Source of the DNA: Escherichia phage vB_EcoM_WFbE185
Direction: 5' to 3' (one strand)
DNA length: 64,000 nucleotides
Sequence record: MK373778.1
A model generated the notes under the pieces. That model was not told the DNA's origin and made no database searches. It saw only the letters and a list, made by a program, of their open reading frames with translations. Position numbers and translations under genes: made by a program. How positions within the stretch are numbered: position 1 is the first letter of the stretch; each line of letters begins with the position of its first letter. Positions 1 to 64,000 of the stretch are shown piece by piece.

Positions 1-1214
1 TTGTATCGATTTGGAATAGGTTCCTTAACAAAAGCGCCAGGATAAGGTTGAACCGGGTGAGAACGACCTTGTGGAATCACCTTGTTCTGCTCTTTAAGGC
101 TATTAAAAATAATAGCATCCCATGTTTTAATTGGGCTAAACACAGATTGAATCTGTATCTTAGCATAATAACCCATGTCCAAACTCAAGTTGATGAACTG
201 ACGCTTAGCATCAATTTGCAATACACGATACACGTCGATAATGTTATAAGAAATATATCGTTGGTGATTGCTTTCACGAAGCTTAGAAATAGGGCCGTCG
301 TATTTCAGTTTACCAACGTTCAATTCAAATTCTGAAATGTAATCCAGAGAATACGACGGTTGATTGGTAAAAGAGAATTTTTTGTAAAGGTCAATGTAAT
401 CAAGAACAGAGATACCGAACAATGTAATGATTTCACGAGAACCATACATGTTTTCGATAACTTTAACACGAGTTTTACGATGCGGTGATAAACGTTTCGC
501 AGTAGATTCGCCAAAAATATTCTTGATTCGGTTATACACATATGGAATATCAAATGACTCAACGTTCCATCCAGTCAAAATGACAGGAGTTTTCTGTTGC
601 CAGAAGTTGAGATATTCCATCAACAATTCTTTTTCGTTATTGAATGGCATATAAATGATTTTATCGATAATTTCGGATGGAACTTCATCACCGCCTTGTT
701 CTTGAAGCTTAGCAGCGATTTCAATAGACCATTCTTCTACATTACCATACGGAGAATTCAAAAGGTCAAATACATAAAACCTGTCATCAATTGAGTCATA
801 ATGGGTGATAGCATCAATCGGATGTTTTGCTTGTGACGGCTCAGGGAACCCATCCGGAGATGTTACTTCGATGTCGAAGTTAGCCACACGAATTTTTGTA
901 TGGTCGTATTTGATTTCATAGTTATAAGTGTCAGACAAATACGCCAATTTGAAATCGTCCATGCCGAGTGCTTCAAGTCCGATATCTTCCATGCGTTTAA
1001 TCCATTGGGAGGCATCACGCATATTAGCGAACAACTTACGAGTACACGGCTTACCGTAGATATCGAAATATTTCGTAGCCTGACTTTCCGGACAATGAGC
1101 AAACAGTGATGGTTTATATTCTACTTCACGAGTACGTTCACGGCCATTAGAATCGATGTAACGTTCAAAAATTGAATCACCAATCTGTTCAACCGTTAAG
1201 TAAAATTCTTTCAT
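1..1214 (-). CDS. 43: DNA polymerase gp43, N-terminal part (gene continues past window start)
   Basis: Open minus frame from ATG 1212-1214 to edge; hand translation MKEFYLTVEQIGDSIFERY and ANFDIEV exonuclease motif; absent from ORF track because no stop in window. Confidence 0.9.
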   Translation of the reverse strand, partial: MKEFYLTVEQIGDSIFERYIDSNGRERTREVEYKPSLFAHCPESQATKYFDIYGKPCTRKLFANMRDASQWIKRMEDIGLEALGMDDFKLAYLSDTYNYEIKYDHTKIRVANFDIEVTSPDGFPEPSQAKHPIDAITHYDSIDDRFYVFDLLNSPYGNVEEWSIEIAAKLQEQGGDEVPSEIIDKIIYMPFNNEKELLMEYLNFWQQKTPVILTGWNVESFDIPYVYNRIKNIFGESTAKRLSPHRKTRVKVIENMYGSREIITLFGISVLDYIDLYKKFSFTNQPSYSLDYISEFELNVGKLKYDGPISKLRESNHQRYISYNIIDVYRVLQIDAKRQFINLSLDMGYYAKIQIQSVFSPIKTWDAIIFNSLKEQNKVIPQGRSHPVQPYPGAFVKEPIPNRY

Positions 1215-1261
1215 TTAATTTCCTTTAGACGAGTTATTGTCTTTTGTTTGTTGATGAACTT

Positions 1262-1295
1262 ATTATACTCCAAATGGGACCGAAGTCCCATTGCT
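1262..1295 (-). promoter_or_regulatory. Promoter-like -10 TATAAT preceded by UUCG-loop hairpin, upstream of gene 43
   Basis: Minus reads AATGGGACTTCGGTCCCATTTGGAGTATAAT; hairpin AATGGGAC/GTCCCATT; no clear -35. Confidence 0.35.
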
Positions 1296-1664
1296 TTAAT
1301 TACCAATTGTATATTTTGCTTTCAAAGTCCAGTCATCTTTCTGTTTAAAAGAGATAACACGGAAGTTATTAGTCAGGCCAAACAGATCTTCACGAGCAGA
1401 GTCTTCAATAACAATCAAGCCCCAGTCTTCAAGCAACTGAGCAATCGAATCACGTCGCTGATAGTCTTCACCATCGATATCAACCTGACGTCCGTCCATA
1501 CGCAGCATTTCTTTAAAGTGGACGATGTAGTATTTACCTTGCTTTTGGAGGATATGACAGGACTGATAAAGGATTTTATCCTTGTTATTAGCGATGCCCA
1601 TACGGGTCAAAGTCTCTTTGACTTTCAGAAAATCTTCAGGGTTCTTCAATTTAATTTCAATCAT
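1296..1664 (-). CDS. regA: Translational repressor RegA
   Basis: ORF track 1296..1673; MIEIKLKNPEDFLKVKETLTRMGIANNKDKILYQSCH matches remembered T4 RegA; lies between 62 and 43. Confidence 0.9.
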   Translation of the reverse strand: MIEIKLKNPEDFLKVKETLTRMGIANNKDKILYQSCHILQKQGKYYIVHFKEMLRMDGRQVDIDGEDYQRRDSIAQLLEDWGLIVIEDSAREDLFGLTNNFRVISFKQKDDWTLKAKYTIGN

Positions 1665-1666
1665 TT

Positions 1667-2230
1667 TTACCATTCCAATGCTAATTTTTTAAATTGTTTT
1701 TGTTCTTTCACATTTTTTGTAACTTCTTTGAGAAACTCATCAGTGACCATGGCCTTCAGTTCTTTAAGGACTATTGGCAACTTGTTATTTTTTTCAAGGA
1801 GCCGCTTATACTCGGTAGCATCATTCATGTTGATTGTGTAATGTTTCATCAACAGTTTGATAACTAGTAACTCTGAAGTGTCTTCGACTAGTTTAGCCCA
1901 TTTAGAGAATCGACGACCACGCGGAATTGCAGCCATCATATAGTTGAAGTGCGCTTCATCACTTAATTCAGAACCGACTAAGTTCATCATGTAAACGGCT
2001 GGCATACATTCTGGGAACTGGGATAATGAGTTCTCAACCATAAATTTTGAGTAGTCGACCTGAGCAATTGACATAGATTTCTTTTCATTAATAGCATTAA
2101 TGATTTTAAAGAATTCATTCTCAGGTTTTTCTTTAAACATGTCAGCACATTTTTGAATCGCATCAGCGTCGTTAGACTTCCATGCAATTTGGTGCTCGTT
2201 AAGTTGGACGTCATCATCAAATAAGTTCAT
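1667..2230 (-). CDS. 62: Clamp loader small subunit gp62
   Basis: 187 aa ORF; resembles T4 gp62 ([14 protein letters not shown]...KLALEW); synteny 44-62-regA. Confidence 0.9.
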
Positions 2231-2231
2231 A

Positions 2232-3194
2232 TTATTTCCAAGTCAGTTCGCAGGTCAGTTGAAGAAGCATATACATAACATGTAATTCAATATTACTTGC
2301 TAATCCATGAAACTTATTATTTTCGCCTGCAATTTCATAAAGCGAAATAATACTTTTACCTGGTGCAACTTTGTCATAACACTCAGAAACTAATTTATCG
2401 ATGAACCATGAATAATCAGCGGCATATTTTGGAGCTAACGCACGAAGCTGTTTGATATCTTTATTTTTCATTGCTTCTATGACATCATCTACCGTGCCAC
2501 GATCATTGGTTACAATCGACAAAATACCTGCATCAAGAACACCTTTAGACGAGTACTGGTCTAATTGACCAATTGTACGTCGAAAGTCCGGGAAGTTCTT
2601 TTTAACCAGAGCTGCAACAACTTTCATATCAGCGATTTCGATATTTTCGTTCTTACAGATTTCAACCATGCGATGAATCATTTTCTTCATCATTGAGATT
2701 TTATCTTCTTCGGTTGGACGTCCGAATTCGATAACTCGACAACGACTACGTAACGGTTCGATAATTCCATCGATGTTGTTGGCAGTAATAATAATAGAAC
2801 AGTTACTAGAGAATTCTTCCATGAATGTACGAAGGTGACGTTGTGATTCAGCGAGGCCACTACGGTCAAATTCATCAATAACAATAACTTTAGGCTTGCC
2901 TTCCATTGAGACTGAACGAGCGAATGCAGTTAATGGGCCACGCACAAAATCAATCTTACAATCAGAACCGTTGACGAACATCATTTCAGCGTTGATATCG
3001 TTACATAATGCTTTTGCCACGGTTGTTTTACCGGTACCAGGAGAAGGAGAGTGTAAAATAATATGAGGAAGTTTTCCTTTAGATACTAAAGACTTGAATG
3101 TTTCATGGTCATACGCGGGCAGAATACATTCGTCAATGGAAGAAGGACGATATTTCTGTTCTAGAATGTGTTCTTTGGAATTGATAGTAATCAT
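2232..3194 (-). CDS. 44: Clamp loader large subunit gp44 (AAA+ ATPase)
   Basis: 320 aa; Walker A SPGTGKTT; Walker B VIVIDEFD; synteny. Confidence 0.95.
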
Positions 3195-3269
3195 GTAATT
3201 TTCCTCATTATCATTAAACTGGAGGATTTCTCCTCCATAATCGTACTACATTAAACGTAAAGCTTTGAC

Positions 3270-3956
3270 TTAGAAGTCGTGGGTAGAATCGGCTTCCATC
3301 GCAATAACATAACTTACTTGAGAGCTTTCAAACTTAGCTGCAACTTTATCACCAGCTCCCCACAACATTACTTTATAGTTACCTGGCTGGATTTTCATAT
3401 TAGCCATATTGATTACGAAGTTAAAGTTGTTAGAACCATCATAATCAGTAAGAGTCAAAGAATACTTAGGACGAGTCAAGCCAGAATCTTCAACTTTATT
3501 ATAGCCATTGATAACAATTTTACCATCTTTATTTGTAATAGCAATTGTATCAATCTGAAGACCACGTGAAACTCGAAGCAATTGTTGAAGGTCTTCAGCT
3601 TTAATTTCAGTAATCACAGAAGCCACTGGGAATTGAATTGGCTTATTAGGAAAAACAATGGTGCTCTTGTCAGCGGCAGGCCAATAAACTGTGGAACGTG
3701 TATCTGCAATTTTAATATTGCCATCAGTGTGCATTGAAATTTCAGCATCATCAGATACTAGACTCAAAATGCTTAAGAAGCTATTCAAATCATAAAGTGC
3801 TACGTCAAAATCAATTTCATCAGAGATATTTGCTTCCGCATAAGTGGTGCCATTAACTGCACGAGTCATAATAAATTTACCTTGACTCAGCAGAATGCCA
3901 GAGTTAATAGAGGCAAAGTTTTTCAGAATAGCGATAGTATCTTTAGACAGTTTCAT
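3270..3956 (-). CDS. 45: Sliding clamp gp45
   Basis: ORF track 3270..3971; from MKLSKDTIAILKNFASINSG closely matches remembered T4 gp45. Confidence 0.95.
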   Translation of the reverse strand: MKLSKDTIAILKNFASINSGILLSQGKFIMTRAVNGTTYAEANISDEIDFDVALYDLNSFLSILSLVSDDAEISMHTDGNIKIADTRSTVYWPAADKSTIVFPNKPIQFPVASVITEIKAEDLQQLLRVSRGLQIDTIAITNKDGKIVINGYNKVEDSGLTRPKYSLTLTDYDGSNNFNFVINMANMKIQPGNYKVMLWGAGDKVAAKFESSQVSYVIAMEADSTHDF

Positions 3957-3998
3957 TTTATTTCCTTTCAAGACAATTCAAAGTTTATAACAAATTTA

Positions 3999-4415
3999 TT
4001 ATGCAGCAACCATCTGCTTTTTAATAGCTTCAGGCAGTGATTCAATATATTCTGGAATTTTAGAAGCAACAATTTCGCCAGCTGCAATTAGTTGTTCGTC
4101 GGCATCAACACAGTAAAAATCTTCAAGGCGTTCAGAACCGTCTTTATCAAGAACGATTTTAGCACCTGCTTCGATAGAATCTTTATAGTGCTTACGCATC
4201 AAATGAATCCACATATCAGACACATCGTTATCAATAAAACCATAAATCATAAAACGAGTTTCTTGTGGCAAAGATTGGAGTTTTTTAGCACTTGCGTCAT
4301 CACAATGCAGGACCCATGCTTTACGAACACGATTATGGTTATGCGGGTTAGCGTCAGTACGGATAGAAGTAACTTTCAGATCAGCAGCGGTAAAACCTTT
4401 AGCAGTAGTAAACAT
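3999..4415 (-). CDS. rpbA: RNA polymerase-binding protein RpbA (by position)
   Basis: 138 aa ORF directly downstream of gene 45, as in T4; sequence not independently recognised. Confidence 0.55.
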   Translation of the reverse strand: MFTTAKGFTAADLKVTSIRTDANPHNHNRVRKAWVLHCDDASAKKLQSLPQETRFMIYGFIDNDVSDMWIHLMRKHYKDSIEAGAKIVLDKDGSERLEDFYCVDADEQLIAAGEIVASKIPEYIESLPEAIKKQMVAA

Positions 4416-4427
4416 ATTATTTCTCTC

Positions 4428-4628
4428 TTATTCGTAGAAGTCGGTAACTGTCCATGCGGAATTGCGATTAGACATTATTTTATTATACTCATCTTTAAAA
4501 GCAGATTTGAGCATTTGTTCAGTGACAATATGTTCTTCACCTGAAAACGTATTGGTCAAAACATATTTTTTAATTTCAGGGACAACGAGAAGATGTTGTC
4601 CAGTTGAATACTCCATGTTGTTCTCCAT
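4428..4628 (-). CDS. Small conserved protein, 45.2-like
   Basis: 66 aa ORF between rpbA and 46; position only. Confidence 0.5.
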   Translation of the reverse strand: MENNMEYSTGQHLLVVPEIKKYVLTNTFSGEEHIVTEQMLKSAFKDEYNKIMSNRNSAWTVTDFYE

Positions 4629-4670
4629 TTAATTTGATGTGGTCATTATAACCACATCGTGTTAAAGCGT

Positions 4671-6359
4671 TTATGAAACAGTCATTACAGTAAATCGTCC
4701 AACTTTGCTCATTTGCAAATGTTGTCCATAACGTTGAGGGTCATGGTCCCTATGAGAAATAATGAACACGTTAGTATTTTGTAAACTTCCAAGAATGGTA
4801 TCTATAGCCTTAACAGCTTCAGAATCAACTGCCCCATCAAAAACCTCGTCAAGAATCAGAGTGTTGATTTTAACACCAGAGACCTTTTCAGCAATATCTC
4901 GCCATGTAAACAACAACGCGATATCAATGCGTGCTTTTTCACCTTGACTAAATGAAGCATAACTAAAATCTTCACGACCACGTGATTTTATAGATTCATT
5001 GAATTCTTCATCAATAGAAAACACGTAATCAGCTTCCATAATTTTAAGATAATGGTTAATCTGCTTGTTGAACAGAGGCACATATTTTTTAATGATAGCA
5101 CCTTTAATACCAGAATCTTTTAACATATCTGTGATAATACCACGATGGTATTTTTCAAGAACGATATCCGATTTTGTTTTAATGATTTTATCAAGTTCTT
5201 TTTGAAGCAAAGCTATCTCATCGGCATGGTCGATAAATTCTGCTGAGGCTTGCTCTATTGCAGCTTTAACTTTCTTAGCTTTATCAATAGTGGCAATCAT
5301 TGCTTGTTTCTTGGTACGAATATCAGATGCAAGGTCCTGCTTAGTCTTAACATTAGCTCTATATTCATCAACTAGGACACTCAGATTATCTCTGTGACAG
5401 GTAAGTTGCTCGAATGAGTGATTACATTCATGAAGCTTATCGGTAATCTTAGAGACAATAGGATCACCCTGGTGCAACTGTGATGCACAAGTAGGACATG
5501 TACCACCATCATGATACATCTTAATAACTTTGTTATATGAGTCAATTTTAGATTTAATCAAGAATGCTTCTTGTCCGATCTTGTTGAATGCCTCAGTAGG
5601 GTCTTCGTCCAGAACGATATTAAGTAGACGCTCGTTAGCTTCTTCAATTTCTGCTTTTAATGAACGAGCTTCTTTGGCTAGGTCGTCATACATATTCTGT
5701 AGACGAGCTACATTATCACCAGATAATTTCTTTTGACGTTCGATATTCTCGTTATAAATCTTAATTTGTTGGATAACACCATCTTTCTTGGCATCGAGAA
5801 CTTGTCCCTGAGAATTAAGTTCGCGAACTTGAGACTTATTGATTTTATCCATTTCAGCGAGTGTGCCAACTTCTAAAAGGTCTTCGACAAGTTTTCTACG
5901 AGCAGGGGTGCTAAGAGCCATGAAAGGGGTATACCCTGCCGTCCCAAGCACAACGATTTGTTTAAAAGACGCGTATGACATTCCGATGCTACGTTCAAAT
6001 TCTTCTTGGAAGTCACGACTGCTGGCAGATTCATCAAGACGAACACCGTCAACGGAGATTTCGAAAATATTGGGCTTTTGGCCACGTCTAATGAAGTATT
6101 TTTTATCATCGAATTCCATCCAAAGCTCAACTAAGAGCTCTTTCTTGTTCGTGCTATTAATGATTTGTCCTTTCTTAACATCACGAAATGGTTTGCCGAA
6201 AAGTCCAAAAGTGATGGCTTCTAACATCGTAGATTTACCGCCGCCATTTTTACCAGTGATTAATGTCTTTTGGACTTTATCTAATTGGATATCAATAGGA
6301 TTCCCACCTACCGACATGATGTTTTGATAACGAACACGATTTAATTTAAATGATTTCAT
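4671..6359 (-). CDS. 46: Recombination endonuclease subunit gp46 (Rad50/SbcC-like ATPase)
   Basis: 562 aa; Walker A GKNGGGKST; long coiled coil; CPTC zinc hook; D-loop LILDE. Confidence 0.9.
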   Translation of the reverse strand: MKSFKLNRVRYQNIMSVGGNPIDIQLDKVQKTLITGKNGGGKSTMLEAITFGLFGKPFRDVKKGQIINSTNKKELLVELWMEFDDKKYFIRRGQKPNIFEISVDGVRLDESASSRDFQEEFERSIGMSYASFKQIVVLGTAGYTPFMALSTPARRKLVEDLLEVGTLAEMDKINKSQVRELNSQGQVLDAKKDGVIQQIKIYNENIERQKKLSGDNVARLQNMYDDLAKEARSLKAEIEEANERLLNIVLDEDPTEAFNKIGQEAFLIKSKIDSYNKVIKMYHDGGTCPTCASQLHQGDPIVSKITDKLHECNHSFEQLTCHRDNLSVLVDEYRANVKTKQDLASDIRTKKQAMIATIDKAKKVKAAIEQASAEFIDHADEIALLQKELDKIIKTKSDIVLEKYHRGIITDMLKDSGIKGAIIKKYVPLFNKQINHYLKIMEADYVFSIDEEFNESIKSRGREDFSYASFSQGEKARIDIALLFTWRDIAEKVSGVKINTLILDEVFDGAVDSEAVKAIDTILGSLQNTNVFIISHRDHDPQRYGQHLQMSKVGRFTVMTVS

Positions 6360-6610
6360 ATGTATTCTCTTCGAATGAAGTCCTCTACATATTTTAACAT
6401 GTCATCTCTATCAGCAAAATATTCATCTAGTTCTGCATACATAACAACACCTGGTGCATACTCACAGGTAACATACATTGTTCCAAAGAAACGAGGAGTT
6501 GATTCCTCGTAATTCTCAGTCCATTCAACGATGCCAATATAACCGTCACCAATACTAAATTCATGGCGATGGATTTCATAATCAGTCTTCGTCATTATAC
6601 GCATCCTCAA
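6356..6610 (-). CDS. Hypothetical protein (46.1 position)
   Basis: 84 aa ORF, start overlaps gene 46 stop. Confidence 0.5.
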   Translation of the reverse strand: MRMRIMTKTDYEIHRHEFSIGDGYIGIVEWTENYEESTPRFFGTMYVTCEYAPGVVMYAELDEYFADRDDMLKYVEDFIRREYI

Positions 6611-6839
6611 TACACGCTTCAGCCATTTTAAGAATAGAGCCAGGAGTATCGTTGTCCATTATATTAAAGCTAAATTCAATAGCCCAGTCGGTGCAGACAT
6701 GAACTGCTTTAACTTCATTGCCTTCAACGTGTAATGGCTCAATCCAATACTTGATAGTGTTCTCGAATCCATCATCATCTTTAATGTCTATTTCAACTTC
6801 AAGCCCGAGCCCAGCATTGTTAAATTCATCTAAAGTCAT
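6582..6839 (-). CDS. Hypothetical acidic protein (46.2 position)
   Basis: 85 aa ORF between 47 and 46. Confidence 0.5.
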   Translation of the reverse strand: MTLDEFNNAGLGLEVEIDIKDDDGFENTIKYWIEPLHVEGNEVKAVHVCTDWAIEFSFNIMDNDTPGSILKMAEACIEDAYNDED

Positions 6840-7855
6840 TGTGTTGCCTCAATATAAAGTTCGTTGGAATATTTGACCAGTGCTTCTCTGTCTTCGTCTG
6901 AGATATCTGGAATCGCGTCAATATATTCTTTAATGATATCTTGAAGTGATTTAATCTCGATTTCCTGGTCGTCATCAGATTCAACATTGTTATCAACTTT
7001 AGAAACCATACGAAGAGAGTGAACTACTTTTTCAAGTTCAGATTCAAACTTAGTCAACTCTGAATCAATTTCTGATACTATAACACGTACGGCTAGATTA
7101 GTATAATCAGAATAATTGATTTTGCCTTTAAACGGATAAGTGATTCGTCGATGCCATGTTGTTTCATTAGGAATAAATTCCATACGTTCAACATCAGTAT
7201 CAAATACCCAGAATCCGCGCGGGTCGTTCTCATCGCCTGCAGTAAGGGTCCATGGTGTCCCAATATATTTGACGTTAGCAGCTTCAGAGATTGTGTGGAA
7301 GTGGCCAGACCAGACTTGTTTATAGGTCTTTAAGAAATCAGGTTCAAGCCCATGAGACTTCATTCCTTTATAGAAATAAAAGCCATTCAGTTCCCAGTGC
7401 CCAACACAATACGCTGCGGAAGAAGTCTTGATGTGCTCTAAGATTTCACCTGTATTTTCTTCACACATCCATGGAACGATATCAATCAGACATCCGTCAA
7501 AATCTACAGTAGTCGGATGCTCGTAAATAGTAAAGTTTTCAAATTGAGTTAACAATTCAGAAACAGTGTTAGGTGTTATTGTATTCTTAAACGCCATGTC
7601 ATGGTTTCCTATCGTGACATGAACGTGAATGCCTGCTTTAGAAATCATATCAACGATTTCACGATTGAATTCCATTGTACGATGTGTTATTGCTTTACGG
7701 ACGTCAAACCAATCACCGTACTGAATCCAAGTTTTAATCCCGTGTTTCTTAGAGTATTCAATTGCTTGTTGAATACCATCACGTTGAATATCTTGAACCC
7801 ATGGGTCGTCTTGTTTGACTCCGATATGGAAGTCGCCTAAGTGCAAAATTTTCAT
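6836..7855 (-). CDS. 47: Recombination endonuclease subunit gp47 (Mre11/SbcD-like)
   Basis: 339 aa; phosphoesterase motifs GDFH, GDWFD, GNHD, GHFH. Confidence 0.9.
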   Translation of the reverse strand: MKILHLGDFHIGVKQDDPWVQDIQRDGIQQAIEYSKKHGIKTWIQYGDWFDVRKAITHRTMEFNREIVDMISKAGIHVHVTIGNHDMAFKNTITPNTVSELLTQFENFTIYEHPTTVDFDGCLIDIVPWMCEENTGEILEHIKTSSAAYCVGHWELNGFYFYKGMKSHGLEPDFLKTYKQVWSGHFHTISEAANVKYIGTPWTLTAGDENDPRGFWVFDTDVERMEFIPNETTWHRRITYPFKGKINYSDYTNLAVRVIVSEIDSELTKFESELEKVVHSLRMVSKVDNNVESDDDQEIEIKSLQDIIKEYIDAIPDISDEDREALVKYSNELYIEATQ

Positions 7856-7901
7856 ATTATTTCCTCATTAGTTAATTCATTCTATCATCCGTTTATAAAG
7901 C

Positions 7902-7925
7902 AAAAAAGGAACTCCGAAGAGTTCC
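7902..7925 (-). terminator. Rho-independent terminator (GGAACTC-CGAA-GAGTTCC then T-run)
   Basis: Hairpin at 7908-7925 followed on minus strand by TTTTTT (plus A6 at 7902-7907). Confidence 0.6.
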
Positions 7926-8098
7926 TATCCACATAGTACACCGTACAGAGGCTCATTTGAACTTTTAAATCGAATGGGCTTGTACGTAATAGTTCCTTCG
8001 GCTTTAGCTTTATCATAAGACTCTTTAAAACGTCTCATTCTTTCTGCTTTGCCTTTACGGATTTTATCGAAATTTTCAGAAGTCGGGATGTTCGTCAT
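7925..8098 (-). CDS. Small basic protein, 57 aa
   Basis: Hand translation MTNIPTSENFDKIRKGKAERMRRFKESYDKAKAEGTITYKPIRFKSSNEPLYGVLCG; below ORF-track cutoff; stop overlaps terminator hairpin. Confidence 0.4.
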   Translation of the reverse strand: MTNIPTSENFDKIRKGKAERMRRFKESYDKAKAEGTITYKPIRFKSSNEPLYGVLCG

Positions 8099-8137
8099 GC
8101 ATAAGCACCTCTCAGAAAATACCTAAATCGATTTCTC

Positions 8138-8344
8138 TTATCGTTTCCACCATTTCTTAACTTGAAATGAATCGACCCACACGAGTTGTTTTGGGTCTGC
8201 CTTTACAATAGGCGGACAAATTTCTGTAATAGAACCGTCGTGATATTCCTTTTCAGAAATTTTAACACAAAGAGGACCTCCCAATTTAAGGGTGAACCCT
8301 GCGTTCAGCTTTAGACGTTTAAACTTTGTTTGAACTAGCGCCAT
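8138..8344 (-). CDS. Hypothetical protein
   Basis: ORF track 8138..8359; start moved to internal Met to reduce overlap. Confidence 0.4.
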   Translation of the reverse strand: MALVQTKFKRLKLNAGFTLKLGGPLCVKISEKEYHDGSITEICPPIVKADPKQLVWVDSFQVKKWWKR

Positions 8345-8642
8345 TAATGATGTCCTCAATAGCCTGACGAGTAGTAACCCACTGGATTTTAATTAACTTG
8401 TCATTGTATGGTTGTCGTAGAATATCCCGAGATTTCTTAATAGCATATTCGTAAGCTTCGAAGTTGTTTTGAATTGCTGCTTCTTGAGCATGAGCATAAA
8501 GACGGTTTAGTTCAAAACGATTCTTTTTAAGAATCTTTTCGGATTTTTTACGTGCTTCAGCTTCATTTTTCTTTTGGATTTCTTGTAGCATTTTAGCTAC
8601 TGCATCTTCTGCTTCTTTATTTTCAATAATCTCGGTAGTCAT
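8319..8642 (-). CDS. Hypothetical protein, 107 aa, coiled-coil-like
   Basis: ORF track. Confidence 0.45.
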   Translation of the reverse strand: MTTEIIENKEAEDAVAKMLQEIQKKNEAEARKKSEKILKKNRFELNRLYAHAQEAAIQNNFEAYEYAIKKSRDILRQPYNDKLIKIQWVTTRQAIEDIINGASSNKV

Positions 8643-8643
8643 A

Positions 8644-8859
8644 TTATCTCATTAAATTAAAATAAAAACGTCCATCCTCTTCAATACAGAACTCATATTC
8701 AACTGGAGTCCCGTTTATCGAAAATGACACGTCATGTGGGTTCAAAGGGTCGATGTCAAAATTAATTTTAAATTCACGACCCAACAGTTTTACCAAATAA
8801 GGGATTGCTTCGTCAAAAGGTTCTTCTAAGTAGTTAGAGATGTCAATTGTCATCCTCAT
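8644..8859 (-). CDS. Hypothetical protein, about 71 aa
   Basis: ORF track 8644..8937 trimmed to internal Met ([11 protein letters not shown]) to limit overlap with gene 55. Confidence 0.4.
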
Positions 8860-9418
8860 ATAAAAAATCCAAACTAGGCGAATCGCTAACAACTTCCTTC
8901 TTTTCAGCCCCAGGAGCTTTATAAGCGGATTCTTCATAATGCGTCATTTTATCGTAGATGTCTTGAATAAATGTTTCATCTACCAACGCTACCATATCAT
9001 CGTCATGACTGTCGTAGACATTATGAACGAAGTAACTATATTTCTTTGCAACTTCCTTACGTTCTTTTTTGATACGTTGGACAAAAGCATTAAAACAAGC
9101 TCGAGTTATGTATGCATGTGGGTTATTGTACTTAGTTTCGTCGAAATTATGAAGTCCCTTAATAGAGGCTTCAATCCCATCTGCAATCATCTCCTGCTTC
9201 CAAGACTGGGTATATCCTGAAAAGTTGAAACGTTTGGACAGGCCTTCGGCGATAAGCATAATTGCTAAACCGATGGTATCATTCTGACGAATAATTTTGT
9301 TTGGGTCTTTATTATTTAAGAGCTCCTTTTTCCACTCGATTATAGCGGCGAGAAGCTCTTTATTATTCACATAGTTATTTTTAGGTTTTTGTTCAGTCAT
9401 AAGTACCTCTTGGCTCAA
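8843..9418 (-). CDS. 55: Late-transcription sigma factor gp55
   Basis: 191 aa; [27 protein letters not shown]...[48 protein letters not shown] matches remembered T4 gp55. Confidence 0.9.
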
Positions 9419-9429
9419 TTCATAGGTCT

Positions 9430-9465
9430 ATTATATCATAATATTTAGAGACCTATCTTAAAGCA
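9430..9465 (-). promoter_or_regulatory. Candidate early/middle promoter for gene 55
   Basis: Minus reads TGCTTTAAGATAGGTCTCTAAATATTATGATATAAT; MotA-box-like TGCTTTA upstream of extended -10; spacing not ideal. Confidence 0.35.
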
Positions 9466-9472
9466 CGAGATA

Positions 9473-9742
9473 CTATCGGAGCAAACAATAAGCCTGAAAC
9501 ACTTTTTCCATTAAACGTTTGAACTCATGGATATCGATATAAAGCTCAGTAAGACCGGCATTATAAAGAAAATCTAAAAAGTTCTCATGTGTTTCGTTAT
9601 AGTCGCCTTCGTTTAATTGAGATACATGAGTTTCCCAAAAACCAACACCTTTAACGAATGGAAAATACGTGACTTTCATGTATTCGTCAACATAAAATTC
9701 GCCCAGCTTTTCTTCAGTTATACTGATTCGAGTTAATTTCAT
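9473..9742 (-). CDS. Hypothetical protein, 89 aa
   Basis: ORF track. Confidence 0.5.
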   Translation of the reverse strand: MKLTRISITEEKLGEFYVDEYMKVTYFPFVKGVGFWETHVSQLNEGDYNETHENFLDFLYNAGLTELYIDIHEFKRLMEKVFQAYCLLR

Positions 9743-9966
9743 TCTAGTTCCTTTGCTGCTTCAAGAGCAGCATCCAGCGAATCAAATTGGTCAACGAAAT
9801 CAATATTCAACGCATCGTCAACCGTAGCATATAACCACCATTGTTTGAATTCGTATTCTAGAATAAATCCAGGACCTTCAATCTGAGGAAGACCTAGACT
9901 ATTTGTACCAACTTCGTAACCAGCTAGACGCAGGTCATTAATCAAAGTTTCTGTTAATACGCTCAT
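9739..9966 (-). CDS. Hypothetical acidic protein, 75 aa
   Basis: ORF track; start overlaps upstream stop. Confidence 0.5.
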   Translation of the reverse strand: MSVLTETLINDLRLAGYEVGTNSLGLPQIEGPGFILEYEFKQWWLYATVDDALNIDFVDQFDSLDAALEAAKELE

Positions 9967-10295
9967 TTTACCGCCTTAACAATTTTAAGGTCAACGAATT
10001 TTTTCTTACGTTGATTTTTCATACGACGGATAGTCTTTTCAGAGATTTCATGTTTCTGATAAGCTTTAGATTCAACACCAAATGCAGCAACGTCAAATTC
10101 AGAAAGAATATATTGTACTAGAATTTCGCGAATAGAATTACGTCCAATTTTCTGGTCGTGTTTTTGCATGATTTCATAAAGACGGAATTCCCACGCGTCA
10201 AGAACTTGAGGAGTAACAATATTGCCGGATTCCAGAAGAGCAACAACTTTATCGAAAGCGAAAGAATTAACTACGTTTTTGATTTTAGTAGACAT
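9963..10295 (-). CDS. Hypothetical protein, about 110 aa
   Basis: ORF track 9963..10343; start moved to ATG 10295 with SD GAGGAAAA, because early promoter lies at 10333-10361. Confidence 0.5.
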   Translation of the reverse strand: MSTKIKNVVNSFAFDKVVALLESGNIVTPQVLDAWEFRLYEIMQKHDQKIGRNSIREILVQYILSEFDVAAFGVESKAYQKHEISEKTIRRMKNQRKKKFVDLKIVKAVK

Positions 10296-10332
10296 ATTAT
10301 TTTCCTCGGTTATTTTATTATCCAACGAGAGA

Positions 10333-10361
10333 ATTATACTCATCTCTCAAGAGTTTGTATA
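10333..10361 (-). promoter_or_regulatory. Sigma70-type early promoter
   Basis: Minus reads TATACA-17-TATAAT; GAGAGA/TCTCTC inverted repeat flanks -10. Confidence 0.5.
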
Positions 10362-10601
10362 CTATTTTTTAAGCATGAAAAGTAAGTAATTTGTATCACG
10401 TGGAGTAATATCAACACCCATATCAAAGATGCCTTTATAGATTGGGTATTTGTTTTCGGTTGTATCGAAGCTGAAACTATTTCCATCACAACTAACAGTA
10501 ATAGCATCTGTTAAAATGTCATACTCAATCCTAACAATTGAATCCCCAATTTTAACGTCGAGGTGTTTTTTGAATTTGATAAAATCTAATTCTTGGGCCA
10601 T
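10362..10601 (-). CDS. Hypothetical protein, 79 aa
   Basis: ORF track. Confidence 0.5.
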   Translation of the reverse strand: MAQELDFIKFKKHLDVKIGDSIVRIEYDILTDAITVSCDGNSFSFDTTENKYPIYKGIFDMGVDITPRDTNYLLFMLKK

Positions 10602-10664
10602 GATATTTTCCTCATTTTAAGACGATAGGAAGATAATAACATGTCTTCCTATCGTTGTACATTA

Positions 10665-10865
10665 TTAACCGAACTTTTTAGCGCCTTTCCAGCCTTCGTA
10701 CATAACTGCACAAGTCAGTAGTACAGCGTGCTGGCATTCTTTGTATTTGTAAATCCAGAACCAGCGTAAGAAGTCTTCATCCTCAACGCCGTTGAGTTTC
10801 ATATTGGCAAAGAATTCGGCACGTTCTTCACGAAGCTTTTGCGATAACATAGATTCAGGATTCAT
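10665..10865 (-). CDS. Hypothetical protein, 66 aa
   Basis: ORF track. Confidence 0.45.
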   Translation of the reverse strand: MNPESMLSQKLREERAEFFANMKLNGVEDEDFLRWFWIYKYKECQHAVLLTCAVMYEGWKGAKKFG

Positions 10866-10996
10866 TTTGTGTTCCAGGCCCCATTTTCATCGATGAACTT
10901 AATCCAGTCATTTACAGACCATTTAGTTGTATCACCCTTTGGATTAACATTTAAAGTATATAATCCCTGCTTAAAAAGCATTCGTTTGATATTCAT
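10862..10996 (-). CDS. Small hypothetical protein, about 44 aa
   Basis: ORF track 10862..11089 trimmed to ATG 10996 with SD GAGGAAA. Confidence 0.3.
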   Translation of the reverse strand: MNIKRMLFKQGLYTLNVNPKGDTTKWSVNDWIKFIDENGAWNTK

Positions 10997-11003
10997 AATT
11001 TCC

Positions 11004-11297
11004 TCAACTGTAACGATAACATTCGTTAGCTTTACGTTTGGCTTCAGTATGAGAAGTATTATAATCATACTCTTCTTTACTGTAAACATCTTTTTTCAAC
11101 TTACGAACTTCTTTGCGGAGTTGTCGATTCATTTCGTTCTTGACTTCAGAATCAACGCCTTTCATACGTTTCCATTTATCTGAGCGGAAGATGTTTTCAA
11201 CCATGTCTTTGTGGCTAACACCGTCAGGAGCTTTACGCTTACCAAAATAGTCGTAATCGCGAACTTTCAAATCTTTACGACGATATGTTTTACCCAT
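11004..11297 (-). CDS. Hypothetical basic protein, about 97 aa
   Basis: ORF track 11004..11324 trimmed to ATG 11297; Lys/Arg-rich. Confidence 0.45.
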   Translation of the reverse strand: MGKTYRRKDLKVRDYDYFGKRKAPDGVSHKDMVENIFRSDKWKRMKGVDSEVKNEMNRQLRKEVRKLKKDVYSKEEYDYNTSHTEAKRKANECYRYS

Positions 11298-11304
11298 AAG
11301 TACC

Positions 11305-11553
11305 TCAGAGGTTGATTGATACAATGCGTTTGATAAAATTCACTTCACTTACTGAAAGGTCTTTAAGACCGATTGATTCTAAACGCTGAGTAAGCGTCAA
11401 CATCGGGATATAATCCCAATGAGTTTTATTTGCTTGATAAGTACGAACGCCATTAGCAATTTCAACATACAAATCGGAAATGGTAACGAATACCGGTCGC
11501 TCGTCATTAACTTTAAGGGTTAGAACAACTTTCTTTGAATCTAAACTAATCAT
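11305..11553 (-). CDS. Hypothetical protein, 82 aa
   Basis: ORF track. Confidence 0.5.
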   Translation of the reverse strand: MISLDSKKVVLTLKVNDERPVFVTISDLYVEIANGVRTYQANKTHWDYIPMLTLTQRLESIGLKDLSVSEVNFIKRIVSINL

Positions 11554-11732
11554 GGCTTAATTTCCTTCGCAATTGAACAGAAGATACCACGGTCACAAAG
11601 CATTTCACCAATTTCTGGATATTTGATTGAACGGTACCAAACATCCAGGCTTGAAACTCTGGTTATCTGTACGGCATTACCATTGACAGAATAGTACTGG
11701 TCAACCTTAATTTCTTTATCTTCAATTGTCAT
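11550..11732 (-). CDS. Hypothetical protein, about 60 aa
   Basis: ORF track 11550..11852 trimmed to internal ATG preceded by GAGGAAAATAAA. Confidence 0.4.
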   Translation of the reverse strand: MTIEDKEIKVDQYYSVNGNAVQITRVSSLDVWYRSIKYPEIGEMLCDRGIFCSIAKEIKP

Positions 11733-11870
11733 TTTATTTTCCTCTATAGTAGATGGTTTAATCTTAACACATCTATTGAGGATGTAAACTGTTTTATGAA
11801 AATATTTTTGATTTGAGAGGGGCACAAGGAGATAGTGAAGTGAAGATTCCAATGGATTATATTAGAAATG

Positions 11871-11899
11871 AGATAAAGAAGACCAGGCGGCCCCTGGTC
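11871..11899 (-). terminator. Candidate intrinsic terminator
   Basis: GACCAGG-cggcc-CCTGGTC hairpin followed on minus by TTCTTTATCT. Confidence 0.35.
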
Positions 11900-12220
11900 A
11901 ATCTTCTATGATATCAGAGTCGTATCCTAATGAAATCAAGGACTTTTTAAACTCTGCAATATTCTTTTGTTTCTTATCATTTAAAAATATGACAGGATAA
12001 CGAATATTAAGTGAAGTGAATCCTGCACGTTTAGCAAGAGATACGATTAAAGGACGGTCATATTCAATCTTACCATTATTAGTGAGGACTTTATAAAATG
12101 TATAAGGAGCATTGAGCTCCTTTAAAAGTTTTGTAACAGTATAACATCCTGGACAACGTCCAACTTCTTCAGGGATGCCATAAATTTCAATCTTGTTCTT
12201 TAAGTTCGAGTTTTGTTCCA
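11898..12220 (-). CDS. nrdH: Glutaredoxin-like protein (NrdH-like), start uncertain
   Basis: ORF track 11898..12350; CPGC redox motif after beta-strand KIEIYGIP; upstream part overlaps next ORF, so probable GTG start near 12220. Confidence 0.55.
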
Positions 12221-12504
12221 CGAGAAATAATTCCTTGGTAAGCCCAATAAGGAGGATTAACAGAATCCTCACCAGAGTTTTCTTCAGGAAAATAAACCTG
12301 GATAACGAAGCCGGATTCATCAAAGGTAAAATAAACCGTAGGCAGTTCACCTAACAAATCGGTACGAGCGTTGATTTCTTCGAGGTCTTGTTCACGTCCG
12401 GCCCAGAAGCTTGGGTTCAGACTACATTCATAGAAATAATAGTCATTACCGAACATATCAAAACCATTCCAACTCTCTACTACATACAGCTCAAAACTAA
12501 TCAT
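12187..12504 (-). CDS. Hypothetical acidic protein, 105 aa
   Basis: ORF track. Confidence 0.5.
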   Translation of the reverse strand: MISFELYVVESWNGFDMFGNDYYFYECSLNPSFWAGREQDLEEINARTDLLGELPTVYFTFDESGFVIQVYFPEENSGEDSVNPPYWAYQGIISRGTKLELKEQD

Positions 12505-12506
12505 AA

Positions 12507-12722
12507 TTAAGCCTTTTTATCAAGAACAGAATTCAGTTTATTAGTAATTTTGTCCAAACGTTCATTGAATTCGCTGGAGGATAAACCCTTTTCTGGAGAA
12601 ATTAAACTAATCACGAAAAATACACCAGTAAAAGGAATAAGAAAAATAGCTCCAACTGCCATAAACAAAAAGAACGTTACAGTTGTAAGAAAATCAGCTA
12701 AACCTTTACGAAATTTGTACAT
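12507..12722 (-). CDS. Small membrane protein, 71 aa
   Basis: ORF track; hydrophobic segment FLTTVTFFLFMAVGAIFLIPFTGVFFVISLI. Confidence 0.5.
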   Translation of the reverse strand: MYKFRKGLADFLTTVTFFLFMAVGAIFLIPFTGVFFVISLISPEKGLSSSEFNERLDKITNKLNSVLDKKA

Positions 12723-12832
12723 ATTTACCCTTAATTAACTAAGCATTGATAATCATTAAACTATATTGCGAATAAAATTCTGGACCAAAACGAAAAATCA
12801 TATCATTTATAGTATCCATAATGTAATTCAAT

Positions 12833-13303
12833 TTAATCATGTTTCCACACCCCATCGGTATTTGACCAAAGTCGCTGATTATCTGATCCTCGCCACAGCT
12901 TTTTAGTCGGAAGATTTTTCTCATACTTCCCATCAATAATAACATCAACATATTTAAGCATTTCTAGTTGTTTAATATCTTCAAACTTATATCCTGTCCA
13001 CAACCAAATGCTTTTATTGGGATAAAGATTTTTTACTGTTTGAGCAATGCAATGAATAACATCTCGGTTATCAGGATAGAGAGGGTCACCTCCGGTTATA
13101 GTTAATCCTTCTATATAATCATTATTCAAACATTCAATTAATTGTTCTAGTGTTTCACCAGTGAATGGAACACCATTTCTAGCATTCCATGTTGATTTAT
13201 TATAACACCCTTCGCATTTATGCAAACAACCCGTAACGAAAAGAACGACCCTGCATCCGGGGCCATTCACAAAATCGCAAGGATAAAATCTATCATAATT
13301 CAT
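12833..13303 (-). CDS. nrdG: Anaerobic ribonucleotide reductase activating protein NrdG (radical SAM)
   Basis: 156 aa; CLHKCEGC (CxxxCxxC) cluster motif; directly downstream of nrdD. Confidence 0.9.
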   Translation of the reverse strand: MNYDRFYPCDFVNGPGCRVVLFVTGCLHKCEGCYNKSTWNARNGVPFTGETLEQLIECLNNDYIEGLTITGGDPLYPDNRDVIHCIAQTVKNLYPNKSIWLWTGYKFEDIKQLEMLKYVDVIIDGKYEKNLPTKKLWRGSDNQRLWSNTDGVWKHD

Positions 13304-15117
13304 TGGTGTTTAACCCTATGCATGATTTCTTTATTTTTACCGAGATTAAATCCGCGTTCGTTCGGATTTCCCAAATAACCGCATGTTCTTCTTATGGTGT
13401 TCATCTTTTTAGGATCAGTTTCTCCACAAATAGAACAAACAAATCCGTTTTCAGTAGGAGTCATTTCATGGGTACTTCCACATGTAAAACATTTATCCAC
13501 TGGCATATTAACACCAAAATAATCTAAATGTTGTGCAGCATAATCCCAGACGGCCTCAAGCCCCTTTAAATTGTTTTTCATATCTGGAAGTTCAACATAA
13601 GAAATGTGACCGCCGGTCGCTATGAAATGATAAGGAGCTTCACGAGAAATTTTTTCAAACGGAGTAATATTTTCTTCTACTGAAACATGGAAACTGTTAG
13701 TGTACCAGCCTTTATCTGTAACATCCTTTACACTTCCATATTTTTCTGTATCAAGTTTACAGAAGCGATAACAAAGGTTTTCAGCAGGAGTAGAATATAA
13801 ACTAAAAGCAAATCCAGTTCTTTCAGACCACTGTTTAAGATGAGCATTCATTTTAGTTAAAATTTCTTGCCCAATATCACGACCAACAAGAATATTCAAT
13901 TCGTGAATACCAATGTATCCTAAAGACACTGAACTTCTACCGTTTTTAAATAACTCAATTATGTCGTCATCAGGTTTAAGACGAACCCCGAATGCACCTT
14001 CTTGGTAAAGAATAGGAGCAACAGTCGCTTTAACTCCTTTTAAGGAACTAATTCTACACATCAAAGCTTCAAAACACAGGTCCATTCGTTCGTTAAATAG
14101 CTCAACAAATTTCTGTTCATTGAACTGTGTTCCAATATAAGAATCTAACGCAATACGAGGAAGATTCAGTGTTACAACACCAAGATTATTACGTCCATCA
14201 AGAATTTCATTGCCAGTCGAATCTTTCCATACACTCAAGAAACTACGGCAGCCCATTGGAGAAACAGGAACTGAAGAACCGGTAATAGCTTTATTATTCT
14301 TAACCGAAATAATGTCAGGATACATTCTTTTGCTTGCACATTCTAACGCAAGTTGTTTAATATCATAGTTCGGATCATCTTTATAAAGATTAACACCTTC
14401 TTCAACAAACATAACAAGTTTAGGAAAAATAGGAGTTATTCCATCACGACCAAGACCTTTAATGCGGTTTTTAAGAATTGCCTTCTGAATCATTCGTTCA
14501 GTCCAGTCAGTTCCCGTACCAAATGTAATTGTTACAAAAGGCGTTTGTCCGTTTGAACTAAAGAGAGTATTTACTTCATATTCATAAGCTTGGAACGCGT
14601 CATAGACATCTTTTTCTGTTTTGGATTGAGCATAATTCAACGCATCAGCAATTTGCCATTTTTCTGCATCTTCAACATGTTTAGCGTATGTGCGTTTAAC
14701 ATAAGGAGAAAGAACTTTATCGACATTCGCAAATGTAGTTCCGCCATACTGGTGTGAAGCAACTTGTGCGGTAATTTGTGCCATAATTGCAGTAGCAACG
14801 CCAATAGATTTAGGCGTTTCAATTTGAGCATTGCCTAATTTAAATCCATTCTCAAGCATCCCCTTTAAATCGACTAAACAGCAATTGGTAAACGGAAGAG
14901 CAGGAGAATAATCAATATCATGCATGTGAATGATTCCGCTTTCATGCGCATTCATAATAAAAGACGGGACCATATTTTTGGCAATGTGCTTAGACACAAT
15001 ACCAGCCATAAGGTCCCGTTGAGTTGGAAAAACACGAGAATCTTTATTAGCATTCTCGTTCAAAAGATCTTTATTAGTTTTATAAATTAATCCTTCAATT
15101 TCTTTTTCAATTTTCAT
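13300..15117 (-). CDS. nrdD: Anaerobic ribonucleoside-triphosphate reductase NrdD
   Basis: 605 aa continuous ORF; C-terminal glycyl-radical motif RRTCGYLG and Zn-ribbon CFTCG...CSICG. Confidence 0.95.
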   Translation of the reverse strand: MKIEKEIEGLIYKTNKDLLNENANKDSRVFPTQRDLMAGIVSKHIAKNMVPSFIMNAHESGIIHMHDIDYSPALPFTNCCLVDLKGMLENGFKLGNAQIETPKSIGVATAIMAQITAQVASHQYGGTTFANVDKVLSPYVKRTYAKHVEDAEKWQIADALNYAQSKTEKDVYDAFQAYEYEVNTLFSSNGQTPFVTITFGTGTDWTERMIQKAILKNRIKGLGRDGITPIFPKLVMFVEEGVNLYKDDPNYDIKQLALECASKRMYPDIISVKNNKAITGSSVPVSPMGCRSFLSVWKDSTGNEILDGRNNLGVVTLNLPRIALDSYIGTQFNEQKFVELFNERMDLCFEALMCRISSLKGVKATVAPILYQEGAFGVRLKPDDDIIELFKNGRSSVSLGYIGIHELNILVGRDIGQEILTKMNAHLKQWSERTGFAFSLYSTPAENLCYRFCKLDTEKYGSVKDVTDKGWYTNSFHVSVEENITPFEKISREAPYHFIATGGHISYVELPDMKNNLKGLEAVWDYAAQHLDYFGVNMPVDKCFTCGSTHEMTPTENGFVCSICGETDPKKMNTIRRTCGYLGNPNERGFNLGKNKEIMHRVKHQ

Positions 15118-15587
15118 TTTAAACTCTTTCTAAGCTGCTTTTTGAATGAAGCTATTAATTGTGTTTTAGTATCAGATTCATTATATTCAAATCCTCTTTG
15201 AAGCATCTCGGACATCATTTCCTCTTTACCTAGTCTTGAGAACTCTTTAGTTTTGTCTGGAACAAAATTAGGATGGATATTATTATCAGAATAATCTTGT
15301 TTCAAATAAGCAAGAAGAGATTCAAGCCATTCGAGGTAGTCGACATCACGACCTTTAAGACCAGAACGGTTGAACTTATGCTTCATTTGGCCTTCTGCTG
15401 CGTTGCACAGATTACAGAGTAACCCACGAACTCTACCTGCTTTTGGCCCGTTTAATTCGTGGTCGTGGTCAAGATGGTTACCTTGAACATCAGGGTCTAA
15501 TTCACGGTGGCAAATAGGACACTTACCGTTCTGTGCATCATAAAATTTTTGTTTTTCTTCTTTGTATAATTTGCCAGATAATAACAT
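15114..15587 (-). CDS. 49: Endonuclease VII gp49 (Holliday junction resolvase)
   Basis: 157 aa; matches remembered T4 endo VII (CPICHREL...HLDHDHELNGPKAGRVRGLLCNLCN). Confidence 0.9.
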   Translation of the reverse strand: MLLSGKLYKEEKQKFYDAQNGKCPICHRELDPDVQGNHLDHDHELNGPKAGRVRGLLCNLCNAAEGQMKHKFNRSGLKGRDVDYLEWLESLLAYLKQDYSDNNIHPNFVPDKTKEFSRLGKEEMMSEMLQRGFEYNESDTKTQLIASFKKQLRKSLK

Positions 15588-15616
15588 AATAAACCCTTAC
15601 CATATATAGATAAGGG

Positions 15617-15624
15617 TATTTATA
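15617..15624 (-). promoter_or_regulatory. Late promoter TATAAATA upstream of gene 49
   Basis: Plus tatttata, about 30 nt upstream of ATG 15587. Confidence 0.6.
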
Positions 15625-15626
15625 AT

Positions 15627-15806
15627 TTAGTAAACGTTATAAAAGTCTCGATGAAAACGTTTATACTGTCGAATCATTCTTTTAGTAGGACGTGTTACCG
15701 AAATGATTGAAGTCCTCATGTTCGGATTGTTTGGAGCCCCAATCATAATAAATTTCCAGGATTTTTGGCCGTTTGTTCTTTCGCCATAAAATAGTTCAGT
15801 TTTCAT
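15627..15806 (-). CDS. Small basic protein, 59 aa (paralogue of 16231..16401)
   Basis: Hand translation MKTELFYGERTNGQKSWKFIMIGAPNNPNMRTSIISVTRPTKRMIRQYKRFHRDFYNVY; below ORF-track cutoff. Confidence 0.4.
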   Translation of the reverse strand: MKTELFYGERTNGQKSWKFIMIGAPNNPNMRTSIISVTRPTKRMIRQYKRFHRDFYNVY

Positions 15807-15815
15807 AATAAACCT

Positions 15816-16229
15816 TTAACTTAAACGTCTTTCTAAATATTCAATGTATTCCGCTGCGGCTTGCATCAGATTACCTTCATAACCGTCATTATTTTCTTGG
15901 GCGGCTAATTTAGCTAAAGCATAAGAAATACGTTCACCTTCGAATTCGCCAAGTCCACCATCACAAACTACTTGGTCAATTTCTTCGAGTTCATCTATTG
16001 AATGGGATTCCCAGAAGCACCAAAGAGAAGTATCACGGTCATAGATGCAAAGTTTCTCACCTGTGTTCAACATCACTTCAATAATGCCATGGTCGCCATA
16101 ACCATCTTCGGTAGTAGTACCAATTACCTTGATGATCGTATCTTTCTTTAATTCAGGAAACTTGACTTGTAGTTCTTCATCTTCTTTAACAATCTTGAAC
16201 CATTTACCGCGAGTTTCAGAAATATTCAT
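15816..16229 (-). CDS. Hypothetical acidic protein, about 137 aa
   Basis: ORF track 15816..16367 trimmed to ATG 16229, which is stop/start coupled with the upstream small ORF. Confidence 0.5.
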   Translation of the reverse strand: MNISETRGKWFKIVKEDEELQVKFPELKKDTIIKVIGTTTEDGYGDHGIIEVMLNTGEKLCIYDRDTSLWCFWESHSIDELEEIDQVVCDGGLGEFEGERISYALAKLAAQENNDGYEGNLMQAAAEYIEYLERRLS

Positions 16230-16230
16230 A

Positions 16231-16401
16231 TCAATATTCTCTATAAAAGTTACGATGAGAACGTTTAGCTTTGCGAAGCTGACGTTTAGTAGGACGAACT
16301 GTAAATGGTTGTCCAGAGAAAAAATTCGGATCGGTTTTAATAAGCAAATACCAATCATGCTTGCCATTTTTTAATAAACGGTACAATAATTTAACTTGCA
16401 T
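16231..16401 (-). CDS. Small basic protein, about 56 aa (paralogue of 15627..15806)
   Basis: ORF track 16231..16428; shares C-terminal VRPTKRQLRKAKRSHRNFYREY motif. Confidence 0.4.
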   Translation of the reverse strand: MQVKLLYRLLKNGKHDWYLLIKTDPNFFSGQPFTVRPTKRQLRKAKRSHRNFYREY

Positions 16402-16529
16402 AATAATCTCTTCCCATCTCCATATCAATTAATTCATTTATTGAAGGTTCATCATAACACGTTTCTTCGTCGTTGTAAACTGTTTCGACGTCTGGCTCGA
16501 CTGTCTCCCATCGAGCCGAATACCATGGC

Positions 16530-16886
16530 TTAACCCCGGAGTTTATTGAGCTCTTCATAATCAATCCAGGATTCTAGCCCTGACGGCAGGTCACATTCAA
16601 TGTTCCACAGAAGCTCTTCAATGGCTTGCAGGCGATTATATTCTTCAACGGTAATGGTAACCATTGGTGCAACCGGTTCTGCCTTTTTAACCATCATGTC
16701 GTTCATCAGGACGTAAAGGTCATCACGAACGACAGTGTCGTTCCATCCCCATGATTTGGCTTCGTAAGCTAATGATGAAGGGAGCACATTTAAAACTTCA
16801 ATAATAGTTGGAGCATCAGGACCAAGTTCATTGGCACAAACTTCGTATACATCTTGGAAATCTTTAAGATTTAATGAATATGTCAT
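16530..16886 (-). CDS. Hypothetical acidic protein, 118 aa
   Basis: ORF track. Confidence 0.5.
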   Translation of the reverse strand: MTYSLNLKDFQDVYEVCANELGPDAPTIIEVLNVLPSSLAYEAKSWGWNDTVVRDDLYVLMNDMMVKKAEPVAPMVTITVEEYNRLQAIEELLWNIECDLPSGLESWIDYEELNKLRG

Positions 16887-16904
16887 TTAAAATTTTCTCG
16901 CAGG

Positions 16905-17201
16905 TTATTGTTCTACCCATGAACAAGAGACTTCAAAATCAGGACCACCGTATTCCCAGTGATATTCACCAACAGGAATCCAGTCACCGTGCTCGTTTTC
17001 TTCATAGTCCTCAGGCTCAAGGCCAACGAATCGCCATTGGACACCGATGATTCGATTACCCATCATTACTCGAAATTCGCCCCATGGATTATCGATAGCA
17101 TACTGAATATCGTTCTTGGCACGAGAGCACATTTCTTGATATAATAAAGCTTCTAATTCACCCTGGTCATAAGGGCCAGGGAAAGTTAAATCAATACTCA
17201 T
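16905..17201 (-). CDS. Hypothetical acidic protein, 98 aa
   Basis: ORF track. Confidence 0.5.
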   Translation of the reverse strand: MSIDLTFPGPYDQGELEALLYQEMCSRAKNDIQYAIDNPWGEFRVMMGNRIIGVQWRFVGLEPEDYEENEHGDWIPVGEYHWEYGGPDFEVSCSWVEQ

Positions 17202-17461
17202 TTAAAATATTCTCGTAGTTGGTCAAATCCACCAATGTGACTTCCGTCAGGAGCAAACACCTGAGGCATAGTCAATCCAACTTGTGATTCACGTCCAAGC
17301 TTAACCAGAAGCTCAGTAATTTTCTCATCATCGAACACACCTTTTTCCGGCATAACATTAATGAATTCGAATGGTTGTTTCTTAACAGTCAGCAATCGTT
17401 TCGCATTATCACAATAAATGCATTTATGAATAGTAGAGTCATACCCGTACACTTTAAACAT
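17198..17461 (-). CDS. nrdC: Thioredoxin/glutaredoxin NrdC
   Basis: ORF track 17198..17476; from MFKVYGYDSTIHKCIYCDNAKRLL matches remembered T4 NrdC; CxxC active site. Confidence 0.85.
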   Translation of the reverse strand: MFKVYGYDSTIHKCIYCDNAKRLLTVKKQPFEFINVMPEKGVFDDEKITELLVKLGRESQVGLTMPQVFAPDGSHIGGFDQLREYFK

Positions 17462-17867
17462 TATTTTTCCTTTCATCGATTAAATATGCAATGCCAAATA
17501 CAATACATGTAATAAAACCTGTGATACAGATAGAAACCAACAATACTGTACCAAAGAACCAAATCAAGTTATCTTTGGTAGTTTGTTTGATATCCATCTC
17601 ACGAATTTCTATAGCTATCGTATCACCTTTATTCAGAAGCGTATAAAACGATGGCGATACACGCCTGTCAAAAACTCGTCCTTGCTCATCTTTATAGACT
17701 GCAATAAATTCTAATTTAGAATATTTTCCTGTAGATTGGCCTGAGATTAATTCCACTACCTCCACAGGAATTACTTTAGTTTCCATGTAAGTATTCTGGC
17801 TGTTCCAAATGAATGGAATAATAGCAAAAACTAAAGCTGTGATAAAACAACGAAGGCTATATCTCAT
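17454..17867 (-). CDS. Membrane protein, 137 aa
   Basis: ORF track; N- and C-terminal hydrophobic segments. Confidence 0.5.
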   Translation of the reverse strand: MRYSLRCFITALVFAIIPFIWNSQNTYMETKVIPVEVVELISGQSTGKYSKLEFIAVYKDEQGRVFDRRVSPSFYTLLNKGDTIAIEIREMDIKQTTKDNLIWFFGTVLLVSICITGFITCIVFGIAYLIDERKNNV

Positions 17868-18172
17868 TATAATGTTCTCTCAAATTTGTGGAAGCATTTA
17901 CGGCATTTCAATTTCAAGTTATCAGTTGTCCAGTTAACCAGTTGGACTTGGATAGTTCCACATTCCGGGCATGGATGTTTTGCTGCCGATTTGGCAGCAT
18001 TTTCACGTCGTTCAACCATTTTCATTATTTCGTTCCATGCCGGAGGAACAAACTCTTCTTCACCGTGGATTTTATCTCGCTGAACAAATTCAATCTTTGA
18101 ACTATCGTCAATAAACTTAACCAAGCCATGATTAGTGCTCATATCAATATCCTCTAAAAGACGTAGTTTCAT
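17867..18172 (-). CDS. Zinc-ribbon protein, 101 aa
   Basis: ORF track; CPECG ... CRKC pair. Confidence 0.5.
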   Translation of the reverse strand: MKLRLLEDIDMSTNHGLVKFIDDSSKIEFVQRDKIHGEEEFVPPAWNEIMKMVERRENAAKSAAKHPCPECGTIQVQLVNWTTDNLKLKCRKCFHKFERTL

Positions 18173-19122
18173 TATAACACCTCAATGGCATTTCGTAAAC
18201 CATCCGCTTTCGCATTCAGAGCTTTTAACGATTTAGTTTGTTCTGCAATCTGGGCTTCGACTTCTTTCAGACGAGATTTGAGATATTCGCGTTCTTCTCT
18301 TAAGTTATCAACTTTTTCTGCTTTAGGCTCTTTAATAGGCTTAGGCTTATACTCGTTAGGGTTCTTCAACTTAATTTGAATGCGAGAACTGTATAACATT
18401 GAACCATTATCTTCGGTTTCATCATACATTTCTACCACGTCCATGATTCTTAACATCATGCGAAGTTTATAAGACAGCGAACGAATGGTTTTATTGTGCT
18501 TCTTAATTTCTTCAGCTTTCATGGTGCCGAGATTACGTGAGTAATAATAAGGAACCTGAATATCAATTGATAATGATGCGGTACCATTACCGGTTGGTTT
18601 GAACACTGCAGTAACCCAATCTTTAGCATGAACTGTATTTGTACGATCATCGCCGCCTGTGAATAATTTACGAGAATGTTTAAAAAGCATATTCACTTGG
18701 TTATTGAATTCACAAGCAAATTTATCAGCAAATTTAGTTTCAGGAATGGTAGATAACCAATCAGCCAAATGAGTCTTTTTAACATCATTAACAATAGTGA
18801 ATTCAACCAAATCGGTTTTAGATGTCACAGATTTAATAAAGCTCGGCTTCATAAAGTTTTTAATGTTATCGCGAGCTACAGTAGAAGATAATAAACGAGA
18901 ACGTTTGAACCATTGAAGCAGTGTCCCTAATGAATGAGAATATGCATTTTGAGTATCTTTACAGATATGATTTTCTTGGCCTATGTATGTACCAAAATCT
19001 CGAAGAATACCACTTACTACATCTCGGTGTGGAACATCAAATCCTAGTGCACCAGAAGCACGTTGGGCATGAACGTTAGCGATAAGACCTGCAAAGTATT
19101 CAATGTAATGTGAACGTGTCAT
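18172..19122 (-). CDS. Hypothetical protein, 316 aa, paralogue family member 1 with C-terminal coiled coil
   Basis: ORF track; own early promoter at 19151-19180. Confidence 0.6.
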   Translation of the reverse strand: MTRSHYIEYFAGLIANVHAQRASGALGFDVPHRDVVSGILRDFGTYIGQENHICKDTQNAYSHSLGTLLQWFKRSRLLSSTVARDNIKNFMKPSFIKSVTSKTDLVEFTIVNDVKKTHLADWLSTIPETKFADKFACEFNNQVNMLFKHSRKLFTGGDDRTNTVHAKDWVTAVFKPTGNGTASLSIDIQVPYYYSRNLGTMKAEEIKKHNKTIRSLSYKLRMMLRIMDVVEMYDETEDNGSMLYSSRIQIKLKNPNEYKPKPIKEPKAEKVDNLREEREYLKSRLKEVEAQIAEQTKSLKALNAKADGLRNAIEVL

Positions 19123-19150
19123 AATATTTTCCTCTCGTTAAGATAGAAAG

Positions 19151-19180
19151 ATTATACTCCAACCATCCTTGGTTGTAAAC
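19151..19180 (-). promoter_or_regulatory. Sigma70-type early promoter
   Basis: Minus reads GTTTACA-spacer-TATAAT; spacer CCAAGGATGG shared with promoters at 20171 and 40617. Confidence 0.55.
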
Positions 19181-19184
19181 TGAT

Positions 19185-20144
19185 TTATGATTTTAACGCA
19201 TTCATTGCGTTAAAAAGTTTAGAATACTGCAACTGGAGATTCGTTACAACACTTTGAGCATCACGAAGCTTAGCTTGTGCTTTGTCAAGTTCAACAGACA
19301 GTTGGTCCATAGTGGCCTTGATTTGATTGTAATGGTAATCTTCGGCCGGAAGAAGGTCATTATAAACATTTAGTTTTACTGCAGACAGTTTGCACACATT
19401 TGGCAAACCTTTAAACATTGATTTAGCCGAAGTAGAATAAGCACTTAGGACTTCGGCTTGTTCAATTGGGGTCCCAGTAAGCGATGATTCAAACAATGCA
19501 TTTTCCTTTTTAAGATTTTGATAGTATTCAGAGTCTTTGTGCCACCATGGCGCAGGAACCTTTTTACCAATAGATACACGTGCCTGGATAGCGATATGGC
19601 CTTTATTCTTGATAGGGTTGATAATATTAAGCTCGCGAGAATAAATTGCTTTAATCTGGTGGATATTATCACCTAACACTTCCAACGCTTGGTGAAATAC
19701 ACGAGCAACGTTATCATTCTTAGGTTTATACGTAAGAGTGAACTCGTTCTCACTGATAACCATGATTTCTAACTTATCGTAAGTATATTTCAAATGTTTC
19801 ATGTTAATTGCTTGAGGACGAATACGAGAAGCAATGGCCATCAGATTGTTAAGGTTATTTCTGAACTGTTTAGCAAAATATTGTCCATAACCGCCAATGC
19901 AAAAATTACGAAGTTTCTGTTTGGCCAATAAACGGCTGAACTCGCCATTTTTAATGAACTCTTTAACGGGTGTGTTAGTAACGCATTCAAATTGAGTAAA
20001 CTTACGAGAATTAATCCCATAATACGAACAGATTTCCTCAATCTCTTCAGGAGTCTTTACAGGCATACGGATAGGATTAGGTCCTGGAGTATATGCGTTC
20101 GAGGTAAATTCTTTGATAAGTTCTCTACGTGTAATAAAAGCCAT
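19185..20144 (-). CDS. Hypothetical protein, 319 aa, paralogue family member 2
   Basis: ORF track; own early promoter at 20171-20200. Confidence 0.6.
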   Translation of the reverse strand: MAFITRRELIKEFTSNAYTPGPNPIRMPVKTPEEIEEICSYYGINSRKFTQFECVTNTPVKEFIKNGEFSRLLAKQKLRNFCIGGYGQYFAKQFRNNLNNLMAIASRIRPQAINMKHLKYTYDKLEIMVISENEFTLTYKPKNDNVARVFHQALEVLGDNIHQIKAIYSRELNIINPIKNKGHIAIQARVSIGKKVPAPWWHKDSEYYQNLKKENALFESSLTGTPIEQAEVLSAYSTSAKSMFKGLPNVCKLSAVKLNVYNDLLPAEDYHYNQIKATMDQLSVELDKAQAKLRDAQSVVTNLQLQYSKLFNAMNALKS

Positions 20145-20170
20145 TTTATATTCCTCATGTTGAAAAATTT

Positions 20171-20200
20171 ATTATACTCCAACCATCCTTGGTTGTACAT
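20171..20200 (-). promoter_or_regulatory. Sigma70-type early promoter
   Basis: Minus reads TGTACA-17-TATAAT; same spacer as 19151. Confidence 0.5.
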
Positions 20201-21195
20201 CATTCCTTAAGAAGTTTTACTACTTGAATAAGATTAGCTCGTTCTGTTTTATTTTTACCGTTTAAGCCTGCTAATCGTGAGATTTCATCGTCAGTCTGCT
20301 GAATAGTTACATTAAGTTCGTTAATCAAAGCTTCAAAGTATTTGATTTGCTCAGCATGTTTTGATTCAAATTTCTGAACTGGAATAACGTCTTGGTTTAG
20401 TTCATCAATAAGGTCTTTAAGAGCATCTTCTTGGTTGATATCATATTCAACTTCTTTTATTTCTTCAACAAGCTCGTCTTTATATCTAACGTCTTTTAGT
20501 CCTGGTGCTGGTCCTGAAATCTCTTCTTTAAGAGTACAAACATACCCAATACGGTATCCAATGCCGTCTCGCTTGATATCAACTTCGTCGATAAATCCAC
20601 AATGTTTAAGACCAGAGCCGATTAGGTCAAAATATCCTTGACGTCGTCCTTCAAACGTTACACGAACTACTAAGACAGTTTTGCCTGCAACCTTTTGAAG
20701 CTCACATTTATAAAAGTCAGTTGAACCTGAATAACTTGGATGAGTTTTAAAGTTCATCTGACGATCTAGGCCCATTTGTAAGCGTGCTGTTACGGCCATA
20801 AAACGTGTTTGGTTCTCGTTAAGATGAGCAACAATCCATTTCAAAGGCATTTTACACTGTTCACGGCCGAACAAATCAGTACGTCCTAGATTACGCAGGA
20901 TGTTGTTAGAGTTAATCATCGACAGAACGTTAAGTTTATTCAGCGCGCTGAAGATTCCATCAGCCATTGATTTTCCATAACCTTTACACGCTTTAATAAG
21001 TGCTCGCGGCAGATTAGTATAGATTTCAGACGGCATATGAAAATCAAATTTACTAGTCAGTAATTGATGAACTTGGATAGCAATTTGTTCATAATTAAGT
21101 GCCCTGCGATCATTATGGTCTTTAAACCATACTTTAATCTGTGAAGCACATAAACCGTTAATTTCATGTTTTACCGCATCAGATGTAATGCTCAT
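20200..21195 (-). CDS. Hypothetical protein, 331 aa, paralogue family member 3
   Basis: ORF track; N-terminal region aligns by eye with 18172..19122. Confidence 0.6.
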   Translation of the reverse strand: MSITSDAVKHEINGLCASQIKVWFKDHNDRRALNYEQIAIQVHQLLTSKFDFHMPSEIYTNLPRALIKACKGYGKSMADGIFSALNKLNVLSMINSNNILRNLGRTDLFGREQCKMPLKWIVAHLNENQTRFMAVTARLQMGLDRQMNFKTHPSYSGSTDFYKCELQKVAGKTVLVVRVTFEGRRQGYFDLIGSGLKHCGFIDEVDIKRDGIGYRIGYVCTLKEEISGPAPGLKDVRYKDELVEEIKEVEYDINQEDALKDLIDELNQDVIPVQKFESKHAEQIKYFEALINELNVTIQQTDDEISRLAGLNGKNKTERANLIQVVKLLKE

Positions 21196-21257
21196 AACTA
21201 TTTCCTCAGATTGAATTGGAACTCAAAACCATTATAACCCGTCCTTGGGTAAAGCGT

Positions 21258-21785
21258 TTATGCGTGAACCGTCTTTAAACGTTCTTCAAATTTCCGAAGA
21301 GTACTAATACGTTCTGCTTTCTGTTTTGTATAGTTTGCAATACGTTCTGAAGTGAGAGCGTATCGTTCGTTTACTGTTTCTTTCATGAAGTCAGGGATTT
21401 CACGAGAAGCTTTAATTTCATCAAACTTATCGAGTACTGCCTGGTCTTCAGCAATTAAATTTTCGTACATCTCGATATCTTTCTTGATGAAGTCGATATC
21501 TTCCTGGGTTACTTTGGATAAACGAGATGCCTTATCCTTTTTGTACTGCTCGTTAGTTTCACGAGACCAGAATAATGTACGTTTTTTGTTAGTGTTTTTG
21601 TAGACTTCCACAATTCCAACTGAATCGATGATAACAATCCAATTCCAGCGAGATTTGAAAATCTGACCTCCGTCCACGGTAATCTCGTTACCATAAGCAA
21701 TGTCATTAAAGAACTTACTTTGTGCTTCAGATTTAAATTTACCGTCGTTATAATTTACCAGGTTGAAAATATCTTTAGCGTTCAT
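21258..21785 (-). CDS. Hypothetical protein, 175 aa
   Basis: ORF track; promoter at 21824-21850. Confidence 0.55.
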   Translation of the reverse strand: MNAKDIFNLVNYNDGKFKSEAQSKFFNDIAYGNEITVDGGQIFKSRWNWIVIIDSVGIVEVYKNTNKKRTLFWSRETNEQYKKDKASRLSKVTQEDIDFIKKDIEMYENLIAEDQAVLDKFDEIKASREIPDFMKETVNERYALTSERIANYTKQKAERISTLRKFEERLKTVHA

Positions 21786-21823
21786 GTTTTACCTCCAGTA
21801 GTTGATAGGTCTATAATAACATA

Positions 21824-21850
21824 ACCATAGACCTTGTAAACAACTAAAAG
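21824..21850 (-). promoter_or_regulatory. Sigma70-type early promoter
   Basis: TTTACA / TATTAT; AGGTCTAT/ATAGACCT inverted repeat flanks -10. Confidence 0.45.
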
Positions 21851-22131
21851 AAACTTTTTTCGGTATTTTTTCCACTGAACCAAACAGACTTCGGGATTTT
21901 TTGTAATTTTTCAGATTTAAGTTTCTCTTCCTGTTCTTTCTTATATACACCCTTGTCGTACTGGAGCATCTCTATGGCATTCTTTTGCAAACGATCTAAG
22001 GTAATTAAGGCTTTAGTTTTTCCTTTCAAGGAAGAGTCCTGGCGAACCTCCTCGCTATATTGCATTGTAGAACTAACCATACGATGAGCATAGAGTTCGA
22101 CTGCGGCTTTAATTTTTTGCATAAAATCCAT
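21844..22131 (-). CDS. Hypothetical protein, 95 aa
   Basis: ORF track; overlaps another candidate ORF 22026..22232 in a different frame. Confidence 0.4.
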   Translation of the reverse strand: MDFMQKIKAAVELYAHRMVSSTMQYSEEVRQDSSLKGKTKALITLDRLQKNAIEMLQYDKGVYKKEQEEKLKSEKLQKIPKSVWFSGKNTEKSFF

Positions 22132-22269
22132 AACATATCCTCTTTGATTTGTACATCATTATTTTTAAATATTTCTATGCCCTCAGTAGGTTCCAGGTGT
22201 CCTTCTTTGAGGTAAGCCATATGATTATTCATCTTTATGGCTTTTGTTACCTCAGAACTTCCTATAAGC

Positions 22270-23262
22270 TTATTTCAGTAAAGTTACTTCAGAGATTTCC
22301 TCCCAGCCATCTTTATCAGTTGAAATAAAATCTGCTACATAAAGAGCGGTACGTAATGATACATTGCGAAGACGAGATACATTAGCCTTCATCCAGGACA
22401 ATGCTTTGTACGTTTCTGCATCCGTCAGGCCACGTTTCTGCATCATGTCAGTAGATAATATTACATCTTCAACTCGAACCATAATCTCTTCATTAGAGTG
22501 TACTCCAAGATCGAGATATACTGAACGAGATACTAAAGCTTGAAGGTGTGGAGCAAGTTTCGAACCCCGTTCTAACTCTTTATCGATATCAACGTTTGTA
22601 ATGAAAACGATAGTACCTTCAAACTCAAATTCTTTATCGATACCCTTATCATCAAGATAAGATGATGCAGTGCTCCAGCAAACTTTGCGTTTATCACCGG
22701 TATCTAATGCTGCTTTAAGAAGGTTCAAGATGTCCATATCCGAGAATACGTCAACGTCGTCGATTAAGAGAACGCTGTCTGCATCACGGTTGAGCCAAAG
22801 TTGTTCGTAAAGGCCAATACCTGAGATTTTACCATTAATGCTTTTGTATTTGATGAAACCATTATCATTAGCATTATTAAGTGCTTTATCCAGAGAATAC
22901 GTCTTACCAATACCGGCTGCACCTGAAATAATGAGTGAACGAATTTTGCCATCGATAATACCATTAGTCATCATGTTCATTACTTTAAAGCGTTTGTTGA
23001 TACGAGTTTTCATATCTTCAGTGCTTTCAACAACTGCAACTGGTGATGTCTCAGCTCCTTCCATTATGATGTCTGATTTGAAGACCCATACTCCACGTTC
23101 AGAACCATCGATCATAACGAAAATTTTACCATCACCTAAGTGGGAACATTCAGGATTAAGCTTTGCCGGGAACCATGTCTTTGTGGCAACATAAGAACCA
23201 GAGATTTCGTTATTACGATAGATACCTTTTTTGATTTGAACGTTGAACATTTTATTCTCCAA
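22270..23262 (-). CDS. P-loop ATPase, 330 aa
   Basis: ORF track; Walker A GAAGIGKT; Walker B VLLIDDVD. Confidence 0.65.
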   Translation of the reverse strand: MENKMFNVQIKKGIYRNNEISGSYVATKTWFPAKLNPECSHLGDGKIFVMIDGSERGVWVFKSDIIMEGAETSPVAVVESTEDMKTRINKRFKVMNMMTNGIIDGKIRSLIISGAAGIGKTYSLDKALNNANDNGFIKYKSINGKISGIGLYEQLWLNRDADSVLLIDDVDVFSDMDILNLLKAALDTGDKRKVCWSTASSYLDDKGIDKEFEFEGTIVFITNVDIDKELERGSKLAPHLQALVSRSVYLDLGVHSNEEIMVRVEDVILSTDMMQKRGLTDAETYKALSWMKANVSRLRNVSLRTALYVADFISTDKDGWEEISEVTLLK

Positions 23263-23289
23263 ATTTACTCATTTCGTTTCGATAGGTCT

Positions 23290-23318
23290 ATAATAACATG
23301 TTTAAAGCAAAAGTAAAC
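23290..23318 (-). promoter_or_regulatory. Sigma70-type early promoter
   Basis: GTTTAC-17-TATTAT; TGCTTTA motif in spacer. Confidence 0.5.
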
Positions 23319-23320
23319 AA

Positions 23321-23539
23321 TTATTTGCGACGAGATTTTTTGGTAAGAGGTTGAAAGAACACTGCTTTACCGGCAGGAGTCAAAGTGACTCGTAATGCAT
23401 TACCGATTCCCAAGGATGCTTTAACCAGACCTTTAGATTTCAGTTCACCGAATGCTTGACGTTGGTCTGCATTACGAGTGTTAACCATAAGACCTTTATC
23501 ACCAGCTTCACGAATCATTTCTAGCATTTTGGTTTTCAT
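23321..23539 (-). CDS. Small basic protein, about 72 aa
   Basis: ORF track 23321..23599 trimmed to ATG 23539 with SD AGAGGAG. Confidence 0.45.
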   Translation of the reverse strand: MKTKMLEMIREAGDKGLMVNTRNADQRQAFGELKSKGLVKASLGIGNALRVTLTPAGKAVFFQPLTKKSRRK

Positions 23540-23570
23540 TTTGTTTTCTCCTCTTGTTTTGATAGGTCCT

Positions 23571-23599
23571 ATAATAACATATCCTAAAAGCATGTACAC
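23571..23599 (-). promoter_or_regulatory. Sigma70-type early promoter
   Basis: TGTACA-17-TATTAT. Confidence 0.5.
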
Positions 23600-23619
23600 T
23601 ACTTTTTAAAAATATTTTG

Positions 23620-23644
23620 ACCCCCTAAAAGGGCCCGAAGGCCC
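23620..23644 (-). terminator. Rho-independent terminator (GGGCC-UUCG-GGCCC then U-run)
   Basis: Hairpin at 23631-23644 followed on minus by TTTTAGGGGG. Confidence 0.55.
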
Positions 23645-23647
23645 TTA

Positions 23648-24637
23648 TCATTTATAGTATGAATTATGATTTTCGAGATAGACTTGCTCAAGGAAATCAT
23701 CCCAGAAACTCATATCTACTTTTTGTTGCATACCGTTCTTAGCGGCTTGTTCTGACGCGTGTTCAACTTGGACAACGATATCTTCTAGGAATTCTTGTAC
23801 AGTTTTAAACGTATGTTTACCAAGCTTAACATCGAGAATAAATGGAGCATCTTGAAGTGGGTAAACCAGGTCGCCGGTTTTGTAAATTTCCAATAATTGA
23901 AGTCCACCACGACATGCATGACTCAATGCTTTCCAGTCAATACCTTCGTTAGCTTCTGCCTTACGAGCACGTTCACCATAGTTCTCTTCCAGTTTAACCA
24001 GGATGGCATTGAACTCTTTATTGGTTAACGTGTCTTGGAATTTACGGTCTAACAGATTATAGAATGTTTGCTTACCTGTTTTCTCATTTTCGGTTTCAAC
24101 CCACGAAGCAAATTCACCTATAGGCAGAACATTCTTCATATGTGATAAACGAATTACTGCACCGTTATCAAAGTATCGTCCCCATTCATTAGAACGTTTA
24201 AGGGCTTGACGAAGAACAGCCAGTCGAGAACCCTTGACGCCATATTTAGAAGCTTGCTTACGGACATACCCTAAATAAGATTTCATGTTAGTGGTATAGA
24301 AACGAGACCTGTTATCTTGAATATACTTCCATACATAAGGCAAATCAGATTTAACTACTAGACTTGGTGGAGTGTGAAGCATATCTAATGCGACGGTTTC
24401 ACCATCAGCAGCTAGTTTAAAGAAATATTTGAGACTATACAACTCATGGTCCACGTCGTCTTTTGTGTTCTTAGAAGATGTGTTATTCGTGTTCTTGCTC
24501 ATATGTTCTTTAACGTTACCGGTCAAGATATCACGAGCATGAGGGACATAAATTTCTTTAAAATCGACGTCAGATTCAGGAGTAGACGTTCCATAAAGGT
24601 GGCTACCAAAGTAGCCTTTCATAATTGTTTTCATCAT
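23648..24637 (-). CDS. Pol-beta-superfamily nucleotidyltransferase-fold protein, 329 aa
   Basis: ORF track; N-terminal signature FGS-x10-DVDF (YFGSHLYGTSTPESDVDF). Confidence 0.55.
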   Translation of the reverse strand: MMKTIMKGYFGSHLYGTSTPESDVDFKEIYVPHARDILTGNVKEHMSKNTNNTSSKNTKDDVDHELYSLKYFFKLAADGETVALDMLHTPPSLVVKSDLPYVWKYIQDNRSRFYTTNMKSYLGYVRKQASKYGVKGSRLAVLRQALKRSNEWGRYFDNGAVIRLSHMKNVLPIGEFASWVETENEKTGKQTFYNLLDRKFQDTLTNKEFNAILVKLEENYGERARKAEANEGIDWKALSHACRGGLQLLEIYKTGDLVYPLQDAPFILDVKLGKHTFKTVQEFLEDIVVQVEHASEQAAKNGMQQKVDMSFWDDFLEQVYLENHNSYYK

Positions 24638-25107
24638 TTAGCCTTATATTCAAGAGTAGGACAGACTTTTTCTTTACGAGCTTTAAGGTATTCACCTATT
24701 AATGATTTCTTACGTTCAATAGGCTCAAGTCCATTTTTAATTCGTTCTTGGTTTTGCGCAATGAGCTCAATTTCTTTATAATACTTCCGCTCTCTATATA
24801 AGTCGATTAGCCACGGTATGCCTAATACTAAAACTATAGAAATACCAACACATAATGCAATGAATAAAACACCTACACCAATTGAGGCCGGAACCAATGA
24901 CCATAAACTACTAAAGACAAAGAATTTAGTTAAAATTTCATGGCCAACGATTGTGGCCGCTGCTAAAATCGCAAATCCAATAATCGAAACAAACAATACC
25001 GGGAGAAACGTTTTCCAAAAATAAGCACACAACGTTTTCGGACGATTCCATGTACTATTAAACGCGGCATAAATTTTAAAGTGCCAAGAGTTTTCATTGA
25101 TAATCAT
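24634..25107 (-). CDS. Membrane protein, 157 aa, coupled to the nucleotidyltransferase gene
   Basis: ORF track; several hydrophobic helices; stop overlaps downstream start. Confidence 0.55.
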   Translation of the reverse strand: MIINENSWHFKIYAAFNSTWNRPKTLCAYFWKTFLPVLFVSIIGFAILAAATIVGHEILTKFFVFSSLWSLVPASIGVGVLFIALCVGISIVLVLGIPWLIDLYRERKYYKEIELIAQNQERIKNGLEPIERKKSLIGEYLKARKEKVCPTLEYKAK

Positions 25108-25116
25108 AATAATTCC

Positions 25117-25647
25117 TTATTTCAAAGTTGGGATAATAGAATCGAGATAAGCTTTAAGAGCAACTGCTTCATCTTTGTCTAATGTAACGATATGTTGACG
25201 AAGGTCATCAATTTGGCGAATAACTACAACATCGCCATCTTCATAAGAAGGATTAACGCCTAGGACCGTTGTATAGTCAGGGCGGTCCTGATTTGTAATA
25301 AAAGCATTACGGCATTTAGCCCATTGAAGTTTAGCCTTTTTGGCTGTTTCAGATTCCATTAATTCTTTCACCTTAGTGACAAACGTTTTCCAATTATTAA
25401 TAGAAAGGCATTCATCTTCTGTTTCGATATTAACCCCACTATAAAGACCGTGATAAAACCGAACTTGAAGGTCTTCATCGATGTTAATTACAGATGCATG
25501 GCCGGGCGGATTGAGTTTCAAAATCTTGTCCAGTTCCATAGGAAGAATAGTAACAGAATCATCTTCTTGTGTCAGAACATACACATAACCACGTTTTTCG
25601 ATAGACAAATCACCAAACAACTCGGTTGTTTCAATTACGGTTTTCAT
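25117..25647 (-). CDS. Hypothetical protein, about 176 aa
   Basis: ORF track 25117..25659; first ATG at 25647. Confidence 0.5.
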   Translation of the reverse strand: MKTVIETTELFGDLSIEKRGYVYVLTQEDDSVTILPMELDKILKLNPPGHASVINIDEDLQVRFYHGLYSGVNIETEDECLSINNWKTFVTKVKELMESETAKKAKLQWAKCRNAFITNQDRPDYTTVLGVNPSYEDGDVVVIRQIDDLRQHIVTLDKDEAVALKAYLDSIIPTLK

Positions 25648-25648
25648 A

Positions 25649-25828
25649 TTATTCACCAATTAAAGTTTCAACAAAATTCACCAAATCATTCAGACAAGCA
25701 TCAACCTGATTTTCATAAAAGTCTTCGTTATCATTTACTGCATGATAAGCTACATCATTCAAATCTGAATCGGCTTCACGTAAGTTACGGATAAGTTCCA
25801 TCAATTTATTAGCTTGTTCACGGGTCAT
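25649..25828 (-). CDS. Small acidic protein, 59 aa
   Basis: Hand translation MTREQANKLMELIRNLREADSDLNDVAYHAVNDNEDFYENQVDACLNDLVNFVETLIGE; below cutoff. Confidence 0.35.
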   Translation of the reverse strand: MTREQANKLMELIRNLREADSDLNDVAYHAVNDNEDFYENQVDACLNDLVNFVETLIGE

Positions 25829-25963
25829 TTTACCATACTCGTTTCAATAAGATTCACTATGCCGTTTACCATGTTATAAGTAAACATCGGATAATTGTAT
25901 TGTACTACAACATAAGCGATAAGCAAAAGTTTCATTTTGTTCTCCGTTCGTTTTGGTAGGACT

Positions 25964-25993
25964 ACTATAACATAATCCTACCAAGATGTAAAC
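25964..25993 (-). promoter_or_regulatory. Sigma70-type early promoter inside GGTAGGA/TCCTACC inverted repeat
   Basis: GTTTAC ... TATAGT. Confidence 0.5.
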
Positions 25994-26226
25994 TACCGAT
26001 TGTGTTTTAAATGTTGATAAAGTTCTTCAACTTGTTTAGGGTCCAAAACAATTAGGTCATTTTCTTGGCGAAGATAAATCCATCCCTTATCACCAGGGCC
26101 ATTTTTACAAAACATCACCACCGTATCATCATCTTCAGCGCTTTCAGGTAAAAGTTCAAGTACACCGTCTTCAGATTTTCCAGTATAATCGTAAAGCATA
26201 ATATCCTCACATAATCTCGTTAACAT
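25993..26226 (-). CDS. Hypothetical acidic protein, 77 aa
   Basis: ORF track. Confidence 0.45.
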   Translation of the reverse strand: MLTRLCEDIMLYDYTGKSEDGVLELLPESAEDDDTVVMFCKNGPGDKGWIYLRQENDLIVLDPKQVEELYQHLKHNR

Positions 26227-26386
26227 ACATTTGCAATTCGGTGTGGGTGTCAGCCATCTTTTTCATTGCCTTATTGATATCAATATCGCCATCTTCGCAC
26301 CCATGGGCATTCTCCCAATCAGATACGGCATTAGCGTACTCTTCAATCAAAAACATTAACTTAGAAATTTTTTCTTTACGTGACAT
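26207..26386 (-). CDS. Hypothetical protein, about 59 aa
   Basis: ORF track 26207..26425 trimmed to ATG 26386 downstream of promoter 26414-26442. Confidence 0.4.
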   Translation of the reverse strand: MSRKEKISKLMFLIEEYANAVSDWENAHGCEDGDIDINKAMKKMADTHTELQMYVNEIM

Positions 26387-26413
26387 AACGTTCTCCTCTA
26401 GTAAGTAAAGACT

Positions 26414-26442
26414 ACTATAACACAACCTGCGGAGAAGTAAAC
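26414..26442 (-). promoter_or_regulatory. Sigma70-type early promoter
   Basis: GTTTAC-17-TATAGT. Confidence 0.5.
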
Positions 26443-26452
26443 TGATAGATAC

Positions 26453-26480
26453 AAAAAAGCCCCGACCTTTCGGAAGGGGC
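26453..26480 (-). terminator. Rho-independent terminator, conserved GCCCC...GGGGC motif
   Basis: Minus reads GCCCCTTCCGAAAGGTCGGGGCTTTTTT; one of three near-identical copies. Confidence 0.6.
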
Positions 26481-26487
26481 TAGTAAA

Positions 26488-26791
26488 TTAGATAGATGTA
26501 GGCTCTAATTTTATTTTCATGAACTCGGCAAATTGTCTGGCAGTTTTTATGCCTTGTTCATGACATTCAAATGCATCATCACAGGGGCTATTTTTGTAAT
26601 GCTTTGCCATATACTTATAGAATTTTTCAGAATTCTCGACATTTTGAATTTCAAACAAAGTATATACGTTTTTAATACCTGATTCCATAAAGTTATCAAA
26701 ATATGGGTCAATATGTGCAGTACCAACGATAGGAGTTGTTGCTGCAAAAAAACCCCAGCATCGCTATGACAGCTATCGCTCTTAAGGCCAT
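26488..26791 (-). pseudogene. rI: Lysis-inhibition regulator rI, split by frameshift at a homopolymer
   Basis: ATG 26791 with AGGAGG SD gives MALRAIAVIAMLGFF then stops after 27 codons; the RI domain continues in the +1 frame after plus-strand A7 at 26746-26752. Confidence 0.6.
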
Positions 26792-26803
26792 ATAGGCCTC
26801 CTG

Positions 26804-27016
26804 TTAATTTTGGCCAGTATTTATTTTTCGCCTTTGGACGGCCTTAACATCTGCGAGGTATTTTTCCAGCTTGCGCTTGCGTGTATAATCAGCTTTAGAA
26901 CCAGTTTGACGAATATCCTCGTTTAAATGAGAAATAGAATGTCCTAATTCTCTTCGGATTTCGTCCAATTGGGTTACAGTAAGATTACGAAGTTGTCTTT
27001 CGTTTAATTGCTGCAT
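26804..27016 (-). CDS. Hypothetical basic protein (rI.1 position)
   Basis: ORF track 70 aa; late promoter TATAAATA 23 nt upstream. Confidence 0.5.
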
Positions 27017-27038
27017 ATACCTCTTGGTTAGATATTAG

Positions 27039-27046
27039 TATTTATA
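27039..27046 (-). promoter_or_regulatory. Late promoter TATAAATA
   Basis: Plus tatttata immediately upstream of ORF 26804..27016. Confidence 0.55.
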
Positions 27047-27623
27047 ACAACCCTGTCAAATCGTTCCAATGCTTCCGGCATAATGACACATATCTATCGG
27101 TATCACCAATTTCAATTTGACTGCCATCTGTAATTGGAAGTCCGTCTTCCGTGACTCTAGCTACCATTGTGGCCTTTTTACCACAATGACAGACACCTTT
27201 AAGTTCAACAAGCTTATCGGCAATAGCCATTAATGCTTGAGAACCTTCAAATAGATTACCTTTAAAATCTGTTCGTAGTCCATATGCCATTACCGGCACA
27301 TTGTACACGTCAACAATACGACTAAGTTGATACACCTTTTCAGTAGTTAAGAACTGAGCTTCGTCAACAAATACACAGTGAATATCCTTTTGTGCTGCAG
27401 CCCATTTATAGAATTCAAAGATATCCATGTCTTTTGTAATTATATTGGCGTCCTTACGAATACCAATACGAGAGACTATTTCACCTTTTGAATCGCGAGT
27501 ATCAATAGCCGGTTTAAGAACTAATACACCCATGCCACGTTCTTTATAGTTATGTGCGGCAGTAAGTAATGAAGCAGACTTACCAGCGTTCATAGCAGCA
27601 TATGTAAAAATTAAACTAGCCAT
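27042..27623 (-). CDS. tk: Thymidine kinase
   Basis: 193 aa; P-loop AMNAGKS; Zn-ribbon CHCGKK...CRKH; resembles T4 Tk. Confidence 0.9.
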   Translation of the reverse strand: MASLIFTYAAMNAGKSASLLTAAHNYKERGMGVLVLKPAIDTRDSKGEIVSRIGIRKDANIITKDMDIFEFYKWAAAQKDIHCVFVDEAQFLTTEKVYQLSRIVDVYNVPVMAYGLRTDFKGNLFEGSQALMAIADKLVELKGVCHCGKKATMVARVTEDGLPITDGSQIEIGDTDRYVSLCRKHWNDLTGLL

Positions 27624-27632
27624 AAGAGTCCT

Positions 27633-27815
27633 TTATAGTGAATTCACATAGTCAATGAGTTCTTGTTCTTTCCTGTCAAATGATTCCATCAATGCTTGAT
27701 ATTCTTCGTCTGTTAAAGGAGCATATTCATCGTACGCATTGGTGGCTGCTTGCTCATCCAATAGGTCATGGATAAGTTCGAACAGTTTAGTTTTCTCTTC
27801 TTTAGTCAATTTCAT
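27633..27815 (-). CDS. Small acidic protein, 60 aa
   Basis: ORF track. Confidence 0.45.
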   Translation of the reverse strand: MKLTKEEKTKLFELIHDLLDEQAATNAYDEYAPLTDEEYQALMESFDRKEQELIDYVNSL

Positions 27816-28033
27816 TTAGGTTCACCTTCTTTAACGAAATCTGGGTAAGGGTAAAATCCTGAGTAAAACCCTTCACCTTTATGATTGCTACAACCTTTGT
27901 TCGAACAGTAACACCAATAATCAAAATCACAAGCCATTTCGTCATTGCATAAAGCAAAAACTACAGGCCATTCGCATTTTTCGCATTTAGCACCTGTAAG
28001 AATTTTTGTTTGGCTCATAACAATGGTTCCCAA
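27812..28033 (-). CDS. Cys-rich small protein, 73 aa
   Basis: ORF track; CEKCEW ... CYCSNKGC. Confidence 0.45.
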   Translation of the reverse strand: MGTIVMSQTKILTGAKCEKCEWPVVFALCNDEMACDFDYWCYCSNKGCSNHKGEGFYSGFYPYPDFVKEGEPK

Positions 28034-28512
28034 TCAACAATCACAATTTCTAGTTTAGTGGAATACGTATCTAAAATCTCTTCGATGACATCCCAGTTTC
28101 CACCACCAATACCTGCACCAATTCTTGGCATATAAATTACAGGCTTTGTTATCTTATTTTTTCCGAATTCATTTAATTCTATTATACAATTCATTAAAGC
28201 AGAGTACTCAAAATTAGGTCCCGGCTCAAACTGTGTATAAAGATTAAAGCAATAAGCTTTATGGGTCTTAAAATATTTTTCATAAACCGAATAAGTCCCG
28301 AGTTTAGACTTGTCTCCGAATTCGGTTTGAAGTTTATCGGCTTCTAAAATTTTTGGATAAGCCTTTGCCAATTGACCTGCTACACCGGCACCCATTGTAT
28401 GAAAACAATTGCACCCATGAGCAATATTATTACCTTTAGAAAACAGGGCGACAATATCGCCCTTGATATAGTTTTTAATCACTTGCTGCAAGTCCTCTAG
28501 TATAAGAGTCAA
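28015..28512 (-). CDS. Macro-domain protein (predicted ADP-ribose binding/hydrolase), start uncertain
   Basis: ORF track; IAHGCNCFHTMGAGVAGQ and YMPRIGAGIGGGNWDVIEEIL resemble the two macro-domain loops; plus 28510-28512 is caa so the listed start is TTG, likely true start GTG about 28482. Confidence 0.55.
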   Translation of the reverse strand: MTLILEDLQQVIKNYIKGDIVALFSKGNNIAHGCNCFHTMGAGVAGQLAKAYPKILEADKLQTEFGDKSKLGTYSVYEKYFKTHKAYCFNLYTQFEPGPNFEYSALMNCIIELNEFGKNKITKPVIYMPRIGAGIGGGNWDVIEEILDTYSTKLEIVIVDWEPLL

Positions 28513-28822
28513 CTAGGCGGTCTACCATAGAATTGCATGCTGCCTTATCTTTAGGCTCCGCCACCGAGCATTCTAATATTTGCCATTTTTTATGATATCG
28601 TTTAATTAAGGTAGACGCCTTGAACCTACTAGACGCCCCATCTTTTTCTCCGTCTTTATATGCGTATAACAATTTTTGTGAAAAATCTACTTTACACTCT
28701 TGACTTTTACCACAATAATCAGACGCCGTTCTGTTTGTATACTCCGTTACATCAGTATATGTAGTATTAGCAAGAGCGTTAAATGAAACCAAGCCAACTA
28801 TTAAAGCCAACATTTTGGTCAT
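28475..28822 (-). CDS. Secreted Cys-containing protein, 115 aa
   Basis: ORF track; signal peptide MTKMLALIVGLVSFNALA; four Cys. Confidence 0.5.
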   Translation of the reverse strand: MTKMLALIVGLVSFNALANTTYTDVTEYTNRTASDYCGKSQECKVDFSQKLLYAYKDGEKDGASSRFKASTLIKRYHKKWQILECSVAEPKDKAACNSMVDRLVDSYTRGLAASD

Positions 28823-29361
28823 TCTTTTATTTCCAGTAGTTTATTTGATTTAAGGTAATTAGCCTTTTCTAGGACTTCAGAAGCATATTTACTTCCGGCA
28901 CTTGTCTTCCATCCCGCATTATATGAGGATATAGCTTTTCTTATATCCCCGTTATGTATATTTAACCAATAAGAAAATTCGATATAAGCCCATCTGGCTG
29001 AATTAGACCGCTTAGATAGCATTTTCTTAATTTGGGCATCAGTCATATTATAACCAAGTTGGTTAATTCTTGCCCTCATTGTTGGTAGATAATTTTGGAA
29101 CATTCCATACGCATGGTGACCTTTCTTATCTTTAAGATTAATACCGGCCGATGATTCCTGCCATAGTATTGCGGCCATTATGTATCCAAGTCCTTTCTTA
29201 TGCATATTTTCATGCGTTTTAAATTTTCCATCCTTAGAAAACTGTTCCCCAAACTGATAAGCATAATTCAAGTTATCGAGTTGGACATTACTAAAAGTAT
29301 GCTCGGAGCTATGTGCTGATAATGAAAGAGCAAATAGACCAGCGAGTAGTGCTTTTCTCAT
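28819..29361 (-). CDS. Secreted lytic transglycosylase-like protein (SLT domain)
   Basis: ORF track 180 aa; signal peptide MRKALLAGLFALSLSAHS; motifs LWQESS, YGMFQ, SYNAG. Confidence 0.6.
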   Translation of the reverse strand: MRKALLAGLFALSLSAHSSEHTFSNVQLDNLNYAYQFGEQFSKDGKFKTHENMHKKGLGYIMAAILWQESSAGINLKDKKGHHAYGMFQNYLPTMRARINQLGYNMTDAQIKKMLSKRSNSARWAYIEFSYWLNIHNGDIRKAISSYNAGWKTSAGSKYASEVLEKANYLKSNKLLEIKE

Positions 29362-29369
29362 GTTTACCT

Positions 29370-29828
29370 CTAGATTTTAATCACTGCTTTAGAAGCTTTT
29401 CCTGGTAGTCGTTTACTGTTAATAATAGCCATTCTACATTGAAGAGTCTTCATTTTAAATGCTGGATTTTCGCGACAAACTGTAAGTCCTAACCAAAGAT
29501 TTCCGTCAGTTATTTCTAAACGGCCCGGGCGATATTCGACACCTTCGTCAAAATCTTCATCAACATCTGGACGTGCCGGCATTGATAAAAATTCTGCAAC
29601 TTCTTTAACATGATTTTTTACTTTATGAAATAATTCAAAAACGTAATTCTCATCTATTTCTCTCTGGATGGCACGATCTAAGAGATGTTGAGAATACTTG
29701 ATATGAAAGCCTGGTAGTCCAAGAGACTTTGCAGCATCTTTTATACTGGCATTTATTTTGCGGAACTCCGTTTCAAAGATTCGACGGAGTTTATTACGGC
29801 GGATAAAAACGTCTGAATTGATAGTCAT
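29370..29828 (-). CDS. regB: Endoribonuclease RegB
   Basis: ORF track 29370..29852; from MTINSDVFIRRNKLRR...LKYSQHLLDRAIQREIDE matches remembered T4 RegB. Confidence 0.85.
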   Translation of the reverse strand: MTINSDVFIRRNKLRRIFETEFRKINASIKDAAKSLGLPGFHIKYSQHLLDRAIQREIDENYVFELFHKVKNHVKEVAEFLSMPARPDVDEDFDEGVEYRPGRLEITDGNLWLGLTVCRENPAFKMKTLQCRMAIINSKRLPGKASKAVIKI

Positions 29829-29856
29829 TTTGATTTCTCCTCTAGTTGACAAGTCT

Positions 29857-29885
29857 ATAGTAACACAACTAGAGGAGAAGTAAAC
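29857..29885 (-). promoter_or_regulatory. Sigma70-type early promoter nested in an 11-bp inverted repeat
   Basis: GTTTAC-17-TACTAT; arms TTCTCCTCTAG at 29835-29845 and 29869-29879. Confidence 0.5.
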
Positions 29886-29889
29886 TACT

Positions 29890-30105
29890 TTATTGATAAA
29901 ATGGAGTTAAAGCCCAAGATTCTTTAGATACCATATTGGCGAAATGCCTCATCTCTTCGATTTGGCGACGACGCTGGTCAGCATAGTCTTCTTCGCCTTC
30001 TTCCTTACAATCTTCAAGGTCTTCTTCAAGATACTTTAAGTATTCACTACAAATTTTGTTGACCTTTTCTTGAAAGTCCAATAACCCAGTAATAGTAGAA
30101 GCCAT
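29890..30105 (-). CDS. Hypothetical acidic protein, 71 aa
   Basis: ORF track. Confidence 0.45.
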   Translation of the reverse strand: MASTITGLLDFQEKVNKICSEYLKYLEEDLEDCKEEGEEDYADQRRRQIEEMRHFANMVSKESWALTPFYQ

Positions 30106-30371
30106 TAGTATTTTTCCTCAGGACGAAATACTGCACGACACGCCCACATGCTGGCTTCTTTTAGATGTTGCTTAGCATACTTAAGAGCCTGCACTGCATC
30201 CATATCTTCTTTGGTTTGTTCCTCTGTTTCATTTTCTTTCAAGATATATGCTTCTTCAATCAGAGCATCAAACAACAATCCAAGACGGACTTCGGCATCT
30301 TTAATAGCGTTCACTTTACTGATTTTATCATCGGTATGCGGCTTGTAGCCTTTGATGTCTTCAATCGACAT
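30105..30371 (-). CDS. Hypothetical protein, about 88 aa
   Basis: ORF track 30105..30539 trimmed to internal Met. Confidence 0.4.
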   Translation of the reverse strand: MSIEDIKGYKPHTDDKISKVNAIKDAEVRLGLLFDALIEEAYILKENETEEQTKEDMDAVQALKYAKQHLKEASMWACRAVFRPEEKY

Positions 30372-30585
30372 AAGGAATTTCCTCATCGGTGGCAAGGTCG
30401 TATTCGACCAATTGGATAGGCTCATTAATACCATATCCACGTACAGTGATATCAGTTGCCGGATAGTTTCCAGTAATATCACCCATTCTAAATGATTCAA
30501 TGAATGATTGCTCGCCTGAGCAACTAAACCAGGCGGCAAAACATTTTAAAACATCTTCGGACCCTTCTATAATCAATTTAGCCAT
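30361..30585 (-). CDS. Hypothetical acidic protein, 74 aa
   Basis: ORF track. Confidence 0.45.
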   Translation of the reverse strand: MAKLIIEGSEDVLKCFAAWFSCSGEQSFIESFRMGDITGNYPATDITVRGYGINEPIQLVEYDLATDEEIPYVD

Positions 30586-30947
30586 TATAGACTCTCAGTA
30601 AAGGTACGAGCAATAACGTCACGCTGCTGTTCCGGAGTCAGAGAGTTAAAGCGAACTGCATAACCGGATACACGGATGGTCAACTGCGGATATTTTTCTG
30701 GATGCTTAACTGCATCTTCCAGAGTTTCACGACGCAGAACGTTAACGTTCAGGTGTTGACCACCTTCAATTTTAACTTTAGGTTGATGTTCAATTTCAAT
30801 TTCACGGGCATTCAAACCGTAGAAAATTTCCGGGTCTACAATAGCGTCTTCTTTAAAAGTCTTAGAGACAATAATCCGGGCCTGAGTACCGTCTTCAAAA
30901 TAAATAGTGCCTTTGTGTGCACCTTCAAGAATTTGATATGCTTTCAT
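30585..30947 (-). CDS. grcA: Autonomous glycyl-radical cofactor (GrcA/YfiD-like)
   Basis: 120 aa; C-terminal [60 protein letters not shown] with RVSGYAV glycyl-radical motif. Confidence 0.85.
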
Positions 30948-30953
30948 ATAACC

Positions 30954-31262
30954 TCAATTAGAAAATAAATTTATCCAAGTTTTTTCTTTAATCAAAAATG
31001 GGTCGGAATTAAACGCCATTAAACTTTGAGTGATTAATCCCTTAAATGGCCCGTCAATAAATTCCATTTTGAAATGCGGAATACTAGTCATCAACCGTGC
31101 ATTAGGAGCAGTACAAAGAACCTGCTGCCCTGCAAACGGTCCTTTAGTTAAACGGTATCGTTTAGGTTTAAAATGGTAAATCTCGTAATTTTCTACAAGA
31201 GCCCTTTTATTGCATACTGGGCTGTTATAACAATACTCAAAAACTTCAATAGTTGTCATCAT
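30954..31262 (-). CDS. Hypothetical protein, 102 aa
   Basis: ORF track. Confidence 0.5.
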   Translation of the reverse strand: MMTTIEVFEYCYNSPVCNKRALVENYEIYHFKPKRYRLTKGPFAGQQVLCTAPNARLMTSIPHFKMEFIDGPFKGLITQSLMAFNSDPFLIKEKTWINLFSN

Positions 31263-31834
31263 TGCATTCCAATCACAAAAAATTGAGGACGAGCATTACC
31301 GCCGATGCAATATTTGCTTTTGCAGCAGTGCTGTACTGTTTTAATGTGGACATTGTAAATCTTATCCATATCAGGAGCTTTAATAGGCTCGTCAATTATA
31401 TACAGAATACGAGAAAGCGTTAATCCACGGAATTTAGAACCTTCATTGCCAATAAAACTACGAACAGAATCAGTAAATAAACGGAATCGAATATCGTCGC
31501 TAGAATAACGAAAAAATTCTTTTTCAATGTTGCCAGCAGAAATTTTAGCATAAGCTGAAGTATTAGAAAGAACAATAACTGTTCCGCCATCATACAGCCA
31601 ATTAGCAGCAAAGTTAGTCACAGCAATTGATTTACCTGATTGTCGGCCGCCGTCTAAACGAAGTGTACAGTACTGCTTGAGTACGTCTTCAAATGGTGTG
31701 ACATAACCGTTCTTACAAATTTCTTCTACTCTAGCATCAGAATGGTGTGTAAAAGCATTCATCAGGGATAGATAAGGTCCAGTTAAAAATGTTCTCATAT
31801 TATTTCTCTTAAGGTTTGGGCCATTCCGTGGCAC
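31259..31834 (-). CDS. P-loop-containing protein, 191 aa
   Basis: ORF track; GGRQSGKS Walker A-like. Confidence 0.5.
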   Translation of the reverse strand: MPRNGPNLKRNNMRTFLTGPYLSLMNAFTHHSDARVEEICKNGYVTPFEDVLKQYCTLRLDGGRQSGKSIAVTNFAANWLYDGGTVIVLSNTSAYAKISAGNIEKEFFRYSSDDIRFRLFTDSVRSFIGNEGSKFRGLTLSRILYIIDEPIKAPDMDKIYNVHIKTVQHCCKSKYCIGGNARPQFFVIGMQ

Positions 31835-31911
31835 ATGAATTGTCCATTTCTGTATTTACCCCTCCAAGTAATTATGAATATACTATCACAATTCTAGGAG
31901 AAAGTAAACTG

Positions 31912-32214
31912 TTATTTACCTTTAATTACTTTAGCTGCTTCGATAGCCGCTTGCTGAAGGTCATCCATAGACATACCGAATTTAGAAGCAAAGTTATCAA
32001 TTTTCTTTTCGACAGCATTCAAAGGCTTGGCCTGTTTACCTTCATTAGCGCCAGGAAGAGCGAGAATACGCTCTTTGTCAATATAAAGGCTTACAAGTTT
32101 CTTACGGTCTTTATCGGACAAATCATGAAATGAATGGGCTTTTTTATTTATAGCGGCTTCTAATTTACCTGCACTCACTCGCGCTTCAGTAATAAATTCT
32201 TGATATGTTTTCAT
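31912..32214 (-). CDS. Internal protein with capsid-targeting sequence
   Basis: N-terminus MKTYQEFITEA (CTS plus prohead-protease LxE site); 100 aa; basic. Confidence 0.6.
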   Translation of the reverse strand: MKTYQEFITEARVSAGKLEAAINKKAHSFHDLSDKDRKKLVSLYIDKERILALPGANEGKQAKPLNAVEKKIDNFASKFGMSMDDLQQAAIEAAKVIKGK

Positions 32215-32277
32215 TTTTTGTTTCCTTGTTTGTTTGATAGAGTAATTATACCATATTAATACTTAAGCGTAAACAAT

Positions 32278-32538
32278 TTAAGCTTTACCGCCAGAAATAA
32301 TTCCGAAGTTGTTAAAATCGTATCCAATATCGTCAACATCTACTTTAGGACTTGCTACAACATAAGCAATTTCACTACGTTTTGCGTAGGTGTTGATTTC
32401 TTTACCATCGCCACCTAAGAAAGAATACCCATTACGTTTTAATGAGCCAAAATCTTCCGCATCACCAATGAAAGCTTTAACTTTAAATTTAGGACCTTTG
32501 GCATCTGCTTCAGCGATAAATTCTTGATACATTTTCAT
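32278..32538 (-). CDS. Internal protein with capsid-targeting sequence
   Basis: N-terminus MKMYQEFIAEA; 86 aa. Confidence 0.6.
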   Translation of the reverse strand: MKMYQEFIAEADAKGPKFKVKAFIGDAEDFGSLKRNGYSFLGGDGKEINTYAKRSEIAYVVASPKVDVDDIGYDFNNFGIISGGKA

Positions 32539-32544
32539 TTTTCC

Positions 32545-32958
32545 TTAGTAAATTGATTTACCATAGTATTTGTACCAAGTAGGACGTTGAGCAATTTTTT
32601 CGTCTAAGCGTGCTTGACTTATCGCAATGGACGCTTCGGACGGGACGTAATTATTACGAAATTCGGCAGGGATGTCGGAAATATCCTGGACTGTTGTGTC
32701 CTTGATTTTGAAACCACGTTTCAAACATTCGGCGATTAGCTCGATTTGACGTAAACGTAAAAATTCGAGTTTGTCGTAAAAGAATGTTACGTGACCTGTG
32801 CCTAAGATAAATGTTGGAGAGATTTTAAAATCCTTTACACGTTTACCGTTTTGAACATGTTTACGGACTGCACCAAATACGCGTGGTAATTCACGATACT
32901 CAGCCATAAGATGTTGGTCGGTCAGTTCAGAAACAAGTGTTAAATTGATACGAGTCAT
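32545..32958 (-). CDS. denV: Endonuclease V, pyrimidine-dimer DNA glycosylase
   Basis: ORF track 32545..32970; from [12 protein letters not shown]...[15 protein letters not shown] matches remembered T4 DenV. Confidence 0.9.
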
Positions 32959-33016
32959 AATTTCCTCCAAGTAGTTGATGAATGTATAGTATCAAAGTCC
33001 TTGGAGGAAGTAAACA

Positions 33017-33298
33017 CTATTTTTCTGAAGCGCCTGAAATATATTTTTCAAGACGTTGTTTCATTAGCGAGCCGTTCTTAGCGATTTCTTCCGGTTTATC
33101 GCACATACGTAACAAGGCTTCAAGCTTAGCGATATCGCTGGTACGTTCAAATTTGCGAGTATCTATCTTACTAGCAAGTTCAGAAATACGTGCTAATAGA
33201 CTTTCGGCTTCAACCAAAGCTGCACCTAGCTTAGTTGCAAATGTGTCGGTAGCTTCGTTAAGAATAGATTCTGATAAAAATTCACTATATGTTTTCAT
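33017..33298 (-). CDS. Internal protein with capsid-targeting sequence
   Basis: ORF track 33017..33313; from [11 protein letters not shown]. Confidence 0.55.
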
Positions 33299-33783
33299 AT
33301 ATACGCTTTCCAAGTTCCTGTTTTAAATGTTGAGATTACGCGTTTCGCGCGATTAGGTGTCTGACGATACCATTTAGATTGGGCTAAATTTACTGCCGCT
33401 TCGTCCCAACGTTTCTGTTGAAGCATACGAAGAGAATTAGTAAAACCGGAGACGCCTGCTACACCCATTTGGAAGACCATATTGACCAATGCACATCGAC
33501 GAACCGCATCTAAAGAATCGTATACCGGTTTAAGTTTAGCATTACCCAAGATTCCGCGAACGGCTTTATCAACGTCTTCATTAAATAGCTTTTCAGCCTC
33601 ATCAAGGGTAATTGTACCGTTGCATTTACGTCCGATCATTCTGTCAAGTTCAGCTTTAGCTACGGCTAAAGACGGGTTCTTTGTTACTAAATGGCCTATG
33701 CCAATAGTCCAAAAGCCTTCGGTGTCTTTGTATAAAGTCAGTCTAAGACCTTCGTCATTACGAAGCATTTCAAATATATTCAT
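33295..33783 (-). CDS. e: Lysozyme (endolysin) e
   Basis: ORF track 33295..33795; [32 protein letters not shown] matches remembered T4 lysozyme with catalytic E11/D20. Confidence 0.95.
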
Positions 33784-33817
33784 AATACCTCCCACGTTTA
33801 TAGGAGGTATTTATTAC

Positions 33818-34276
33818 TTATAGGAGTGTAGTGAGCACCTTATATAATGATTTGCCCATTACATATTCCCATTGAGAAGGTTTAATTAAAGCGAATGCAT
33901 CAAATTCAGGAATCTGTCGTCCTTCTGGGAATGTATGATAGGAATTACAAACACTGTTTCTGAATTGCTCGTGCTCTACAGGGATGGTATATAGGAACAG
34001 ATGAATATTCTTATTGTCTGAGTAATGATGTTCACCTAGGTCTTTCAGGAAGGCAGGGTCATATTGTGTAAACCCAGTTTCTTCTTCGCATTCACGAATA
34101 GCGGCTTCAATAGGAGATTCACCCGGCTCGACACGTCCTTTAGGAATATCCCACCGATGAGCTAAAGAACCTTTAGGACGAGAACCAGTTACACGCCCCA
34201 TGAATAATTCTTTATCTTCGGTAAGGAAAATAATACCGGCTGATAGTTCTTTCACTTTATTTTTCTTACTCATCAT
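33818..34276 (-). CDS. nudE: Nudix hydrolase
   Basis: 152 aa; Nudix box GRVEPGESPIEAAIRECEEETGF; directly upstream of e as in T4. Confidence 0.8.
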   Translation of the reverse strand: MMSKKNKVKELSAGIIFLTEDKELFMGRVTGSRPKGSLAHRWDIPKGRVEPGESPIEAAIRECEEETGFTQYDPAFLKDLGEHHYSDNKNIHLFLYTIPVEHEQFRNSVCNSYHTFPEGRQIPEFDAFALIKPSQWEYVMGKSLYKVLTTLL

Positions 34277-34517
34277 CTCGGTCCCATGATTTGGCCATTA
34301 ATTCGGACATAAATTCTTCAATGCGCGTTTCTTTAGATGGACTTTCACTATTAGAGACCGCAAGTTTGTAATCTGCAATAGGACAGAACATATCAAGGTC
34401 CATATTAAGGTCGTCTTTGATTTTTTCTTCTGACACATCTTTATCGTATGTGTACAGATAACTATCACATGATTCTGATTTAATGTAAATTGCTATACTC
34501 ATCTCAAATTCCTGCAT
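34266..34517 (-). CDS. Hypothetical acidic protein, 83 aa
   Basis: ORF track. Confidence 0.45.
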   Translation of the reverse strand: MQEFEMSIAIYIKSESCDSYLYTYDKDVSEEKIKDDLNMDLDMFCPIADYKLAVSNSESPSKETRIEEFMSELMAKSWDRDDE

Positions 34518-34990
34518 TCGGTAATAAAACGTTCAACTTCATTATTCTTGGCCTTTATCTTGTCTTTACGTTCCTGTAAACTACTTTTAACAAGATTAAT
34601 AATGATGCCTACAGTACCTCCACCAATAATACCACCAATAATACTTACGATAGTAGATGCTAATAAGATAGCAATAATATCAACAAAACCGAAAGAACTC
34701 ACCTTAGTACTAAAAAACCATACCGACGGTACAAATATAATCCATCCTGTTATCCATTGGCACTTATTGAAAAACTTTTCAAGCTCAGCTTGAGTTGTTC
34801 GTATTACTTCATCGATAGGTTGATATCCGTTAATGTATCTGTTCACGATAATACCTGCTGGCTGGTCGATTTTAAATTCTTGGCAAATACGTTTAACTAA
34901 GTAGGATGGACATCCTGTCCAATCTACTGAATAGTATGAAATACCTTCGTTGCCATCGTCTATATTAGACCAATATGTTTTGTTAATCAT
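34499..34990 (-). CDS. Membrane protein, 163 aa
   Basis: ORF track; Gly-rich helix IIGGIIGGGTVGIIINLV. Confidence 0.5.
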   Translation of the reverse strand: MINKTYWSNIDDGNEGISYYSVDWTGCPSYLVKRICQEFKIDQPAGIIVNRYINGYQPIDEVIRTTQAELEKFFNKCQWITGWIIFVPSVWFFSTKVSSFGFVDIIAILLASTIVSIIGGIIGGGTVGIIINLVKSSLQERKDKIKAKNNEVERFITECRNLR

Positions 34991-35676
34991 TACCAGCCTT
35001 CCATAGGGAATTCCAGATAAACTTGAGCATTGACACGAATTTCATTGGTAATCTTTTTAACTCGGTCTGTATTACGAGATACACGTCCGAACCAACGCCA
35101 TCCGTTACTAATTGCACGAGAACCAGTGTGCCATGTTTGCCAATCAAACTGAAGAAGAGTACGATCTGGAGCTTCCCATTTCTCTAGTTCACCTTTTTCA
35201 ATTTTTTCGAGGACTTCTTTGTGCCACTGGCGATAGATAAGTTCGCCATCAGGAATCTGACTGAACTCTGCAGTTCCTGTTGCAAAATGAGTAGGACACA
35301 CGTCAGCGTTAACAAGACCAAGAATGTGTTCAGACAAATAGCGAGGATTGTCATAATCAGGTTGTCCTGCAGTAATAAAGTGTTGACCTACCGGAATATC
35401 CGGGCGTGGTACATCGTCATGGTGATAACCTGGGATAGCAGGGTACCAACCAGGCATCAGCATGTGGACTCGTGAATCAAATACAACCTGATCGGTGTTC
35501 CAATCATCTGGCAAGTTCATGATGAAGCTGCGAGTAATAGGACCGCCGTTATTATAAGCAAATTCTAAACTACAGTTGAAGAACATAGGCTCGTTTTTAA
35601 TCTGCTCGTTTTTAATCGCATGAGCAAAACCACCTACTGCACGAGCTTGACTATTAAACACTTTAGAACTATTCAT
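34990..35676 (-). CDS. Hypothetical protein, 228 aa
   Basis: ORF track. Confidence 0.55.
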   Translation of the reverse strand: MNSSKVFNSQARAVGGFAHAIKNEQIKNEPMFFNCSLEFAYNNGGPITRSFIMNLPDDWNTDQVVFDSRVHMLMPGWYPAIPGYHHDDVPRPDIPVGQHFITAGQPDYDNPRYLSEHILGLVNADVCPTHFATGTAEFSQIPDGELIYRQWHKEVLEKIEKGELEKWEAPDRTLLQFDWQTWHTGSRAISNGWRWFGRVSRNTDRVKKITNEIRVNAQVYLEFPMEGW

Positions 35677-35677
35677 A

Positions 35678-35983
35678 TTATTTTCCTCGACATTCTTTAA
35701 TGAAATTTTCTAGATTGGTAGATTCAATAGCTTTTTTACGAGCTTCTGCGTGTTCTTCTTCAGACAATTTACGTTTATAATTGACCCAGACATTATGGTC
35801 TAAACCGGTCGTGGCATATAATATCAAAGCTCCGACGAATAATAAAAACGGTGATAAAAATATACAACCAGGAACACCATCCATACTGTAAGCCTTTTGT
35901 AATACTGCAACAGAAAGAGCTGCGTAAAAAAGTGATGCAAATATTGTAAAAAGACCAATTCGGTTGGTTTCGCCTAATTTCAT
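35678..35983 (-). CDS. Membrane protein, 101 aa
   Basis: ORF track; two hydrophobic helices. Confidence 0.5.
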   Translation of the reverse strand: MKLGETNRIGLFTIFASLFYAALSVAVLQKAYSMDGVPGCIFLSPFLLFVGALILYATTGLDHNVWVNYKRKLSEEEHAEARKKAIESTNLENFIKECRGK

Positions 35984-36011
35984 AATATTCTCCTCATGTT
36001 TTAATAGGACT

Positions 36012-36041
36012 ACTATAACATAGCCCTATAATTGTGTAAAC
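36012..36041 (-). promoter_or_regulatory. Sigma70-type early promoter inside ATAGGACTA/TAGCCCTAT palindrome
   Basis: GTTTAC-18-TATAGT. Confidence 0.5.
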
Positions 36042-36053
36042 AGTTTTGTGAAG

Positions 36054-37010
36054 TTATTTGAAAGGTTTTACCATATGGAAATTTTGTTTGAAACGTTTTA
36101 CGTAATCGTCATGTCCTAAGCTTTGGTACATACTTACAACTTTGCTGTAGTTTTCCCAGGCGTATTCACGGAACCAACCGGAGGTGATGCTTGTGCAGAC
36201 TTTTTCTAATGCCATCATGAAACTGGCTTCAGGGTTAATTTTAAAGTCATTAGGAATCTGAGAACGTTCTAATGCTAGTACACATGATTCTTCATATACA
36301 CCGGCCAATTTGACCATTTCTGGTAACGATTCGAACTTCTCGCGTGAGGTCATGACTTCAGAACCGTCTTTCATATAAAATGTATACGCTGGGCGGTCTG
36401 TTAGCGCAATGGCTTCGTGAATAGTGTCATGGTCATATGTATAGATGTCATCTTTAAAGAACGCACTTTTAGAAGTGTCAAGAACTGGGTGAGCATAGTT
36501 CAAGGTTTCTTTCTGGCGTTTCAGCATAATTTCAGTAAGTTCATCGTTCAGTGTAACACCTTTACCACGAAGATACTGAATATGGTTCATAGTCTTTAAA
36601 AAGAATGGATTATTTTTCTTGAAACGATGAGACATCTTAATTGCAAGGCACATCTCAGGAGTCGCCCAGTAAAACCCGTTCAAACGGTCTTTAGACAAAT
36701 TTTTCTTGGCGTATTTTAAAAGGTCATAAGAAGACGTGAAATCTTCAGGAGTGAGTTCACCTACTAATTCACGGACATTAGTGATTGCCGGAACAATATA
36801 TGCTTCAAAATGAGTTTCGCGTCCATTATGGAAGCATTTGAAAACTTGGACATCAGGGTTATCTTGGTGAACATATACACCCATCATTTGATTTTTGAAT
36901 GCATTCCAAGAACATTGGTCCGCAATAAAGTCCCAATCACTATTTTTGATAGCGCTAGAATCAATAAGACCGTGATAGTGAAGTGCACGAGAACCAATAA
37001 CTAACATCAT
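36054..37010 (-). CDS. Hypothetical protein, 318 aa
   Basis: ORF track; N-terminal GS...SDWDF weakly nucleotidyltransferase-like. Confidence 0.55.
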   Translation of the reverse strand: MMLVIGSRALHYHGLIDSSAIKNSDWDFIADQCSWNAFKNQMMGVYVHQDNPDVQVFKCFHNGRETHFEAYIVPAITNVRELVGELTPEDFTSSYDLLKYAKKNLSKDRLNGFYWATPEMCLAIKMSHRFKKNNPFFLKTMNHIQYLRGKGVTLNDELTEIMLKRQKETLNYAHPVLDTSKSAFFKDDIYTYDHDTIHEAIALTDRPAYTFYMKDGSEVMTSREKFESLPEMVKLAGVYEESCVLALERSQIPNDFKINPEASFMMALEKVCTSITSGWFREYAWENYSKVVSMYQSLGHDDYVKRFKQNFHMVKPFK

Positions 37011-37038
37011 AATATTTTCCTCGGATTAATTCATTAAC

Positions 37039-37290
37039 TTAAATTTCACGACATGCGATATTATATTCATCCCAGAGGTCAACATGTGAAGCCTCTACCA
37101 ATGGAACGATTGTACCGTTTATGTCTTCATTATAAGGGCAAATTGTACAGTGCGCATCTTCGAATCGGATGCCTTTATGTTCAGATTTTTTATAACGCAT
37201 ATCGAATATCTTTGCAAACTTTTCACGACTAATAGTTTTAGCAACTACTTCAGTTCCGATACTTTCGTAATAAATCATTGTGGACTCCAT
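37039..37290 (-). CDS. Hypothetical protein, 83 aa
   Basis: ORF track; Cys/His-containing. Confidence 0.5.
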   Translation of the reverse strand: MESTMIYYESIGTEVVAKTISREKFAKIFDMRYKKSEHKGIRFEDAHCTICPYNEDINGTIVPLVEASHVDLWDEYNIACREI

Positions 37291-37306
37291 TTAATTTGAT
37301 AGGACT

Positions 37307-37336
37307 ACTATAACATAGCCCTATCTTGTTGTAAAC
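37307..37336 (-). promoter_or_regulatory. Sigma70-type early promoter inside 10-bp palindrome
   Basis: GTTTAC-18-TATAGT; arms GATAGGACTA / TAGCCCTATC. Confidence 0.5.
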
Positions 37337-37340
37337 TGTT

Positions 37341-37538
37341 TTAGCAAGAATAACTAGATGATACCCAGCCTTGAACAGTAATACTATTGTGGGATAATGA
37401 GATCGCGTCCTGGAGATTCAGACCTGCGTTATCTTCAATCCATAATGTAACTTCTTCGCGTTCTTCTGTTGCAATCTGGAACAGGTTTTCCAGAGCAGCT
37501 ACTGCGGTACGCACAGCACAATCTAATTCACGAGACAT
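37341..37538 (-). CDS. Small protein, 65 aa, with C-terminal GWVSSSxxC tail
   Basis: ORF track; ends QGWVSSSYSC. Confidence 0.5.
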   Translation of the reverse strand: MSRELDCAVRTAVAALENLFQIATEEREEVTLWIEDNAGLNLQDAISLSHNSITVQGWVSSSYSC

Positions 37539-37547
37539 ATTGTTTCC

Positions 37548-37820
37548 TTAACAAGTGTGAGAAGATGCGACCCAACCACCAGTTTCGAGGCTCAAGTTGT
37601 AGTCGTATTGGTAAACGTCAGCCCATTCAGCATAGCCGTTTTTTGTACAACGTTCAAGATCAGCTTTAAGATGTCCGGGTGAATGATAGGTTCCACCCAT
37701 ACCATAAGCTGGGTACAAGTTGAATGTTGTGTTTTGTTTATCGGCAATTTCTTTGGCAGCCTCAATAGCTGCATAGATTTTTGCTACAGCTTCAGCCAGT
37801 TCGGTTTGTTCTTTAGACAT
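37548..37820 (-). CDS. Small protein, 90 aa, with C-terminal GWVASSxxC tail
   Basis: ORF track; ends GGWVASSHTC. Confidence 0.5.
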   Translation of the reverse strand: MSKEQTELAEAVAKIYAAIEAAKEIADKQNTTFNLYPAYGMGGTYHSPGHLKADLERCTKNGYAEWADVYQYDYNLSLETGGWVASSHTC

Positions 37821-37829
37821 AATGATTCC

Positions 37830-38135
37830 TTAGCACAACGCAGAAGACGAAACCCAAGCACCTTCAGTAATAACGTAACCATTACCTTCACGCTTAACAT
37901 CGCCACCATTATTTTCAATTTCATCTTTCATCCACTGGGATACGATTTCACCCTTAGGATAATAAGTACGACCGCTACCATAATCACCTACAGAAAATGA
38001 TACGGCATATTGGTCTGCGATCTTTGTTGCTTCTTCTTCGATACGTTCAGCTTGATTCAGAAGTTTATAAATTGCATCTGAAGCGGATTTGGCATCATTA
38101 AACTCTGGTACTTTAATTTCAATAATCTTACTCAT
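37830..38135 (-). CDS. Small protein, 101 aa, with C-terminal AWVSSSxxC tail
   Basis: ORF track; ends GAWVSSSALC. Confidence 0.5.
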   Translation of the reverse strand: MSKIIEIKVPEFNDAKSASDAIYKLLNQAERIEEEATKIADQYAVSFSVGDYGSGRTYYPKGEIVSQWMKDEIENNGGDVKREGNGYVITEGAWVSSSALC

Positions 38136-38205
38136 TTTCTACATTCCTTAATAAAGTTTTCGATTGTTTCATTTTCACGTTTAGCTAGGAGTTCATTATA
38201 ACTAT

Positions 38206-38490
38206 TCATTTGAGAAGCGTAAACCCTTTTATTTTCTTGTTATGGTTTATAAAATCGTAGTAAAAATAGACTACAGTACAAAATGATGCGATTGATGCAA
38301 AGGCTTGAGTATATCGTAAGTCCTGCCACTGGTCTGTGAATCCACCAGTGTTCCCTATAAATCCTAACACAACGCCGTCAATAAGAAATCCAACTAATCC
38401 AAAGGCAAATCCCATGCCAATACTCATAATAAAAATTAGAATGTTCTCACCAAGAGAAGGCCATACGGTTAAGAGTTGAGGCTTTTGCAT
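38206..38490 (-). CDS. Membrane protein, 94 aa
   Basis: ORF track; hydrophobic. Confidence 0.5.
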   Translation of the reverse strand: MQKPQLLTVWPSLGENILIFIMSIGMGFAFGLVGFLIDGVVLGFIGNTGGFTDQWQDLRYTQAFASIASFCTVVYFYYDFINHNKKIKGFTLLK

Positions 38491-38894
38491 CTTATTTCCT
38501 TAACGAATTCCATAGCTTCTTCATATTCATACTTTTTAACAGCTTCATCATACTGAGCTTGGGCTTTTGCGCACTGAACTTTCCATTCTCTTAATCGGGC
38601 TCTGTGATGACGGCCTTGGTGCCAATATCCTGCCCAATTAATAGGCATTAATAAAAATGGTACAATAAGTGGGGCGACGAACATTAATGAAAATGCTGCA
38701 TCAGACGATATAACTTTACTAGAATCTAAAACAGCTCCTATAATCATAAAGATTAAAAATGCTAAAGCTAAAATAGGGCCAAATAGTACTTCGTTTGGGA
38801 TTAATTTACGTTTGTATTCGTATGCCCAGGGCTTAATTGGCATGTACAGGGTTGGCTTTGACATATTCTCTACATTCCATAATAAATTGCTCAA
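38469..38894 (-). CDS. Membrane protein, 141 aa
   Basis: ORF track; two predicted helices. Confidence 0.5.
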   Translation of the reverse strand: MSNLLWNVENMSKPTLYMPIKPWAYEYKRKLIPNEVLFGPILALAFLIFMIIGAVLDSSKVISSDAAFSLMFVAPLIVPFLLMPINWAGYWHQGRHHRARLREWKVQCAKAQAQYDEAVKKYEYEEAMEFVKEIRCKSLNS

Positions 38895-39456
38895 GGATTA
38901 AATTGTTAGTGAAATTAGGACTAACAACCATAGTTTCATAAAGCGCATCAATAGCACTTAAAGCATCAACTCTTTTAAGCAAAGGCTTGCCTTCATACAT
39001 AGTTTCAGAATCAACGATTAACGTAAAGTAATATTTTTTATTATCGACTAGAACTTCTGTGTCGATATAAAACATATTAGACCTCAGAAGCTTATCTCTA
39101 AAACCATAATAATCTTCTGAACGTTCGCTGATATATTCCCATTCAGTGTTTAAACAACAAACAGACCACGTAGGAGAAACGAAATCAGTGAATCTAATAT
39201 CATGGTCTGCAACTAGTTTAGCAATAGCTCCGATATCATGAATCATAATACCTGGGGCTAATAAAGATTTTCTGCTATGGCTAGCCGTTTTCTCAGTGGT
39301 CTCATAAGAAGCTGACCAGTACCATTTACGTCCGGTTGCAACATATCGTAATGAATCAACTAAAGACGTAGGTGGATTTACCTTATCTCGGAACTCTTCG
39401 AACATTGAGTCAATATCATTATTTTGGTTTCGCATGTTAACTCCTTTATTATCCAA
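38833..39456 (-). CDS. Hypothetical protein, 207 aa
   Basis: ORF track. Confidence 0.5.
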   Translation of the reverse strand: MDNKGVNMRNQNNDIDSMFEEFRDKVNPPTSLVDSLRYVATGRKWYWSASYETTEKTASHSRKSLLAPGIMIHDIGAIAKLVADHDIRFTDFVSPTWSVCCLNTEWEYISERSEDYYGFRDKLLRSNMFYIDTEVLVDNKKYYFTLIVDSETMYEGKPLLKRVDALSAIDALYETMVVSPNFTNNLILEQFIMECREYVKANPVHAN

Positions 39457-39484
39457 AAGGAGGACCGGAGTCCTCCGTATTATT

Positions 39485-40078
39485 TTATTTCAAAGAGTTA
39501 ATATATTCTTGTACATCAGCAGAAGTGGTTTCGACACCGGCTAGAGTGCCATTAAACGTTTCAACACGAGTCAGAGTGTCTTCGATATCAACCTTAGTCA
39601 GTGCAGCGATTTCAATTACATCATCGGCTGTAGAGATACCAAGGGCATTGGCTGCTCGAGTTTCACGAATGTATTCGAGTTTGATTGCCAGGTTCTGACG
39701 AGCATCGTCAAGTTCAACCACCTTACGAGCAATTTCAATTCGCATAGCGGCATACCCGTCAGCTTTTGTATTAAGTTGTTCGGCAGTTCGACGATACAGA
39801 AGACCAAGCTTAGCATGCATGGTAACATCTTGTCCTTCGGCCAAGAGCTTACGAATTTCACGTTCCTTAGAAGCGGCTTGCTTATTCTTTTCAATAACAA
39901 GTTCGCGAATACGTTTTTCTTCATTAATAGATTTAACAGAGGCCGTTTTTAGTTCTTTGATTTGGGTAATCAACTTATCTGCAGCTGCGTTATACTGTTC
40001 TTCGACAGTCAGATTTTTAGCCATAGCAGTACCCAGTTTAGTGCGGATGAATTCAACAAGTTTCTTCAGTGTGTTCAT
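39485..40078 (-). CDS. Coiled-coil protein, about 197 aa
   Basis: ORF track 39485..40120 trimmed to ATG 40078 (SD AAGG); heptad-rich. Confidence 0.5.
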
Positions 40079-40118
40079 ATTATTACCTTTCAATTGGTGG
40101 TTTATTATCCATGAGAGC

Positions 40119-40147
40119 ATTATACTCTGCTCTCAAGAGTTTGTAAA
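40119..40147 (-). promoter_or_regulatory. Sigma70-type early promoter
   Basis: TTTACA-17-TATAAT; GAGAGCA/TGCTCTC inverted repeat flanks -10. Confidence 0.55.
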
Positions 40148-40375
40148 TTATTTTTTAATCAAATTGACATAAAACTCTGCGTCTTCGGGGTGCATGCCTT
40201 CGCAGTATTCTTCAACCATGAACTTCTTAACGGCTTCATAAGGACCACTCAGATTAAGCTCAGTTGTCCAGAACTTGGAATCTTGTACTGAATCGATACG
40301 AACTTCAGGGTGACGGTTGCGAATAACTTCTTCTGTGTATTCATAATCAACGACATCAATACTAACTTTAGCCAT
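40148..40375 (-). CDS. Hypothetical acidic protein, 75 aa
   Basis: ORF track. Confidence 0.5.
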   Translation of the reverse strand: MAKVSIDVVDYEYTEEVIRNRHPEVRIDSVQDSKFWTTELNLSGPYEAVKKFMVEEYCEGMHPEDAEFYVNLIKK

Positions 40376-40403
40376 TTTGTTTTCCTCTTGATTTGATAGG
40401 ACT

Positions 40404-40432
40404 ACTATAACATAAACTTACTTAGATGTAAA
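40404..40432 (-). promoter_or_regulatory. Sigma70-type early promoter
   Basis: TTTACA-17-TATAGT. Confidence 0.5.
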
Positions 40433-40586
40433 TTATTTCAACGTCACCTTTAGCTGCTTTATAACCTTCAGCCCAAGATACAACAGAGTTTTTATCTGAG
40501 GATTCAAATTCAGGCATTGGACTTTCACCAATATTCACACAGTATGTTTCTTCATTTTCATCGAACCAAATAATTAAAGTAGTCAT
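40425..40586 (-). CDS. Small acidic protein, 53 aa
   Basis: Hand translation MTTLIIWFDENEETYCVNIGESPMPEFESSDKNSVVSWAEGYKAAKGDVEIIYI; SD GGAG; below cutoff. Confidence 0.35.
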
Positions 40587-40616
40587 TTTGTTTACTCCTC
40601 TGTAGTTGATAAGTCT

Positions 40617-40645
40617 ATAGTATCACCATCCTTGGTGCTTGTACA
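40617..40645 (-). promoter_or_regulatory. Sigma70-type early promoter
   Basis: TGTACA-17-TACTAT; CCAAGGATGG spacer. Confidence 0.5.
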
Positions 40646-40654
40646 TCGTTATTT

Positions 40655-40960
40655 TTAATTTTTCCAACTTAACAACTTGTAGTGTCCTTCATTCGTACGA
40701 GGTTTATCCCAAGAAATACTAATATATGATTCGCTATCAATAGAAGTCGCCGGGTTTTTCTCTACCGTAAGACCTTCACTTTCCAGCCATTCAATAGTAT
40801 TTGCGCATAAATCTGAAGAACACCTCATCGGAAACCGGCAAGATTTTTCACCTTTAGCTGCAGTGTTATACATCTTTTCTAAAATACGCTTTTGCACGTT
40901 TTTAAAAATAGTTTCAGCAGATTCTTCAGATTTTTTATTCAGTTCAGTGTAAAGACTCAT
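40655..40960 (-). CDS. Hypothetical protein, 101 aa
   Basis: ORF track. Confidence 0.5.
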   Translation of the reverse strand: MSLYTELNKKSEESAETIFKNVQKRILEKMYNTAAKGEKSCRFPMRCSSDLCANTIEWLESEGLTVEKNPATSIDSESYISISWDKPRTNEGHYKLLSWKN

Positions 40961-40979
40961 AATATTTTCCTCTGTAGTT

Positions 40980-41008
40980 GATAAGTCTATAATATCATGC
41001 CCTTAGAA
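40980..41008 (-). promoter_or_regulatory. Sigma70-type early promoter
   Basis: GTTTAC-17-TATTAT. Confidence 0.5.
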
Positions 41009-41050
41009 GAAGTAAACATCTTTATGAAATATTTTTATGCCCTAGATACC

Positions 41051-41077
41051 AAAAAGCCCCAACCGTAAGGAAGGGGC
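41051..41077 (-). terminator. Rho-independent terminator, conserved GCCCC...GGGGC motif
   Basis: Minus reads GCCCCTTCCTTACGGTTGGGGCTTTTT. Confidence 0.6.
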
Positions 41078-41085
41078 ATTCTATA

Positions 41086-41550
41086 TTATTTAATTTGTTT
41101 AGCAGACCAGATACGGTCTTTAATAAGTTTTTGGATATCTTCAACATACTCAAGGCTATGAGCGTGAGGATTATCTTTGAAGCTATGTGCTCGAGCGAGT
41201 TTCTGACCTTCAGTTTTGATTACCAAAAGTTCTTTAAGAATTGCTTCATACTTAGAAATAATTCCTTTGGCGATATTTTTTTCTTGAGCTGCTTTAGGGT
41301 CCGCTTTTGGTGATGGTGCTTTACCTGTAGCTTTCTGGAACAATTCACCTGATGCAGCTAGGCTTTTAAAAACTCGACTAACAGTATTAGCATTAGTAAA
41401 TCCTTCAGCTTTAAAATCTCTAATAAAACGGAAACGTTCTTCATCAGAGGCGTCTTTATAAGAATATTTACCTGCTTGAATTGCTGCAATTGCTGCGGCT
41501 TTTACATCTGAACTAGATTGTTCAGTCAAAAATTCTGCATATGATTTCAT
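41086..41550 (-). CDS. Internal protein with capsid-targeting sequence, 154 aa
   Basis: N-terminus MKSYAEFLTEQ; Lys/Ala-rich. Confidence 0.55.
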   Translation of the reverse strand: MKSYAEFLTEQSSSDVKAAAIAAIQAGKYSYKDASDEERFRFIRDFKAEGFTNANTVSRVFKSLAASGELFQKATGKAPSPKADPKAAQEKNIAKGIISKYEAILKELLVIKTEGQKLARAHSFKDNPHAHSLEYVEDIQKLIKDRIWSAKQIK

Positions 41551-41594
41551 GTTACTTTTCCTAAGTTAATTAACTTATCTATTTATTATTATGC

Positions 41595-41622
41595 AAAAAA
41601 GCCCCAACCTTTCGGAAGGGGC
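41595..41622 (-). terminator. Rho-independent terminator, conserved GCCCC...GGGGC motif
   Basis: Minus reads GCCCCTTCCGAAAGGTTGGGGCTTTTTT. Confidence 0.6.
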
Positions 41623-41665
41623 TATATACCTTGTCGGGGTCCCACCTGCTAAGGCAAGTGTTTGT

Positions 41666-41757
41666 ACGAAACGCCGGGATTCGAACCCGGTTATTAAGCA
41701 GTTGACGCTACTCAATATTTTTAAAAGGCCATATCTCGTCCATATCCGAACGTTCCG
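41666..41757 (-). ncRNA. tRNA-like element (canonical T-arm and 7-bp acceptor stem, atypical interior)
   Basis: Minus reads CGGAACG...CCGGGTTCGAATCCCGG-CGTTTCG; the 60-nt interior does not fold as a standard D or anticodon arm. Confidence 0.3.
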
Positions 41758-41925
41758 TCAAAAACGCTACTCGGCTTACGGCAAAGATATTTCCTCGAAT
41801 CGATAATTCTGTGCGCCGTTTCTGCTGTGATGTGAGGGGATATTAACAAATCGTAAAGATTTGTTAAGACCAGTCCTTACTCAGGGAACATCAGTCCGAC
41901 GTCTTGCCGGTAGCGACCCGGCTTC

Positions 41926-42270
41926 TTATTTTGGCATATCATCAATTTGCTCTCGACGCCGACGCCATAGATTAATCGCTTCATAGGCACATTCTGCGTT
42001 TGGTATATGACGGCAATAATATAATGATTCGCGTTTCTGGAACCGATGTTGCAACGGGATTTCGTTTAAAAGGTCTTTACGGTCAAAGTATTCAAAACTA
42101 GTTAACCCGGAACGGTTTTTAAGAAACTTCCAATGTCCGAATTCATTTTTAAAATAAACATAATCAGCATGTTGATATAATGAATTAATTAACCTATCGG
42201 AAATAACTGTTTCACGTTCGTTAAAATAAAACGTTAAATCATGAACTACCAGATACACATTGCCTTTCAT
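41926..42270 (-). CDS. Hypothetical protein, about 114 aa, embedded in the tRNA cluster
   Basis: ORF track 41926..42318 trimmed to ATG 42270 so it does not overlap tRNA-Arg. Confidence 0.45.
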   Translation of the reverse strand: MKGNVYLVVHDLTFYFNERETVISDRLINSLYQHADYVYFKNEFGHWKFLKNRSGLTSFEYFDRKDLLNEIPLQHRFQKRESLYYCRHIPNAECAYEAINLWRRRREQIDDMPK

Positions 42271-42288
42271 ATTTTCCTCACTTGAAGT

Positions 42289-42365
<77 letters not shown>

Positions 42366-42371
42366 AATATA

Positions 42372-42445
42372 TGACCCAGACCAGATTCGAACTGGTAACC
42401 TTTCCCTTATGAGGGGACTGCTGCTAACCATTGAGCTACAGGGCC
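42372..42445 (-). tRNA. tRNA with CAU anticodon (Ile2 or Met)
   Basis: Hand fold: T-arm ACCAG-TTCGAAT-CTGGT, anticodon loop CTCATAA, D-loop AATGGTTA; one mismatch in acceptor stem; CCA not encoded. Confidence 0.6.
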
Positions 42446-42524
42446 TAAATAACTTTCTATTATGAAAGGCACTTTAGAGCACCTTTGGTAATAGAGGGTA
42501 TGAATTAATAATAACACATAATTC

Positions 42525-43040
42525 TTAAAGCAAATCAATCATTTTAACAGTCGGCAAAACGATTTCTTCTTCAATATAAGCAAATTCAACACATTCAACT
42601 ACACGCAAGAAATCATAATCATAATATTCAGAAGCATGGCCAAGAATATCAATGAGACCTTCTGATACTAAATATCCATTCTCATGGAACAGGTCAAATA
42701 CACGCGATTCGTCTTCTTCAGATTTATTACCAAGGTCGACTTCAATATCAAAGACCTTTTTAATGAATTCTGGATAAAGCTGGTCCGAGAACAATCCTTC
42801 AACCAAGTATTCATAGATTAAAAGCGAGCAATCACTGAATAGTGTATTACCACAGTAACGTTCAGCTTTAGTGCTAGAATGACGACTCTTAAATTTCTTC
42901 AAAAGATATTTAAACTGTTGGAGCTCATGCTCTTCCACACCAAATAATGTTTTGGTTTTATAGTTGTCGCCGTCATTTTCCCAAGTAGTGACATCAATTA
43001 CGTAACCCTTAGGAATTGTACTGCCTAAACAAATATTCAT
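42525..43040 (-). CDS. Hypothetical acidic protein, 171 aa
   Basis: ORF track. Confidence 0.5.
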   Translation of the reverse strand: MNICLGSTIPKGYVIDVTTWENDGDNYKTKTLFGVEEHELQQFKYLLKKFKSRHSSTKAERYCGNTLFSDCSLLIYEYLVEGLFSDQLYPEFIKKVFDIEVDLGNKSEEDESRVFDLFHENGYLVSEGLIDILGHASEYYDYDFLRVVECVEFAYIEEEIVLPTVKMIDLL

Positions 43041-43044
43041 TTAC

Positions 43045-43335
43045 TCACCGTACCATATTAATGTAATTATATTCAATGCAACGTAATTTCAAAGGATTTT
43101 TGAAAATATCATATTCAAGAGGACCTTTTTCTGTTTCAATAAAGAAATCAAAGTTCACTGTATTAAATTTACGGTCTTCCCATAGTAATTTGACCTGTGA
43201 AGACGAACGGTCGATATAAACCTTTTCAACCTCAAAGTTAGTCAGAATACCGTAGTCGTCAACTAGTGCTTTAGCTGCACGTTGATCGCTTTCATATCCG
43301 TTCTCAATAGATGACACTTTAGCATAAAGAATCAT
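43045..43335 (-). CDS. Hypothetical protein, 96 aa
   Basis: ORF track. Confidence 0.5.
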   Translation of the reverse strand: MILYAKVSSIENGYESDQRAAKALVDDYGILTNFEVEKVYIDRSSSQVKLLWEDRKFNTVNFDFFIETEKGPLEYDIFKNPLKLRCIEYNYINMVR

Positions 43336-43727
43336 GAATGTTCCACCACTTCAAAGGTGTGAGCATCAACAATATGATACCAGTCAAAATTTTCTTCTGC
43401 GTTTTTATAAATTTCGCGAAGAGCCTCAACGGTTTTTCCTGTAGCAACAAGGTCGTCAATACCACCAAGAGGATAACAGTCGTAACCAGCAAACAGAAGG
43501 AAATTAATAGTTTCTGTAGGTTCTGGATGCAGTGTACCATTGTCATCGACTACTTCAAAGAACATATAACCAGGCGATTTAGATTTAATCCAAGCCCATG
43601 CTTGAGCTGCTGAATCAAATGGTTTGCGTATCAAACGACAATCAGGGTCTTTAGAAGGATTTGCTTCAAAATCCGCATATACGTGATATTTCATTTTACT
43701 CACCTTTTGCAATTTTATCCATAACAA
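43332..43727 (-). CDS. Hypothetical protein, 131 aa
   Basis: ORF track. Confidence 0.5.
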   Translation of the reverse strand: MLWIKLQKVSKMKYHVYADFEANPSKDPDCRLIRKPFDSAAQAWAWIKSKSPGYMFFEVVDDNGTLHPEPTETINFLLFAGYDCYPLGGIDDLVATGKTVEALREIYKNAEENFDWYHIVDAHTFEVVEHS

Positions 43728-43881
43728 TAGCGATTAAACCGATTAGAAATGCTACTACCAATGAGATAGAATTTTCAGTTGTTGTCAGTAGTCCGCAAAT
43801 GAATCCTACAAACATCGAAAAACTAAAAGCCATTGAAGCAATTACTACAGCAACATTACGAATCAGTTCAGCGCGTTTCAT
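43696..43881 (-). CDS. Small membrane protein, about 61 aa
   Basis: ORF track 43696..43902 trimmed to ATG 43881 with SD GGAG. Confidence 0.45.
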   Translation of the reverse strand: MKRAELIRNVAVVIASMAFSFSMFVGFICGLLTTTENSISLVVAFLIGLIAIVMDKIAKGE

Positions 43882-43918
43882 TTTATTTCTCCGTTTACTC
43901 ATTTGTTTTGATAGGACT

Positions 43919-43948
43919 ACTATAACATAGTCCTATCATCATGTAAAC
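43919..43948 (-). promoter_or_regulatory. Sigma70-type early promoter inside perfect palindrome
   Basis: GTTTAC-18-TATAGT; arms GATAGGACTA / TAGTCCTATC at 43910-43937. Confidence 0.55.
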
Positions 43949-43950
43949 TA

Positions 43951-44214
43951 TTAAATTCCAGCTTCGCGTTTAACATAATCAACATAAGCTTCGATAGCTT
44001 TCTTGCTGGTAATTTTTACCTGGCCACGTCCATTGCCTTCTTTAGAGTTTTTCTTAACAACTACATTACCATCTTTAACACCCCATACATGGACATAAGT
44101 ACCGATGTTTCGGTCGTAGAACATTGCATGGTCGTTGTTGTAAGAGAATGATTCGTAGTTCTCCGACAGAGTAGAAGATTGAGATTCAGCGATAAATTCT
44201 TTATACGTTTTCAT
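43951..44214 (-). CDS. Internal protein with capsid-targeting sequence, 87 aa
   Basis: N-terminus MKTYKEFIAES. Confidence 0.6.
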   Translation of the reverse strand: MKTYKEFIAESQSSTLSENYESFSYNNDHAMFYDRNIGTYVHVWGVKDGNVVVKKNSKEGNGRGQVKITSKKAIEAYVDYVKREAGI

Positions 44215-44249
44215 TTGTTTTTCCGTTTGGTTGTTGATTTGATAGGACT

Positions 44250-44279
44250 ACTATAACATAGTCCTATCGGCATGTAAAC
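44250..44279 (-). promoter_or_regulatory. Sigma70-type early promoter inside perfect palindrome
   Basis: TTTACA-17-TATAGT preceded by TG; arms GATAGGACTA / TAGTCCTATC at 44241-44268. Confidence 0.55.
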
Positions 44280-44282
44280 TAC

Positions 44283-44570
44283 TTACAGAAGAGTTTTTGC
44301 AATAATTTTAAGCTGAGCTACAGAAATATGCTTAGCTTTAAACAGTGCAGTCTCTTCGGCCGGAGAGATAACAATAGTAGCGCCGTCTTTCTTAGCAGAC
44401 CATCCGTCCCCTAAGTAAACAGTACCTTTTACTTCTTCACCGTCAACCAGACTAATCATTGGTTTACCCTCACGTCCTTTATTTGCTTTAATAACTTCGG
44501 AAGTAAGGGTTGCTTCGGTTAGAGTAGAAACGTTAGCATCAGGTGATATAAATTCTTTATAGGTTTTCAT
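44283..44570 (-). CDS. Internal protein with capsid-targeting sequence, 95 aa
   Basis: N-terminus MKTYKEFISPDANVSTLTEA. Confidence 0.6.
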   Translation of the reverse strand: MKTYKEFISPDANVSTLTEATLTSEVIKANKGREGKPMISLVDGEEVKGTVYLGDGWSAKKDGATIVISPAEETALFKAKHISVAQLKIIAKTLL

Positions 44571-44604
44571 TTTATTTCCTTGAGGTCGTTTATTTGATAG
44601 AATG

Positions 44605-44634
44605 ATAGTAACACACCATCATCCTTATGTAAAC
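44605..44634 (-). promoter_or_regulatory. Sigma70-type early promoter
   Basis: GTTTAC-18-TACTAT. Confidence 0.45.
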
Positions 44635-44647
44635 TGTTTTGTGAAAA

Positions 44648-45333
<686 letters not shown>

Positions 45334-45337
45334 TTTA

Positions 45338-46072
45338 TTACCTTAAGATTGTTTCAATTTTAGAATAAAGCTCTTCTAAAGAGCCGTCGTTTGTAATAAC
45401 TAAATCGCCTTCTTCAATAGGCAACCCAGCTTCTGTAATATGTTTATCGGTGGATTCCGTACCAGAGCGAACCACATGAATAACTGTAGCACCCATCGCT
45501 CTAGCGGTTTCCATTTCATGGACTTGGCGTGTATCGGTTACAACATAGTAATCGAAATCACTTCCAATATAATCCATATAGTTTAATGCAAAAAGCTTAA
45601 CCCAATACATACGGTCAAATAAATTAACGACAACATCCGTACCGAGGGCTTGCATAAGACGGCGGATTGACCATGTGTCGTTGGTATTATTTATAGCTTC
45701 ACGCAGGGCTTCGTATGGTTTAATATCTAGATATGAATACCCACCTTCTAATGATGATAATACTTTAACATTATTAATTGGTAAATATTGACTTTGTAAA
45801 TAAATTAGCGCTTCTTCCATTAATTCAAGAACATCCAACTTATTGATATTTAATGGTGTTTCACGGTCGTATCCAACACCTTCAAAGTATTCATATTTCA
45901 ACTCAGTGAATACATCAGGGTTTTCAGCATGTTTACGTCCCCAGGCTATTGCTAGAGCGTCTTTAATCGGATATGCCAATTGGTATTTTACGGATTTAAA
46001 GTTTGAATTGATGTAATCAGCAGTGGTGTCTTTACCACTACGTTTGATGCCGCTTAAAAAGATTAGCTCCAT
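45338..46072 (-). CDS. 1: Deoxynucleoside monophosphate kinase gp1
   Basis: 244 aa; P-loop GIKRSGKDT; synteny 57A-1-3. Confidence 0.9.
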   Translation of the reverse strand: MELIFLSGIKRSGKDTTADYINSNFKSVKYQLAYPIKDALAIAWGRKHAENPDVFTELKYEYFEGVGYDRETPLNINKLDVLELMEEALIYLQSQYLPINNVKVLSSLEGGYSYLDIKPYEALREAINNTNDTWSIRRLMQALGTDVVVNLFDRMYWVKLFALNYMDYIGSDFDYYVVTDTRQVHEMETARAMGATVIHVVRSGTESTDKHITEAGLPIEEGDLVITNDGSLEELYSKIETILR

Positions 46073-46125
46073 AGGTTTTCCTCATATAATTTATGAGTGA
46101 TTATAACATACGGAGCTAGAAGCGA

Positions 46126-46716
46126 TTAACGCAAGGAAGGGTGTCTAGAAATGGATTTAGATTCGGCTGCCTGACGTGGTTGTTGAGATACAATGACTTC
46201 GCCATCCTTTTCTATCGTCATATACGCGTAGTGAATAGTTGCTACGCACGTAACGGCAGGGTCAGAGTCTTCAGTGTAACTAAATTCAATTTCACTCAAA
46301 TCAGAAATCCATGGTTTATAGAAATTTGCCGTCAAAACGACTTCAGTCTTATTGTTGTTTAAAATGTGCAAAGTAACAAACTCAGGACCATCGGAGTGGG
46401 CCGTATTATGTCCGGTTATATAGTTATTAGTGCTGAGCATCCATTTATACATGTTCATCCAGGACGTCATGTCTTCATCAACTATAAATCGTACAACAAA
46501 AGGGTCATATTCAAATGTGGTGCCTGCACGCATTGCACGTCCTAACCCCATTGTGCCTGTCACAGTTTCAACAACAGGAATTCTCACACCTGGCAATGGA
46601 GCCGTTTGGGCATTGAGCACAAAACCCGAAGTTCGTGTACTATCTGGGATATCCACAACAAAGTTTGTTATATTTGTTTGGTTAAAAATCTGTCTCGCTG
46701 GACGAGTCATAAGCAC
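46126..46716 (-). CDS. 3: Tail completion / sheath stabiliser gp3 (start uncertain)
   Basis: 196 aa ORF between genes 1 and 2; position-based. Confidence 0.7.
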   Translation of the reverse strand: MLMTRPARQIFNQTNITNFVVDIPDSTRTSGFVLNAQTAPLPGVRIPVVETVTGTMGLGRAMRAGTTFEYDPFVVRFIVDEDMTSWMNMYKWMLSTNNYITGHNTAHSDGPEFVTLHILNNNKTEVVLTANFYKPWISDLSEIEFSYTEDSDPAVTCVATIHYAYMTIEKDGEVIVSQQPRQAAESKSISRHPSLR

Positions 46717-46812
46717 CTCAAAAACGCTTTAATAAAAATGCAGTATAATGGTTTTAGGTCTCTTCCATTAATCTGGTTCAACAGAATATCAGAAGAACGG
46801 AAGAGAATAGAA

Positions 46813-47634
46813 TTAAGATTTCCAAACAGTATTCGCAGAGAAACGTTTTCCTTTTGACATAAACTGCTGAGTAGGTAACATGATTATGTTAGCCCAGTCT
46901 TTAGGAGCTATTTCTGTTATTGTTCCTCTAATGTGGCCTGGCAGATATGCTTTAATCATTTTGTCAGCACCTTGAAATCCTTTCACCTTGCTCCAGTCTA
47001 TCTTCAACTTTGTGTTATTAGTAATAGTAGTTGTGCTAGCATATTGCTTCAGCAATTCTTCAAGAAACTGTTGACGTGCTTTAGGTGGGATATAGTGCAA
47101 GTTTAATCCATACATCAAATTATGTTTACCTAATCCTAAATAAATAATCAAAGGATATCTGTCCCAATACGGCAGAGTATCTTTATGTTTAGCATCATAC
47201 ACGTAAGTATAAATTTTGCCTGGCGTAGGCTTGACTACTTTATGACCTTTTACACTTTTCTTAATTGTTTCAACAAACCACTTAGATGATTTGTTGTTTA
47301 CTGCTGCGCCTTCATTTCTAATCTTTTCTCGTATTGAACTGCGAAACGAGTTTATCATCAGAAGTTGACGTTCTTGCTTATTGAGTTTATTTTTAGGTTT
47401 AGATTCAAGCGTTTCAATTTTCTGTGCGGTCTTAATAGATGATGCATATCTAGACATTGCAGATGTAAACGACGAGTATTTTATTCCTTTTGATTCTGCA
47501 AATGCTTTTGCAGTGATTCCTTTCTCTTTAGCTTTCTTGTATTCTAATCCTATCTCAATCCATTTTCTTTCATTCATAGACTGAGCAATCTTAGGGGCTT
47601 GTACGCCTTCAGATATAATTTGGAATATGCTCAT
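46813..47634 (-). CDS. 2: DNA end protector protein gp2
   Basis: 273 aa basic protein between genes 3 and 4. Confidence 0.8.
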
Positions 47635-47636
47635 AA

Positions 47637-48086
47637 TTACCCCTTGTATCCGAGTTTTCTAAGACCATCTTCGGTTAGAACTCGAAATTTTATATTTCTC
47701 TTTTCTGCGACAGCAGAAGCAGCTTTCCATTTGTCGCAGTTCACAGACCAGGTGTATATTTCATTCATATAACGTTTCTTTGCTGCGGTAGTAAGATTTG
47801 CAGGCTTAATAGGTGGTTGAGTTTCTTTCTTTGGTTTTATTTCTACAAAGAACTCTTGACCTGATGCATCTTTCATCCATATGTCCATATAGTATCGACG
47901 TTTCTTACCTTCAGCATTACAAAAATATGGAATTACTGCTGTTTCACTACCCCATGCAATAATTTCCGGATTTTTATCCAACCATTCGAAAAAGAATTTT
48001 TCCCAGTTTGAACGATACGTTATTTTGGTATGGTCTCCACGGTATTTTTTTAAATTTTTTGGGACCCATTTACCAGAGTAGGCCAT
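47637..48086 (-). CDS. 4: Head completion protein gp4
   Basis: ORF track 47637..48230 trimmed to ATG 48086 (SD GGAGGA); [18 protein letters not shown] matches remembered T4 gp4; late promoter upstream. Confidence 0.9.
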
Positions 48087-48097
48087 GTTGTCCTCCT

Positions 48098-48105
48098 TAT
48101 AAATA
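48098..48105 (+). promoter_or_regulatory. Late promoter TATAAATA for gene 53
   Basis: Exact TATAAATA about 43 nt upstream of ATG 48148. Confidence 0.7.
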
Positions 48106-48112
48106 GTATTAT

Positions 48113-48120
48113 TATTTATA
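48113..48120 (-). promoter_or_regulatory. Late promoter TATAAATA for gene 4
   Basis: Plus tatttata, 27 nt upstream of ATG 48086; divergent from the gene 53 promoter. Confidence 0.7.
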
Positions 48121-48147
48121 CCAATTTCATATTGGAAGGAGACTATC

Positions 48148-48723
48148 TTGTTATTTACATTCTTCGACCCAATAGGATATAGTGCTAAAACAGTTAATAA
48201 GAATGCACCTACTATTCCTATGACAGACATATTTCGTAACTATAAAGAGTACTTTAAGCGTGTGGCTGCCAATTATAGATTACGTTCTTATTATATTAAA
48301 GGCTCTCCACGTCCTGAAGAACTAGCTAATATCATTTATGGCAACCCGCAATTATACTGGGTTCTTTTGATGTGCAACGATAACTACGACCCGTATTATG
48401 GTTGGATTACATCTCAGGAAGCAGCGTATCAAGCTTCTATTCAGAAATATGCAAATGCTGGTGGAGACCAAATTCTTTACCATATTAATGAGAACCGTGA
48501 GAAATTTTACAATTTAGTTTCATATCCAGACGAGCCTTTAGTGTGGTACGATAAAGGTGATGAAGCTCGTAAGTATCCGCAATATAAAGGACCTTTAGCT
48601 GCAGTAGATACTTATGAAGCGGCAGTATTAGATAACGAAAAACTTCGTAAAATAAAAATTGTTGCAAAAGAAGATATAAACTCGTTTATTACAGATTTGA
48701 TTCGTGAGATGGAGATTGCATAA
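48148..48723 (+). CDS. 53: Baseplate wedge protein gp53
   Basis: 191 aa; MLFTFFDPIGYSAKTVNKNAPTIPMTDIFRNYK matches remembered T4 gp53. Confidence 0.9.
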   Translation: MLFTFFDPIGYSAKTVNKNAPTIPMTDIFRNYKEYFKRVAANYRLRSYYIKGSPRPEELANIIYGNPQLYWVLLMCNDNYDPYYGWITSQEAAYQASIQKYANAGGDQILYHINENREKFYNLVSYPDEPLVWYDKGDEARKYPQYKGPLAAVDTYEAAVLDNEKLRKIKIVAKEDINSFITDLIREMEIA

Positions 48724-50456
48724 TGGAAATGATTAGCAGTAGCCTTAATTGGTTCGTGGGTGTTGTCGAGGACAGAATGGACCCATTAAAACAAGGGCGA
48801 GTTCGAGTGCGAGTAGTTGGACTTCATCCAGCACAGAGAGTACAAGGCGATGTGCAGGGTATTCCTACAGAAAAACTTCCATGGATGACTGTTATTCAAC
48901 CTATTACGTCTGCATCAATGTCAGGTATTGGTGGTTCTGTTACAGGTCCTGTTGAAGGAACTCGAGTATATGGTCATTTCTTAGACAAATGGAAAACAAA
49001 CGGGATTGTACTTGGCACATACGGCGGAATCGTACGTGAAAAGCCTAATAGACTTGAAGGTTTTTCAGACCCGACAGGCCAGTATCCGCGACGTTTAGGT
49101 AATGATACGAACGTATTAAACCAAGGTGGTGAAGCTGGTTATTATTCGAACTCTAACGTAATTCAAGATAACAACTTGGATTATGGTATAAACCCAGATG
49201 ATACAGATTTAGCAAATATTCCAGAAGATGATGACCCTAATTTTACAATAACAGAAATGTTACGTCGTGACGAAGGTCTTCGTGATAAAGTGTATTGGGA
49301 CCATCTCGGGTATCCTACAGTAGGTATTGGACACCTTATCGTAATGGAAAAGACCCGAGATATGTCTCGAATTAATAAATTGTTATCTGATCAAGTAGGG
49401 CGTGAAGTAACAGGAAATCCGGGAACTATTACATTAGAAGAAGCAACAGCGTTATTTGAGAAGGACCTTGCTAAGATGCAGAAAGACATTCGTTCTAATT
49501 CTAAAGTAGGTCCTGTTTATGCTAAAATGAACAGATCTCGCCAAATGGCATTAGAAAACATGTGCTTCCAAATGGGCGTTGGTGGTGTAGCAAAATTCAA
49601 TACTATGCTTAAAGCAATGGCCGAAGGTGATTGGAAAACTGCATACAAATCTGGGCGTGATTCATTATGGTTCCAACAGACTAAAGGACGCGCTTCACGT
49701 GTAACAACAATTATTTTAACCGGTAACATGGAATCATACGGTGTTCCTGTTAAAACACCGCCTTCACCAGGAGTTGGTGCCGATTTAGTTACTAGAAATA
49801 CCGATTCAGAAGACCCGGCAGGTCCTCCTGTTCCATTAGATTCACGCATCCTTTTTAAAGAACCGGAATCAAGTTATCGTGGTGAGTACCCATATGTTCA
49901 TGCTATGGAAACAGAAAGTGGCCATATCCAAGAATTTGACGATACTCCAGGTAATGAACGTTATCGCTTAGTTCATCCAACAGGGTCATATGAGGAAGTT
50001 TCTCCATCAGGCCGTCGTACTCGTAAAACTGTAGAAGACCTTTTTGACATCACTAATGGTGACGGGAACTTCTTGATTTCTGGCGATAAGCTTGTTAACG
50101 TTGGTGCTAATGAAATATATTATAACATGGCAGACCGCCTCCATCAAATAGACGGCAATGACACAATCTTTATTCGTGGTAACCAATCTAAAACTGTTGA
50201 AGGCGATGGAACTCTTTACGTTAAGGGTAATATCAAAATAGTTGTTGACGGAAATGCAGATATTCTTGTTAAAGGTGATGCTAAAACTCAGGTAGAAGGG
50301 AATCATGATTACACCGTCAACGGAAACGTTAAATGGACTGTTAATGGTAATGTTGATATGACTGTTGCCGGGGATTGGGCAGAAACAATGTCTACAATGA
50401 GCTCAGTAGCTTCAGGACAATACACTGTTGACGGATCTCGTATTGATATTGGGTAA
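48723..50456 (+). CDS. 5: Baseplate hub and tail lysozyme gp5
   Basis: 577 aa; N-terminal OB domain, lysozyme domain (EGLRDKVYWDHLGYPTVGIGHL), C-terminal VxGxxxxx beta-helix repeats. Confidence 0.95.
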   Translation: MEMISSSLNWFVGVVEDRMDPLKQGRVRVRVVGLHPAQRVQGDVQGIPTEKLPWMTVIQPITSASMSGIGGSVTGPVEGTRVYGHFLDKWKTNGIVLGTYGGIVREKPNRLEGFSDPTGQYPRRLGNDTNVLNQGGEAGYYSNSNVIQDNNLDYGINPDDTDLANIPEDDDPNFTITEMLRRDEGLRDKVYWDHLGYPTVGIGHLIVMEKTRDMSRINKLLSDQVGREVTGNPGTITLEEATALFEKDLAKMQKDIRSNSKVGPVYAKMNRSRQMALENMCFQMGVGGVAKFNTMLKAMAEGDWKTAYKSGRDSLWFQQTKGRASRVTTIILTGNMESYGVPVKTPPSPGVGADLVTRNTDSEDPAGPPVPLDSRILFKEPESSYRGEYPYVHAMETESGHIQEFDDTPGNERYRLVHPTGSYEEVSPSGRRTRKTVEDLFDITNGDGNFLISGDKLVNVGANEIYYNMADRLHQIDGNDTIFIRGNQSKTVEGDGTLYVKGNIKIVVDGNADILVKGDAKTQVEGNHDYTVNGNVKWTVNGNVDMTVAGDWAETMSTMSSVASGQYTVDGSRIDIG

Positions 50457-50459
50457 TAT

Positions 50460-50975
50460 ATGGCACAAATACTTCCTTTAAATACCGACTTAGGAGAAGA
50501 CATGGAAGGGGTGTCTATTGACGTCCTTTTTACTCCACAGTTAGAAACAACCGAAACTTTAGTGTCAATAAATATAACAGATTATGAACCGACACAAGGC
50601 ATTACGGTAGATGGTAATCGTTTATATGGAACATATGAAAGTGTGTTTAGCTTTTCTTCGGATGCATTGAAATACCGATTAAATGATGATTTTGAAACCG
50701 CATCTTCATGGGATGATTTACCAAAAGATGAATCAACACAGTTATATTTGTGGAGAGCTCCTCAGAATCTTCGTAAAGTGTTTAGTTATACGGTTGAAAT
50801 GATTTATAACCACCAAGAAGAAAGTTCATCAGGCGGTTCTAGAAGTGACTCTGGTACAGAACCTCCACCGGCCCCAGTACAAAAAACTCTTACTAAGGTT
50901 TATACAAAAACCATAGTAGGAAATTGGAGCAAATGGGCTCATCAATTACGAAACTATGTTTATGTGAGGCCGTGA
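50460..50975 (+). CDS. Hypothetical protein (gene 5.1 position)
   Basis: 171 aa ORF between genes 5 and 5.4. Confidence 0.6.
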
Positions 50976-50977
50976 AA

Positions 50978-51271
50978 ATGTCTGGCTTAAGTTACGACAA
51001 GTGCGTTACAACAGGTCATGAAGCATGGCCTCCTACTGTAATAAATGCTTCCCAATCTAAAGTATTCACCGGCGGTATTCCTGTTCTTGTGGCAGGAGAC
51101 CAAATAACACCTCATACAGAAATTAAAAAACCATACGAGACTCATGGAGGTGTTACTGAACCTCGTACATCTAAAGTATACGTCACCGGTAAAAAGGCCG
51201 TTCAAATGGCTGACCCAATTTCATGCGGGGATACTGTTTCTCAGGCCTCGTCAAAAGTCTTTATCAAATAG
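50978..51271 (+). CDS. 5.4: Spike-tip PAAR-like protein gp5.4
   Basis: ORF track 50924..51271 trimmed to [14 protein letters not shown]; about 97 aa; position after gene 5. Confidence 0.7.
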
Positions 51272-51279
51272 GAATTAAA

Positions 51280-53253
51280 ATGGCAAACACTCCTGTAAAT
51301 TATCAATTAACCCGAACAGCGAATGCTATTCCCGAGATTTTTATCGGGGGCACATTTGCCGAAATCAAACAGAACATTATCGAATGGCTCAATGGGCAGA
51401 ATGAATTTCTTGATTATGATTTTGAAGGTTCGCGTTTAAACGTATTGTGTGACCTTTTAGCATATAACACTCTTTACATCCAACAGTTCAGTAATAGTGC
51501 AGTGTATGAAAGTTTTATGCGTACTGCAAACTTGCGTAGTTCTGTTGTACAAGCGGCTCAAGATAACGGATATCTGCCTTCATCTAAATCAGCAGCACAA
51601 ACAGAAATTATGCTCACATGTACAGATGCATTAAATAGAAACTATATCACCATTCCACGTGGCACTCGTTTCTTAGCATACGCTAAAGATACTTCTGTTA
51701 ACCCATATAACTTTGTTTCTACTGAAGATGTCATTGTAGTTAAAGACAAAAATAACCAATATTTTCCACGTCTTCGATTAGCTCAAGGACGTATTGTTCG
51801 CACTGAATTAACATTTGATAGATTAAAACCTATCATTATTCGTGATAAGAATATTGACCGTAATTTGGTTAAGTTGTATGTTGACGGAGCAGAATGGATT
51901 AACTGGACTCGTAAGTCGATGGTTCACGCTGGTTCTACGTCAACAATCTATTATATGCGTGAAACAGTTGATGGGAACACCGAATTTTATTTTGGTGAAG
52001 GCGAAATCTCTATTAACACGTCAGAAGGTGCGTTAACATCTAACTATATTGGTGGCCTTAAACCTGTTCAGGGTTCTAAAATCGTAATTGAGTATATTTC
52101 TACTAATGGCGCAGACGCTAACGGTGCCGTAGGATTTTCTTATGCTGATACATTAGCTAATATCACGGTGATCGATATTAACGAGAACCCTAGCAATAAC
52201 CCAGACTTTGTTGGGGCTGACGGCGGTGGTGACCCTGAAGATATTGAACGTATCCGCGAATTAGGCACAATTAAACGCGAAACTCAACAACGTTGTGTAA
52301 CCGCTTCCGACTATGACACATTCGTTTCTGAGCGGTTTGGTTCTATTATTCAAGCGGTTCAAACATTCACAGATTCATCTAAACCAGGGTACGCATATAT
52401 TGCTGCTAAGCCTAAATCTGGATTGTATTTGACTTCTGTTCAACGCGACGACATCAAAAACTATTTAAATGATTATAACTTAGGGACTATTACACCTGTT
52501 GTTATTTCGCCCGACTATTTGTTTATCAAAATGAATATCAAAGTTACATACGCGTTGAATAAACTTCAAGAATCAGAGCAATACCTTGAAGGACAGATTA
52601 TTAATAAGATAGACCGTTATTATATTGAAGATGTAGAAATTTTTAACTCATCGTTTGCAAAATCTAAAATGCTAACTTATGTCGATGATGCAGATATTTC
52701 TATTATTGGTTCTTCAGCTACTATTCAAATGGTTCGCGAAGTACAAAACTTCTATAAAACGCCTGAGGCCGGTATTAAATACAATAATCAGATTAAAGAT
52801 AGATCGATGGAATCTAATATATTCTCGTTTGATTCGCACAGACCTAATCCAGAAAATGCAAACGAAACTATTAAATATGGTGTTCGCATAGTATCTTCTG
52901 ACCGTAATGACCGTGGCATAGGTCAAGTTATTATTGGCCCATTTGCAGACGGCGATGTTGTTGAAAACGAAAATATACAACCTTATACAGGTAATGATTT
53001 TAATAAACTTACTGTTACTGACGGACGAAACAAATACTATTCAATTGGTGAAGTGAATTATCCTGCCGATTCGATTTATTGGAACATTGCTAAAATTGAC
53101 CTCACTTCAGACCGTTTTGAAGTTCAAACAATTGAACTTTATTCCGACCCTGCGGATGATATTATTTTTACAAAGGATGGTTCTTTAATCGTATTCGAAA
53201 ATGACTTACGTCCTCAGTACTTAACTATAGATTTGGAGCCTATTTCACAATGA
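51280..53253 (+). CDS. 6: Baseplate wedge protein gp6
   Basis: ORF track 51223..53253 trimmed to ATG 51280 (MANTPVNYQ); about 657 aa. Confidence 0.9.
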   Translation: MANTPVNYQLTRTANAIPEIFIGGTFAEIKQNIIEWLNGQNEFLDYDFEGSRLNVLCDLLAYNTLYIQQFSNSAVYESFMRTANLRSSVVQAAQDNGYLPSSKSAAQTEIMLTCTDALNRNYITIPRGTRFLAYAKDTSVNPYNFVSTEDVIVVKDKNNQYFPRLRLAQGRIVRTELTFDRLKPIIIRDKNIDRNLVKLYVDGAEWINWTRKSMVHAGSTSTIYYMRETVDGNTEFYFGEGEISINTSEGALTSNYIGGLKPVQGSKIVIEYISTNGADANGAVGFSYADTLANITVIDINENPSNNPDFVGADGGGDPEDIERIRELGTIKRETQQRCVTASDYDTFVSERFGSIIQAVQTFTDSSKPGYAYIAAKPKSGLYLTSVQRDDIKNYLNDYNLGTITPVVISPDYLFIKMNIKVTYALNKLQESEQYLEGQIINKIDRYYIEDVEIFNSSFAKSKMLTYVDDADISIIGSSATIQMVREVQNFYKTPEAGIKYNNQIKDRSMESNIFSFDSHRPNPENANETIKYGVRIVSSDRNDRGIGQVIIGPFADGDVVENENIQPYTGNDFNKLTVTDGRNKYYSIGEVNYPADSIYWNIAKIDLTSDRFEVQTIELYSDPADDIIFTKDGSLIVFENDLRPQYLTIDLEPISQ

Positions 53254-56200
53254 CAGTAAAAGCGCCAGCAGTCACAAGTCTCAGAATATCCAAGTTGTCC
53301 GCTAACCAAGTTCAAATACGCTGGGATGACGTTGGTGCTAATTTCTACTATTTCGTAGAAATCGCTGAGACTAAAACGGCAGACGGGGAAATAATTCCCC
53401 CTGCCAGCTACAGATGGATAAATTTAGGATATACTCCTAATAGCAACTGGTTCGAAAGTAGCTTAGACCCATTAACTTCTTATATTATTCGTGTATCAAC
53501 TGCAGCCGAAGGCTTCGAGAGATCTGATTGGGTATATACCGAAATATTTGAATCATTTCAGACTAACGCGTATACATTTCAACATATGATTGAAATGCAA
53601 TTGGCTAACACTTTTATTAGAGAAAAATTTACAAATAATAACATGGCTTATGTCGATTTTAATAACGACACTATAATGGCAGCTCTAATGAATGAATCGT
53701 TCCAATTTAGCCCTGCTTATGCGGATATTTCATCTATTAAAAATTTCATTATTGGCGAAAATGAGTATCATGAAATTCAAGGTTCGATTCAACAGGTGTG
53801 TCATGATATAAACCGTGTTTATTTGATGGAATCCGAAGGAATTCTTTATTTGTTTGAACGGTATCAGCCTGTGGTTAAAGTCTCTAATGATAAGGGACAA
53901 ACCTGGAAATCGGTTAAATTGTTTAATGACCGTGTAGGGTACCCTGTATCAAGAACAGTGTATTACCAGACAGGTTATACCACGTATGTTCTTGGGTACG
54001 ATAAATTATTTTACGGTCGTAAATCAACAGACGTTCGTTGGTCTGCTGATGACGTGAGATTTAGTTCCCAAGATATAACATTTGCTAAAATTGGTGACCA
54101 GTTAAATTTAGGATATGATGTAGAAATATTTGGTAACTACGCATCATTACCTGCTAACGTATCACGTATTGCAGAAGCTATCGTTTGCAACGACGATTAT
54201 GTATACGTTGCTGCTCGAGATAAAGTTCGTTTTATTAAAACTAGTAATGCCCCTATTGATTCAGACCCGTTATCTCCGACATATTCCGAACGTTTGTTTG
54301 AACAAGAAACATTTAACATCACAGGTAACCCTAAGGCAGTTTGCTATAAAATGGATTCTGTTGGTGGTAAAATATTTGCACTGATTATCGGTGAAGTTGT
54401 TAATCTTAACGATGACCCGAGGACCACTCCTATTGTTGATTCTGCTGATAAGGGTGTTTACGTTCTAGACCATGACGCTGGCACATTTAAACGTGTGTTT
54501 GGTAATACTGAAGAAGAACGTCGCCGTATTGAACCAGGGTACACTAGTATGTCTACCGATGGTGTTGAGTTATCTATTTCATCTAGTAATTTTAAATTTC
54601 TAGAATCTGATATTGTTGATGACCCAAAAACACAAATCAAGTACGGTTTAATCGGTGCTGTTAAATATGAGTATCCTCGTGAATGGCTGGCTGATAAACA
54701 TTATCATATGATGGCATTTATTTCAACTGAAGACTCTCAATGGGAATCGTTCACTCCTCAACCGATGGAATACTATGCCGAGCCATTCTTTAGTTATTCT
54801 AGAAAGTCTGGTACTCGTTGTTGGATTAATAACTCAGACAAGGCCGTTGTAATTTATTCTGATTTACTTTACACTAAGGTTATTGAGAATCATCCACTTA
54901 GTTCTTCAGACCGTGAAGTTCATGAATATTGGAAGGACGGTGACTGTACAATAGTGATGCCTAACGTAGATTTCACCGGATTTAAAAAATATGCATCCGG
55001 CATGATTTTCTATAAATCATCAGGTGAGATTATTTCTTATTATGATTTTAGTTATCGTGTTAGAGATAATGTTTCTATAATTTGGAAGCCTACTAATATA
55101 TTCTTAACAGCATCATTACAAAACCAAGAAAAAGATACCACATGGACTCCTGTAGAAGAGAACGGTATTGCAGACCCAGATTTACGACCATTGCTCACTA
55201 CAATGATGCCGGAGTCTTATCTTTTAGATAATACAAACTTCGAAGCATTCTGCGAGGCTTATATTCAGTATCTTTCTGACGGTTATGGGACCCATTATAA
55301 CAACCTTTTAAATCTTATTAAAAATCAATATCCGCGCGAAGAACATGCGTGGGAATATTTATGGTCTGAGATTTATAAACGAAACATTTACTTAAACGCA
55401 GAAAAACGCGATTTAGTGTCTCGTTTCTTTGAATCAAGAAGTTATGACTTCTATTCAACTAAAGGAACTGAAGCATCATATAAATTCTTGTTTAAAGTGC
55501 TTTATAACGAAGATGTTGAAATTGAAATTGAATCTAGTTCCGGGACCGAATATGATATCATCGTTGAATCTGATTCGTTGACAGAAGATTTGGTCGGACA
55601 AACCATATACACCGCGACAGGACGTTGTAATGTGACGTATATCGAGAGAAGTTACTCTAAAGGTAAATTACAATGGACTGTAACAATTCACAACCTCTTA
55701 GGTCGTTTAATCCAAGGACAGGAAGTTAAAGCTGAAAGACTCCCTGGTTTTGAAGGTGAAATTGTTCGTGGTATTAAAGGTAAAGAGCTTTCTCAGAACA
55801 ACATCGATTACATAAATCGTGGTAGAGCATACTACGTAATGAAGATTAAATCTAAACTTCCATCATCTCGTTGGAAATCAGACGTATTACGTTTTGTTCA
55901 TCCGGTTGGATTTGGATTTATCGCAATTACCCTTCTCACAATGTTTATTAACACCGGATTAACACTTAAACATGTTGAAACCGTTATTAATAAATACAAA
56001 AACTATAAGTGGGATTCTGGATTACCGACTAAATATGCAGACCGAGTGGCTAAATTAGACCCACAAGGAAATGTTGAGTTTGACCCTATTACAGGTAAAG
56101 CGATATATGAAATAGGCCCTATGGCTGGTCAAGATTATCCATTACCTGAAGATTATAACGCTGAAAACAATAACTCCATATTTCAAGGTCAACTTCCATC

Positions 56201-56348
56201 GGAACGACGTAAACTGATGAGCCCATTATTTGATGCGTCCGGAACAACATTCTCTAAATTTAGAGATTTGGTTGAACAGCGGTTAATCGATAATGTAGGA
56301 AATCCAAGAGACCCCGTGAATCCACCACAGGTTAAATTAGATGAATGA
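53250..56348 (+). CDS. 7: Baseplate wedge protein gp7
   Basis: 1032 aa; start overlaps gene 6 stop. Confidence 0.9.
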   Translation: MTVKAPAVTSLRISKLSANQVQIRWDDVGANFYYFVEIAETKTADGEIIPPASYRWINLGYTPNSNWFESSLDPLTSYIIRVSTAAEGFERSDWVYTEIFESFQTNAYTFQHMIEMQLANTFIREKFTNNNMAYVDFNNDTIMAALMNESFQFSPAYADISSIKNFIIGENEYHEIQGSIQQVCHDINRVYLMESEGILYLFERYQPVVKVSNDKGQTWKSVKLFNDRVGYPVSRTVYYQTGYTTYVLGYDKLFYGRKSTDVRWSADDVRFSSQDITFAKIGDQLNLGYDVEIFGNYASLPANVSRIAEAIVCNDDYVYVAARDKVRFIKTSNAPIDSDPLSPTYSERLFEQETFNITGNPKAVCYKMDSVGGKIFALIIGEVVNLNDDPRTTPIVDSADKGVYVLDHDAGTFKRVFGNTEEERRRIEPGYTSMSTDGVELSISSSNFKFLESDIVDDPKTQIKYGLIGAVKYEYPREWLADKHYHMMAFISTEDSQWESFTPQPMEYYAEPFFSYSRKSGTRCWINNSDKAVVIYSDLLYTKVIENHPLSSSDREVHEYWKDGDCTIVMPNVDFTGFKKYASGMIFYKSSGEIISYYDFSYRVRDNVSIIWKPTNIFLTASLQNQEKDTTWTPVEENGIADPDLRPLLTTMMPESYLLDNTNFEAFCEAYIQYLSDGYGTHYNNLLNLIKNQYPREEHAWEYLWSEIYKRNIYLNAEKRDLVSRFFESRSYDFYSTKGTEASYKFLFKVLYNEDVEIEIESSSGTEYDIIVESDSLTEDLVGQTIYTATGRCNVTYIERSYSKGKLQWTVTIHNLLGRLIQGQEVKAERLPGFEGEIVRGIKGKELSQNNIDYINRGRAYYVMKIKSKLPSSRWKSDVLRFVHPVGFGFIAITLLTMFINTGLTLKHVETVINKYKNYKWDSGLPTKYADRVAKLDPQGNVEFDPITGKAIYEIGPMAGQDYPLPEDYNAENNNSIFQGQLPSERRKLMSPLFDASGTTFSKFRDLVEQRLIDNVGNPRDPVNPPQVKLDE

Positions 56349-57345
56349 TTCAAGTGTTATCTATCGTGCAATAGTTACATCAAAATTTAGAACAGAGAAA
56401 ATGCTGAATTTTTATAATTCAGTTGGGGATGGAGATGATAAGAACTCCATTTATATTACGTTTGGACGTTCAGAGCCTTGGGCGTCAAATGAAAATGAGG
56501 TGGGCTTCGCCCCACCTTATCCTACAGATTCTGTTCTTGGTGTTACTGATATGTGGACCCATATGATGGGTACCGTTAAAGTTTTACCTTCAATGTTAGA
56601 TTCTGTTATTCCTAGACGTGATTGGGGAGATGTGCGATATCCAGACCCTTACACGTTTAGAATTAACGATATAGTCGCATGTAATACTGCTCCGTACAAC
56701 GCGACAGAAGTTGGAGCCGGTTGGTTAATTTACCGTTGTTTAGACGTCCCTGACGTAGGGCTCTGTTCAATAGAATCTTTAGATAATAAAGACGAATGTC
56801 TTAAATTAGGTGGTAAATGGACTCCGTCTGTTCGTTCTATGTCTCCTCCTGAAGGCAGAGGCGATGCTAATGGGGTTATCGAAACCGGTGATGGATATAT
56901 TTGGGAATATCTTTATGAGATCCCTGCCGATGTGTCAATTAACCGTTGCACTAATGAATATCTTGTAGTTCCATGGCCGGAAGAAATTAAAGAAGACCCC
57001 ACCCGTTGGGGATATGAAAATAACTTAACTTGGCAACAAGACGACTACGGCTTGATTTATCGTGTTAAAGCTAATACAATGCGGTTTAAAGCATATTTTG
57101 ATTCTGTTTATTTCCCTGAGGCAGCTTTGCCAGGTAACAAGGGTTTTAGACAGATATCAATTATCGCAAACCCATTAGAAGCTAAGAAAAATCCAAATGA
57201 CCCTAATGTTAAAGCAGAAAAGGATTATTACGACCCTAGAGACCTGCAACGTCATTCTGGTGAAATGATTTATATGGAAAACCGACCACCTGTTATTATG
57301 GCAATGGACCAAACAGAAGAAATTAACATTTTGTTTATGTTTTAA
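56341..57345 (+). CDS. 8: Baseplate wedge protein gp8
   Basis: 334 aa; synteny 7-8-9. Confidence 0.9.
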   Translation: MNDSSVIYRAIVTSKFRTEKMLNFYNSVGDGDDKNSIYITFGRSEPWASNENEVGFAPPYPTDSVLGVTDMWTHMMGTVKVLPSMLDSVIPRRDWGDVRYPDPYTFRINDIVACNTAPYNATEVGAGWLIYRCLDVPDVGLCSIESLDNKDECLKLGGKWTPSVRSMSPPEGRGDANGVIETGDGYIWEYLYEIPADVSINRCTNEYLVVPWPEEIKEDPTRWGYENNLTWQQDDYGLIYRVKANTMRFKAYFDSVYFPEAALPGNKGFRQISIIANPLEAKKNPNDPNVKAEKDYYDPRDLQRHSGEMIYMENRPPVIMAMDQTEEINILFMF

Positions 57346-57348
57346 TTA

Positions 57349-57372
57349 GGGAGCCTTCGGGCTCCCATTTTT
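57349..57372 (+). terminator. Rho-independent terminator after gene 8
   Basis: GGGAGCC-TTCG-GGCTCCC hairpin followed by ATTTTT. Confidence 0.65.
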
Positions 57373-57377
57373 GTATC

Positions 57378-57385
57378 TATAAATA
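57378..57385 (+). promoter_or_regulatory. Late promoter TATAAATA for gene 9
   Basis: Exact TATAAATA about 33 nt upstream of ATG 57418. Confidence 0.7.
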
Positions 57386-57417
57386 GAATATAATATCGGA
57401 CAACAAAAGGCAGAATT

Positions 57418-58290
57418 ATGGCATTTTTTAAGCAAACTCCTAAACAATTAATCGATACCGGCGAAATTGGTAATGCCTCAACAGGTGATATCTTATTCGA
57501 CGGTGGTAATAAAATAAATGACGATATCAACGCTATTTACAATGCATTTGGCGATCAACGTAAAATGGCCGTAGCAGATGGAACCGGACCTACAGGTCAA
57601 ACTATTCATGCCACAGGTTATTATCAAAAAGGAAAGGCGGTCGATTATCAAACTCCTATTAAACCAGGCACTATGCATGATATTGATGCTTCTGATGGTG
57701 GTGTGATTGTTATTATTGACCGTCCTGAATTAGGTGACTCTGTAGAATTCATAAACTCTAATGGGTCTATTTCTGTTAACAATCCTTTAAGTATCCAAGT
57801 AACTGATGGTTCAATTAAAGGTGTTCTTAATAATCTTGTTATTTCCACCCCTTATACCCATGTTGTTCTTCGTTGTGTTGAAATTAATGGGCCGACTTCA
57901 GTATGGAATTATTCTACTGATAGCATGTTTGGGCAGAAAGAATCTCCTGTCGATGGGACTTGGAGTCTTACAGGAAACACAGTTTCTATTCCTCTGTTTT
58001 ATCGCACAGATTATAACATGGCTAAATTGCTTGTTACATGTCAATCCGCTGACGGCAGAAAAATAAAAACATGTGAAATAAATATTCTAATAGATACAAT
58101 TAACTCAGAAGTTCTTTCTACCGAATTTGCAGTAATGCGAGTTGGTAATGTAGATGAAACCGACGAGATTGCTAATATTAGCTTTAGTATTATTAACAAC
58201 TTTGCTACTATGACGATTACATCCGATATTATTGGATTACGTTCGGCAGTTAAAATTATCTCAACTCAGAAAATTGGGGTCGCTCAATAA
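57418..58290 (+). CDS. 9: Baseplate wedge / long-tail-fibre socket protein gp9
   Basis: 290 aa; LIDTGEIGNASTGDILFDGGNKIN matches remembered T4 gp9. Confidence 0.9.
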   Translation: MAFFKQTPKQLIDTGEIGNASTGDILFDGGNKINDDINAIYNAFGDQRKMAVADGTGPTGQTIHATGYYQKGKAVDYQTPIKPGTMHDIDASDGGVIVIIDRPELGDSVEFINSNGSISVNNPLSIQVTDGSIKGVLNNLVISTPYTHVVLRCVEINGPTSVWNYSTDSMFGQKESPVDGTWSLTGNTVSIPLFYRTDYNMAKLLVTCQSADGRKIKTCEINILIDTINSEVLSTEFAVMRVGNVDETDEIANISFSIINNFATMTITSDIIGLRSAVKIISTQKIGVAQ

Positions 58291-60095
58291 TGAAACAAAA
58301 TATTAAAATTGGTAACGTCGTTGATGACGGACAAGGCGATTACCTTCGTCGAGGTGGTGAAAAAATAAATGAGAACTTTGACGAAATCTATTATGAATTA
58401 GGTGATGGTGAAGTTCCTTATGCCGCTGGTGCATGGAAGACTTATGATGCGGCTGATGGTCTTAATCTTAAGGCTGCTTGGGGTAAATCTTATGCAATTA
58501 ATACTACTTCTGGACGAGTTTCGGTAAATCTTCCTAAAGGGACAATTGCAGACTATAATAAAGTTATTCGTGCTCGTGACGTATTTGCAACTTGGAACAT
58601 TAACCCTGTTACTTTAATTCCGGCAAACGGAGACACGATTAAAGGTTCTTCATCTCCGGTGGAAATTAACGTTCAGTTCTCTGATTTAGAATTAGTTTAT
58701 TGTGCTCCTGGACGTTGGGAATACATCAAGAACAAACAAATTGACAAAATAGTTAGCTCTGACATTAGTAACGTTGCTCGTAGAGAATATCTGGTTGAAA
58801 CCCAAGGTCAGACCGATTTCATGGATGTTTTTAACGGGACCTCTTATAATGTTAACAACATTCGCGTAAAACATCGTGGCAACGAATTGTACTATGGTGA
58901 TGTATTCAGTGATAATAGTGATTTTGGTTCTCCAGGCGCTAATCCTGGTGAACTGGTTGCACTCGATGGATTTAATATTAGATTACGCCAACCATGTAAT
59001 GTTGGCGACACTGTACAAATTGAGACATTCTTAGATGGTGTTTCTCAGTGGCGTAGTTCATATACTCGTCGCCAAGTTCGCATTTTAGATAGTAAATTGA
59101 CTGCTAAAAAGTCTATTGATGGAAGTATTTACGTCACTGATTTGAGTACGTTCCGGTCTATTCCATTTACAGCATTTGGTATTAATCCTACGGAACCACC
59201 TAACCCTAATTCGTTAGAAGTTCGCTTCAATGGTATTCTCCAAGAATTAGCTGGTACTGTTGGAACTCCTATTTTCCGTTGTGAAGGTGTGGATGCTGAT
59301 TCTGAAGAGTCATGCGCTAATCTCGGTGGGACGTGGACTCAATCGTATACAGATTATGCGATTGAATATACTGATAATATCCCTAGCGCAATTCTGTTTG
59401 ACCGTCAATTTGAAGACCAAGACATTATTACCATCACATGGTTTAATAACGATTTAGGAACTCTTCTTGAAATGGAAGAAATCCTTGATGTCGCTGATGA
59501 GAAATATGTTTCTCAAGGGTCTAACATTGAAATTACTGGTGACGTTGCATTAACCGATTTCGATAAAATTGGATGGCCTAATGTAGAACCTGTTCCTAAG
59601 TATGAACGTGAATTCTCGACTATCTCAGCAATATTTGATACAATTTATCCTGTCGGGACTATTTACGAAAATGCGGTTAACCCTAATAATCCGGCAACTT
59701 ATTTAGGTTTTGGTTTGTGGAAAATTTGGGGACAAGGCAAAGTATTAGCAGGTTGGAATGACGACGCATCCGATCCTAATTTTGCATTAAATAATAATGA
59801 CCTTGACGTCAATGGTAACCCTACTCATACCGCAGGTGGTACCGTTGGTGTAACAACCATCACATTAGAAAATGCTGATTTACCAGCTACACAAACCGAT
59901 GAAAAGGTTCTTATTTCTGATGATAATGGTACAGTAATTATAGGCGGTTGCCAATATGACCCGGATGAAGAAGGTCCTATTTACACTAAATATCGTGAAG
60001 ACCATGCAAAGACTAATGGATCTCATGTTCCAGCGCGTTCTATAACTAATATTCAGCCATCTATAACTGTATACCGTTGGGTAAGGATTGCATAA
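58290..60095 (+). CDS. 10: Baseplate wedge / tail pin protein gp10
   Basis: 601 aa. Confidence 0.9.
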
Positions 60096-60754
60096 TGACT
60101 GTACTTAATACAAAGGCGGGAGTTATTTCCCGTCATGCTGATTTTTTGAATTACAGAAAAAATCCAGCTCAAATTGATGTTTTAAACAACCAAGCTGTAG
60201 GTTCCGTGACTATTTCTCAGTTAGCTCGCGGTTTTTATGATGCTAACGTAGAATCTGCAATAAATGATGTCCATAATATGGCACGAGCTGATATTGGTAC
60301 TGTTGTCACAAACACTTCAGGCGTATCGCCTGAAGGTACAGCACAAGTTGATTATTGGACTTTTTCTGGTGATGTTCTCGACGATACTTTGACCACTGGA
60401 ACGCCAGTCGTTATTAACGTATTTGGACTTGCTGTTAAAGCAACAATCGGTATGACTGATAACGAATTAACGGCACAAGTTCGTATAGCTTTACAAGAAG
60501 CCATTGCTAATCAAATCGCTATTTCTTCTTATAAAGACCATCCATCCGAAGGTAATAAACTTCAGGTGACATATTTAGATAACCAACGTCATGTGTTGCC
60601 AACATATGCTTCGTTTGGTGTAACAATTTCGCAAGAAATTTTGTCTGAAGCAAAATCCGGATACGGAACATGGAATTTATTAGGTGCCCAAACGGTTACT
60701 CTTGATAACCATGATACTCCTACCGTTTTCTACCACTTTGTGAGAGCCTCATGA
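60095..60754 (+). CDS. 11: Baseplate wedge protein gp11
   Basis: ORF track 60077..60754 trimmed to ATG 60095 (TAATG overlap with gene 10); [13 protein letters not shown]...TVFYHF matches remembered T4 gp11. Confidence 0.9.
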
Positions 60755-62334
60755 GTAATAACAATACATACCAACACGTTTCAAATGAATCTATTTACGT
60801 TGAATTTGACCCTACTGGGTCGAATTTTCCAGATACAGTCACTAATGTCCAAGCCGCATTAGCTGCTATTTCTCCTTCAGGTGTTAATGGCGTACCGGAA
60901 GCAACAACTACTACACCTGGAATTATTCAAATAGCCACTCCACAAGAAGTTATTGATGGATTAGATAATAGTAAAGCTGTTACTCCGGCATCACTGAATG
61001 CTCGTCTACAATATCCTAATGCAACCGAAATTCAATATGGTTTAACTCGTTATGCTACTGAAGATGAAGCAGTAGCCGGAGCTATTGACGATGCATCAAT
61101 TACTCCGCTTAAATTGAATCAAAAAATAGACAATGTATTCCAGACAAAAGTATCAACAGAAGCAACAAATGGTGTAATTAAAATTTCAACTTCTGCTGCG
61201 GCATTAGCTGGTTCTGACGATACAACGGCAATGACCCCGTTAAAAACACAACAATTAGCAATTAAACTTATTTCACAAATTGCTCCAAATAATAGCGACG
61301 CCACCGAATCTATTACAGGTGTTGTTCGTTTAGCTACAGTTGCACAAGCACAACAAGGCACCCTGCGTGAAGGCTATGCAATTTCACCTTATACCTTTAT
61401 GAATTCAGTAGCATCAGAAACTAATAAAGGTGTCGTTAAACTAGGGACACAGACTGAAGTAAATAGTAACAACTCTTCAGTTGTAGTGACCGGCGCAACA
61501 TTAAACGGACGTGGTGCTACAACTTCTTTACGTGGAGTTGTTCGTTTAACTACACAAGCGGGTAGCCAATCAGGTGGTGATGGTTCTTCTGTCCTTGCTT
61601 GGAATGCTGATGTTATCCACCAACGAGGCGGACAAACTATTAATGGCACTCTTCGCATTAATAATACGTTGACGGTTGGTTCTGGTGGCGCTAATATAAC
61701 GGGTAATGTCAATATGACCGGTGGTTATATTCAAGGCAATCGTATTGTGACTCAAAATGAATTAGACCGAATTCTTCCAGTTGGCGCTATTACAATGTGG
61801 GCTGCAGATAGTTTACCGAGTTCTGACTGGCGCTTCTGTCACGGTGGGACCGTTTCTGCTTCAGAATGTCCGGTATATGCTTCCAGAATTGGGACACGAT
61901 ATGGTGGTAGTTCTTCTAACCCAGGCTTGCCTGATATGCGTGGATTATTTGTTCGTGGCTCAGGTCGTGGCTCTCACTTAACAAATCCAAATGTTAATGG
62001 TAATGACCAGTTTGGTAAGCCTAGATTAGGTGTAGGTTGTACTGGTGGATATGTTGGTGAAGTACAGAAACAACAGATGTCTTATCATAAACACGCTGGC
62101 GGATTTGGTGAGCATGATGATTCTGGAGCATTCGGTAATACCCGTAGATCAAATTTTGTTGGTACACGTAAAGGACTTGACTGGGATAACCGTTCATACT
62201 TCACCAATGACGGATATGAAATTGACCCGGCATCACAACGAAATTCCAAATATACATTAAATCGTCCTGAATTAATTGGAAATGAAACACGTCCATGGAA
62301 CATTTCTTTAAACTATATCATTAAGGTAAAATAA
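60751..62334 (+). CDS. 12: Short tail fibre protein gp12
   Basis: 527 aa; close match to remembered T4 gp12 including the C-terminal receptor-binding region. Confidence 0.95.
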
Positions 62335-63782
62335 TGGCTGATATAACTCTGGTAGATTTACCATATGTTGACGGCCCGCCAGACGCGGGTCAGAGTCGTA
62401 TTGAATGGATTAAAAACGATGAAGAAATAACAGGTGCTGACACAAAATACGGTTCTGAAGGTGTAATGAACCGTCCTATTGTTGAAGTTCAACGTAACGT
62501 AGAAGCGTTAGATGTTAATATTAAAACTATAGCATCTTCTTTGAATACGGCCAACGAAGATATCAAAGTTATTCAAGGTATTTTAGATGTTTCTGGGGAT
62601 GTTGATGCTCTTGCACAGATAGGCCAGAACACCCAAGATATTGATGTCATTAAAGTCACAGTTCAAACCCATGCTAGTGAATTGAATGATTTGAATGAAC
62701 ATATTGATGCGAATACTGATGATATTGGTGTTTATAATCAGGAAACAGATTCAGTTTATAGAACGGTTCGTAACGACCTGCTTTGGATTAAAAATGAATT
62801 AGGACAATATACTGGTCAAGATATTAATGGGGTTCCTACTCCAGGAAATGATAGCACTGGTATGAAACGCCGTATTATGACTAATAGCTCCGTAATTGTT
62901 GACCACGGTGTTCGATTAACTGATTTAGAAACTAAATTTGCTGATTCTGACGTCGGCTCTTTAACTATTGAAGTCGAACACTTGCGCGAAGAAATGGGAC
63001 CTCGCACTTCTTTCACTACTCCAGTGTTTAGTCGTCTTTCCAGTATTGATTTAACTTTGTCGCGTCAAAATGCTGACTTGGATGGCATTAAACAGTCTAT
63101 TGGGTATCCTAATACGACTTCTATTATTACTACCACTAATGCAAATAGTTCAGCAATAAACGACATTAATCTTGAGCTCAATCAATCAGGTGGTATTAAA
63201 CCTCGTTTGACTACAGTAGAAACTGCCATTGGCGCTGATGATTTGCCTACTACAATCCAAGGACGTATTAAACTCAATACTGATGCTATCAGAGCATTGA
63301 ACACTGTTGTCGGCTCTGGTTCTTCGTCAGGACTGCGTTTTAATGTGTCATGGTTAAATAACGTAGTCGGTGTTGACGCTTCAGGTGGGAAACCGGAACC
63401 AGACGGCTCTTTGCTTTATCGTACTCGAGAGCTTGAAGGAACTATCGGTGGGATGAGTAATGACATTCAGAACATTCAAACTGATGTTGGGACTAATTCC
63501 ACAGGAATTAAGGGATCTGTAATCACATTAAATACTCTTATAAACGGCACCAACCCAAATGGTTCAACTGTTGAAGAACGCGGTATATTGCCTACAGTTA
63601 AAAGTCATGATACGACAATTAATGGTTTAACTTCTAGAATTGCTACTCTTGAAACTGATTTGGCCGCTGCAGAAGCCGAAATCCAAACTCTTAAGGACGC
63701 TGGATATATTGAAGATGCTCCTTCAGACGGTAAATTCTATGTTCGCAAAGATGGTTCATGGGTTGAACTTCCTACAGCTTAA
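62334..63782 (+). CDS. wac: Fibritin (whisker antigen control)
   Basis: 482 aa; N-terminus [16 protein letters not shown], coiled-coil repeats, C-terminal foldon GYIEDAPSDGKFYVRKDGSWVELPTA. Confidence 0.9.
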   Translation: MADITLVDLPYVDGPPDAGQSRIEWIKNDEEITGADTKYGSEGVMNRPIVEVQRNVEALDVNIKTIASSLNTANEDIKVIQGILDVSGDVDALAQIGQNTQDIDVIKVTVQTHASELNDLNEHIDANTDDIGVYNQETDSVYRTVRNDLLWIKNELGQYTGQDINGVPTPGNDSTGMKRRIMTNSSVIVDHGVRLTDLETKFADSDVGSLTIEVEHLREEMGPRTSFTTPVFSRLSSIDLTLSRQNADLDGIKQSIGYPNTTSIITTTNANSSAINDINLELNQSGGIKPRLTTVETAIGADDLPTTIQGRIKLNTDAIRALNTVVGSGSSSGLRFNVSWLNNVVGVDASGGKPEPDGSLLYRTRELEGTIGGMSNDIQNIQTDVGTNSTGIKGSVITLNTLINGTNPNGSTVEERGILPTVKSHDTTINGLTSRIATLETDLAAAEAEIQTLKDAGYIEDAPSDGKFYVRKDGSWVELPTA

Positions 63783-63787
63783 TGAAA

Positions 63788-64000
<213 letters not shown>

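Follow-up and report, generated by a model that had tools for sequence, protein, structure and literature searches.

A conserved inverted repeat across the regB early promoter as a candidate promoter-dependent translational gate in T4-like phages

In phage T4, the genes e, soc, 49 and I-TevI have a Shine-Dalgarno sequence (SD) or AUG that is sequestered in RNA initiated upstream and freed in RNA initiated at an internal late promoter, and this logic of long and short transcripts has been demonstrated for e and I-TevI (PMC3014915). Hairpins over the ribosome-binding site (RBS) are also cited in the same review for mobE of Aeh1 and for other homing-endonuclease genes (PMC3014915). The gene for the endoribonuclease RegB is not listed among the genes with a sequestered SD in that 2010 review of T4 post-transcriptional control, which gives two controls on regB, namely an early promoter that is off after 2-3 min and cleavage by RegB of its own SD (PMC3014915). 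Cleavage of the GGAG in the regB SD is reported to be conserved in 35 T4-related phages, RB69 included (PMC3014915, citing Piesiniene 2004). RegB needs single-stranded RNA, and structure inhibits it (PMC1702504). A second group of comparable elements consists of the PeSL cassettes (Arbiol et al. 2010; Comeau et al. 2014), whose stem-loops are taken to terminate or attenuate transcription and to serve as sites of recombination, with AGNA-loop-TCNT as the T-even consensus (PMC2839356, PMC4122927). A term search for "translation" returned nothing in the 2010 paper (PMC2839356), and the portions of the 2014 paper that were consulted make no mention of it (PMC4122927).

Here, we analyze the leader of regB in a 64-kb stretch of phage DNA (the window, meaning the whole stretch analyzed), for which a first-pass annotation had reported an 11-bp inverted repeat and had proposed promoter-dependent translation of the kind described for e, soc and 49. 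The accessible literature yielded no account of a hairpin in the regB leader and the accessible reviews no mention of such a layer of control on this gene; an earlier mention in older T4 papers is possible.

The regB leader and its early promoter

RegB of the window is 98-99% identical to RegB of the Mosigvirus phages HX01 and JS09, and on sequence grounds the source phage is an RB69-like Mosigvirus. A TTG at 29852 was considered as an alternative start codon of regB and rejected, the ATG at 29828 having a conserved SD and a conserved N-terminus (MTIN...). The features of the locus, from the coding sequence up to the preceding gene, are as follows.

29370..29828, minus strand: regB coding sequence, 152 aa, stop codon included; start codon ATG at 29828-29826; match to PF10715 (REGB_T4), E=1e-69
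29835..29848, minus strand: 3' arm CAACTAGAGGAGAA, which holds the SD GAGGAG (29842-29837) and the RegB target GGAG (29840-29837)
29849..29865, minus strand: 17-nt loop with TGn (29865-29863), the -10 element TACTAT (29862-29857) and the predicted start G29850
29866..29879, minus strand: 5' arm (anti-SD) TTCTCCTCTAGTTG, complementary at 14 of 14 positions to 29848-29835; it fills the promoter spacer
29880..29885, minus strand: GTTTAC, read directly as the -35 element of the T4-type early promoter next to regB
29890..30105, minus strand: upstream open reading frame (ORF) at the vs.3 position, 71 aa; its TAA (29892-29890) lies 4 nt ahead of the -35 element

Read along the minus strand, the order is ...TCAATAAAGTA-GTTTAC-TTCTCCTCTAGTTG-TGT-TACTAT-AGACTTGT-CAACTAGAGGAGAA-ATCAAA-ATG.

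The inverted repeat comprises 14 perfect base pairs around the 17-nt loop (minus strand, 29879-29866 with 29848-29835). The 11-bp arms first reported lie within it and are perfectly complementary, and the pairing runs 3 bp further than had been claimed. It is the longest of all perfect inverted repeats in the 64-kb window whose loop measures 3-40 nt; 0.02 repeats of at least 14 bp are expected per 64 kb (analytically, from base composition), and 0 of 30 Markov-1 random sequences contained one. The annotation was also right to place GAGGAG within the 3' arm, but the 6 nt it gave as the distance from the SD to the ATG is the distance from the end of the arm, and the SD itself ends 8 nt before the start codon.

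The promoter around the 5' arm can be read directly. As had been noted, the upstream arm lies between the -35 (GTTTAC, 29885-29880) and the -10 (TACTAT, 29862-29857, preceded by TG at 29865-29864), which gives GTTTAC-N17-TACTAT with TGn, a promoter that fits the UP/-35/TGn/-10 layout reported for T4 early promoters (PMC2988021). The GTTTAC hexamer also precedes regB in T4 and most of its relatives. A generic scan for sigma-70 promoters (TTGACA/TATAAT) listed no promoter at regB, because the T4 -35 element GTTTAC fits TTGACA poorly, and a T4-type early-promoter motif, [GA]T[TG]TAC-N17-18-TAnnnT, was used instead. This motif had 28 matches on the minus strand of the window, the regB copy among them, against 1 on the plus strand, a strand asymmetry which shows that the matches are not noise and validates the scan. 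The promoters belong to a highly stereotyped unit, with an SD and start codon 20-25 nt past the predicted +1 at about 24 of the 28.

At regB, the predicted +1 is G29850, the 7th nucleotide after the -10, in the loop and 2 nt ahead of the 3' arm. The start inside the repeat that the first-pass annotation assumed is thus where the promoter motif predicts it to be, and since this predicted start lies downstream of the 5' arm, the 5' arm would be present only in RNAs initiated upstream. No late-promoter motif (TATAAATA) occurs in the regB hairpin loop. In T4, regB is reported to have a typical early promoter (PMC3014915); we found a single T4-type early-promoter motif ahead of the T4 gene, with the 5' arm in its spacer.

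Several features of the locus bear on how RNA carrying the 5' arm might arise. Its source is presumably transcription through the upstream ORF at the vs.3 position, which ends 10 nt from the 5' arm, and ribosomes that terminate there might melt the lowest base pairs of the helix, so that any gate would leak. The genes upstream of regB are on the same strand and tightly packed, as are those downstream, and further early promoters lie upstream at 31909, 32274 and 33015. Between these promoters and regB, we found no convincing terminator on the minus strand, the candidates being two weak 5-bp stems within coding sequence. T4 early transcripts run on into downstream genes, and T4 has a middle promoter, Pvs.7, that is situated upstream of regB and points the same way (PMC2988021).

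Predicted folding and conservation of the arm pairing

Folding of long and promoter-proximal transcripts gave clearly different predictions. In read-through RNAs of 171 and 321 nt, the minimum free energy (MFE) structure includes the 14-bp helix, and every nucleotide of the SD has a probability of being unpaired (P unpaired) of 0; the isolated hairpin has a predicted dG of -21.6 kcal/mol. RNA starting at 29850 or 29852 forms merely an alternative structure of -3.7 kcal/mol, the 14-bp helix being impossible. The folding models thus agree with the expectation of the first-pass annotation that the SD would be buried in read-through RNA and left out of the helix in RNA from the proximal promoter.

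To extend this beyond one phage, we assembled 68 regB loci, of which GenBank phages supplied 20 and IMG/VR 48; together they contain 49 unique leaders. The SD is sequestered in the long RNA (P unpaired of 0.02 or less) in 31 of the 49, and these leaders come from T4, T6, sb4, Mosigvirus, Gelderlandvirus, Winklervirus, JS98-like phages, EcS1, MHG19 and further groups. The leaders with a hairpin draw on no fewer than 10 different arm sequences, in which changes in one arm are compensated in the other. Examples, each as 5' arm / 3' arm, are the following.

Window phage: TTCTCCTCTAGTTG / CAACTAGAGGAGAA
T4: TTTTCCTCTTGACTG / CAGTTAAGAGGAGAA, with 2 G.U pairs
STML-198: TTTCTCCTCTTTATG / CATAAAGAGGAGAAA
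X20: ATCCTCATTTG / CAAATGAGGAT
JS98-like: ATCTCCTGTAG / CTACAGGAGAT
L037 group: ATCTCCTTTTAGT / ACTAAAAGGAGAT
MHG19: ACTCCTTTGGT / ATCAAAGGAGT

Two tests addressed the specificity of this pairing, both with permutation or shuffle controls that ignore kinship among the phages. (i) In an alignment-free comparison of 13 clades, the 5' arm of each clade was paired with the SD leader of every clade; the duplex of 5' arm and SD averaged -17.8 kcal/mol for cognate pairs versus -10.8 kcal/mol for chimeras, the cognate arm ranked first in 9 of the 13 clades, and the cognate mean was reached in 0 of 100,000 permutations. (ii) In a register test anchored on the invariant TCCT/AGGA core alone, each position from +1 to +6, counted toward the loop, carried 3-4 different standard pair types, and 81% of cells were paired in register, compared with 23-46% when the partner was slid by 1-3 nt and 51% when partners were shuffled among phages; the observed in-register pairing was matched by 0 of 5,000 partner shuffles, which take no account of phylogeny. 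The predicted start keeps its place as well. Throughout the 31 leaders with a hairpin, the predicted +1 falls 13-24 nt past the 5' arm and between -1 and 10 nt ahead of the 3' arm, and therefore in the loop or at the very beginning of the 3' arm. A purine occupies this 7th nucleotide past the -10 in 30 of the 31.

Pairing is missing or non-specific in the Gaprivervirus-like, phi1_146055-like and L058/59 leaders and in those of Karamvirus, Jiaodavirus, Krischvirus and the Aeromonas phages, from which it follows that the hairpin is widespread but dispensable. In the Karamvirus and Jiaodavirus leaders, the SD is partly paired in a non-specific manner, with the cognate arm ranking 10th and 13th of 13; both were left out of the covariation support, and the Jiaodavirus leaders are still counted among the 31 under the threshold on P unpaired. 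RNAalifold on a plain MAFFT alignment of 21 leaders returned an empty consensus structure, since arm and loop lengths differ by 1-7 nt between clades and throw the paired columns out of register. Rfam holds no family for the regB hairpin; the sole match, RF02590, is one of chance, with 17.4 bits (E=0.17) where the gathering score is 208. The arm comparisons show that the pairing, which is kept in many phage genera, is under selection.

The denV leader and the exchange of promoter cassettes

The first-pass annotation had tied the proposed gate to regB, and the anatomy is indeed found there, but it is not peculiar to regB, since denV has an equal design. In the window, denV is a 137-aa ORF at 32958 (PF03013) with a perfect 10-bp pairing between spacer and SD (TTCCTCCAAG / CTTGGAGGAA, -18.7 kcal/mol). 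The same scan of T4 recovered regB (-21.6 kcal/mol), denV (-17.8 kcal/mol) and, at the promoter at 52866, a third gene (-20.0 kcal/mol), whose counterpart in the window does not have the pairing. Among denV leaders from IMG/VR, the SD is fully paired in the long RNA in 27 of 33 unique sequences, with several arm sequences; the anti-SD lies in the spacer or, in some leaders, between the -10 and the +1, and always upstream of the predicted start. Weaker spacer-SD pairings were also seen in the window at the promoters at 41017, 11789 and 26442. Most other early promoters of the window have a different palindrome, centred on the -10 (ATAGGRCTATGTTATAGT-AGTCCTAT).

The units of promoter, hairpin and SD look, from their sequences, like exchangeable PeSL-like cassettes that do not follow the genes they precede. 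The regB and denV cassettes of JS98 are 93% identical and the denV cassette of T4 is 90% identical to the regB cassette of JS98, whereas the regB cassettes of T4 and JS98 share 68% identity; the regB promoter region of the window, too, has a similarity match to the region upstream of JS98 denV. Part of the covariation at regB therefore reflects replacement of whole cassettes and not stepwise compensatory mutation. Despite this exchange, the cassettes kept at regB and denV are ones with an anti-SD.

Proposed promoter-dependent gating of regB, its alternatives and its relatives

We propose that the hairpin gates translation of regB, leaving read-through RNA silent and RNA from the gene's own promoter open, a reading that draws on the anatomy, the folding models and the conservation of the pairing, and to which we assign a probability of about 0.6. 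Under this proposal, the hairpin would form solely in transcripts begun upstream of the regB early promoter, where the 5' arm encoded by the spacer would pair with the 3' arm and bury both the SD and the GGAG cut by RegB in a 14-bp helix. On RNA folded in this way, 30S subunits would be unable to initiate regB, and RegB, with its need for single-stranded RNA, would be unable to cut the GGAG. Transcription from the proximal promoter would start at about G29850, in the loop, to give a 22-nt leader that lacks the 5' arm and whose free SD could be translated and would also be open to RegB autocleavage. How much RegB is made would then depend on the gene's own immediate-early promoter and be shielded from read-through of the delayed-early and middle kind. 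As the internal promoter is of the early sigma-70 type and not late, such a gate would separate immediate-early from read-through RNA, not early from late.

An explanation that is compatible with gating is that the helix chiefly protects read-through polycistronic RNA from RegB and from the decay by RNase E/G and 3' exonuclease that would follow, so that expression of the vs.1, vs and tk cluster is kept and the silencing of regB is a side effect. The GGAG cut by RegB is exactly what the 3' arm buries, regB heads a run of tightly packed same-strand genes, and RegB's requirement for single-stranded RNA is matched by the resistance of 16 structured GGAG sites in T4 (PMC1702504). Yet denV carries the same hairpin around a GGAG that, in T4, is intrinsically a poor RegB substrate through its 3' context, so that protection from RegB cannot be the general reason for the design. 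In the window, set against the RegB-site consensus GGAGRAYARAA with its A-rich, C-poor 7-mer, the GGAG at 29840-29837 is followed by the 7-mer AAAUCAA, and this 3' context (GGAGAAAUCAA) has at consensus position 9 a C, which is disfavoured by T4 RegB and does not occur there in cleaved T4 sites (PMC1702504); the specificity of RB69-type RegB may differ from that of T4 RegB. As the chief function of the helix, we regard protection as unlikely.

The stem-loop could instead be an ordinary PeSL element, an attenuator or terminator that stops upstream transcription before it reaches the resident early promoter. Its layout fits, with an AT-rich segment, TTTACW-N17-TAYWAT, a stem-loop around the promoter, an SD and an ATG, and the PeSL papers report stem-loops between the -35 and -10 or over the -10, as well as one RB49 example that terminated efficiently in a reporter (PMC2839356, PMC4122927). 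The regB helix, however, has a tail (AUCAAAAUG) without a U-tract and a 17-nt loop, unlike an intrinsic terminator, and the regB hairpin is absent from the output of a terminator scan. It runs TCCT-loop-AGGA, opposite in polarity to the T-even PeSL consensus, and one lineage after another has the SD as its 3' arm, which a pure terminator would not need. Termination as the function of this stem-loop therefore seems to us improbable.

A third reading places the function, if any, in the DNA, with the repeat as a palindromic site of protein binding or recombination, or as a by-product of cassette shuffling, and pairing without a role in RNA. That promoter cassettes move between genes, as the 93% identity of the JS98 regB and denV units illustrates, is in line with it, as is the presence at many other early promoters of the window of a different, -10-centred palindrome. 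Sense and antisense stability divide the regB leaders evenly as well (14 versus 15, Wilcoxon p=0.46). Against it, the arms comprise at least 10 unrelated sequences that are all complementary specifically to the SD flank, and in the T4 clade the G.U pairs work in the sense RNA alone (-21.6 kcal/mol in sense versus -12.2 kcal/mol in antisense). Transcription of the window is overwhelmingly one-stranded (28 promoters versus 1), and a 17-nt loop is unfavourable to cruciform extrusion, all of which makes a purely DNA-level role very improbable. Translational coupling, in which ribosomes on the upstream ORF melt the helix and regB on the long RNA depends on them as replicase depends on coat in MS2, we consider hardly credible: in most leaders the upstream stop does lie 2-6 nt before the -35, which puts it about 8-12 nt from the 5' arm, but the spacing is equally tight in leaders without a hairpin and, by the usual ribosome footprint, a ribosome terminating there would extend over no more than the first few of the 14 base pairs.

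If promoter-dependent gating holds, it would matter for RegB in particular, a nuclease that puts many early T4 mRNAs out of action and whose amount and timing need tight limits. To the two controls described so far, promoter shut-off and cleavage of its own SD, the hairpin would add a third layer, one that would explain how RegB synthesis is confined to the first minutes despite middle-mode read-through. The denV design and the exchangeable cassettes suggest that some PeSL stem-loops can be read in a new way. More tentatively, and at rather less than even odds, early promoters of T4-like phages with an anti-SD upstream of the +1, either in the spacer or between the -10 and the +1, may make up a class of mobile "translational insulator" cassettes of general occurrence. 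The genes behind them, regB and denV among others, would each be translated from their own promoter only, whatever RNA reads through from the many early and middle promoters upstream; some PeSL stem-loops would be translational gates, and the regB helix would also shield read-through RNA from RegB. Small early genes could in this way each be translationally insulated where tandem strong promoters and few terminators give nested transcripts, and the hairpin unit could serve synthetic biology as a compact, portable part that permits translation from one promoter only.

The regB unit can be compared with four described systems. It resembles Aeh1 mobE, by description, in that a hairpin hides the RBS of a potentially harmful nuclease gene, though the gene and the promoter context differ. 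RegB autocleavage involves the same SD GGAG as the hairpin but acts on an exposed SD, so that the hairpin would constitute a second, cis-acting layer that hides the GGAG on read-through RNA. With PeSL cassettes, regB shares an AT-rich segment, an early promoter, an SD and an ATG about 22 nt from the start, in a set of 28 on one strand, as well as the occurrence of near-identical cassettes ahead of different genes, and in broad layout also a stem-loop over the promoter; its unit reads AATAAAGTA-GTTTAC-N17-TACTAT-22 nt-ATG, and its stem-loop spans the promoter, with the 5' arm in the spacer and the 3' arm reaching the SD. The PeSL consensus polarity, AGNA-loop-TCNT, matches the -10-centred palindromes of most other promoters in the window, whereas the regB and denV hairpins are TCCT-loop-AGGA with the SD as 3' arm and have no U-tract.

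The closest likeness proposed by the first-pass annotation, to T4 e, soc and 49, stands for the predicted burial of the SD and for a predicted start in the loop, but not for the class of promoter, which makes regB a timing variant of the group and no member in the strict sense. As in these genes and I-TevI, the regB SD is predicted to lie in a helix whose 5' strand is upstream of the internal start, with long RNAs expected to be silent and proximal ones translatable, and the structure is conserved in relatives. Unlike in these genes, the internal promoter (GTTTAC-N17-TACTAT) belongs to the early sigma-70 type and not to the late one (TATAAATA), which would restrict translation of regB to immediate-early RNA; the 5' arm lies in the spacer between the -35 and -10, and the buried sequence is the cleavage site of the gene's own product. 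The anatomy, the predicted energetics and the conservation support viewing the regB hairpin as a new, early-promoter case, carried on a PeSL-like mobile cassette and shared with denV, of a gating principle that is itself already known from e, soc, 49 and I-TevI.

The denV leader and other spacer-SD pairings

The regB arrangement, in which the spacer of an early promoter carries an anti-SD arm, recurs in the window at denV (PF03013), where the design occupies 32958-33015 on the minus strand:

33015-33010, minus: -35 element
33009-33000, minus: 5' arm, in the spacer, TTCCTCCAAG
32991-32986, minus: -10 element
32971-32962, minus: 3' arm with the SD inside, CTTGGAGGAA
32958, minus: ATG

The arm TTCCTCCAAG is fully complementary to CTTGGAGGAA, with a predicted duplex energy of -18.7 kcal/mol, and folding of the long, upstream-initiated RNA gives a predicted probability of 1.0 that the SD is paired with the spacer. 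The same design is present at T4 denV. Of the unique denV leaders taken from IMG/VR, 27 out of 33 have a predicted SD hairpin, built from several distinct arm sequences. In six of the denV leaders collected (L079, L081, L089-L091 and L103) the anti-SD instead lies immediately 3' of the -10 (e.g., TAAGAT-GTCCTCC...GGAGGAC), and two Gaprivervirus-like regB leaders (L009 and L043) have a weak anti-SD directly past the -10. As an anti-SD in this position straddles the predicted +1, it would likewise be absent from promoter-proximal RNA.

Weaker spacer-SD pairings precede three small ORFs of the window:

promoter 41017, minus: TTCTTCT/AGAGGAA, upstream of a 101-aa ORF
promoter 11789, minus: ATCCTC.../...GAGGA, upstream of a 60-aa ORF
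promoter 26442, minus: TTCTCC/GGAGAA, upstream of a 59-aa DUF7438 ORF

Putative exchange of promoter-leader cassettes

A window-wide count of the T4-type early-promoter motif gives 28 copies on the minus strand versus one on the plus strand. In about 24 of them an SD and a start codon come 20-25 nt past the predicted +1, making these promoter-leader units highly stereotyped. The promoter-hairpin-SD cassettes of the JS98 regB (L040) and denV (L073) leaders, both from one JS98-like contig (IMGVR_UViG_641509422), are 93% identical, and the T4 denV leader (L069) is 90% identical to the JS98 regB leader, whereas identity between the T4 and JS98 cassettes at regB is only 68%. Judged from these sequence identities, the pattern implies putative cassette exchange or gene conversion between the regB and denV loci, which lie ~2.4 kb apart. 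Cassette type also varies between phages at the same gene, as the spacer and SD of a 175-aa T4 early gene (promoter 52866, ATG 52808 in OZ209023.1) pair strongly, at a predicted -20.0 kcal/mol for GTTCCTC.../...GAGGAAC, whereas the window ORF of equal length (promoter 21841, ATG 21785) carries a palindrome centred on the -10.

Sequence context of the regB GGAG

In the window (29829-29840, minus strand), the regB GGAG is followed 3' by AAAUCAA. Set against the T4 RegB consensus GGAGRAYARAA, its ninth position is a C, a base absent there from cleaved T4 sites (PMC1702504); T4's own regB site, GGAGAAUAACA, is closer to the consensus. RB69-type RegB may favour a different sequence 3' of GGAG, or the window regB mRNA may undergo weaker autocleavage.

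Palindromes centred on the -10

Most other early promoters of the window carry a different palindrome, centred on the -10, with the spacer ATAGGRCTATG-TTATAGT followed by AGTCCTATCA. Examples are:

43948-43909, minus
44279-44250, minus
37336-37307, minus
36041-36012, minus
25993-25964, minus
10662-10622, minus

Apart from the regB repeat, the only two perfect inverted repeats of at least 11 bp in the window (10622-10655 and 43909-43938) are of this type, and its 5' arm likewise lies upstream of the predicted start. The regB promoters of Karamvirus (L008, L032, L034) and Jiaodavirus (L012, L056, L057) have the -10-centred palindrome GGGCYATGATACTATRGCCC and lack a specific anti-SD; any SD pairing in these leaders is short (5 bp), and foreign arms pair at least as well. 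The window palindrome agrees with the T-even PeSL stem-loop consensus AGNA-loop-TCNT, as given in published descriptions of these cassettes (PMC2839356, PMC4122927).

Follow-up and report, generated by a model that had tools for sequence, protein, structure and literature searches.

Pyruvate formate-lyase (PFL) yields formate and acetyl-CoA, the latter a source of ATP through acetate kinase. Two small proteins, E. coli YfiD (GrcA) and Y06I, the product of the phage T4 gene vs.6, have been described as its 'spare parts' (Wagner et al. 2001, BBRC 285:456, as reported in PMC8683613 and PMC13450708). According to the account of that study in PMC8683613, the PFL activase (PFL-AE) installs a glycyl radical on both YfiD and Y06I, and the activated proteins form complexes with O2-cleaved PFL in which activity is restored. 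YfiD and Y06I are the only spare parts validated so far (PMC8683613). The N-terminus of GrcA is disordered, helps radical installation and is dispensable for catalysis (PMC13450708), and the radical is transferred from G102 of GrcA to C419 of PflB (PMC12338860). The gene vs.6 has also been listed among 11 T4 ORFs of unknown function that are conserved in five T4-like genomes (PMC1524935), and in the searchable literature we found no vs.6 mutant for which an in vivo phenotype is described.

We analysed a window of 64,000 nucleotides from Escherichia phage vB_EcoM_WFbE185 (MK373778.1), a T4-like phage of the genus Mosigvirus whose best 6-kb matches were the Escherichia phages FL31, AV115 and AV118 (~97.8%). 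An open reading frame of 120 aa with an ATG start and a TAA stop was found on the minus strand at 30585..30947, where an earlier note on this DNA had placed it, and its translation matches the C-terminal 60 residues quoted there exactly. By both position and sequence it is orthologous to T4 vs.6 (NP_049730, NC_000866 63557-63919). In the synteny comparison, it shared with T4 the neighbours vs.5, vs.7, vs.8 and regB; regB is present in the window near vs.6, and vs.5 and vs.7 fall in PHROG families of unknown function. The copy in AV118, the closest phage, is annotated as 'autonomous glycyl radical cofactor', and the T4 ortholog is already named GrcA in RefSeq. The features used below are as follows.

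12833..13303, minus strand: nrdG, radical-SAM activase of NrdD (Pfam Fer4_12, 4.3e-48, and Radical_SAM)
13300..15117, minus strand: nrdD, phage class III ribonucleotide reductase of the glycyl-radical, formate-dependent type (Pfam NRDD, 3.3e-171, and Gly_radical)
30585..30947, minus strand: vs.6 / grcA-like coding sequence, 120 aa (ORF list, Pfam, TIGR04365, PDB 6OWR, T4 synteny)
30595..30767, minus strand: host-derived tract, gene nt 181-353, encoding the glycyl-radical domain (codon display)
30663..30665, minus strand: codon of Gly95 in RVSGYAV, the glycine predicted to carry the radical (aligned with GrcA and PflB)
30768..30947, minus strand: N-terminal half of phage type, codons 1-60, a diverged form of the GrcA N-terminus (BLASTP, codon alignment)
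30952..30955, minus strand: Shine-Dalgarno GAGG, 4 nt upstream of the vs.6 ATG (read from the sequence)
30954..31262: vs.7 open reading frame, upstream of vs.6 (ORF list)

The Shine-Dalgarno sequence of vs.6 shares bases with the stop codon of vs.7, and the stop codon of vs.6 itself runs into the start of the next gene downstream (TAATG). Such tight gene packing is typical of T-even early regions. A promoter and terminator scan gave 11 promoters against 9.6 expected from shuffles, which is no excess, and nothing specific to vs.6. Open reading frames overlapping vs.6 on the plus strand, such as 30702-30968, lacked support and were dropped.

The vs.6 product is a small standalone protein of ~14 kDa that consists of a short N-terminal region and a single glycyl-radical domain, without a catalytic barrel. 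The Pfam Gly_radical model covered residues 60-101 with 67.3 bits (cut-off 22.2), and the Pfam search found no further domain. Among NCBIfam models the best was the GrcA equivalog TIGR04365 (159.1 bits, E=5.8e-47, residues 18-120), whose curated cut-off of 170 bits was missed by 11 bits because the phage-type N-terminus has diverged. The best solved structure found by phmmer was E. coli GrcA (PDB 6OWR, E=2e-42, residues 21-120), followed by the PflB C-terminus (residues 57-120 against 696-759, E=3e-26); similarity to both proteins had been anticipated in the earlier note. All of the C-terminal 60 residues are identical to residues 68-127 of E. coli GrcA, so the GrcA/YfiD glycyl-radical domain named there is present, and the same domain is ~78% identical to the PflB C-terminus. 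The RVSGYAV motif is intact, with Gly95 aligning to G102 of GrcA and G734 of PflB. The N-terminal half had been called unrelated to GrcA, and this part of the earlier description has to be corrected, since it is a diverged GrcA N-terminus: the N-terminal 60 residues alone matched that of GrcA with 14/40 identities (35%, BLASTP E=3e-6), and the GrcA alignments of the whole protein begin at residue 18-21. TIGR04365 on the N-terminal half alone gave a weak hit (E=0.054).

Compared with E. coli GrcA, the window protein shares the standalone architecture of ~14 kDa, the C-terminal 60 residues, RVSGYAV and a homologous N-terminal region, but it is 7 aa shorter, only ~32% identical (19/60) over the N-terminal 60 residues, and encoded by a phage in an early-region operon instead of behind a host promoter. 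The C-terminal glycyl-radical domain of PflB (PDB 1H16) and TdcE, the part replaced by GrcA, aligns with residues 57-120, whereas the catalytic barrel and Cys418/Cys419 of PflB have no counterpart in the phage protein. T4 Y06I is closest: it also has 120 aa, is identical at 112/120 positions (93%) and lies in the same genomic neighbourhood. Seven of the eight substitutions between the two fall in the N-terminal half and the other is H73 in T4 against R73, the host residue, in the window. Y06I has been validated biochemically as a PFL spare part, according to PMC8683613. The rescue of O2-damaged PFL by a phage-borne radical domain, which the earlier note had put forward, has accordingly been demonstrated for the T4 ortholog, as that review reports.

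We consider it very probable from these comparisons that this Mosigvirus gene is orthologous to T4 vs.6 (Y06I) and encodes an autonomous glycyl-radical cofactor of the GrcA/YfiD kind that rescues host PFL, with a 3' tract recently replaced by host DNA. Its identity and function are already known, the function having been published in 2001 and the gene being named by current annotation pipelines, and vs.6 is a textbook case of a lytic phage with a repair part for a host enzyme.

The two halves of the gene differ sharply in their relation to the host. In a codon alignment with E. coli grcA, the last 60 codons of the window gene agreed at 60/60 amino acids and 173/180 nucleotides (96.1%), and those of T4 at 177/180 nucleotides. 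Over the first 60 codons the agreement was 19/60 amino acids and 50% of nucleotides for the window and 18/60 and 47.8% for T4, which thus has the same mosaic of a phage-type N-terminal and an E. coli-like C-terminal half. The codon-by-codon display places the 5' breakpoint sharply at codon 61 (GAA GGT GGT...), and the last three codons carry changes common to the phages; the host-like tract is therefore delimited to gene nt 181-353 (30595-30767). Within it, the window differs from E. coli by 4 synonymous changes and T4 by one nonsynonymous change (R73H), while two IMG/VR relatives, L095 with a Mosigvirus-type and L097 with a Tequatrovirus-type N-terminal half, show 0/173 differences. E. coli and Escherichia sp. 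MOD1 differ from each other at gene nt 204 and 282. The tract DNA matches grcA (96%) and not tdcE (75%). Sliding identity between the window and T4 forms a 97% island exactly over the tract on a background of 70-80%.

Synonymous divergence was estimated as NG86 dS over the last 60 codons (nt 181-360). The values against E. coli were 0.046 for T4, 0.17 for the window, 0.36 for Citrobacter amalonaticus, 0.72 for Klebsiella and 1.0 for Salmonella, so that the phage tract (0.05-0.17) is closer to E. coli grcA than E. coli is to Citrobacter. We then compared the tract with 80 host grcA genes from species-representative genomes, a panel in which Klebsiella pneumoniae is not included. The best host was Escherichia with 52-57/60 third positions, the next best reached 41-46, and the median was ~35. 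Between E. coli and C. amalonaticus, Salmonella, Klebsiella and Enterobacter, dS was 0.36-1.02 in the tract and 0.57-1.0 in the N-terminal half. GC content is 0.47 in the tract, 0.36 in the phage-typical N-terminal half and 0.374 in the whole window. Given the best match to Escherichia, an E. coli tract that diverges like its own N-terminal half, and the GC of the tract, the direction of transfer was therefore from host to phage. The comparison indicates that the 3' half of vs.6 was recently overwritten by Escherichia grcA DNA when phage vs.6 and host grcA underwent homologous recombination. We found no description of this mosaic in the searchable literature, outside which lie Wagner et al. 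(2001) and the T4 genome review; the tract with its sharp boundaries is, together with the contrast to phage RB16 described below, a modest and possibly unreported evolutionary footnote that leaves the functional picture unchanged. The tract is a clean instance from nature of a virulent phage that degrades host DNA recombining homologously with the host chromosome, and could serve to mark the frequency of phage-host exchange.

More distant phages separate the contribution of selection from that of recent DNA transfer. The homologs of RB16 and other Pseudotevenvirus members, Slopekvirus and T5-like phages have the same architecture with a phage-type 'MKAYQ' N-terminus, and their radical domains are identical or nearly so to that of the host at the protein level. 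Unlike the window gene, they have no recent host-DNA tract, because synonymous sites have reached saturation in comparison with all host grcA genes sampled (~30-37/60 third positions, dS ~1.4-2.5). The clearest case is RB16 Vs.6 (L107, 1501-1863; also L105 and L106), which is identical to E. coli GrcA at 60/60 amino acids but agrees at only 149/180 nucleotides (dS ~2), a striking example of an exact match to the host protein that selection alone has maintained. Copies from Slopekvirus, Karamvirus, Pseudotevenvirus and T5-like phages are likewise saturated. The nucleotide identity in T4 and Mosigvirus is therefore not due to a general constraint on synonymous sites. Selection on vs.6 was measured as dN=0 in the C-terminal half and dN/dS ~0.1 in the N-terminal half (window against T4). 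As read from these alignments, very strong purifying selection preserves the protein-level identity to the host, which is to be expected of a part that must fit host PflB and PflA.

Between Mosigvirus-type and Tequatrovirus-type genes, 18-22/180 nt differ in the N-terminal half (dS 0.47-0.58) and 1-9/180 in the C-terminal half (dS 0.02-0.18), which places C-half dS 3-20 times below N-half dS. Between L095 and L097 there are 19 differences in the N-terminal half and 1 in the C-terminal half (Fisher p=2.5e-5). Judging from this disparity, the tract was introduced or homogenised in the T4 and Mosigvirus lineages after the two genera had diverged, possibly by independent conversions from Escherichia grcA or by one conversion followed by phage-phage recombination. 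The pattern fits at least two post-divergence conversion events, because C-half dS is 3-20 times lower and both L095 and L097 show no difference from E. coli in the tract. The stronger proposal is that, in T4- and RB69-type coliphages, recurrent host-to-phage gene conversion keeps the radical-domain half of vs.6 in nucleotide lockstep with Escherichia grcA, and here we judge the case to be evenly balanced. Under this proposal, the ~173-nt homology block would allow the host allele of the moment to be copied again and again by the highly active T-even recombination machinery, giving concerted evolution with the host gene, and with each conversion the phage cofactor would be matched anew to PflB and PflA of the infected host. 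The T-even recombination system recombines efficiently with short homologous DNA, and repeated conversion is mechanistically plausible once a homology block exists.

The main competing account, which we regard as unlikely but worth serious attention, is that the nucleotide identity goes back to a single old capture, before Tequatrovirus and Mosigvirus split from their common ancestor, combined with an unusual synonymous constraint, rather than recent or repeated conversion. It would explain why all T4- and Mosigvirus-type copies share the 5' breakpoint and the changes in the last three codons. Common breakpoints are expected anyway, however, because recombination resolves only inside the homologous block. 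A single old capture also has to accommodate the excess of N-half over C-half differences between the genera (18-22 against 1-9 of 180, and 19 against 1 for L095 and L097), and the same 60 codons have been free to saturate synonymously in RB16, Slopekvirus and Karamvirus.

When each phage lineage was compared with the DNA of its own host, strong host-like synonymous identity was found only in Tequatrovirus and Mosigvirus. Klebsiella phage pKp20 (L004, Jiaodavirus, 301-663) carries the Klebsiella/Salmonella-type residues LLDAVEH and not LEDAVKH. Its synonymous identity to Klebsiella-like hosts was mildly raised: 43/60 third positions matched, where the median was 34, and dS was 0.49 to the nearest host in the panel, which was sampled without K. 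pneumoniae. This may reflect an earlier conversion in which another host was the donor.

As to what the conserved domain does, we propose that the host activase PflA (PFL-AE) would place a radical on Gly95 of RVSGYAV in the vs.6 product, and that the activated 14-kDa protein would then dock on host PFL whose C-terminal radical domain has been cleaved by O2. The docked protein would pass the radical to Cys419 and so restore the conversion of pyruvate into acetyl-CoA plus formate. The 60 residues would be kept host-identical because the domain must fit both host PflB and host PflA. For the phage, the presumed benefit is that PFL would be kept running in micro-oxic conditions, supplying fermentative ATP and acetyl-CoA, and that its formate could feed the phage's own class III reductase NrdD as reductant. 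Characterised class III ribonucleotide reductases use formate as reductant, and T4 NrdD has been proposed to contain a formate site (PMC4493059). Both nrdD and nrdG are present in the window on the same strand as vs.6 and 15.5 kb off, in line with the ~15 kb given in the earlier note. The two phage families with GrcA homologs, T4-like and T5-like, also both carry NrdD; IrisVonRoten, for example, has both genes. In Aeromonas phage phiAS5 (L013), the GrcA homolog at 301-678 begins within the end of nrdG, with nrdC and nrdH following, and thus lies within an anaerobic/redox nucleotide-reduction cluster. From the co-occurrence and this one adjacency, we propose a possible supply line from PFL through formate to NrdD, which is a concrete, testable hypothesis for why phages carry GrcA homologs.

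Two other functions were weighed against rescue of PFL. The protein might be an anti-host decoy that soaks up PflA or occupies PflB, redirecting or shutting down fermentation. Many small early phage proteins are host-takeover factors, and the phage-specific N-terminus is unlike that of the host protein, in which this region influences radical installation by PFL-AE (PMC13450708). We nevertheless find a decoy very improbable: the T4 ortholog restored PFL activity in vitro, as reported in PMC8683613, and the whole radical domain, including Gly95 and its flanks, is exact despite saturated dS in RB16, which argues for a working cofactor and not a mere binder. Slighter still is the chance that the vs.6 product serves NrdD of the phage, and not host PFL, as a spare radical domain. 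The genome does encode NrdD and NrdG, the phiAS5 homolog adjoins nrdG, a role in nucleotide metabolism was speculated on in a 2006 comparative paper (PMC1524935), and spare parts for other glycyl-radical enzymes are still considered possible in reviews (PMC13450708, PMC8683613). BLASTP of the vs.6 product against the NrdD of the window, however, gave E=10 and thus no detectable similarity, while the domain is fully identical to that of GrcA and close to the PflB C-terminus, and Y06I works with PFL and PFL-AE according to PMC8683613. Rescue of host PFL is thus the reading we retain.

Homologs of vs.6/GrcA were detected by tblastn in 1588 of 50,697 phage records (~3%). The carriers are T4-like Straboviridae of Escherichia, Klebsiella, Enterobacter, Citrobacter, Aeromonas and Vibrio, and T5-like Demerecviridae. 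At least 80% of the vs.6 gene is covered in 774 records, and the mosaic is common to hundreds of independently sequenced phage genomes. Throughout Tevenvirinae the phage-type N-terminal half is conserved, and in T5-like phages it can still be recognised as 'MKAYQ...'; the full-length phage gene therefore long predates the host tract. That the host-like 3' half was captured passively and recently from the host, or arose as an artefact of assembly, and has no selected function, as its near-identity to E. coli DNA and host-like GC might suggest, can practically be dismissed, given the recurrence of the mosaic in these independent genomes, an intact in-frame tract with dN=0, and a full-length gene across Straboviridae and T5-like phages that is older than the tract. 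Two validated spare parts, YfiD and Y06I, thus stand against homologs in ~3% of phage genomes, from two unrelated families that carry NrdD.

The T5-like phages VEc33 (L010) and SB13 (L011; both at 301-669) start with 'MKAYQ' like the T4-like phages and unlike bacterial GrcA, which starts with 'MITGIQ'. This suggests a phage-specific GrcA lineage that has been exchanged between unrelated phage families. Some retrieved loci were set aside. A 19-kb IMG/VR contig (L122, 1402-1797) had been a candidate for a phage copy tracking Yersinia, but it encodes a bacterial-type GrcA, MITGIQITKASNE..., closest to Yersinia, and is probably host sequence or a prophage flank and not a phage gene. The loci L163-L172 are PflB C-termini rather than GrcA. 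On the bacterial side, a contig labelled as the Gram-positive Vagococcus sp. WN89Y (L043) carries an enterobacterial-type grcA with 91% amino acid identity to E. coli, and the assembly is probably mislabelled or contaminated. Another grcA was found on a 275-kb replicon of Klebsiella sp. WOUb02, 'plasmid unnamed4' (L034).

Two further genes around vs.6 were recorded. Two genes downstream lies a vs.4 homolog, at 30105-30371 on the minus strand according to the AV118 annotation and at 30105..30539 in the ORF list, which begins it from an upstream TTG. Its product matches the Pfam model Acb2_Tad1_hairpin (2e-17), the fold of anti-CBASS and anti-Thoeris cyclic-nucleotide sponges. On the other side, a 100-aa open reading frame at 31912-32214 on the minus strand is 92.8% identical in DNA to T4 ipII (internal protein II). 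The ipII homolog directly follows vs.8 here and stands ahead of denV, whereas the order in T4 is vs.8-denV-ipII.

What the first reader, a model, noticed from the sequence alone, without database searches (positions are those of the whole stretch)
31912..33298. Cluster of three capsid-targeting-sequence proteins interleaved with denV, next to lysozyme
ORFs 31912..32214 (MKTYQEFITEA), 32278..32538 (MKMYQEFIAEA) and 33017..33298 ([11 protein letters not shown]) carry the N-terminal signal that T4-type phages use to package internal proteins into the head, with an LxE prohead-protease site. Such proteins are injected with the DNA, and the one characterised T4 example (IPI*) blocks a host restriction system. 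These three are small, basic and not recognisably similar to each other beyond the signal.
Basis: partly seen in the sequence, partly recalled or inferred. Interest (0 to 1): 0.55.

Follow-up and report, generated by a model that had tools for sequence, protein, structure and literature searches.

The report
Known T4-type injected internal head proteins
These three small genes are already-catalogued "internal proteins" of an RB69-like T4-type coliphage, very probably packed into the phage head and injected with the DNA; one is the orthologue of T4 IPII, a known inhibitor of a host restriction enzyme, so the finding is correct but ordinary.

Summary
Three minus-strand ORFs (31912..32214, 32278..32538, 33017..33298) start with the T4 capsid-targeting sequence (CTS) followed by a prohead-protease site. 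They lie around denV and next to lysozyme e. The strict motif has five hits in the window against 0.0006 expected.

The window is a Mosigvirus (RB69-like), about 98% identical to many GenBank phages in which these genes are annotated as internal head or virion proteins.
- **ORF 1** is the IPII orthologue, 93% identical to T4 IPII. Published work shows T4 IpII inhibits the fused type IV restriction enzyme GmrSD.
- **ORF 3** belongs to the named Ip5 family, 48% identical to T2/RB32/RB70 Ip5. Its family-conserved cleavage site is LNE15|A16, not residue 10.
- **ORF 2** belongs to the RB69ORF125c family. A distant member, Morganella phage MP1 gp136, was detected by mass spectrometry in virions.

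Only IPII is basic. IPI* is no longer the only characterised example, and its orthologue also lies in the window (44283..44570) with two further CTS ORFs.

Comparison with RB69, mogra and T4 shows cassettes are exchanged by recombination in the 30-36 nt CTS-coding repeat. No fold or family link suggests a function for ORFs 2 and 3. Verdict: already known, low-to-moderate interest.

The parts
31912..32214 (-). ipII orthologue: 100-aa precursor with CTS MKTYQEFITE|A. The predicted mature protein is 90 aa and basic.
   Evidence: 93% identity to T4 IPII over 100 aa. phrog_7857 'internal virion protein', E 4.5e-55. Annotated as IpII in Shf125875. dN/dS against T4 is 0.29 with dS only 0.10.
32215..32277 (-). 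Intergenic early-type promoter and ribosome-binding site for ipII: GTTTAC at 32274..32269, TG-extended TATAAT at 32250..32245, then AAGGAAAC.
   Evidence: Best sigma-70-like site in the region, 10 of 12 matches with TG. T4 ipI, ipII and ipIII have the same GTTTAC-type architecture upstream.
32278..32538 (-). RB69ORF125c-family internal protein: 86-aa precursor with CTS MKMYQEFIAE|A. The mature part is about 76 aa, near-neutral, mixed alpha/beta, with a conserved KRNGYSF motif.
   Evidence: 95% identity to RB69 ORF125c, annotated 'internal head protein'. phrog_2667 and phrog_35655. dN/dS 0.09-0.17 across genera. E10 is invariant in the family. Distant member MP1 gp136 was found in virions by MS (PMC5384007).
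32545..32958 (-). denV, pyrimidine-dimer DNA glycosylase. It is not an internal protein but sits inside the cassette array.
   Evidence: PF03013, E 3.3e-14. 78.6% nucleotide identity to T4 denV.
32959..33016 (-). Early-type promoter and ribosome-binding region ahead of denV and ORF 2. GTTTAC at 33015..33010 follows directly after the stop codon of ORF 3.
   Evidence: Read directly from the sequence. Member of repeat families D8 and D14.
33017..33298 (-). Ip5-family internal protein (RB69ORF127c type): 93-aa precursor with N-terminus [10 protein letters not shown]|SILNE|A. The mature part is a predicted three-helix bundle.
   Evidence: 48% identity to RB32/T2/RB70 Ip5. phrog_3499, E 2.1e-46. 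AlphaFold2 pLDDT 77 with helices 15-44, 53-65 and 69-92. The conserved [IL]-x-E15 site is seen. The ATG overlaps the stop codon of e.
33295..33783 (-). Lysozyme e. It is translationally coupled to ORF 3 through an ATGA overlap.
   Evidence: PF00959, E 8.2e-14. Start MNIFEML as in T4 e.
32185..32214 (-). CTS-coding repeat (first 10 codons) of ipII. This is the recombination breakpoint relative to RB69 and mogra.
   Evidence: Repeat family D4, six copies at 73-87% identity. Homology with RB69 stops at 32185, and the mogra ipIII indel is bounded by 32227..32192.
32509..32538 (-). CTS-coding repeat of ORF 2.
   Evidence: Repeat family D4.
33269..33298 (-). CTS-coding repeat of ORF 3.
   Evidence: Repeat family D4.
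44283..44570 (-). It belongs to the same functional class.
   Evidence: Residues 20-95 match PDB 2JUB (IPI*) residues 1-76, E 6e-42.
43951..44214 (-). Further CTS ORF, 87 aa, MKTYKEFIAES.
   Evidence: phrog_13302.
41086..41550 (-). Further CTS ORF, 154 aa, MKSYAEFLTEQ, basic.
   Evidence: phrog_2280.

Best explanation
The three ORFs are internal (head-packaged, injected) proteins of a Mosigvirus, encoded as exchangeable cassettes in the e-denV-vs.8 hyperplastic region.

Proposed mechanism:
1. Each precursor carries a 10-15-residue N-terminal capsid-targeting sequence whose Tyr4 and Phe7 bind the gp22/gp67/gp68 scaffolding core during prohead assembly.
2. The gp21 prohead protease then cuts after [IL]-x-E. 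This is E10 in IPII and the ORF125c-type protein, and E15 and/or E10 in the Ip5-type protein.
3. By analogy with T4, some hundreds of mature copies stay in the head among the DNA and are ejected into the cell with the DNA, before any phage gene is expressed.
4. There they neutralise pre-existing host nucleases that recognise the phage's sugar-modified hydroxymethylcytosine DNA. For the IPII orthologue the likely target is a single-chain GmrSD/BrxU-type type IV enzyme, as shown for T4 IpII.
5. For the other two the target is unknown. An anti-defence role is inferred from the class, from their patchy distribution and from cassette turnover.
6. The genes also sit behind early-type promoters, so protein is probably also made soon after infection.

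Shown here: the sequence features, homology, purifying selection and recombination breakpoints.
Shown by others on T4 orthologues: CTS targeting and processing, and the IpII-GmrSD antagonism.
Inferred: packaging and function of ORFs 2 and 3 in this phage.
For: - The CTS motif has 5 strict hits against 0.0006 expected. Tyr4, Phe7, [IL]8 and Glu10 are kept while the codons vary synonymously. These are the residues shown to control targeting and processing (PMC9026906, read).
- The IPII orthologue is 93% identical to T4 IPII. T4 IpII abolishes fused-GmrSD defence (bioRxiv 10.1101/2023.04.06.535777).
- ORF 3 is 48% identical to Ip5, and the RB32 record itself links Ip5 to RB69ORF127c.
- ORF 2 is 95% identical to RB69 ORF125c, annotated 'internal head protein'. 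Every distant relative found in 1.8 billion representative proteins also starts with a CTS. One of them, MP1 gp136, was identified in purified virions with 6 peptides and 59% coverage.
- Both orphan families are under purifying selection, dN/dS 0.09-0.31.
- The nearest relative encodes gp21, gp22, gp67 and gp68.
- Cassette content differs between close relatives: RB69 has ORF124c+123c, mogra has ipIII+ipII, and TU01 has a 38-aa remnant of the ORF125c-type gene. Breakpoints fall in the CTS-coding repeat.
- Other CTS proteins with known targets all hit type IV restriction: IPI*, IpII and Bas37_0260.
Against: - I found no virion proteomics for this phage or any Mosigvirus.
- The MP1 virion preparation also contained clear non-structural proteins, so that detection is suggestive only. 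Without its CTS, MP1 gp136 scores only 31 bits against the family profile.
- ORFs 2 and 3 are near-neutral rather than basic like IPI-III.
- No TATAAATA late promoter lies upstream of any of the three.
- No fold or family link to any known anti-defence protein.
- The AlphaFold model of ORF 2 is poor, pLDDT 58.
- In RB69 the CTS of ORF127c is scrambled by a compensated frameshift, yet the gene persists.
Confidence: 0.8

Rival explanations
1. ORFs 2 and 3 are packaged, but they serve head assembly or DNA packing (core filling, charge or spacing effects, as partly described for T4 IPIII) rather than countering host defence.
For: T4 IPIII mutants assemble heads more slowly and give about 40% of the normal burst (PMC9026906). 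No similarity to any anti-defence protein was found. ORF 3 is translationally coupled to the late-translated lysozyme gene.
Against: Both proteins are near-neutral, so they are poor DNA counter-ions. The genes are present, absent or decayed among close relatives, for example the 38-aa remnant in TU01, which argues against a general structural need. Every CTS protein whose molecular target has been identified is an anti-restriction factor.
Confidence: 0.12
2. The N-terminal motif is mainly a portable 5' module (promoter, ribosome-binding site and first 10 codons) kept because it mediates recombination and efficient early translation. On this view ORFs 2 and 3 act in the cytoplasm after early synthesis and are not significantly packaged.
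For: Early-type GTTTAC promoters and no late promoter. The recombination breakpoints sit exactly in the CTS-coding repeat. T4 IPIII lacking its CTS still works when supplied in the cytoplasm (PMC9391042). The RB69 ORF127c CTS is frameshift-scrambled yet the gene is retained.
Against: The amino-acid pattern Y4/F7/[IL]8/E10 is kept despite third-position differences between copies and in relatives only 30% identical. T4 ipI, ipII and ipIII have the same early-type promoters and are packaged (PMC9026906). The distant family member MP1 gp136 was found in virions.
Confidence: 0.07
3. The ORFs are chance reading frames or annotation artefacts.
For: They are short, have no Pfam or NCBIfam family, and many records call them 'hypothetical protein'.
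Against: The motif is about 8000-fold over expectation. The ORFs are conserved across four genera with dN/dS 0.09-0.31. They have ribosome-binding sites and promoters.
Confidence: 0.01

Closest known systems
T4 internal protein II (IPII / IpII, NP_049734)
   Same: ORF 31912..32214 has the same length (100 aa) and is 93% identical. It has the same CTS (one A9T change) and cleavage site, the same type of early promoter, and is basic.
   Different: It sits after denV and an ORF125c-type gene, not between ipIII and denV as in T4. The host phage is a Mosigvirus. Seven substitutions. dS to T4 is only 0.10 against 1.1-1.3 for the flanking genes, which indicates recent exchange between genera.
Ip5 of T2, T6, RB15, RB32 and RB70 (Repoila et al. 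1994 nomenclature; UniProt Q38378)
   Same: ORF 33017..33298 aligns over 84 residues at 48% identity, with 30 invariant columns and a shared [IL]-x-E15 site. Both are predicted to be helical.
   Different: Ip5 proper sits in the ipI locus next to 57B and 'replaces ipI'. This copy sits between e and denV, has an extra C-terminal 8 residues, and has a second LSE10 site.
RB69 ORF125c / ORF127c ('internal head protein', NP_861815 / NP_861817)
   Same: Direct orthologues at 95% and 91% identity with the same gene order e-127c-denV-125c.
   Different: RB69 carries ORF124c+ORF123c where this phage carries ipII. The RB69 ORF127c CTS differs by a -1/+1 compensated frameshift.
T4 IPI* (PDB 2JUB), inhibitor of GmrS/GmrD
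   Same: Same class: CTS, processing, injection and an anti-type-IV role. A true orthologue lies in this window at 44283..44570.
   Different: None of the three ORFs resembles IPI beyond the first 11 residues. The IPI propeptide is 19 residues long.
Bas37_0260 (phage KarlGJung), CTS protein that inhibits McrBC
   Same: A small CTS protein in an IP cassette locus. It shows that uncharacterised CTS proteins can be type IV restriction inhibitors.
   Different: No similarity of the mature part to any of the six CTS proteins in the window.
PeSL promoter/stem-loop cassettes of T4-like hyperplastic regions (Arbiol 2010, PMC2839356; Comeau 2014, PMC4122927)
   Same: Repeated early promoter plus stem-loop elements precede small variable ORFs, and indels are bounded by short conserved repeats.
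   Different: In this locus the breakpoints that could be mapped lie in the CTS-coding 30-36 nt rather than in the stem-loop itself.

Membership tests
T4-type internal proteins (CTS-targeted, gp21-processed, injected) | N-terminal CTS at the initiator Met: M-K-x-[YF]-x-E-F, with aromatic residues at positions 4 and 7 (the targeting determinants) | tested here: met
   All three ORFs meet it. 5 strict hits against 0.0006 expected. The determinants are taken from PMC9026906.
T4-type internal proteins (CTS-targeted, gp21-processed, injected) | Prohead-protease site [IL]-x-E directly after the targeting half | tested here: met
   ITE10, IAE10, and LSE10 plus LNE15. E10 is invariant in the ORF125c family. 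E15 is nearly invariant in the Ip5 family.
T4-type internal proteins (CTS-targeted, gp21-processed, injected) | Encoded by a phage that has the gp21 protease and the gp22/gp67/gp68 scaffolding core | tested here: inconclusive
   These genes lie outside the window. The relative that is 97.3% identical across this locus (Shf125875) encodes all of them.
T4-type internal proteins (CTS-targeted, gp21-processed, injected) | Processed protein physically present in mature virions | not testable with these tools
   Known for T4 IPII (PMC9026906). For the ORF125c family there is only the MS detection of the distant member MP1 gp136. There is nothing for the Ip5 family.
T4-type internal proteins (CTS-targeted, gp21-processed, injected) | Ejection into the host with the DNA | not testable with these tools
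   Requires an experiment.
IPII orthologous group | Full-length, high-identity match to T4 IPII | tested here: met
   93% over 100 of 100 residues. phrog_7857, E 4.5e-55, covering positions 1-100 of 100.
IPII orthologous group | Inhibition of single-chain GmrSD/BrxU | not testable with these tools
   Shown for T4 IpII only.
Ip5 family | Significant similarity of the mature part to Ip5 of T2/RB32/RB70 | tested here: met
   tblastn E 2e-15 at 48% over 84 aa. Profile search recovers T2 and RB70 Ip5 at E 1e-32 to 1e-35. Mature-part-only blastp gives E 5e-19.
IPI* (2JUB fold) | Sequence or profile similarity of the mature domain to IPI* | tested here: not met
   hhalign aligns only residues 1-11. 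PDB sequence searches are empty. Only 44283..44570 matches 2JUB.
Bas37_0260-type McrBC inhibitor | Similarity of the mature part | tested here: not met
   Only the CTS aligns.

The most novel reading that the evidence does not exclude
The Ip5-type and ORF125c-type proteins are injected inhibitors of host defences that have not yet been paired with any phage antagonist. One example would be type IV enzymes or glycosylases that recognise the arabinosyl-hydroxymethylcytosine DNA described for the type Mosigvirus RB69. Their unrelated small folds would then represent new inhibitor architectures.
Probability: 0.4. Interest if true: 0.5.

Novelty: already known. Interest (0 to 1): 0.25.

Why it matters
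Internal proteins are the first phage proteins to reach the host cytoplasm, so they are a productive place to look for anti-restriction factors. IPI*, IpII, IPIII and Bas37_0260 were all found this way.

This locus adds nothing new in kind, but it gives concrete, testable candidates. It holds an IPII orthologue in a different genus, which raises the question of whether GmrSD-type enzymes also attack RB69-type DNA. It also holds two conserved, uncharacterised CTS families.

The mapped breakpoints give a clean example of cassette exchange through the 30-36 nt CTS-coding repeat.

Tried and rejected
- **Family scans.** Pfam and NCBIfam gave nothing above threshold for any CTS protein.
- **PDB sequence and profile searches.** These were empty except for the IPI orthologue.
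- **Structure prediction.** AlphaFold2 of the ORF125c-type protein was poor (pLDDT 58), so its fold search is not informative beyond family members.
- **Fold search of the Ip5-type model.** The model (pLDDT 77) gave no PDB match with E<=0.001. In BFVD its only match below E=1 was its own family (E 2.0e-3).
- **IPI-like fold for ORF 2.** hhalign of the ORF125c family against IPI aligned only the CTS, so this idea was dropped.
- **Bas37_0260.** I tested whether this McrBC inhibitor is homologous to any CTS protein in the window. It is not. Its neighbour bas37_0261 is Ip5.
- **Late promoters.** A search for TATAAATA upstream of the three genes found none. The only hit nearby lies inside ipII, and the window-wide count equals chance. 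T4 ipI-III also lack one within 120 nt.
- **P0030.** This 534-aa repeat protein hit in the representative search was rejected as a short repeat-motif coincidence (GYSF.D.NGDG).
- **Literature.** Searches for Mosigvirus virion proteomes found no direct data. One search on Ip5/Ip7 returned only inositol-phosphate papers. Repoila 1994 and Bair 2007 are not held.

Full report
**What is there.** The region holds five co-directional genes on the minus strand:
- Lysozyme e, 33295..33783.
- A 93-aa ORF, 33017..33298, whose ATG overlaps the stop codon of e (ATGA).
- denV, 32545..32958.
- An 86-aa ORF, 32278..32538, starting 6 nt after the denV stop codon.
- A 100-aa ORF, 31912..32214, behind its own promoter.

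Pfam confirms lysozyme (PF00959) and denV (PF03013) and finds nothing significant in the three small ORFs.

**Is it more than chance?** Yes.
- A strict pattern for the T4 IPII/IPIII-type signal at an ATG (MK.[YF].[ED]F[ILVM].[ED]) hits five ORFs in the window, all on the minus strand.
- The expectation is 0.0006 from amino-acid frequencies, and there were no hits in 200 shuffles.
- A looser pattern adds a sixth ORF.
- At the DNA level the first ten codons form a six-member repeat family at 73-87% identity (family D4).

**Where the window comes from.**
- The locus is 97-98% identical to many sequenced coliphages and Shigella phages of the genus Mosigvirus (RB69-like Tevenvirinae): 732 records match, 149 over most of the query.
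- The window's G+C content is 37.4%.
- In RefSeq Shf125875 the three genes are annotated 'internal virion protein, IpII; similar to T4 IpII', 'internal head protein, similar to RB69ORF125c' and 'internal head protein, similar to RB69ORF127c'.
- RB69 itself annotates ORF125c and ORF127c as internal head proteins.
- PHROGs places all three in head-and-packaging families: phrog_7857, phrog_2667/35655 and phrog_3499.

**ORF 1 is IPII.**
- It is 93% identical to T4 IPII over all 100 residues and is basic (pI 9.5).
- Against T4, its synonymous divergence is only 0.10. The neighbouring denV and e genes have dS of 1.30 and 1.12, and nucleotide identity is 92.8% against 71-79%. The ipII cassette has therefore moved between the two genera recently.
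- T4 IPII is an established head component: about 360 copies, cleaved by gp21, non-essential (PMC9026906).
- T4 IpII has been shown to abolish defence by a fused GmrSD (BrxU-type) type IV restriction enzyme of ECOR21, which IPI does not inhibit (bioRxiv 10.1101/2023.04.06.535777).

**ORF 3 is an Ip5-family protein.**
- tblastn finds 238 records at 80% identity or more and 258 at about 48%. The latter are the genes named Ip5 in RB32, T2, GiZh and VR26.
- The RB32 record states 'similar to RB15 T6 T2 RB70 Ip5, RB69ORF127c, replaces ipI'.
- A profile search recovers T2 and RB70 Ip5 at E 1e-32 to 1e-35.
- In the family alignment E10 is not conserved, while [IL]-x-E15 is nearly invariant. The homologous processing site is therefore LNE15|A16. 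This phage also has LSE10, so either or both may be cut.
- AlphaFold2 gives a three-helix bundle (pLDDT 77).
- Foldseek finds nothing in the PDB and only family members among viral models.

**ORF 2 is an RB69ORF125c-family protein.**
- It occurs in 217 phage records across Mosigvirus, Gaprivervirus and Gelderlandvirus.
- A profile search of 1.8 billion representative proteins finds only nine hits. All four full-length distant ones (94-194 aa) begin with a CTS-like MK/Q-x-[YF]-x-x-[FY]-[IL]-x-E.
- One of them, P0029, is Morganella phage MP1 gp136. Its predicted mass of 11,212.6 Da matches the paper's 11,210 Da.
- MP1 gp136 was identified by ESI-MS/MS in purified virions with six unique peptides and 59% coverage (PMC5384007, Table 1).
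- The link is distant. MP1 gp136 scores 31 bits against the family profile without the CTS. It is bridged by intermediates at 43-44% identity. That virion preparation also contained non-structural proteins. I treat this as suggestive evidence of packaging for the family.
- The AlphaFold model of ORF 2 is poor (pLDDT 58).

**These are real genes.** dN/dS is 0.09-0.17 for ORF 2 across genera and 0.29-0.31 for ORF 3.

**The signal itself.**
- Mutational work on T4 IPIII located capsid targeting mainly at residues 4 and 7 and processing at residues 8 and 10 (PMC9026906).
- All three ORFs keep Tyr4, Phe7, Ile/Leu8 and Glu10 while third codon positions differ between copies.
- The machinery that reads the signal is not in the window. 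It is present in the near-identical phage Shf125875: gp67, gp68, gp21 protease, gp22 and gp23.

**Expression.**
- No TATAAATA late promoter precedes any of the genes.
- ipII and denV are preceded by T4 early-type promoters: GTTTAC at -35, and an extended TATAAT for ipII.
- T4 ipI, ipII and ipIII have the same architecture, so this does not argue against packaging.
- ORF 3 is coupled to e, which has the T4-style arrangement of a hairpin masking its ribosome-binding site with a late-promoter-like AATAAATA box at its 5' edge.

**Why denV is 'interleaved'.** The e-to-vs.8 interval is a cassette array whose content differs between relatives:

| Phage | Gene order |
|---|---|
| T4 | e, ipIII, ipII, denV |
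| This phage and Shf125875 | e, Ip5-type, denV, 125c-type, ipII |
| mogra | the same plus ipIII |
| RB69 | ORF124c and ORF123c (both with CTS) in place of ipII |
| TU01 | a 38-aa in-frame remnant of the 125c-type gene, plus a 124c-type gene and ipII |
| UPEC01 | e, denV, 124c-type, 125c-type |
| CGG4-1 | e, another CTS ORF, denV, Ip4-type, 125c-type |

- Homology with RB69 runs at 97.5% up to 32185, the last CTS codon of ipII, and resumes at 31837.
- The ipIII insertion/deletion relative to mogra is bounded by the 36-nt ribosome-binding-site-plus-CTS repeat at 32227..32192.
- Cassettes are therefore swapped by recombination within the conserved 5' module. This fits the published picture of IP polymorphism and promoter/stem-loop (PeSL) shuffling (PMC3012670; PMC4122927).

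- Two of the three proteins are not basic.
- IPI* is not the only characterised case. Besides IpII, IPIII is required for growth on ECOR17 and works without its CTS in the cytoplasm (PMC9391042). A CTS protein of phage Bas37 inhibits McrBC (bioRxiv 10.1101/2025.11.20.689424). That protein is not related to any CTS protein in the window.
- The window also holds the true IPI orthologue at 44283..44570, which matches PDB 2JUB at E 6e-42, and two more CTS ORFs.

**Verdict.**
- The IPII orthologue has a likely function by orthology.
- The Ip5-type and ORF125c-type proteins remain without a known target or recognisable fold. They are reasonable candidates for new injected anti-defence factors.

Noticed in passing
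window 44283..44570 (-): True IPI orthologue (95 aa, MKTYKEFISPDANVSTLTE|A). Residues 20-95 match the solved IPI* structure 2JUB at E 6e-42. It lies next to the 57B homologue, as in T4.
   Followed up: yes
window 43951..44214 (-) and 41086..41550 (-): Two more CTS ORFs: 87 aa (phrog_13302) and 154 aa (basic, phrog_2280), neither with an assigned function. The 154-aa cassette is flanked by 32-nt direct repeats of a terminator-like hairpin (41046-41077 and 41591-41622, 84% identical). It has an AATAAATA box about 35 nt upstream of its start.
   Followed up: partly
window ~35981-36047, 37276-37342, 40373-40439, 43888-43954, 44219-44285, 44589-44640: A family of 50-66 nt repeats that combine a GTTTAC early promoter with an inverted repeat (TAGGACTA..TAGTCCTA) around the -10 box, each placed ahead of a small ORF. 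They look like the PeSL promoter/stem-loop cassettes described for T4-like hyperplastic regions.
   Followed up: partly
window 33784..33815 (-), upstream of e: The lysozyme ribosome-binding site GGAGG is paired in a hairpin (cctcc-N10-ggagg). A late-promoter-like AATAAATA box sits just 5' of it. This is the T4 e arrangement, in which only late transcripts expose the ribosome-binding site.
   Followed up: no
window 31879..32227 vs L003 (T4): The ipII cassette is 92.8% identical in DNA to T4 (dS 0.10), while flanking e, denV and vs.8 are 71-86% identical (dS 1.1-1.3 for e and denV). This indicates recent exchange of this cassette between Tequatrovirus and Mosigvirus.
   Followed up: yes
L005 (RB69) 1741..1800 vs window 33239..33298: RB69 ORF127c reads MKTYMNFYQNLSLNE where this phage reads [15 protein letters not shown]. 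The DNA differs by a -1 and a +1 indel 21 nt apart, a compensated frameshift inside the CTS that still keeps Tyr4, Phe7 and the LNE15 site. It could be real or an error in the 2003 record.
   Followed up: partly
L008 (TU01) 3001..3117; proteins P0028, P0011: Some Mosigvirus genomes carry a 36-38 aa in-frame-deleted remnant of the ORF125c-type gene (CTS fused to the last about 24 residues). This shows the gene is dispensable and decays.
   Followed up: partly
L002 (mogra) 2600..2854; protein P0001: Several records start the ORF125c-type gene two codons late (MYQEF...). This hides the CTS and leaves the gene annotated as 'hypothetical protein'.
   Followed up: yes
window 42289..42445 (-): Only two tRNA genes (Arg-TCT, Met-CAT) lie in the position where T4 has a cluster of eight.
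   Followed up: no
L007 (CGG4-1) and the STP4-a/S16 group: Gelderlandvirus genomes carry two paralogues of the ORF125c family, one after denV and one next to 57B. The latter is the closer relative (46-47% identity) of the virion-detected MP1 gp136.
   Followed up: partly

What the first reader, a model, noticed from the sequence alone, without database searches (positions are those of the whole stretch)
37341..38135. Three tandem small proteins sharing a conserved C-terminal GxWVSSSxxC tail
ORFs 37341..37538, 37548..37820 and 37830..38135 end in ...QGWVSSSYSC, ...GGWVASSHTC and ...GAWVSSSALC. The bodies are diverged but the last ten residues are conserved and terminate in Cys, which points to a shared C-terminal functional tag such as a modification site, degradation signal or sorting signal, not to simple recent duplication.
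Basis: seen in the sequence. Interest (0 to 1): 0.45.

Follow-up and report, generated by a model that had tools for sequence, protein, structure and literature searches.

The report
Cys-tailed phage proteins linked to nucleotidyltransferase
Three small neighbouring phage genes belong to a large uncharacterised family of acidic proteins that nearly all end in Trp-x-Ser-Ser-Ser-x-x-Cys, and these genes almost always sit just upstream of one particular nucleotide-transferring enzyme, which suggests the tail is the handle that enzyme recognises.

Summary
Three minus-strand ORFs (101, 90 and 65 aa) of an RB69-like T4-type phage end in WVSSSALC, WVASSHTC and WVSSSYSC.

**Family.** The tail marks a large family that is apparently phage-restricted: 758 clusters at 50% identity. 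Of 196 members examined, 186 end exactly in Cys, and W(-7), S(-4) and S(-3) are nearly invariant. The proteins are acidic (median pI 4.4). AlphaFold predicts a compact alpha+beta domain whose last strand is the W-V-S of the tail. The fold has no PDB match.

**Linkage, the main new result.** These genes occur as arrays of 1-5 directly upstream, on the same strand, of a ~300-aa DUF7277/DUF7275 protein.
- 73 of 80 enzyme-anchored loci carry such an array.
- 48 of 48 tail-anchored loci with enough flanking DNA carry the enzyme.
- In the window the enzyme gene is 36054..37010(-).

**Interpretation (inferred).** The tail is most likely the docking or acceptor element for this enzyme, probably through Ser-O nucleotidylylation or phosphorylation. 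A MenA-like regulator or adaptor role is the main rival. Degradation or sorting signals have no support.

I found no published description, and the idea is directly testable.

The parts
37830..38135 (-). P1, 101 aa, 'GDYGSGRTYYP'-type member of the Cys-tailed family (equivalent to RB69ORF139c+138c, which are split by a frameshift in the RB69 record)
   Evidence: phrog_899, E 1.3e-22; AF2 pLDDT 92.9
37548..37820 (-). P2, 90 aa, 'AYGMGGTY'-type member (equivalent to RB69ORF137c)
   Evidence: phrog_899, E 5e-19; 280 phage records; homologous to P1 without the tail, E 5.6e-15
37341..37538 (-). P3, 65 aa, short member lacking the YG.G.TY hairpin (equivalent to RB69ORF136c)
   Evidence: phrog_4882, E 7.7e-37; 251 phage records; weak body link to the P2 type through the N-terminal helix
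37833..37856 (-). Tail of P1: WVSSSALC, then stop
   Evidence: family logo
37551..37574 (-). Tail of P2: WVASSHTC, then stop
37344..37367 (-). Tail of P3: WVSSSYSC, then stop
37039..37290 (-). 83-aa ORF between the array and the enzyme gene (phrog_3723, unknown function, no tail). It is not a universal part of the module.
36054..37010 (-). 318-aa DUF7277+DUF7275 protein, a predicted Pol-beta-type nucleotidyltransferase of MenT/ANT(2'')/LnuA-like fold and the conserved downstream partner of the array
38195..38223 (-). sigma70/T4-early-like promoter match (TTTACG-17-TATAAT) about 60 nt upstream of the P1 start. Inferred, consensus match only.
   Evidence: sequence conserved in RB69 and F27
37307..37335 (-). 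sigma70/T4-early-like promoter match (TTTACA-17-TG-TATAGT) between P3 and the 83-aa ORF/enzyme genes. Inferred.

Best explanation
P1, P2 and P3 are three paralogues of a large family of small acidic proteins that appears restricted to phages. Its hallmark is the C-terminal motif G-G-W-[VLIM]-[SAP]-S-S-x-x-C-COOH. The family is genetically tied to one enzyme, a MenT/ANT-like nucleotidyltransferase (DUF7277+DUF7275), which is encoded immediately downstream on the same strand.

Shown:
- the family and its near-invariant tail;
- a folded alpha+beta body with the tail as its last strand;
- the near-obligatory linkage between array and enzyme;
- the nucleotidyltransferase fold and catalytic motif of the enzyme.

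Inferred:
- The tail is the element through which these proteins engage the enzyme. The Trp anchors the strand in the domain. The exposed Ser-Ser...Cys end enters the enzyme's active-site cleft.
- There a Ser hydroxyl (less likely the Cys thiol) accepts a nucleotidyl or phosphoryl group from an NTP.
- The differently shaped bodies (1-5 per phage) would then be distinct 'clients' whose activity, for example binding of host targets early in infection, is switched by one shared modification.
For: Family and tail:
- 758 clusters at E<=1e-3 in an exhaustive profile search.
- 186 of 196 sequences end in Cys, 6 more have one extra residue, and 3 are truncation artefacts. W(-7) is present in 184/186, S(-4) in 185/186 and S(-3) in 183/186.
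- The tail is kept on bodies too diverged for the family HMM to detect.

Linkage:
- Anchored on the enzyme, 73 of 80 IMG/VR loci have 1-5 tail ORFs within 3 kb upstream on the same strand. The strict motif occurs in 134/1402 ORFs there against 4/11,651 elsewhere.
- Anchored on the small protein, 25 of 27 loci and 23 of 27 metagenome loci have the enzyme downstream. All 6 exceptions end within 1 kb of the contig end.
- The surrounding genes differ between loci (NrdD, NAMPT, Rnl1/PNK, T4 e-region), so the pair moves as a unit. In many minimal loci the two genes are only 4-40 nt apart.

Enzyme:
- AF2 pLDDT 90.4.
- G6 S7, D25xD27 and E69 are invariant.

Chemical plausibility:
- This fold group transfers NMP to hydroxyl acceptors (tRNA 3'-OH, aminoglycoside and lincosamide OH).
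- MenT1 and MenT3 also phosphorylate an active-site Thr or Ser (PMC7450476, PMC11375011).

Asymmetry:
- The enzyme exists without tail genes (L051; Gordonia, Streptomyces, Brevibacillus and DSS3 phages).
- Tail genes were never seen without the enzyme, as expected if the small proteins depend on the enzyme.
- Several separately conserved paralogues per phage fit clients better than a single inhibitor.
Against: No direct evidence of binding or modification exists, because no co-folding or mass data could be obtained here. The AF2 model puts W-V-S-S in a beta-strand, so part of the conservation could be purely structural. The spacing between S-S and C varies: two residues in most members and none in the 'W-x-P-S-S-C' subtype, and some members carry an internal DWLSSSCYGE copy. 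This argues against one rigid geometry. Distant enzyme homologues work without tail proteins and sit next to RNA ligase, phosphoesterase or tRNA genes, so the enzyme's primary substrate may be RNA, with the small proteins acting as regulators instead. RB69 itself carries a frameshifted P1, so at least P1 is dispensable in the laboratory.
Confidence: 0.42

Rival explanations
1. Regulator or adaptor model (MenA-like). The small proteins are not modified. They are non-covalent partners of the nucleotidyltransferase. Either they act as inhibitors or timers that plug the active site with the tail, as small upstream antitoxins control MenT toxins, or they act as interchangeable specificity subunits that dock by the shared tail and use their different bodies to direct the enzyme to different RNA or protein targets.
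For: The layout of a small gene directly upstream of a MenT-like enzyme matches MenA/MenT operons. MenA1 is a 68-aa protein encoded upstream of MenT1 (PMC7450476, PMC10435456), and MenT1 is the best structural match. The enzyme occurs alone in distant phages next to RNA ligase or tRNA genes, which suggests an RNA substrate. The small proteins are strongly acidic (median pI 4.4, median charge -8.5), as expected for competitors of a nucleic-acid substrate. Dependence of the small genes on the enzyme (48 of 48 informative loci) fits this model equally well.
Against: A simple inhibitor does not explain up to five diverged paralogues per phage that are conserved separately. Known MenA antitoxins have no such tail or fold: no Pfam, PADLOC or PDB match. 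A lytic phage has little need for an antitoxin, and L051 keeps the enzyme without them. The two invariant Ser and the terminal Cys look more like reactive groups than a mere docking surface.
Confidence: 0.3
2. Structural or metal/thiol model. The tail is conserved because it completes the fold (Trp in the core) and the terminal Cys mediates oligomerisation, metal binding or a redox/thiol function of the small proteins themselves. Linkage to the enzyme would reflect only shared regulation or co-inheritance.
For: AF2 places W-V-S-S in the last beta-strand with high confidence. Trp is the most invariant residue. 83 of 218 members have a single Cys, so any Cys chemistry would have to be intermolecular. 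In the enzyme, C243 is invariant in all 27 tail-associated sequences but is Tyr in all four tail-less homologues, which could hint at a shared thiol or metal site.
Against: A purely structural role does not explain why Cys must be the very last residue in about 95% of members, or why two Ser are invariant. Co-inheritance cannot explain linkage kept across unrelated genomic contexts and phage lineages, with roughly 280-fold enrichment. The C243 observation itself points to contact with the enzyme.
Confidence: 0.13
3. The tail is a proteolytic degradation signal or a sorting/secretion signal read by host machinery.
For: It is C-terminal, short and shared by otherwise different proteins.
Against: It does not resemble known bacterial C-terminal degrons (ssrA-type non-polar LAA ends) or C-terminal sorting signals, which include a hydrophobic helix; this comparison rests on established knowledge. 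The proteins are acidic and soluble-looking with no hydrophobic segment. The tail is part of the folded domain. Hosts range from Enterobacteria to Acinetobacter, Aeromonas, Xanthomonas and uncultured taxa, while the one constant partner is phage-encoded.
Confidence: 0.05

Closest known systems
MenA-MenT / AbiEi-AbiEii nucleotidyltransferase toxin-antitoxin systems (DUF1814)
   Different: There is no sequence membership in DUF1814/AbiEii (Pfam gives only DUF7275/DUF7277) and no PADLOC hit. The system is carried on lytic phages rather than cellular genomes: only 6 hits in 185,579 species genomes, all MAG contigs. The enzyme has an extra, highly conserved C-terminal helical region. The partner is a family with its own fold and an invariant Cys tail, present in 1-5 copies, unlike any MenA or AbiEi.
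Nucleotidyltransferase-fold enzymes that modify a partner protein: MNT-HEPN (AMPylation of HEPN Tyr), GlnD-PII (uridylylation of Tyr51), CitX-CitD and MdcG-MdcC (phosphoribosyl-dephospho-CoA attached to a Ser of a ~100-aa acidic carrier protein). These examples come from my own knowledge and were not tested here.
   Same: An enzyme of the same superfamily is encoded next to a small protein that carries a conserved hydroxyl residue. A phosphodiester to Ser or Tyr is established chemistry for this fold.
   Different: The partner has no HEPN, PII or acyl-carrier fold or sequence. The candidate acceptor sits in a C-terminal tail ending in Cys. There are several client paralogues per enzyme. Modification has not been demonstrated.
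PHROG families phrog_899 and phrog_4882 (unknown function)
   Same: P1 and P2 match phrog_899 (E 1.3e-22 and 5e-19) and P3 matches phrog_4882 (E 7.7e-37).
   Different: PHROGs records them as separate families with no function. Neither the shared tail nor the linkage to DUF7275 is recorded there or in any paper I could find.
C-terminal Cys motifs in RiPP precursors (lanthionine / AviCys S-x-x-C rings) and CaaX boxes
   Same: A Ser three residues before a C-terminal Cys is the spacing of many lanthionine and AviCys rings. A conserved C-terminal motif sits on variable N-terminal parts.
   Different: No dehydratase, cyclase or LanD-type decarboxylase occurs among the neighbours. The body is a folded domain rather than a leader peptide. 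The Ser-Cys spacing is not constant. In CaaX the Cys is at position -3, not the terminal residue.

Membership tests
Cys-tailed small-protein family (phrog_899 / phrog_4882 and relatives) | Significant profile match to the family | tested here: met
   (E 1.3e-22, 5e-19, 7.7e-37)
Cys-tailed small-protein family (phrog_899 / phrog_4882 and relatives) | C-terminal W-x-[SAP]-S-S-x-x-C ending the protein | tested here: met
   for P1-P3; 186 of 196 family members
Cys-tailed small-protein family (phrog_899 / phrog_4882 and relatives) | Located upstream, on the same strand, of a DUF7277/DUF7275 gene | tested here: met
   In the window the enzyme gene is at 36054..37010(-), 331 nt downstream of P3. General rule.
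MenT/AbiEii (DUF1814) nucleotidyltransferase toxins (for the 318-aa partner) | Pol-beta motif hG[GS]x9-13Dh[DE]h plus a third acidic residue | tested here: met
   IGS7 ... D25-W-D27-F-I and E69 are invariant in 27 homologues. The spacer is 17 residues in the window protein and 13-19 in homologues, longer than the canonical range.
MenT/AbiEii (DUF1814) nucleotidyltransferase toxins (for the 318-aa partner) | Sequence membership in Pfam DUF1814/AbiEii | tested here: not met
   hmmscan at E<=0.1 returns only DUF7275 and DUF7277. PDB profile search finds nothing. No PADLOC hit.
MenT/AbiEii (DUF1814) nucleotidyltransferase toxins (for the 318-aa partner) | Bi-lobed MenT-like fold | tested here: met
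MenT/AbiEii (DUF1814) nucleotidyltransferase toxins (for the 318-aa partner) | Toxicity neutralised by the upstream partner; nucleotide addition to the tRNA 3' end | not testable with these tools
   Requires expression and tRNA extension assays.
MNT-HEPN systems | Partner protein with a HEPN domain and an Rx4-6H motif | tested here: not met
   P1-P3 have no Pfam, NCBIfam or PADLOC match, and the fold has no PDB match.
RiPP precursor with lanthionine/AviCys-forming C-terminus | Dehydratase/cyclase or LanD-type decarboxylase encoded nearby | tested here: not met
   None among the window neighbours or in the four distant contexts.
RiPP precursor with lanthionine/AviCys-forming C-terminus | Unstructured core peptide following a leader | tested here: not met
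   AF2 predicts a compact domain with the tail as its last strand, pLDDT 92.9.
C-terminal degron or sorting signal | Non-polar ssrA-like end, or a hydrophobic helix plus a sorting motif | tested here: not met
   Tail sequences are polar (S-S-S-x-x-C) and the proteins are acidic with no hydrophobic segment. Function itself was not assayed.
CaaX prenylation box | Cys at position -3 followed by a-a-X | tested here: not met
   Cys is the last residue in 186 of 196 members.

The most novel reading that the evidence does not exclude
The tail is a reactive cassette. The nucleotidyltransferase activates one of the invariant Ser residues by O-nucleotidylylation or phosphorylation. This either leaves a stable protein-nucleotide conjugate or triggers elimination, after which the terminal Cys thiol attacks to close a lanthionine-like S-x-x-C ring. 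Either outcome would be a previously unknown, virus-encoded 'tag-and-modify' chemistry applied to a whole array of folded effector proteins. A related unexcluded variant is that the acidic proteins mimic the tRNA acceptor end, with the tail standing in for the 3'-CCA.
Probability: 0.08. Interest if true: 0.9.

Novelty: new variant of a known kind. Interest (0 to 1): 0.6.

Why it matters
The enzyme is encoded in 733 of 50,697 deposited phage genomes, across T4-like, Acinetobacter, Aeromonas, Pseudomonas and jumbo phages. The tail family comprises hundreds of sequence clusters. Both are annotated only as 'hypothetical' or DUF.

Recognising them as one two-part module turns about four anonymous early genes per phage into a concrete, cheap experiment: does the enzyme bind or modify the tail? 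If it does, this would be a new viral post-translational tagging system, or a new way of controlling a MenT-type enzyme. It would also supply a portable 8-residue tag and give a functional entry point into the accessory early regions of T4-like phages used in therapy collections.

Tried and rejected
**Database and literature searches that found nothing**
- Pfam, NCBIfam and PADLOC on P1-P3: no significant hit.
- PDB profile search: nothing better than E 0.036, and those hits are coiled-coil noise.
- BFVD: returned only the protein's own family.
- The afdb50 library was unavailable.
- Literature searches for ORF names, DUF numbers, motif strings and phage nucleotidyltransferases found no description. 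The NAD/ADPr virus survey (PMC9503650) does not mention it.
- Pfam on family members with long N-terminal extensions, looking for informative fusions: none.
- A scan of 185,579 species genomes for the enzyme: only 6 hits, all MAG contigs with tail ORFs upstream, so there is no cellular context to learn from.
I repeated it with the P2-type alignment.

**Ideas considered and rejected**
- RiPP idea: no dehydratase or decarboxylase among the neighbours.
- DNA-level repeat or regulatory element as the cause of tail similarity: rejected, because codons differ and no repeat covers the tails.
- Late promoter TATAAATA: none near the module.

Full report
**1. Where we are**

The window is about 97% identical to Escherichia phage RB69 and other Mosigvirus genomes (T4-like, Straboviridae). 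The finding lies in the accessory early region between e.2 and e.3. It corresponds to RB69ORF136c, 137c and 138c+139c, all annotated as hypothetical.

**2. The observation**

There are three minus-strand ORFs:

| ORF | Coordinates | Length | Tail |
|---|---|---|---|
| P1 | 38135..37830 | 101 aa | WVSSSALC |
| P2 | 37820..37548 | 90 aa | WVASSHTC |
| P3 | 37538..37341 | 65 aa | WVSSSYSC |

- The ORFs are 9 nt apart, and each stop codon runs into a Shine-Dalgarno-like GGA (TAAGGA...ATG). This suggests coupled translation (read from the sequence).
- No other ORF in the six frames of the 64-kb window has this tail.
- The similarity is at the protein level. Synonymous codons differ, including TCT versus AGT for Ser, and no DNA repeat covers the tails.

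**3. One family, ancient paralogues**

- P1 and P2 match phrog_899 and P3 matches phrog_4882, both of unknown function. There is no Pfam, NCBIfam or PADLOC match.
- With the tails cut off, the P1-type and P2-type bodies are clearly homologous (hhalign 98.4%, E 5.6e-15).
- The P3-type body is only weakly linked to the others (hhalign E 3e-3). The best BLAST link is 1.5e-4 between the N-terminal helices of a P3-type and a P2-type protein.
- P3 looks like a shortened member that lacks the 'YG.G.TY' hairpin.
- Each type has its own orthologues in other genera. P2 is found in 280 phage records and P3 in 251. Arrays of up to five types occur in Dhakavirus, Slopekvirus and Karamvirus. The duplication is therefore old.

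**4. How conserved is the tail?**

- A word-indexed search with a seed alignment gave 60 clusters.
- An exhaustive profile search of 1.84 billion representatives gave 758 clusters at E<=1e-3 and 139 at E<=1e-10. In almost all listed hits the match ran to the last residue of the protein.
- Of the 196 sequences in hand:
  - 186 end in Cys;
  - 6 have one further residue;
  - 3 are frameshift or truncation artefacts;
  - 1 has the Cys displaced.
- W(-7) is present in 184/186, S(-4) in 185/186 and S(-3) in 183/186. Position -5 is S, A or P.
- A subtype lacks the two spacer residues (W-x-P-S-S-C) and often also carries an internal DWLSSSCYGE copy.
- The proteins are acidic: median pI 4.4, median charge -8.5. 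In 83 of 218 the tail Cys is the only Cys.

**5. Structure of P1**

AlphaFold2 with a 33-sequence alignment gives a confident model (pLDDT 92.9). It has a long N-terminal helix (residues 15-43), a small antiparallel sheet and a short helix. W94-S97 form the last strand and S97-L100 a final turn.

**6. The conserved partner (the main new result)**

The first distant contexts I looked at were a 371-kb jumbo-phage contig and three unrelated contigs. All had tail genes followed, on the same strand, by a 300-325-aa DUF7277+DUF7275 protein. This is the same arrangement as in the window (36054..37010, 318 aa).

Systematic test, anchored on the enzyme (80 IMG/VR loci):
- 73 loci have 1-5 tail ORFs within 3 kb upstream on the same strand.
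- The strict motif occurs in 134 of 1,402 ORFs in that zone against 4 of 11,651 elsewhere, roughly a 280-fold enrichment.
- Exceptions:
  - one locus is cut at the contig end;
  - one has a slight ORF overlap that my filter missed;
  - four have a tail ORF on the other strand about 6 kb away;
  - one genuinely lacks tail genes (L051).

Systematic test, anchored on the small protein:
- 25 of 27 loci and 23 of 27 metagenome loci have the enzyme downstream.
- All six exceptions run out of contig within 1 kb.

Other points:
- Flanking genes differ between lineages, so the pair travels as a unit.
- In many minimal loci the two genes are only 4-40 nt apart.
- The enzyme family is large: more than 2,200 clusters at 90% identity and 733 of 50,697 phage records.
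- It is almost absent from cellular genomes: 6 MAG contigs among 185,579 species genomes.

**7. What the partner is**

- The Pol-beta signature is invariant: G6-S7 ... D25-x-D27 ... E69. So are K125, H128, H194-D195 and H198.
- It is not a sequence member of DUF1814.
- MenT enzymes add nucleotides to tRNA 3' ends. They can also be driven to phosphorylate their own active-site Ser or Thr by small antitoxins encoded upstream (PMC7450476, PMC10435456, PMC11375011).

**8. Enzyme without tails**

- The most distant homologues have no tail ORF upstream and sit beside RNA ligase, a metallophosphoesterase or a tRNA cluster. They are Gordonia phage Aphelion gp16, Streptomyces phage TunaTartare gp209, Brevibacillus phage Sundance gp087 and DSS3_PM1 gp28, at 27-33% identity.
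- They keep the catalytic residues.
- They differ at 14 positions that are invariant in tail-associated enzymes, including C243, which is Tyr in all four.
- The dependence is therefore one-way: tail proteins need the enzyme, but the enzyme does not need them.

**9. Expression (inferred)**

Matches to T4-early/sigma70-type promoters lie on the coding strand just upstream of P1 (38223-38195) and between P3 and the next ORF (37335-37307). No late-promoter motif is nearby. These are consensus matches only.

**10. Interpretation**

Shown: a family defined by a near-invariant C-terminal W-x-S-S-S-x-x-C, and its near-obligatory coupling to a MenT/ANT-like nucleotidyltransferase.

Inferred: the tail is the element that meets the enzyme. 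I rank the readings as follows.

| Reading | Confidence | Main reasons |
|---|---|---|
| (a) Acceptor or client | about 0.4 | Two invariant Ser and a terminal Cys look reactive; this fold transfers to hydroxyl groups; several diverged clients per enzyme |
| (b) Non-covalent regulator or adaptor, analogous to MenA | about 0.3 | Same operon layout; acidic proteins could compete with RNA; the enzyme probably has an RNA substrate of its own |
| (c) Structural, metal or thiol role | about 0.13 | Tail is part of the fold; Trp is the most invariant residue |
| (d) Degron or sorting signal | about 0.05 | Only that it is C-terminal, short and shared |

A RiPP-like ring closure or tRNA-end mimicry remains an unexcluded, more radical possibility (about 0.08).

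**11. Novelty**

I found no paper, Pfam entry or annotation that describes the tail or the linkage. The enzyme belongs to a known superfamily, and small-partner-plus-nucleotidyltransferase modules are known. I therefore rate this a new variant of a known kind, with a possibly new fold and motif on the partner side.

Noticed in passing
window 34499..34990(-), 35678..35983(-), 38133..38492(-), 38469..38894(-), 38833..39456(-); also L007, L036, L054: A second family with a shared C-terminal motif lies in the same gene block. The predicted membrane proteins e.2-like, RB69ORF133c-like, e.3, e.4 and e.5 end in ...F-[IV]-x-E-C-R... (ERFITECRNLR, ENFIKECRGK, ENFIKECRK, EFVKEIRCKSLNS, EQFIMECREYV...). 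Similar ends occur on membrane ORFs flanking the arrays in other phages.
   Followed up: partly
window 38206..38490(-), deletion near 38225: Compared with RB69 and phage F27, e.3 in this window has a 1-nt deletion in an A-run. This gives a premature stop at 38206 (94 aa instead of 119 aa). It could be a real frameshift or a homopolymer sequencing error.
   Followed up: yes
L001 (RB69 AY303349) 5831..6137, equivalent to window 37830..38135: In the RB69 reference record the P1 orthologue is split into ORF139c and ORF138c by a 1-nt T insertion. It also has Ser-to-Pro in the tail (WVSSPALC). P1 therefore seems dispensable, or decaying, in that laboratory strain, unless these are sequencing errors.
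   Followed up: yes
window 42289..42365(-) and 42372..42445(-): tRNA-Arg(UCU) and tRNA-Met(CAU) genes lie about 4.2 kb upstream of the array. In several other phages the enzyme gene lies near tRNA clusters, RNA ligase, PNK or metallophosphoesterase genes. This hints that the enzyme's own substrate may be RNA.
   Followed up: partly
L118 (Brevibacillus phage Sundance) 3258..3539: This phage's distant enzyme homologue lacks a Cys-tailed partner. The ORF just upstream ends in an acidic repeat...EEEEYSSSYYEEEEYSSSYYEED. It has a Ser triplet but no Trp or Cys and may be an analogous partner.
   Followed up: no
window 36054..37010(-), residue C243 of the 318-aa protein: Cys243 (in GVYEESCVLALER) is invariant in 27 tail-associated enzymes. 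It is Tyr in all four tail-less distant homologues, making it a candidate contact for the tail Cys.
   Followed up: partly
L051 (IMGVR_UViG_650627040, 165,540 bp): This phage is a close relative of phages that carry one or two tail genes. It has an intact enzyme gene but no trace of a tail gene within 6 kb on either side.
   Followed up: yes
L006 6323..7990, L008 3025..4503, L099 410..2032: In several unrelated phages a nicotinamide phosphoribosyltransferase (NAMPT/NadV) gene lies next to or within a few kb upstream of the array. In L099 this call rests on inspection of the ORF sequence only. The proximity may be coincidence within accessory regions.
   Followed up: no
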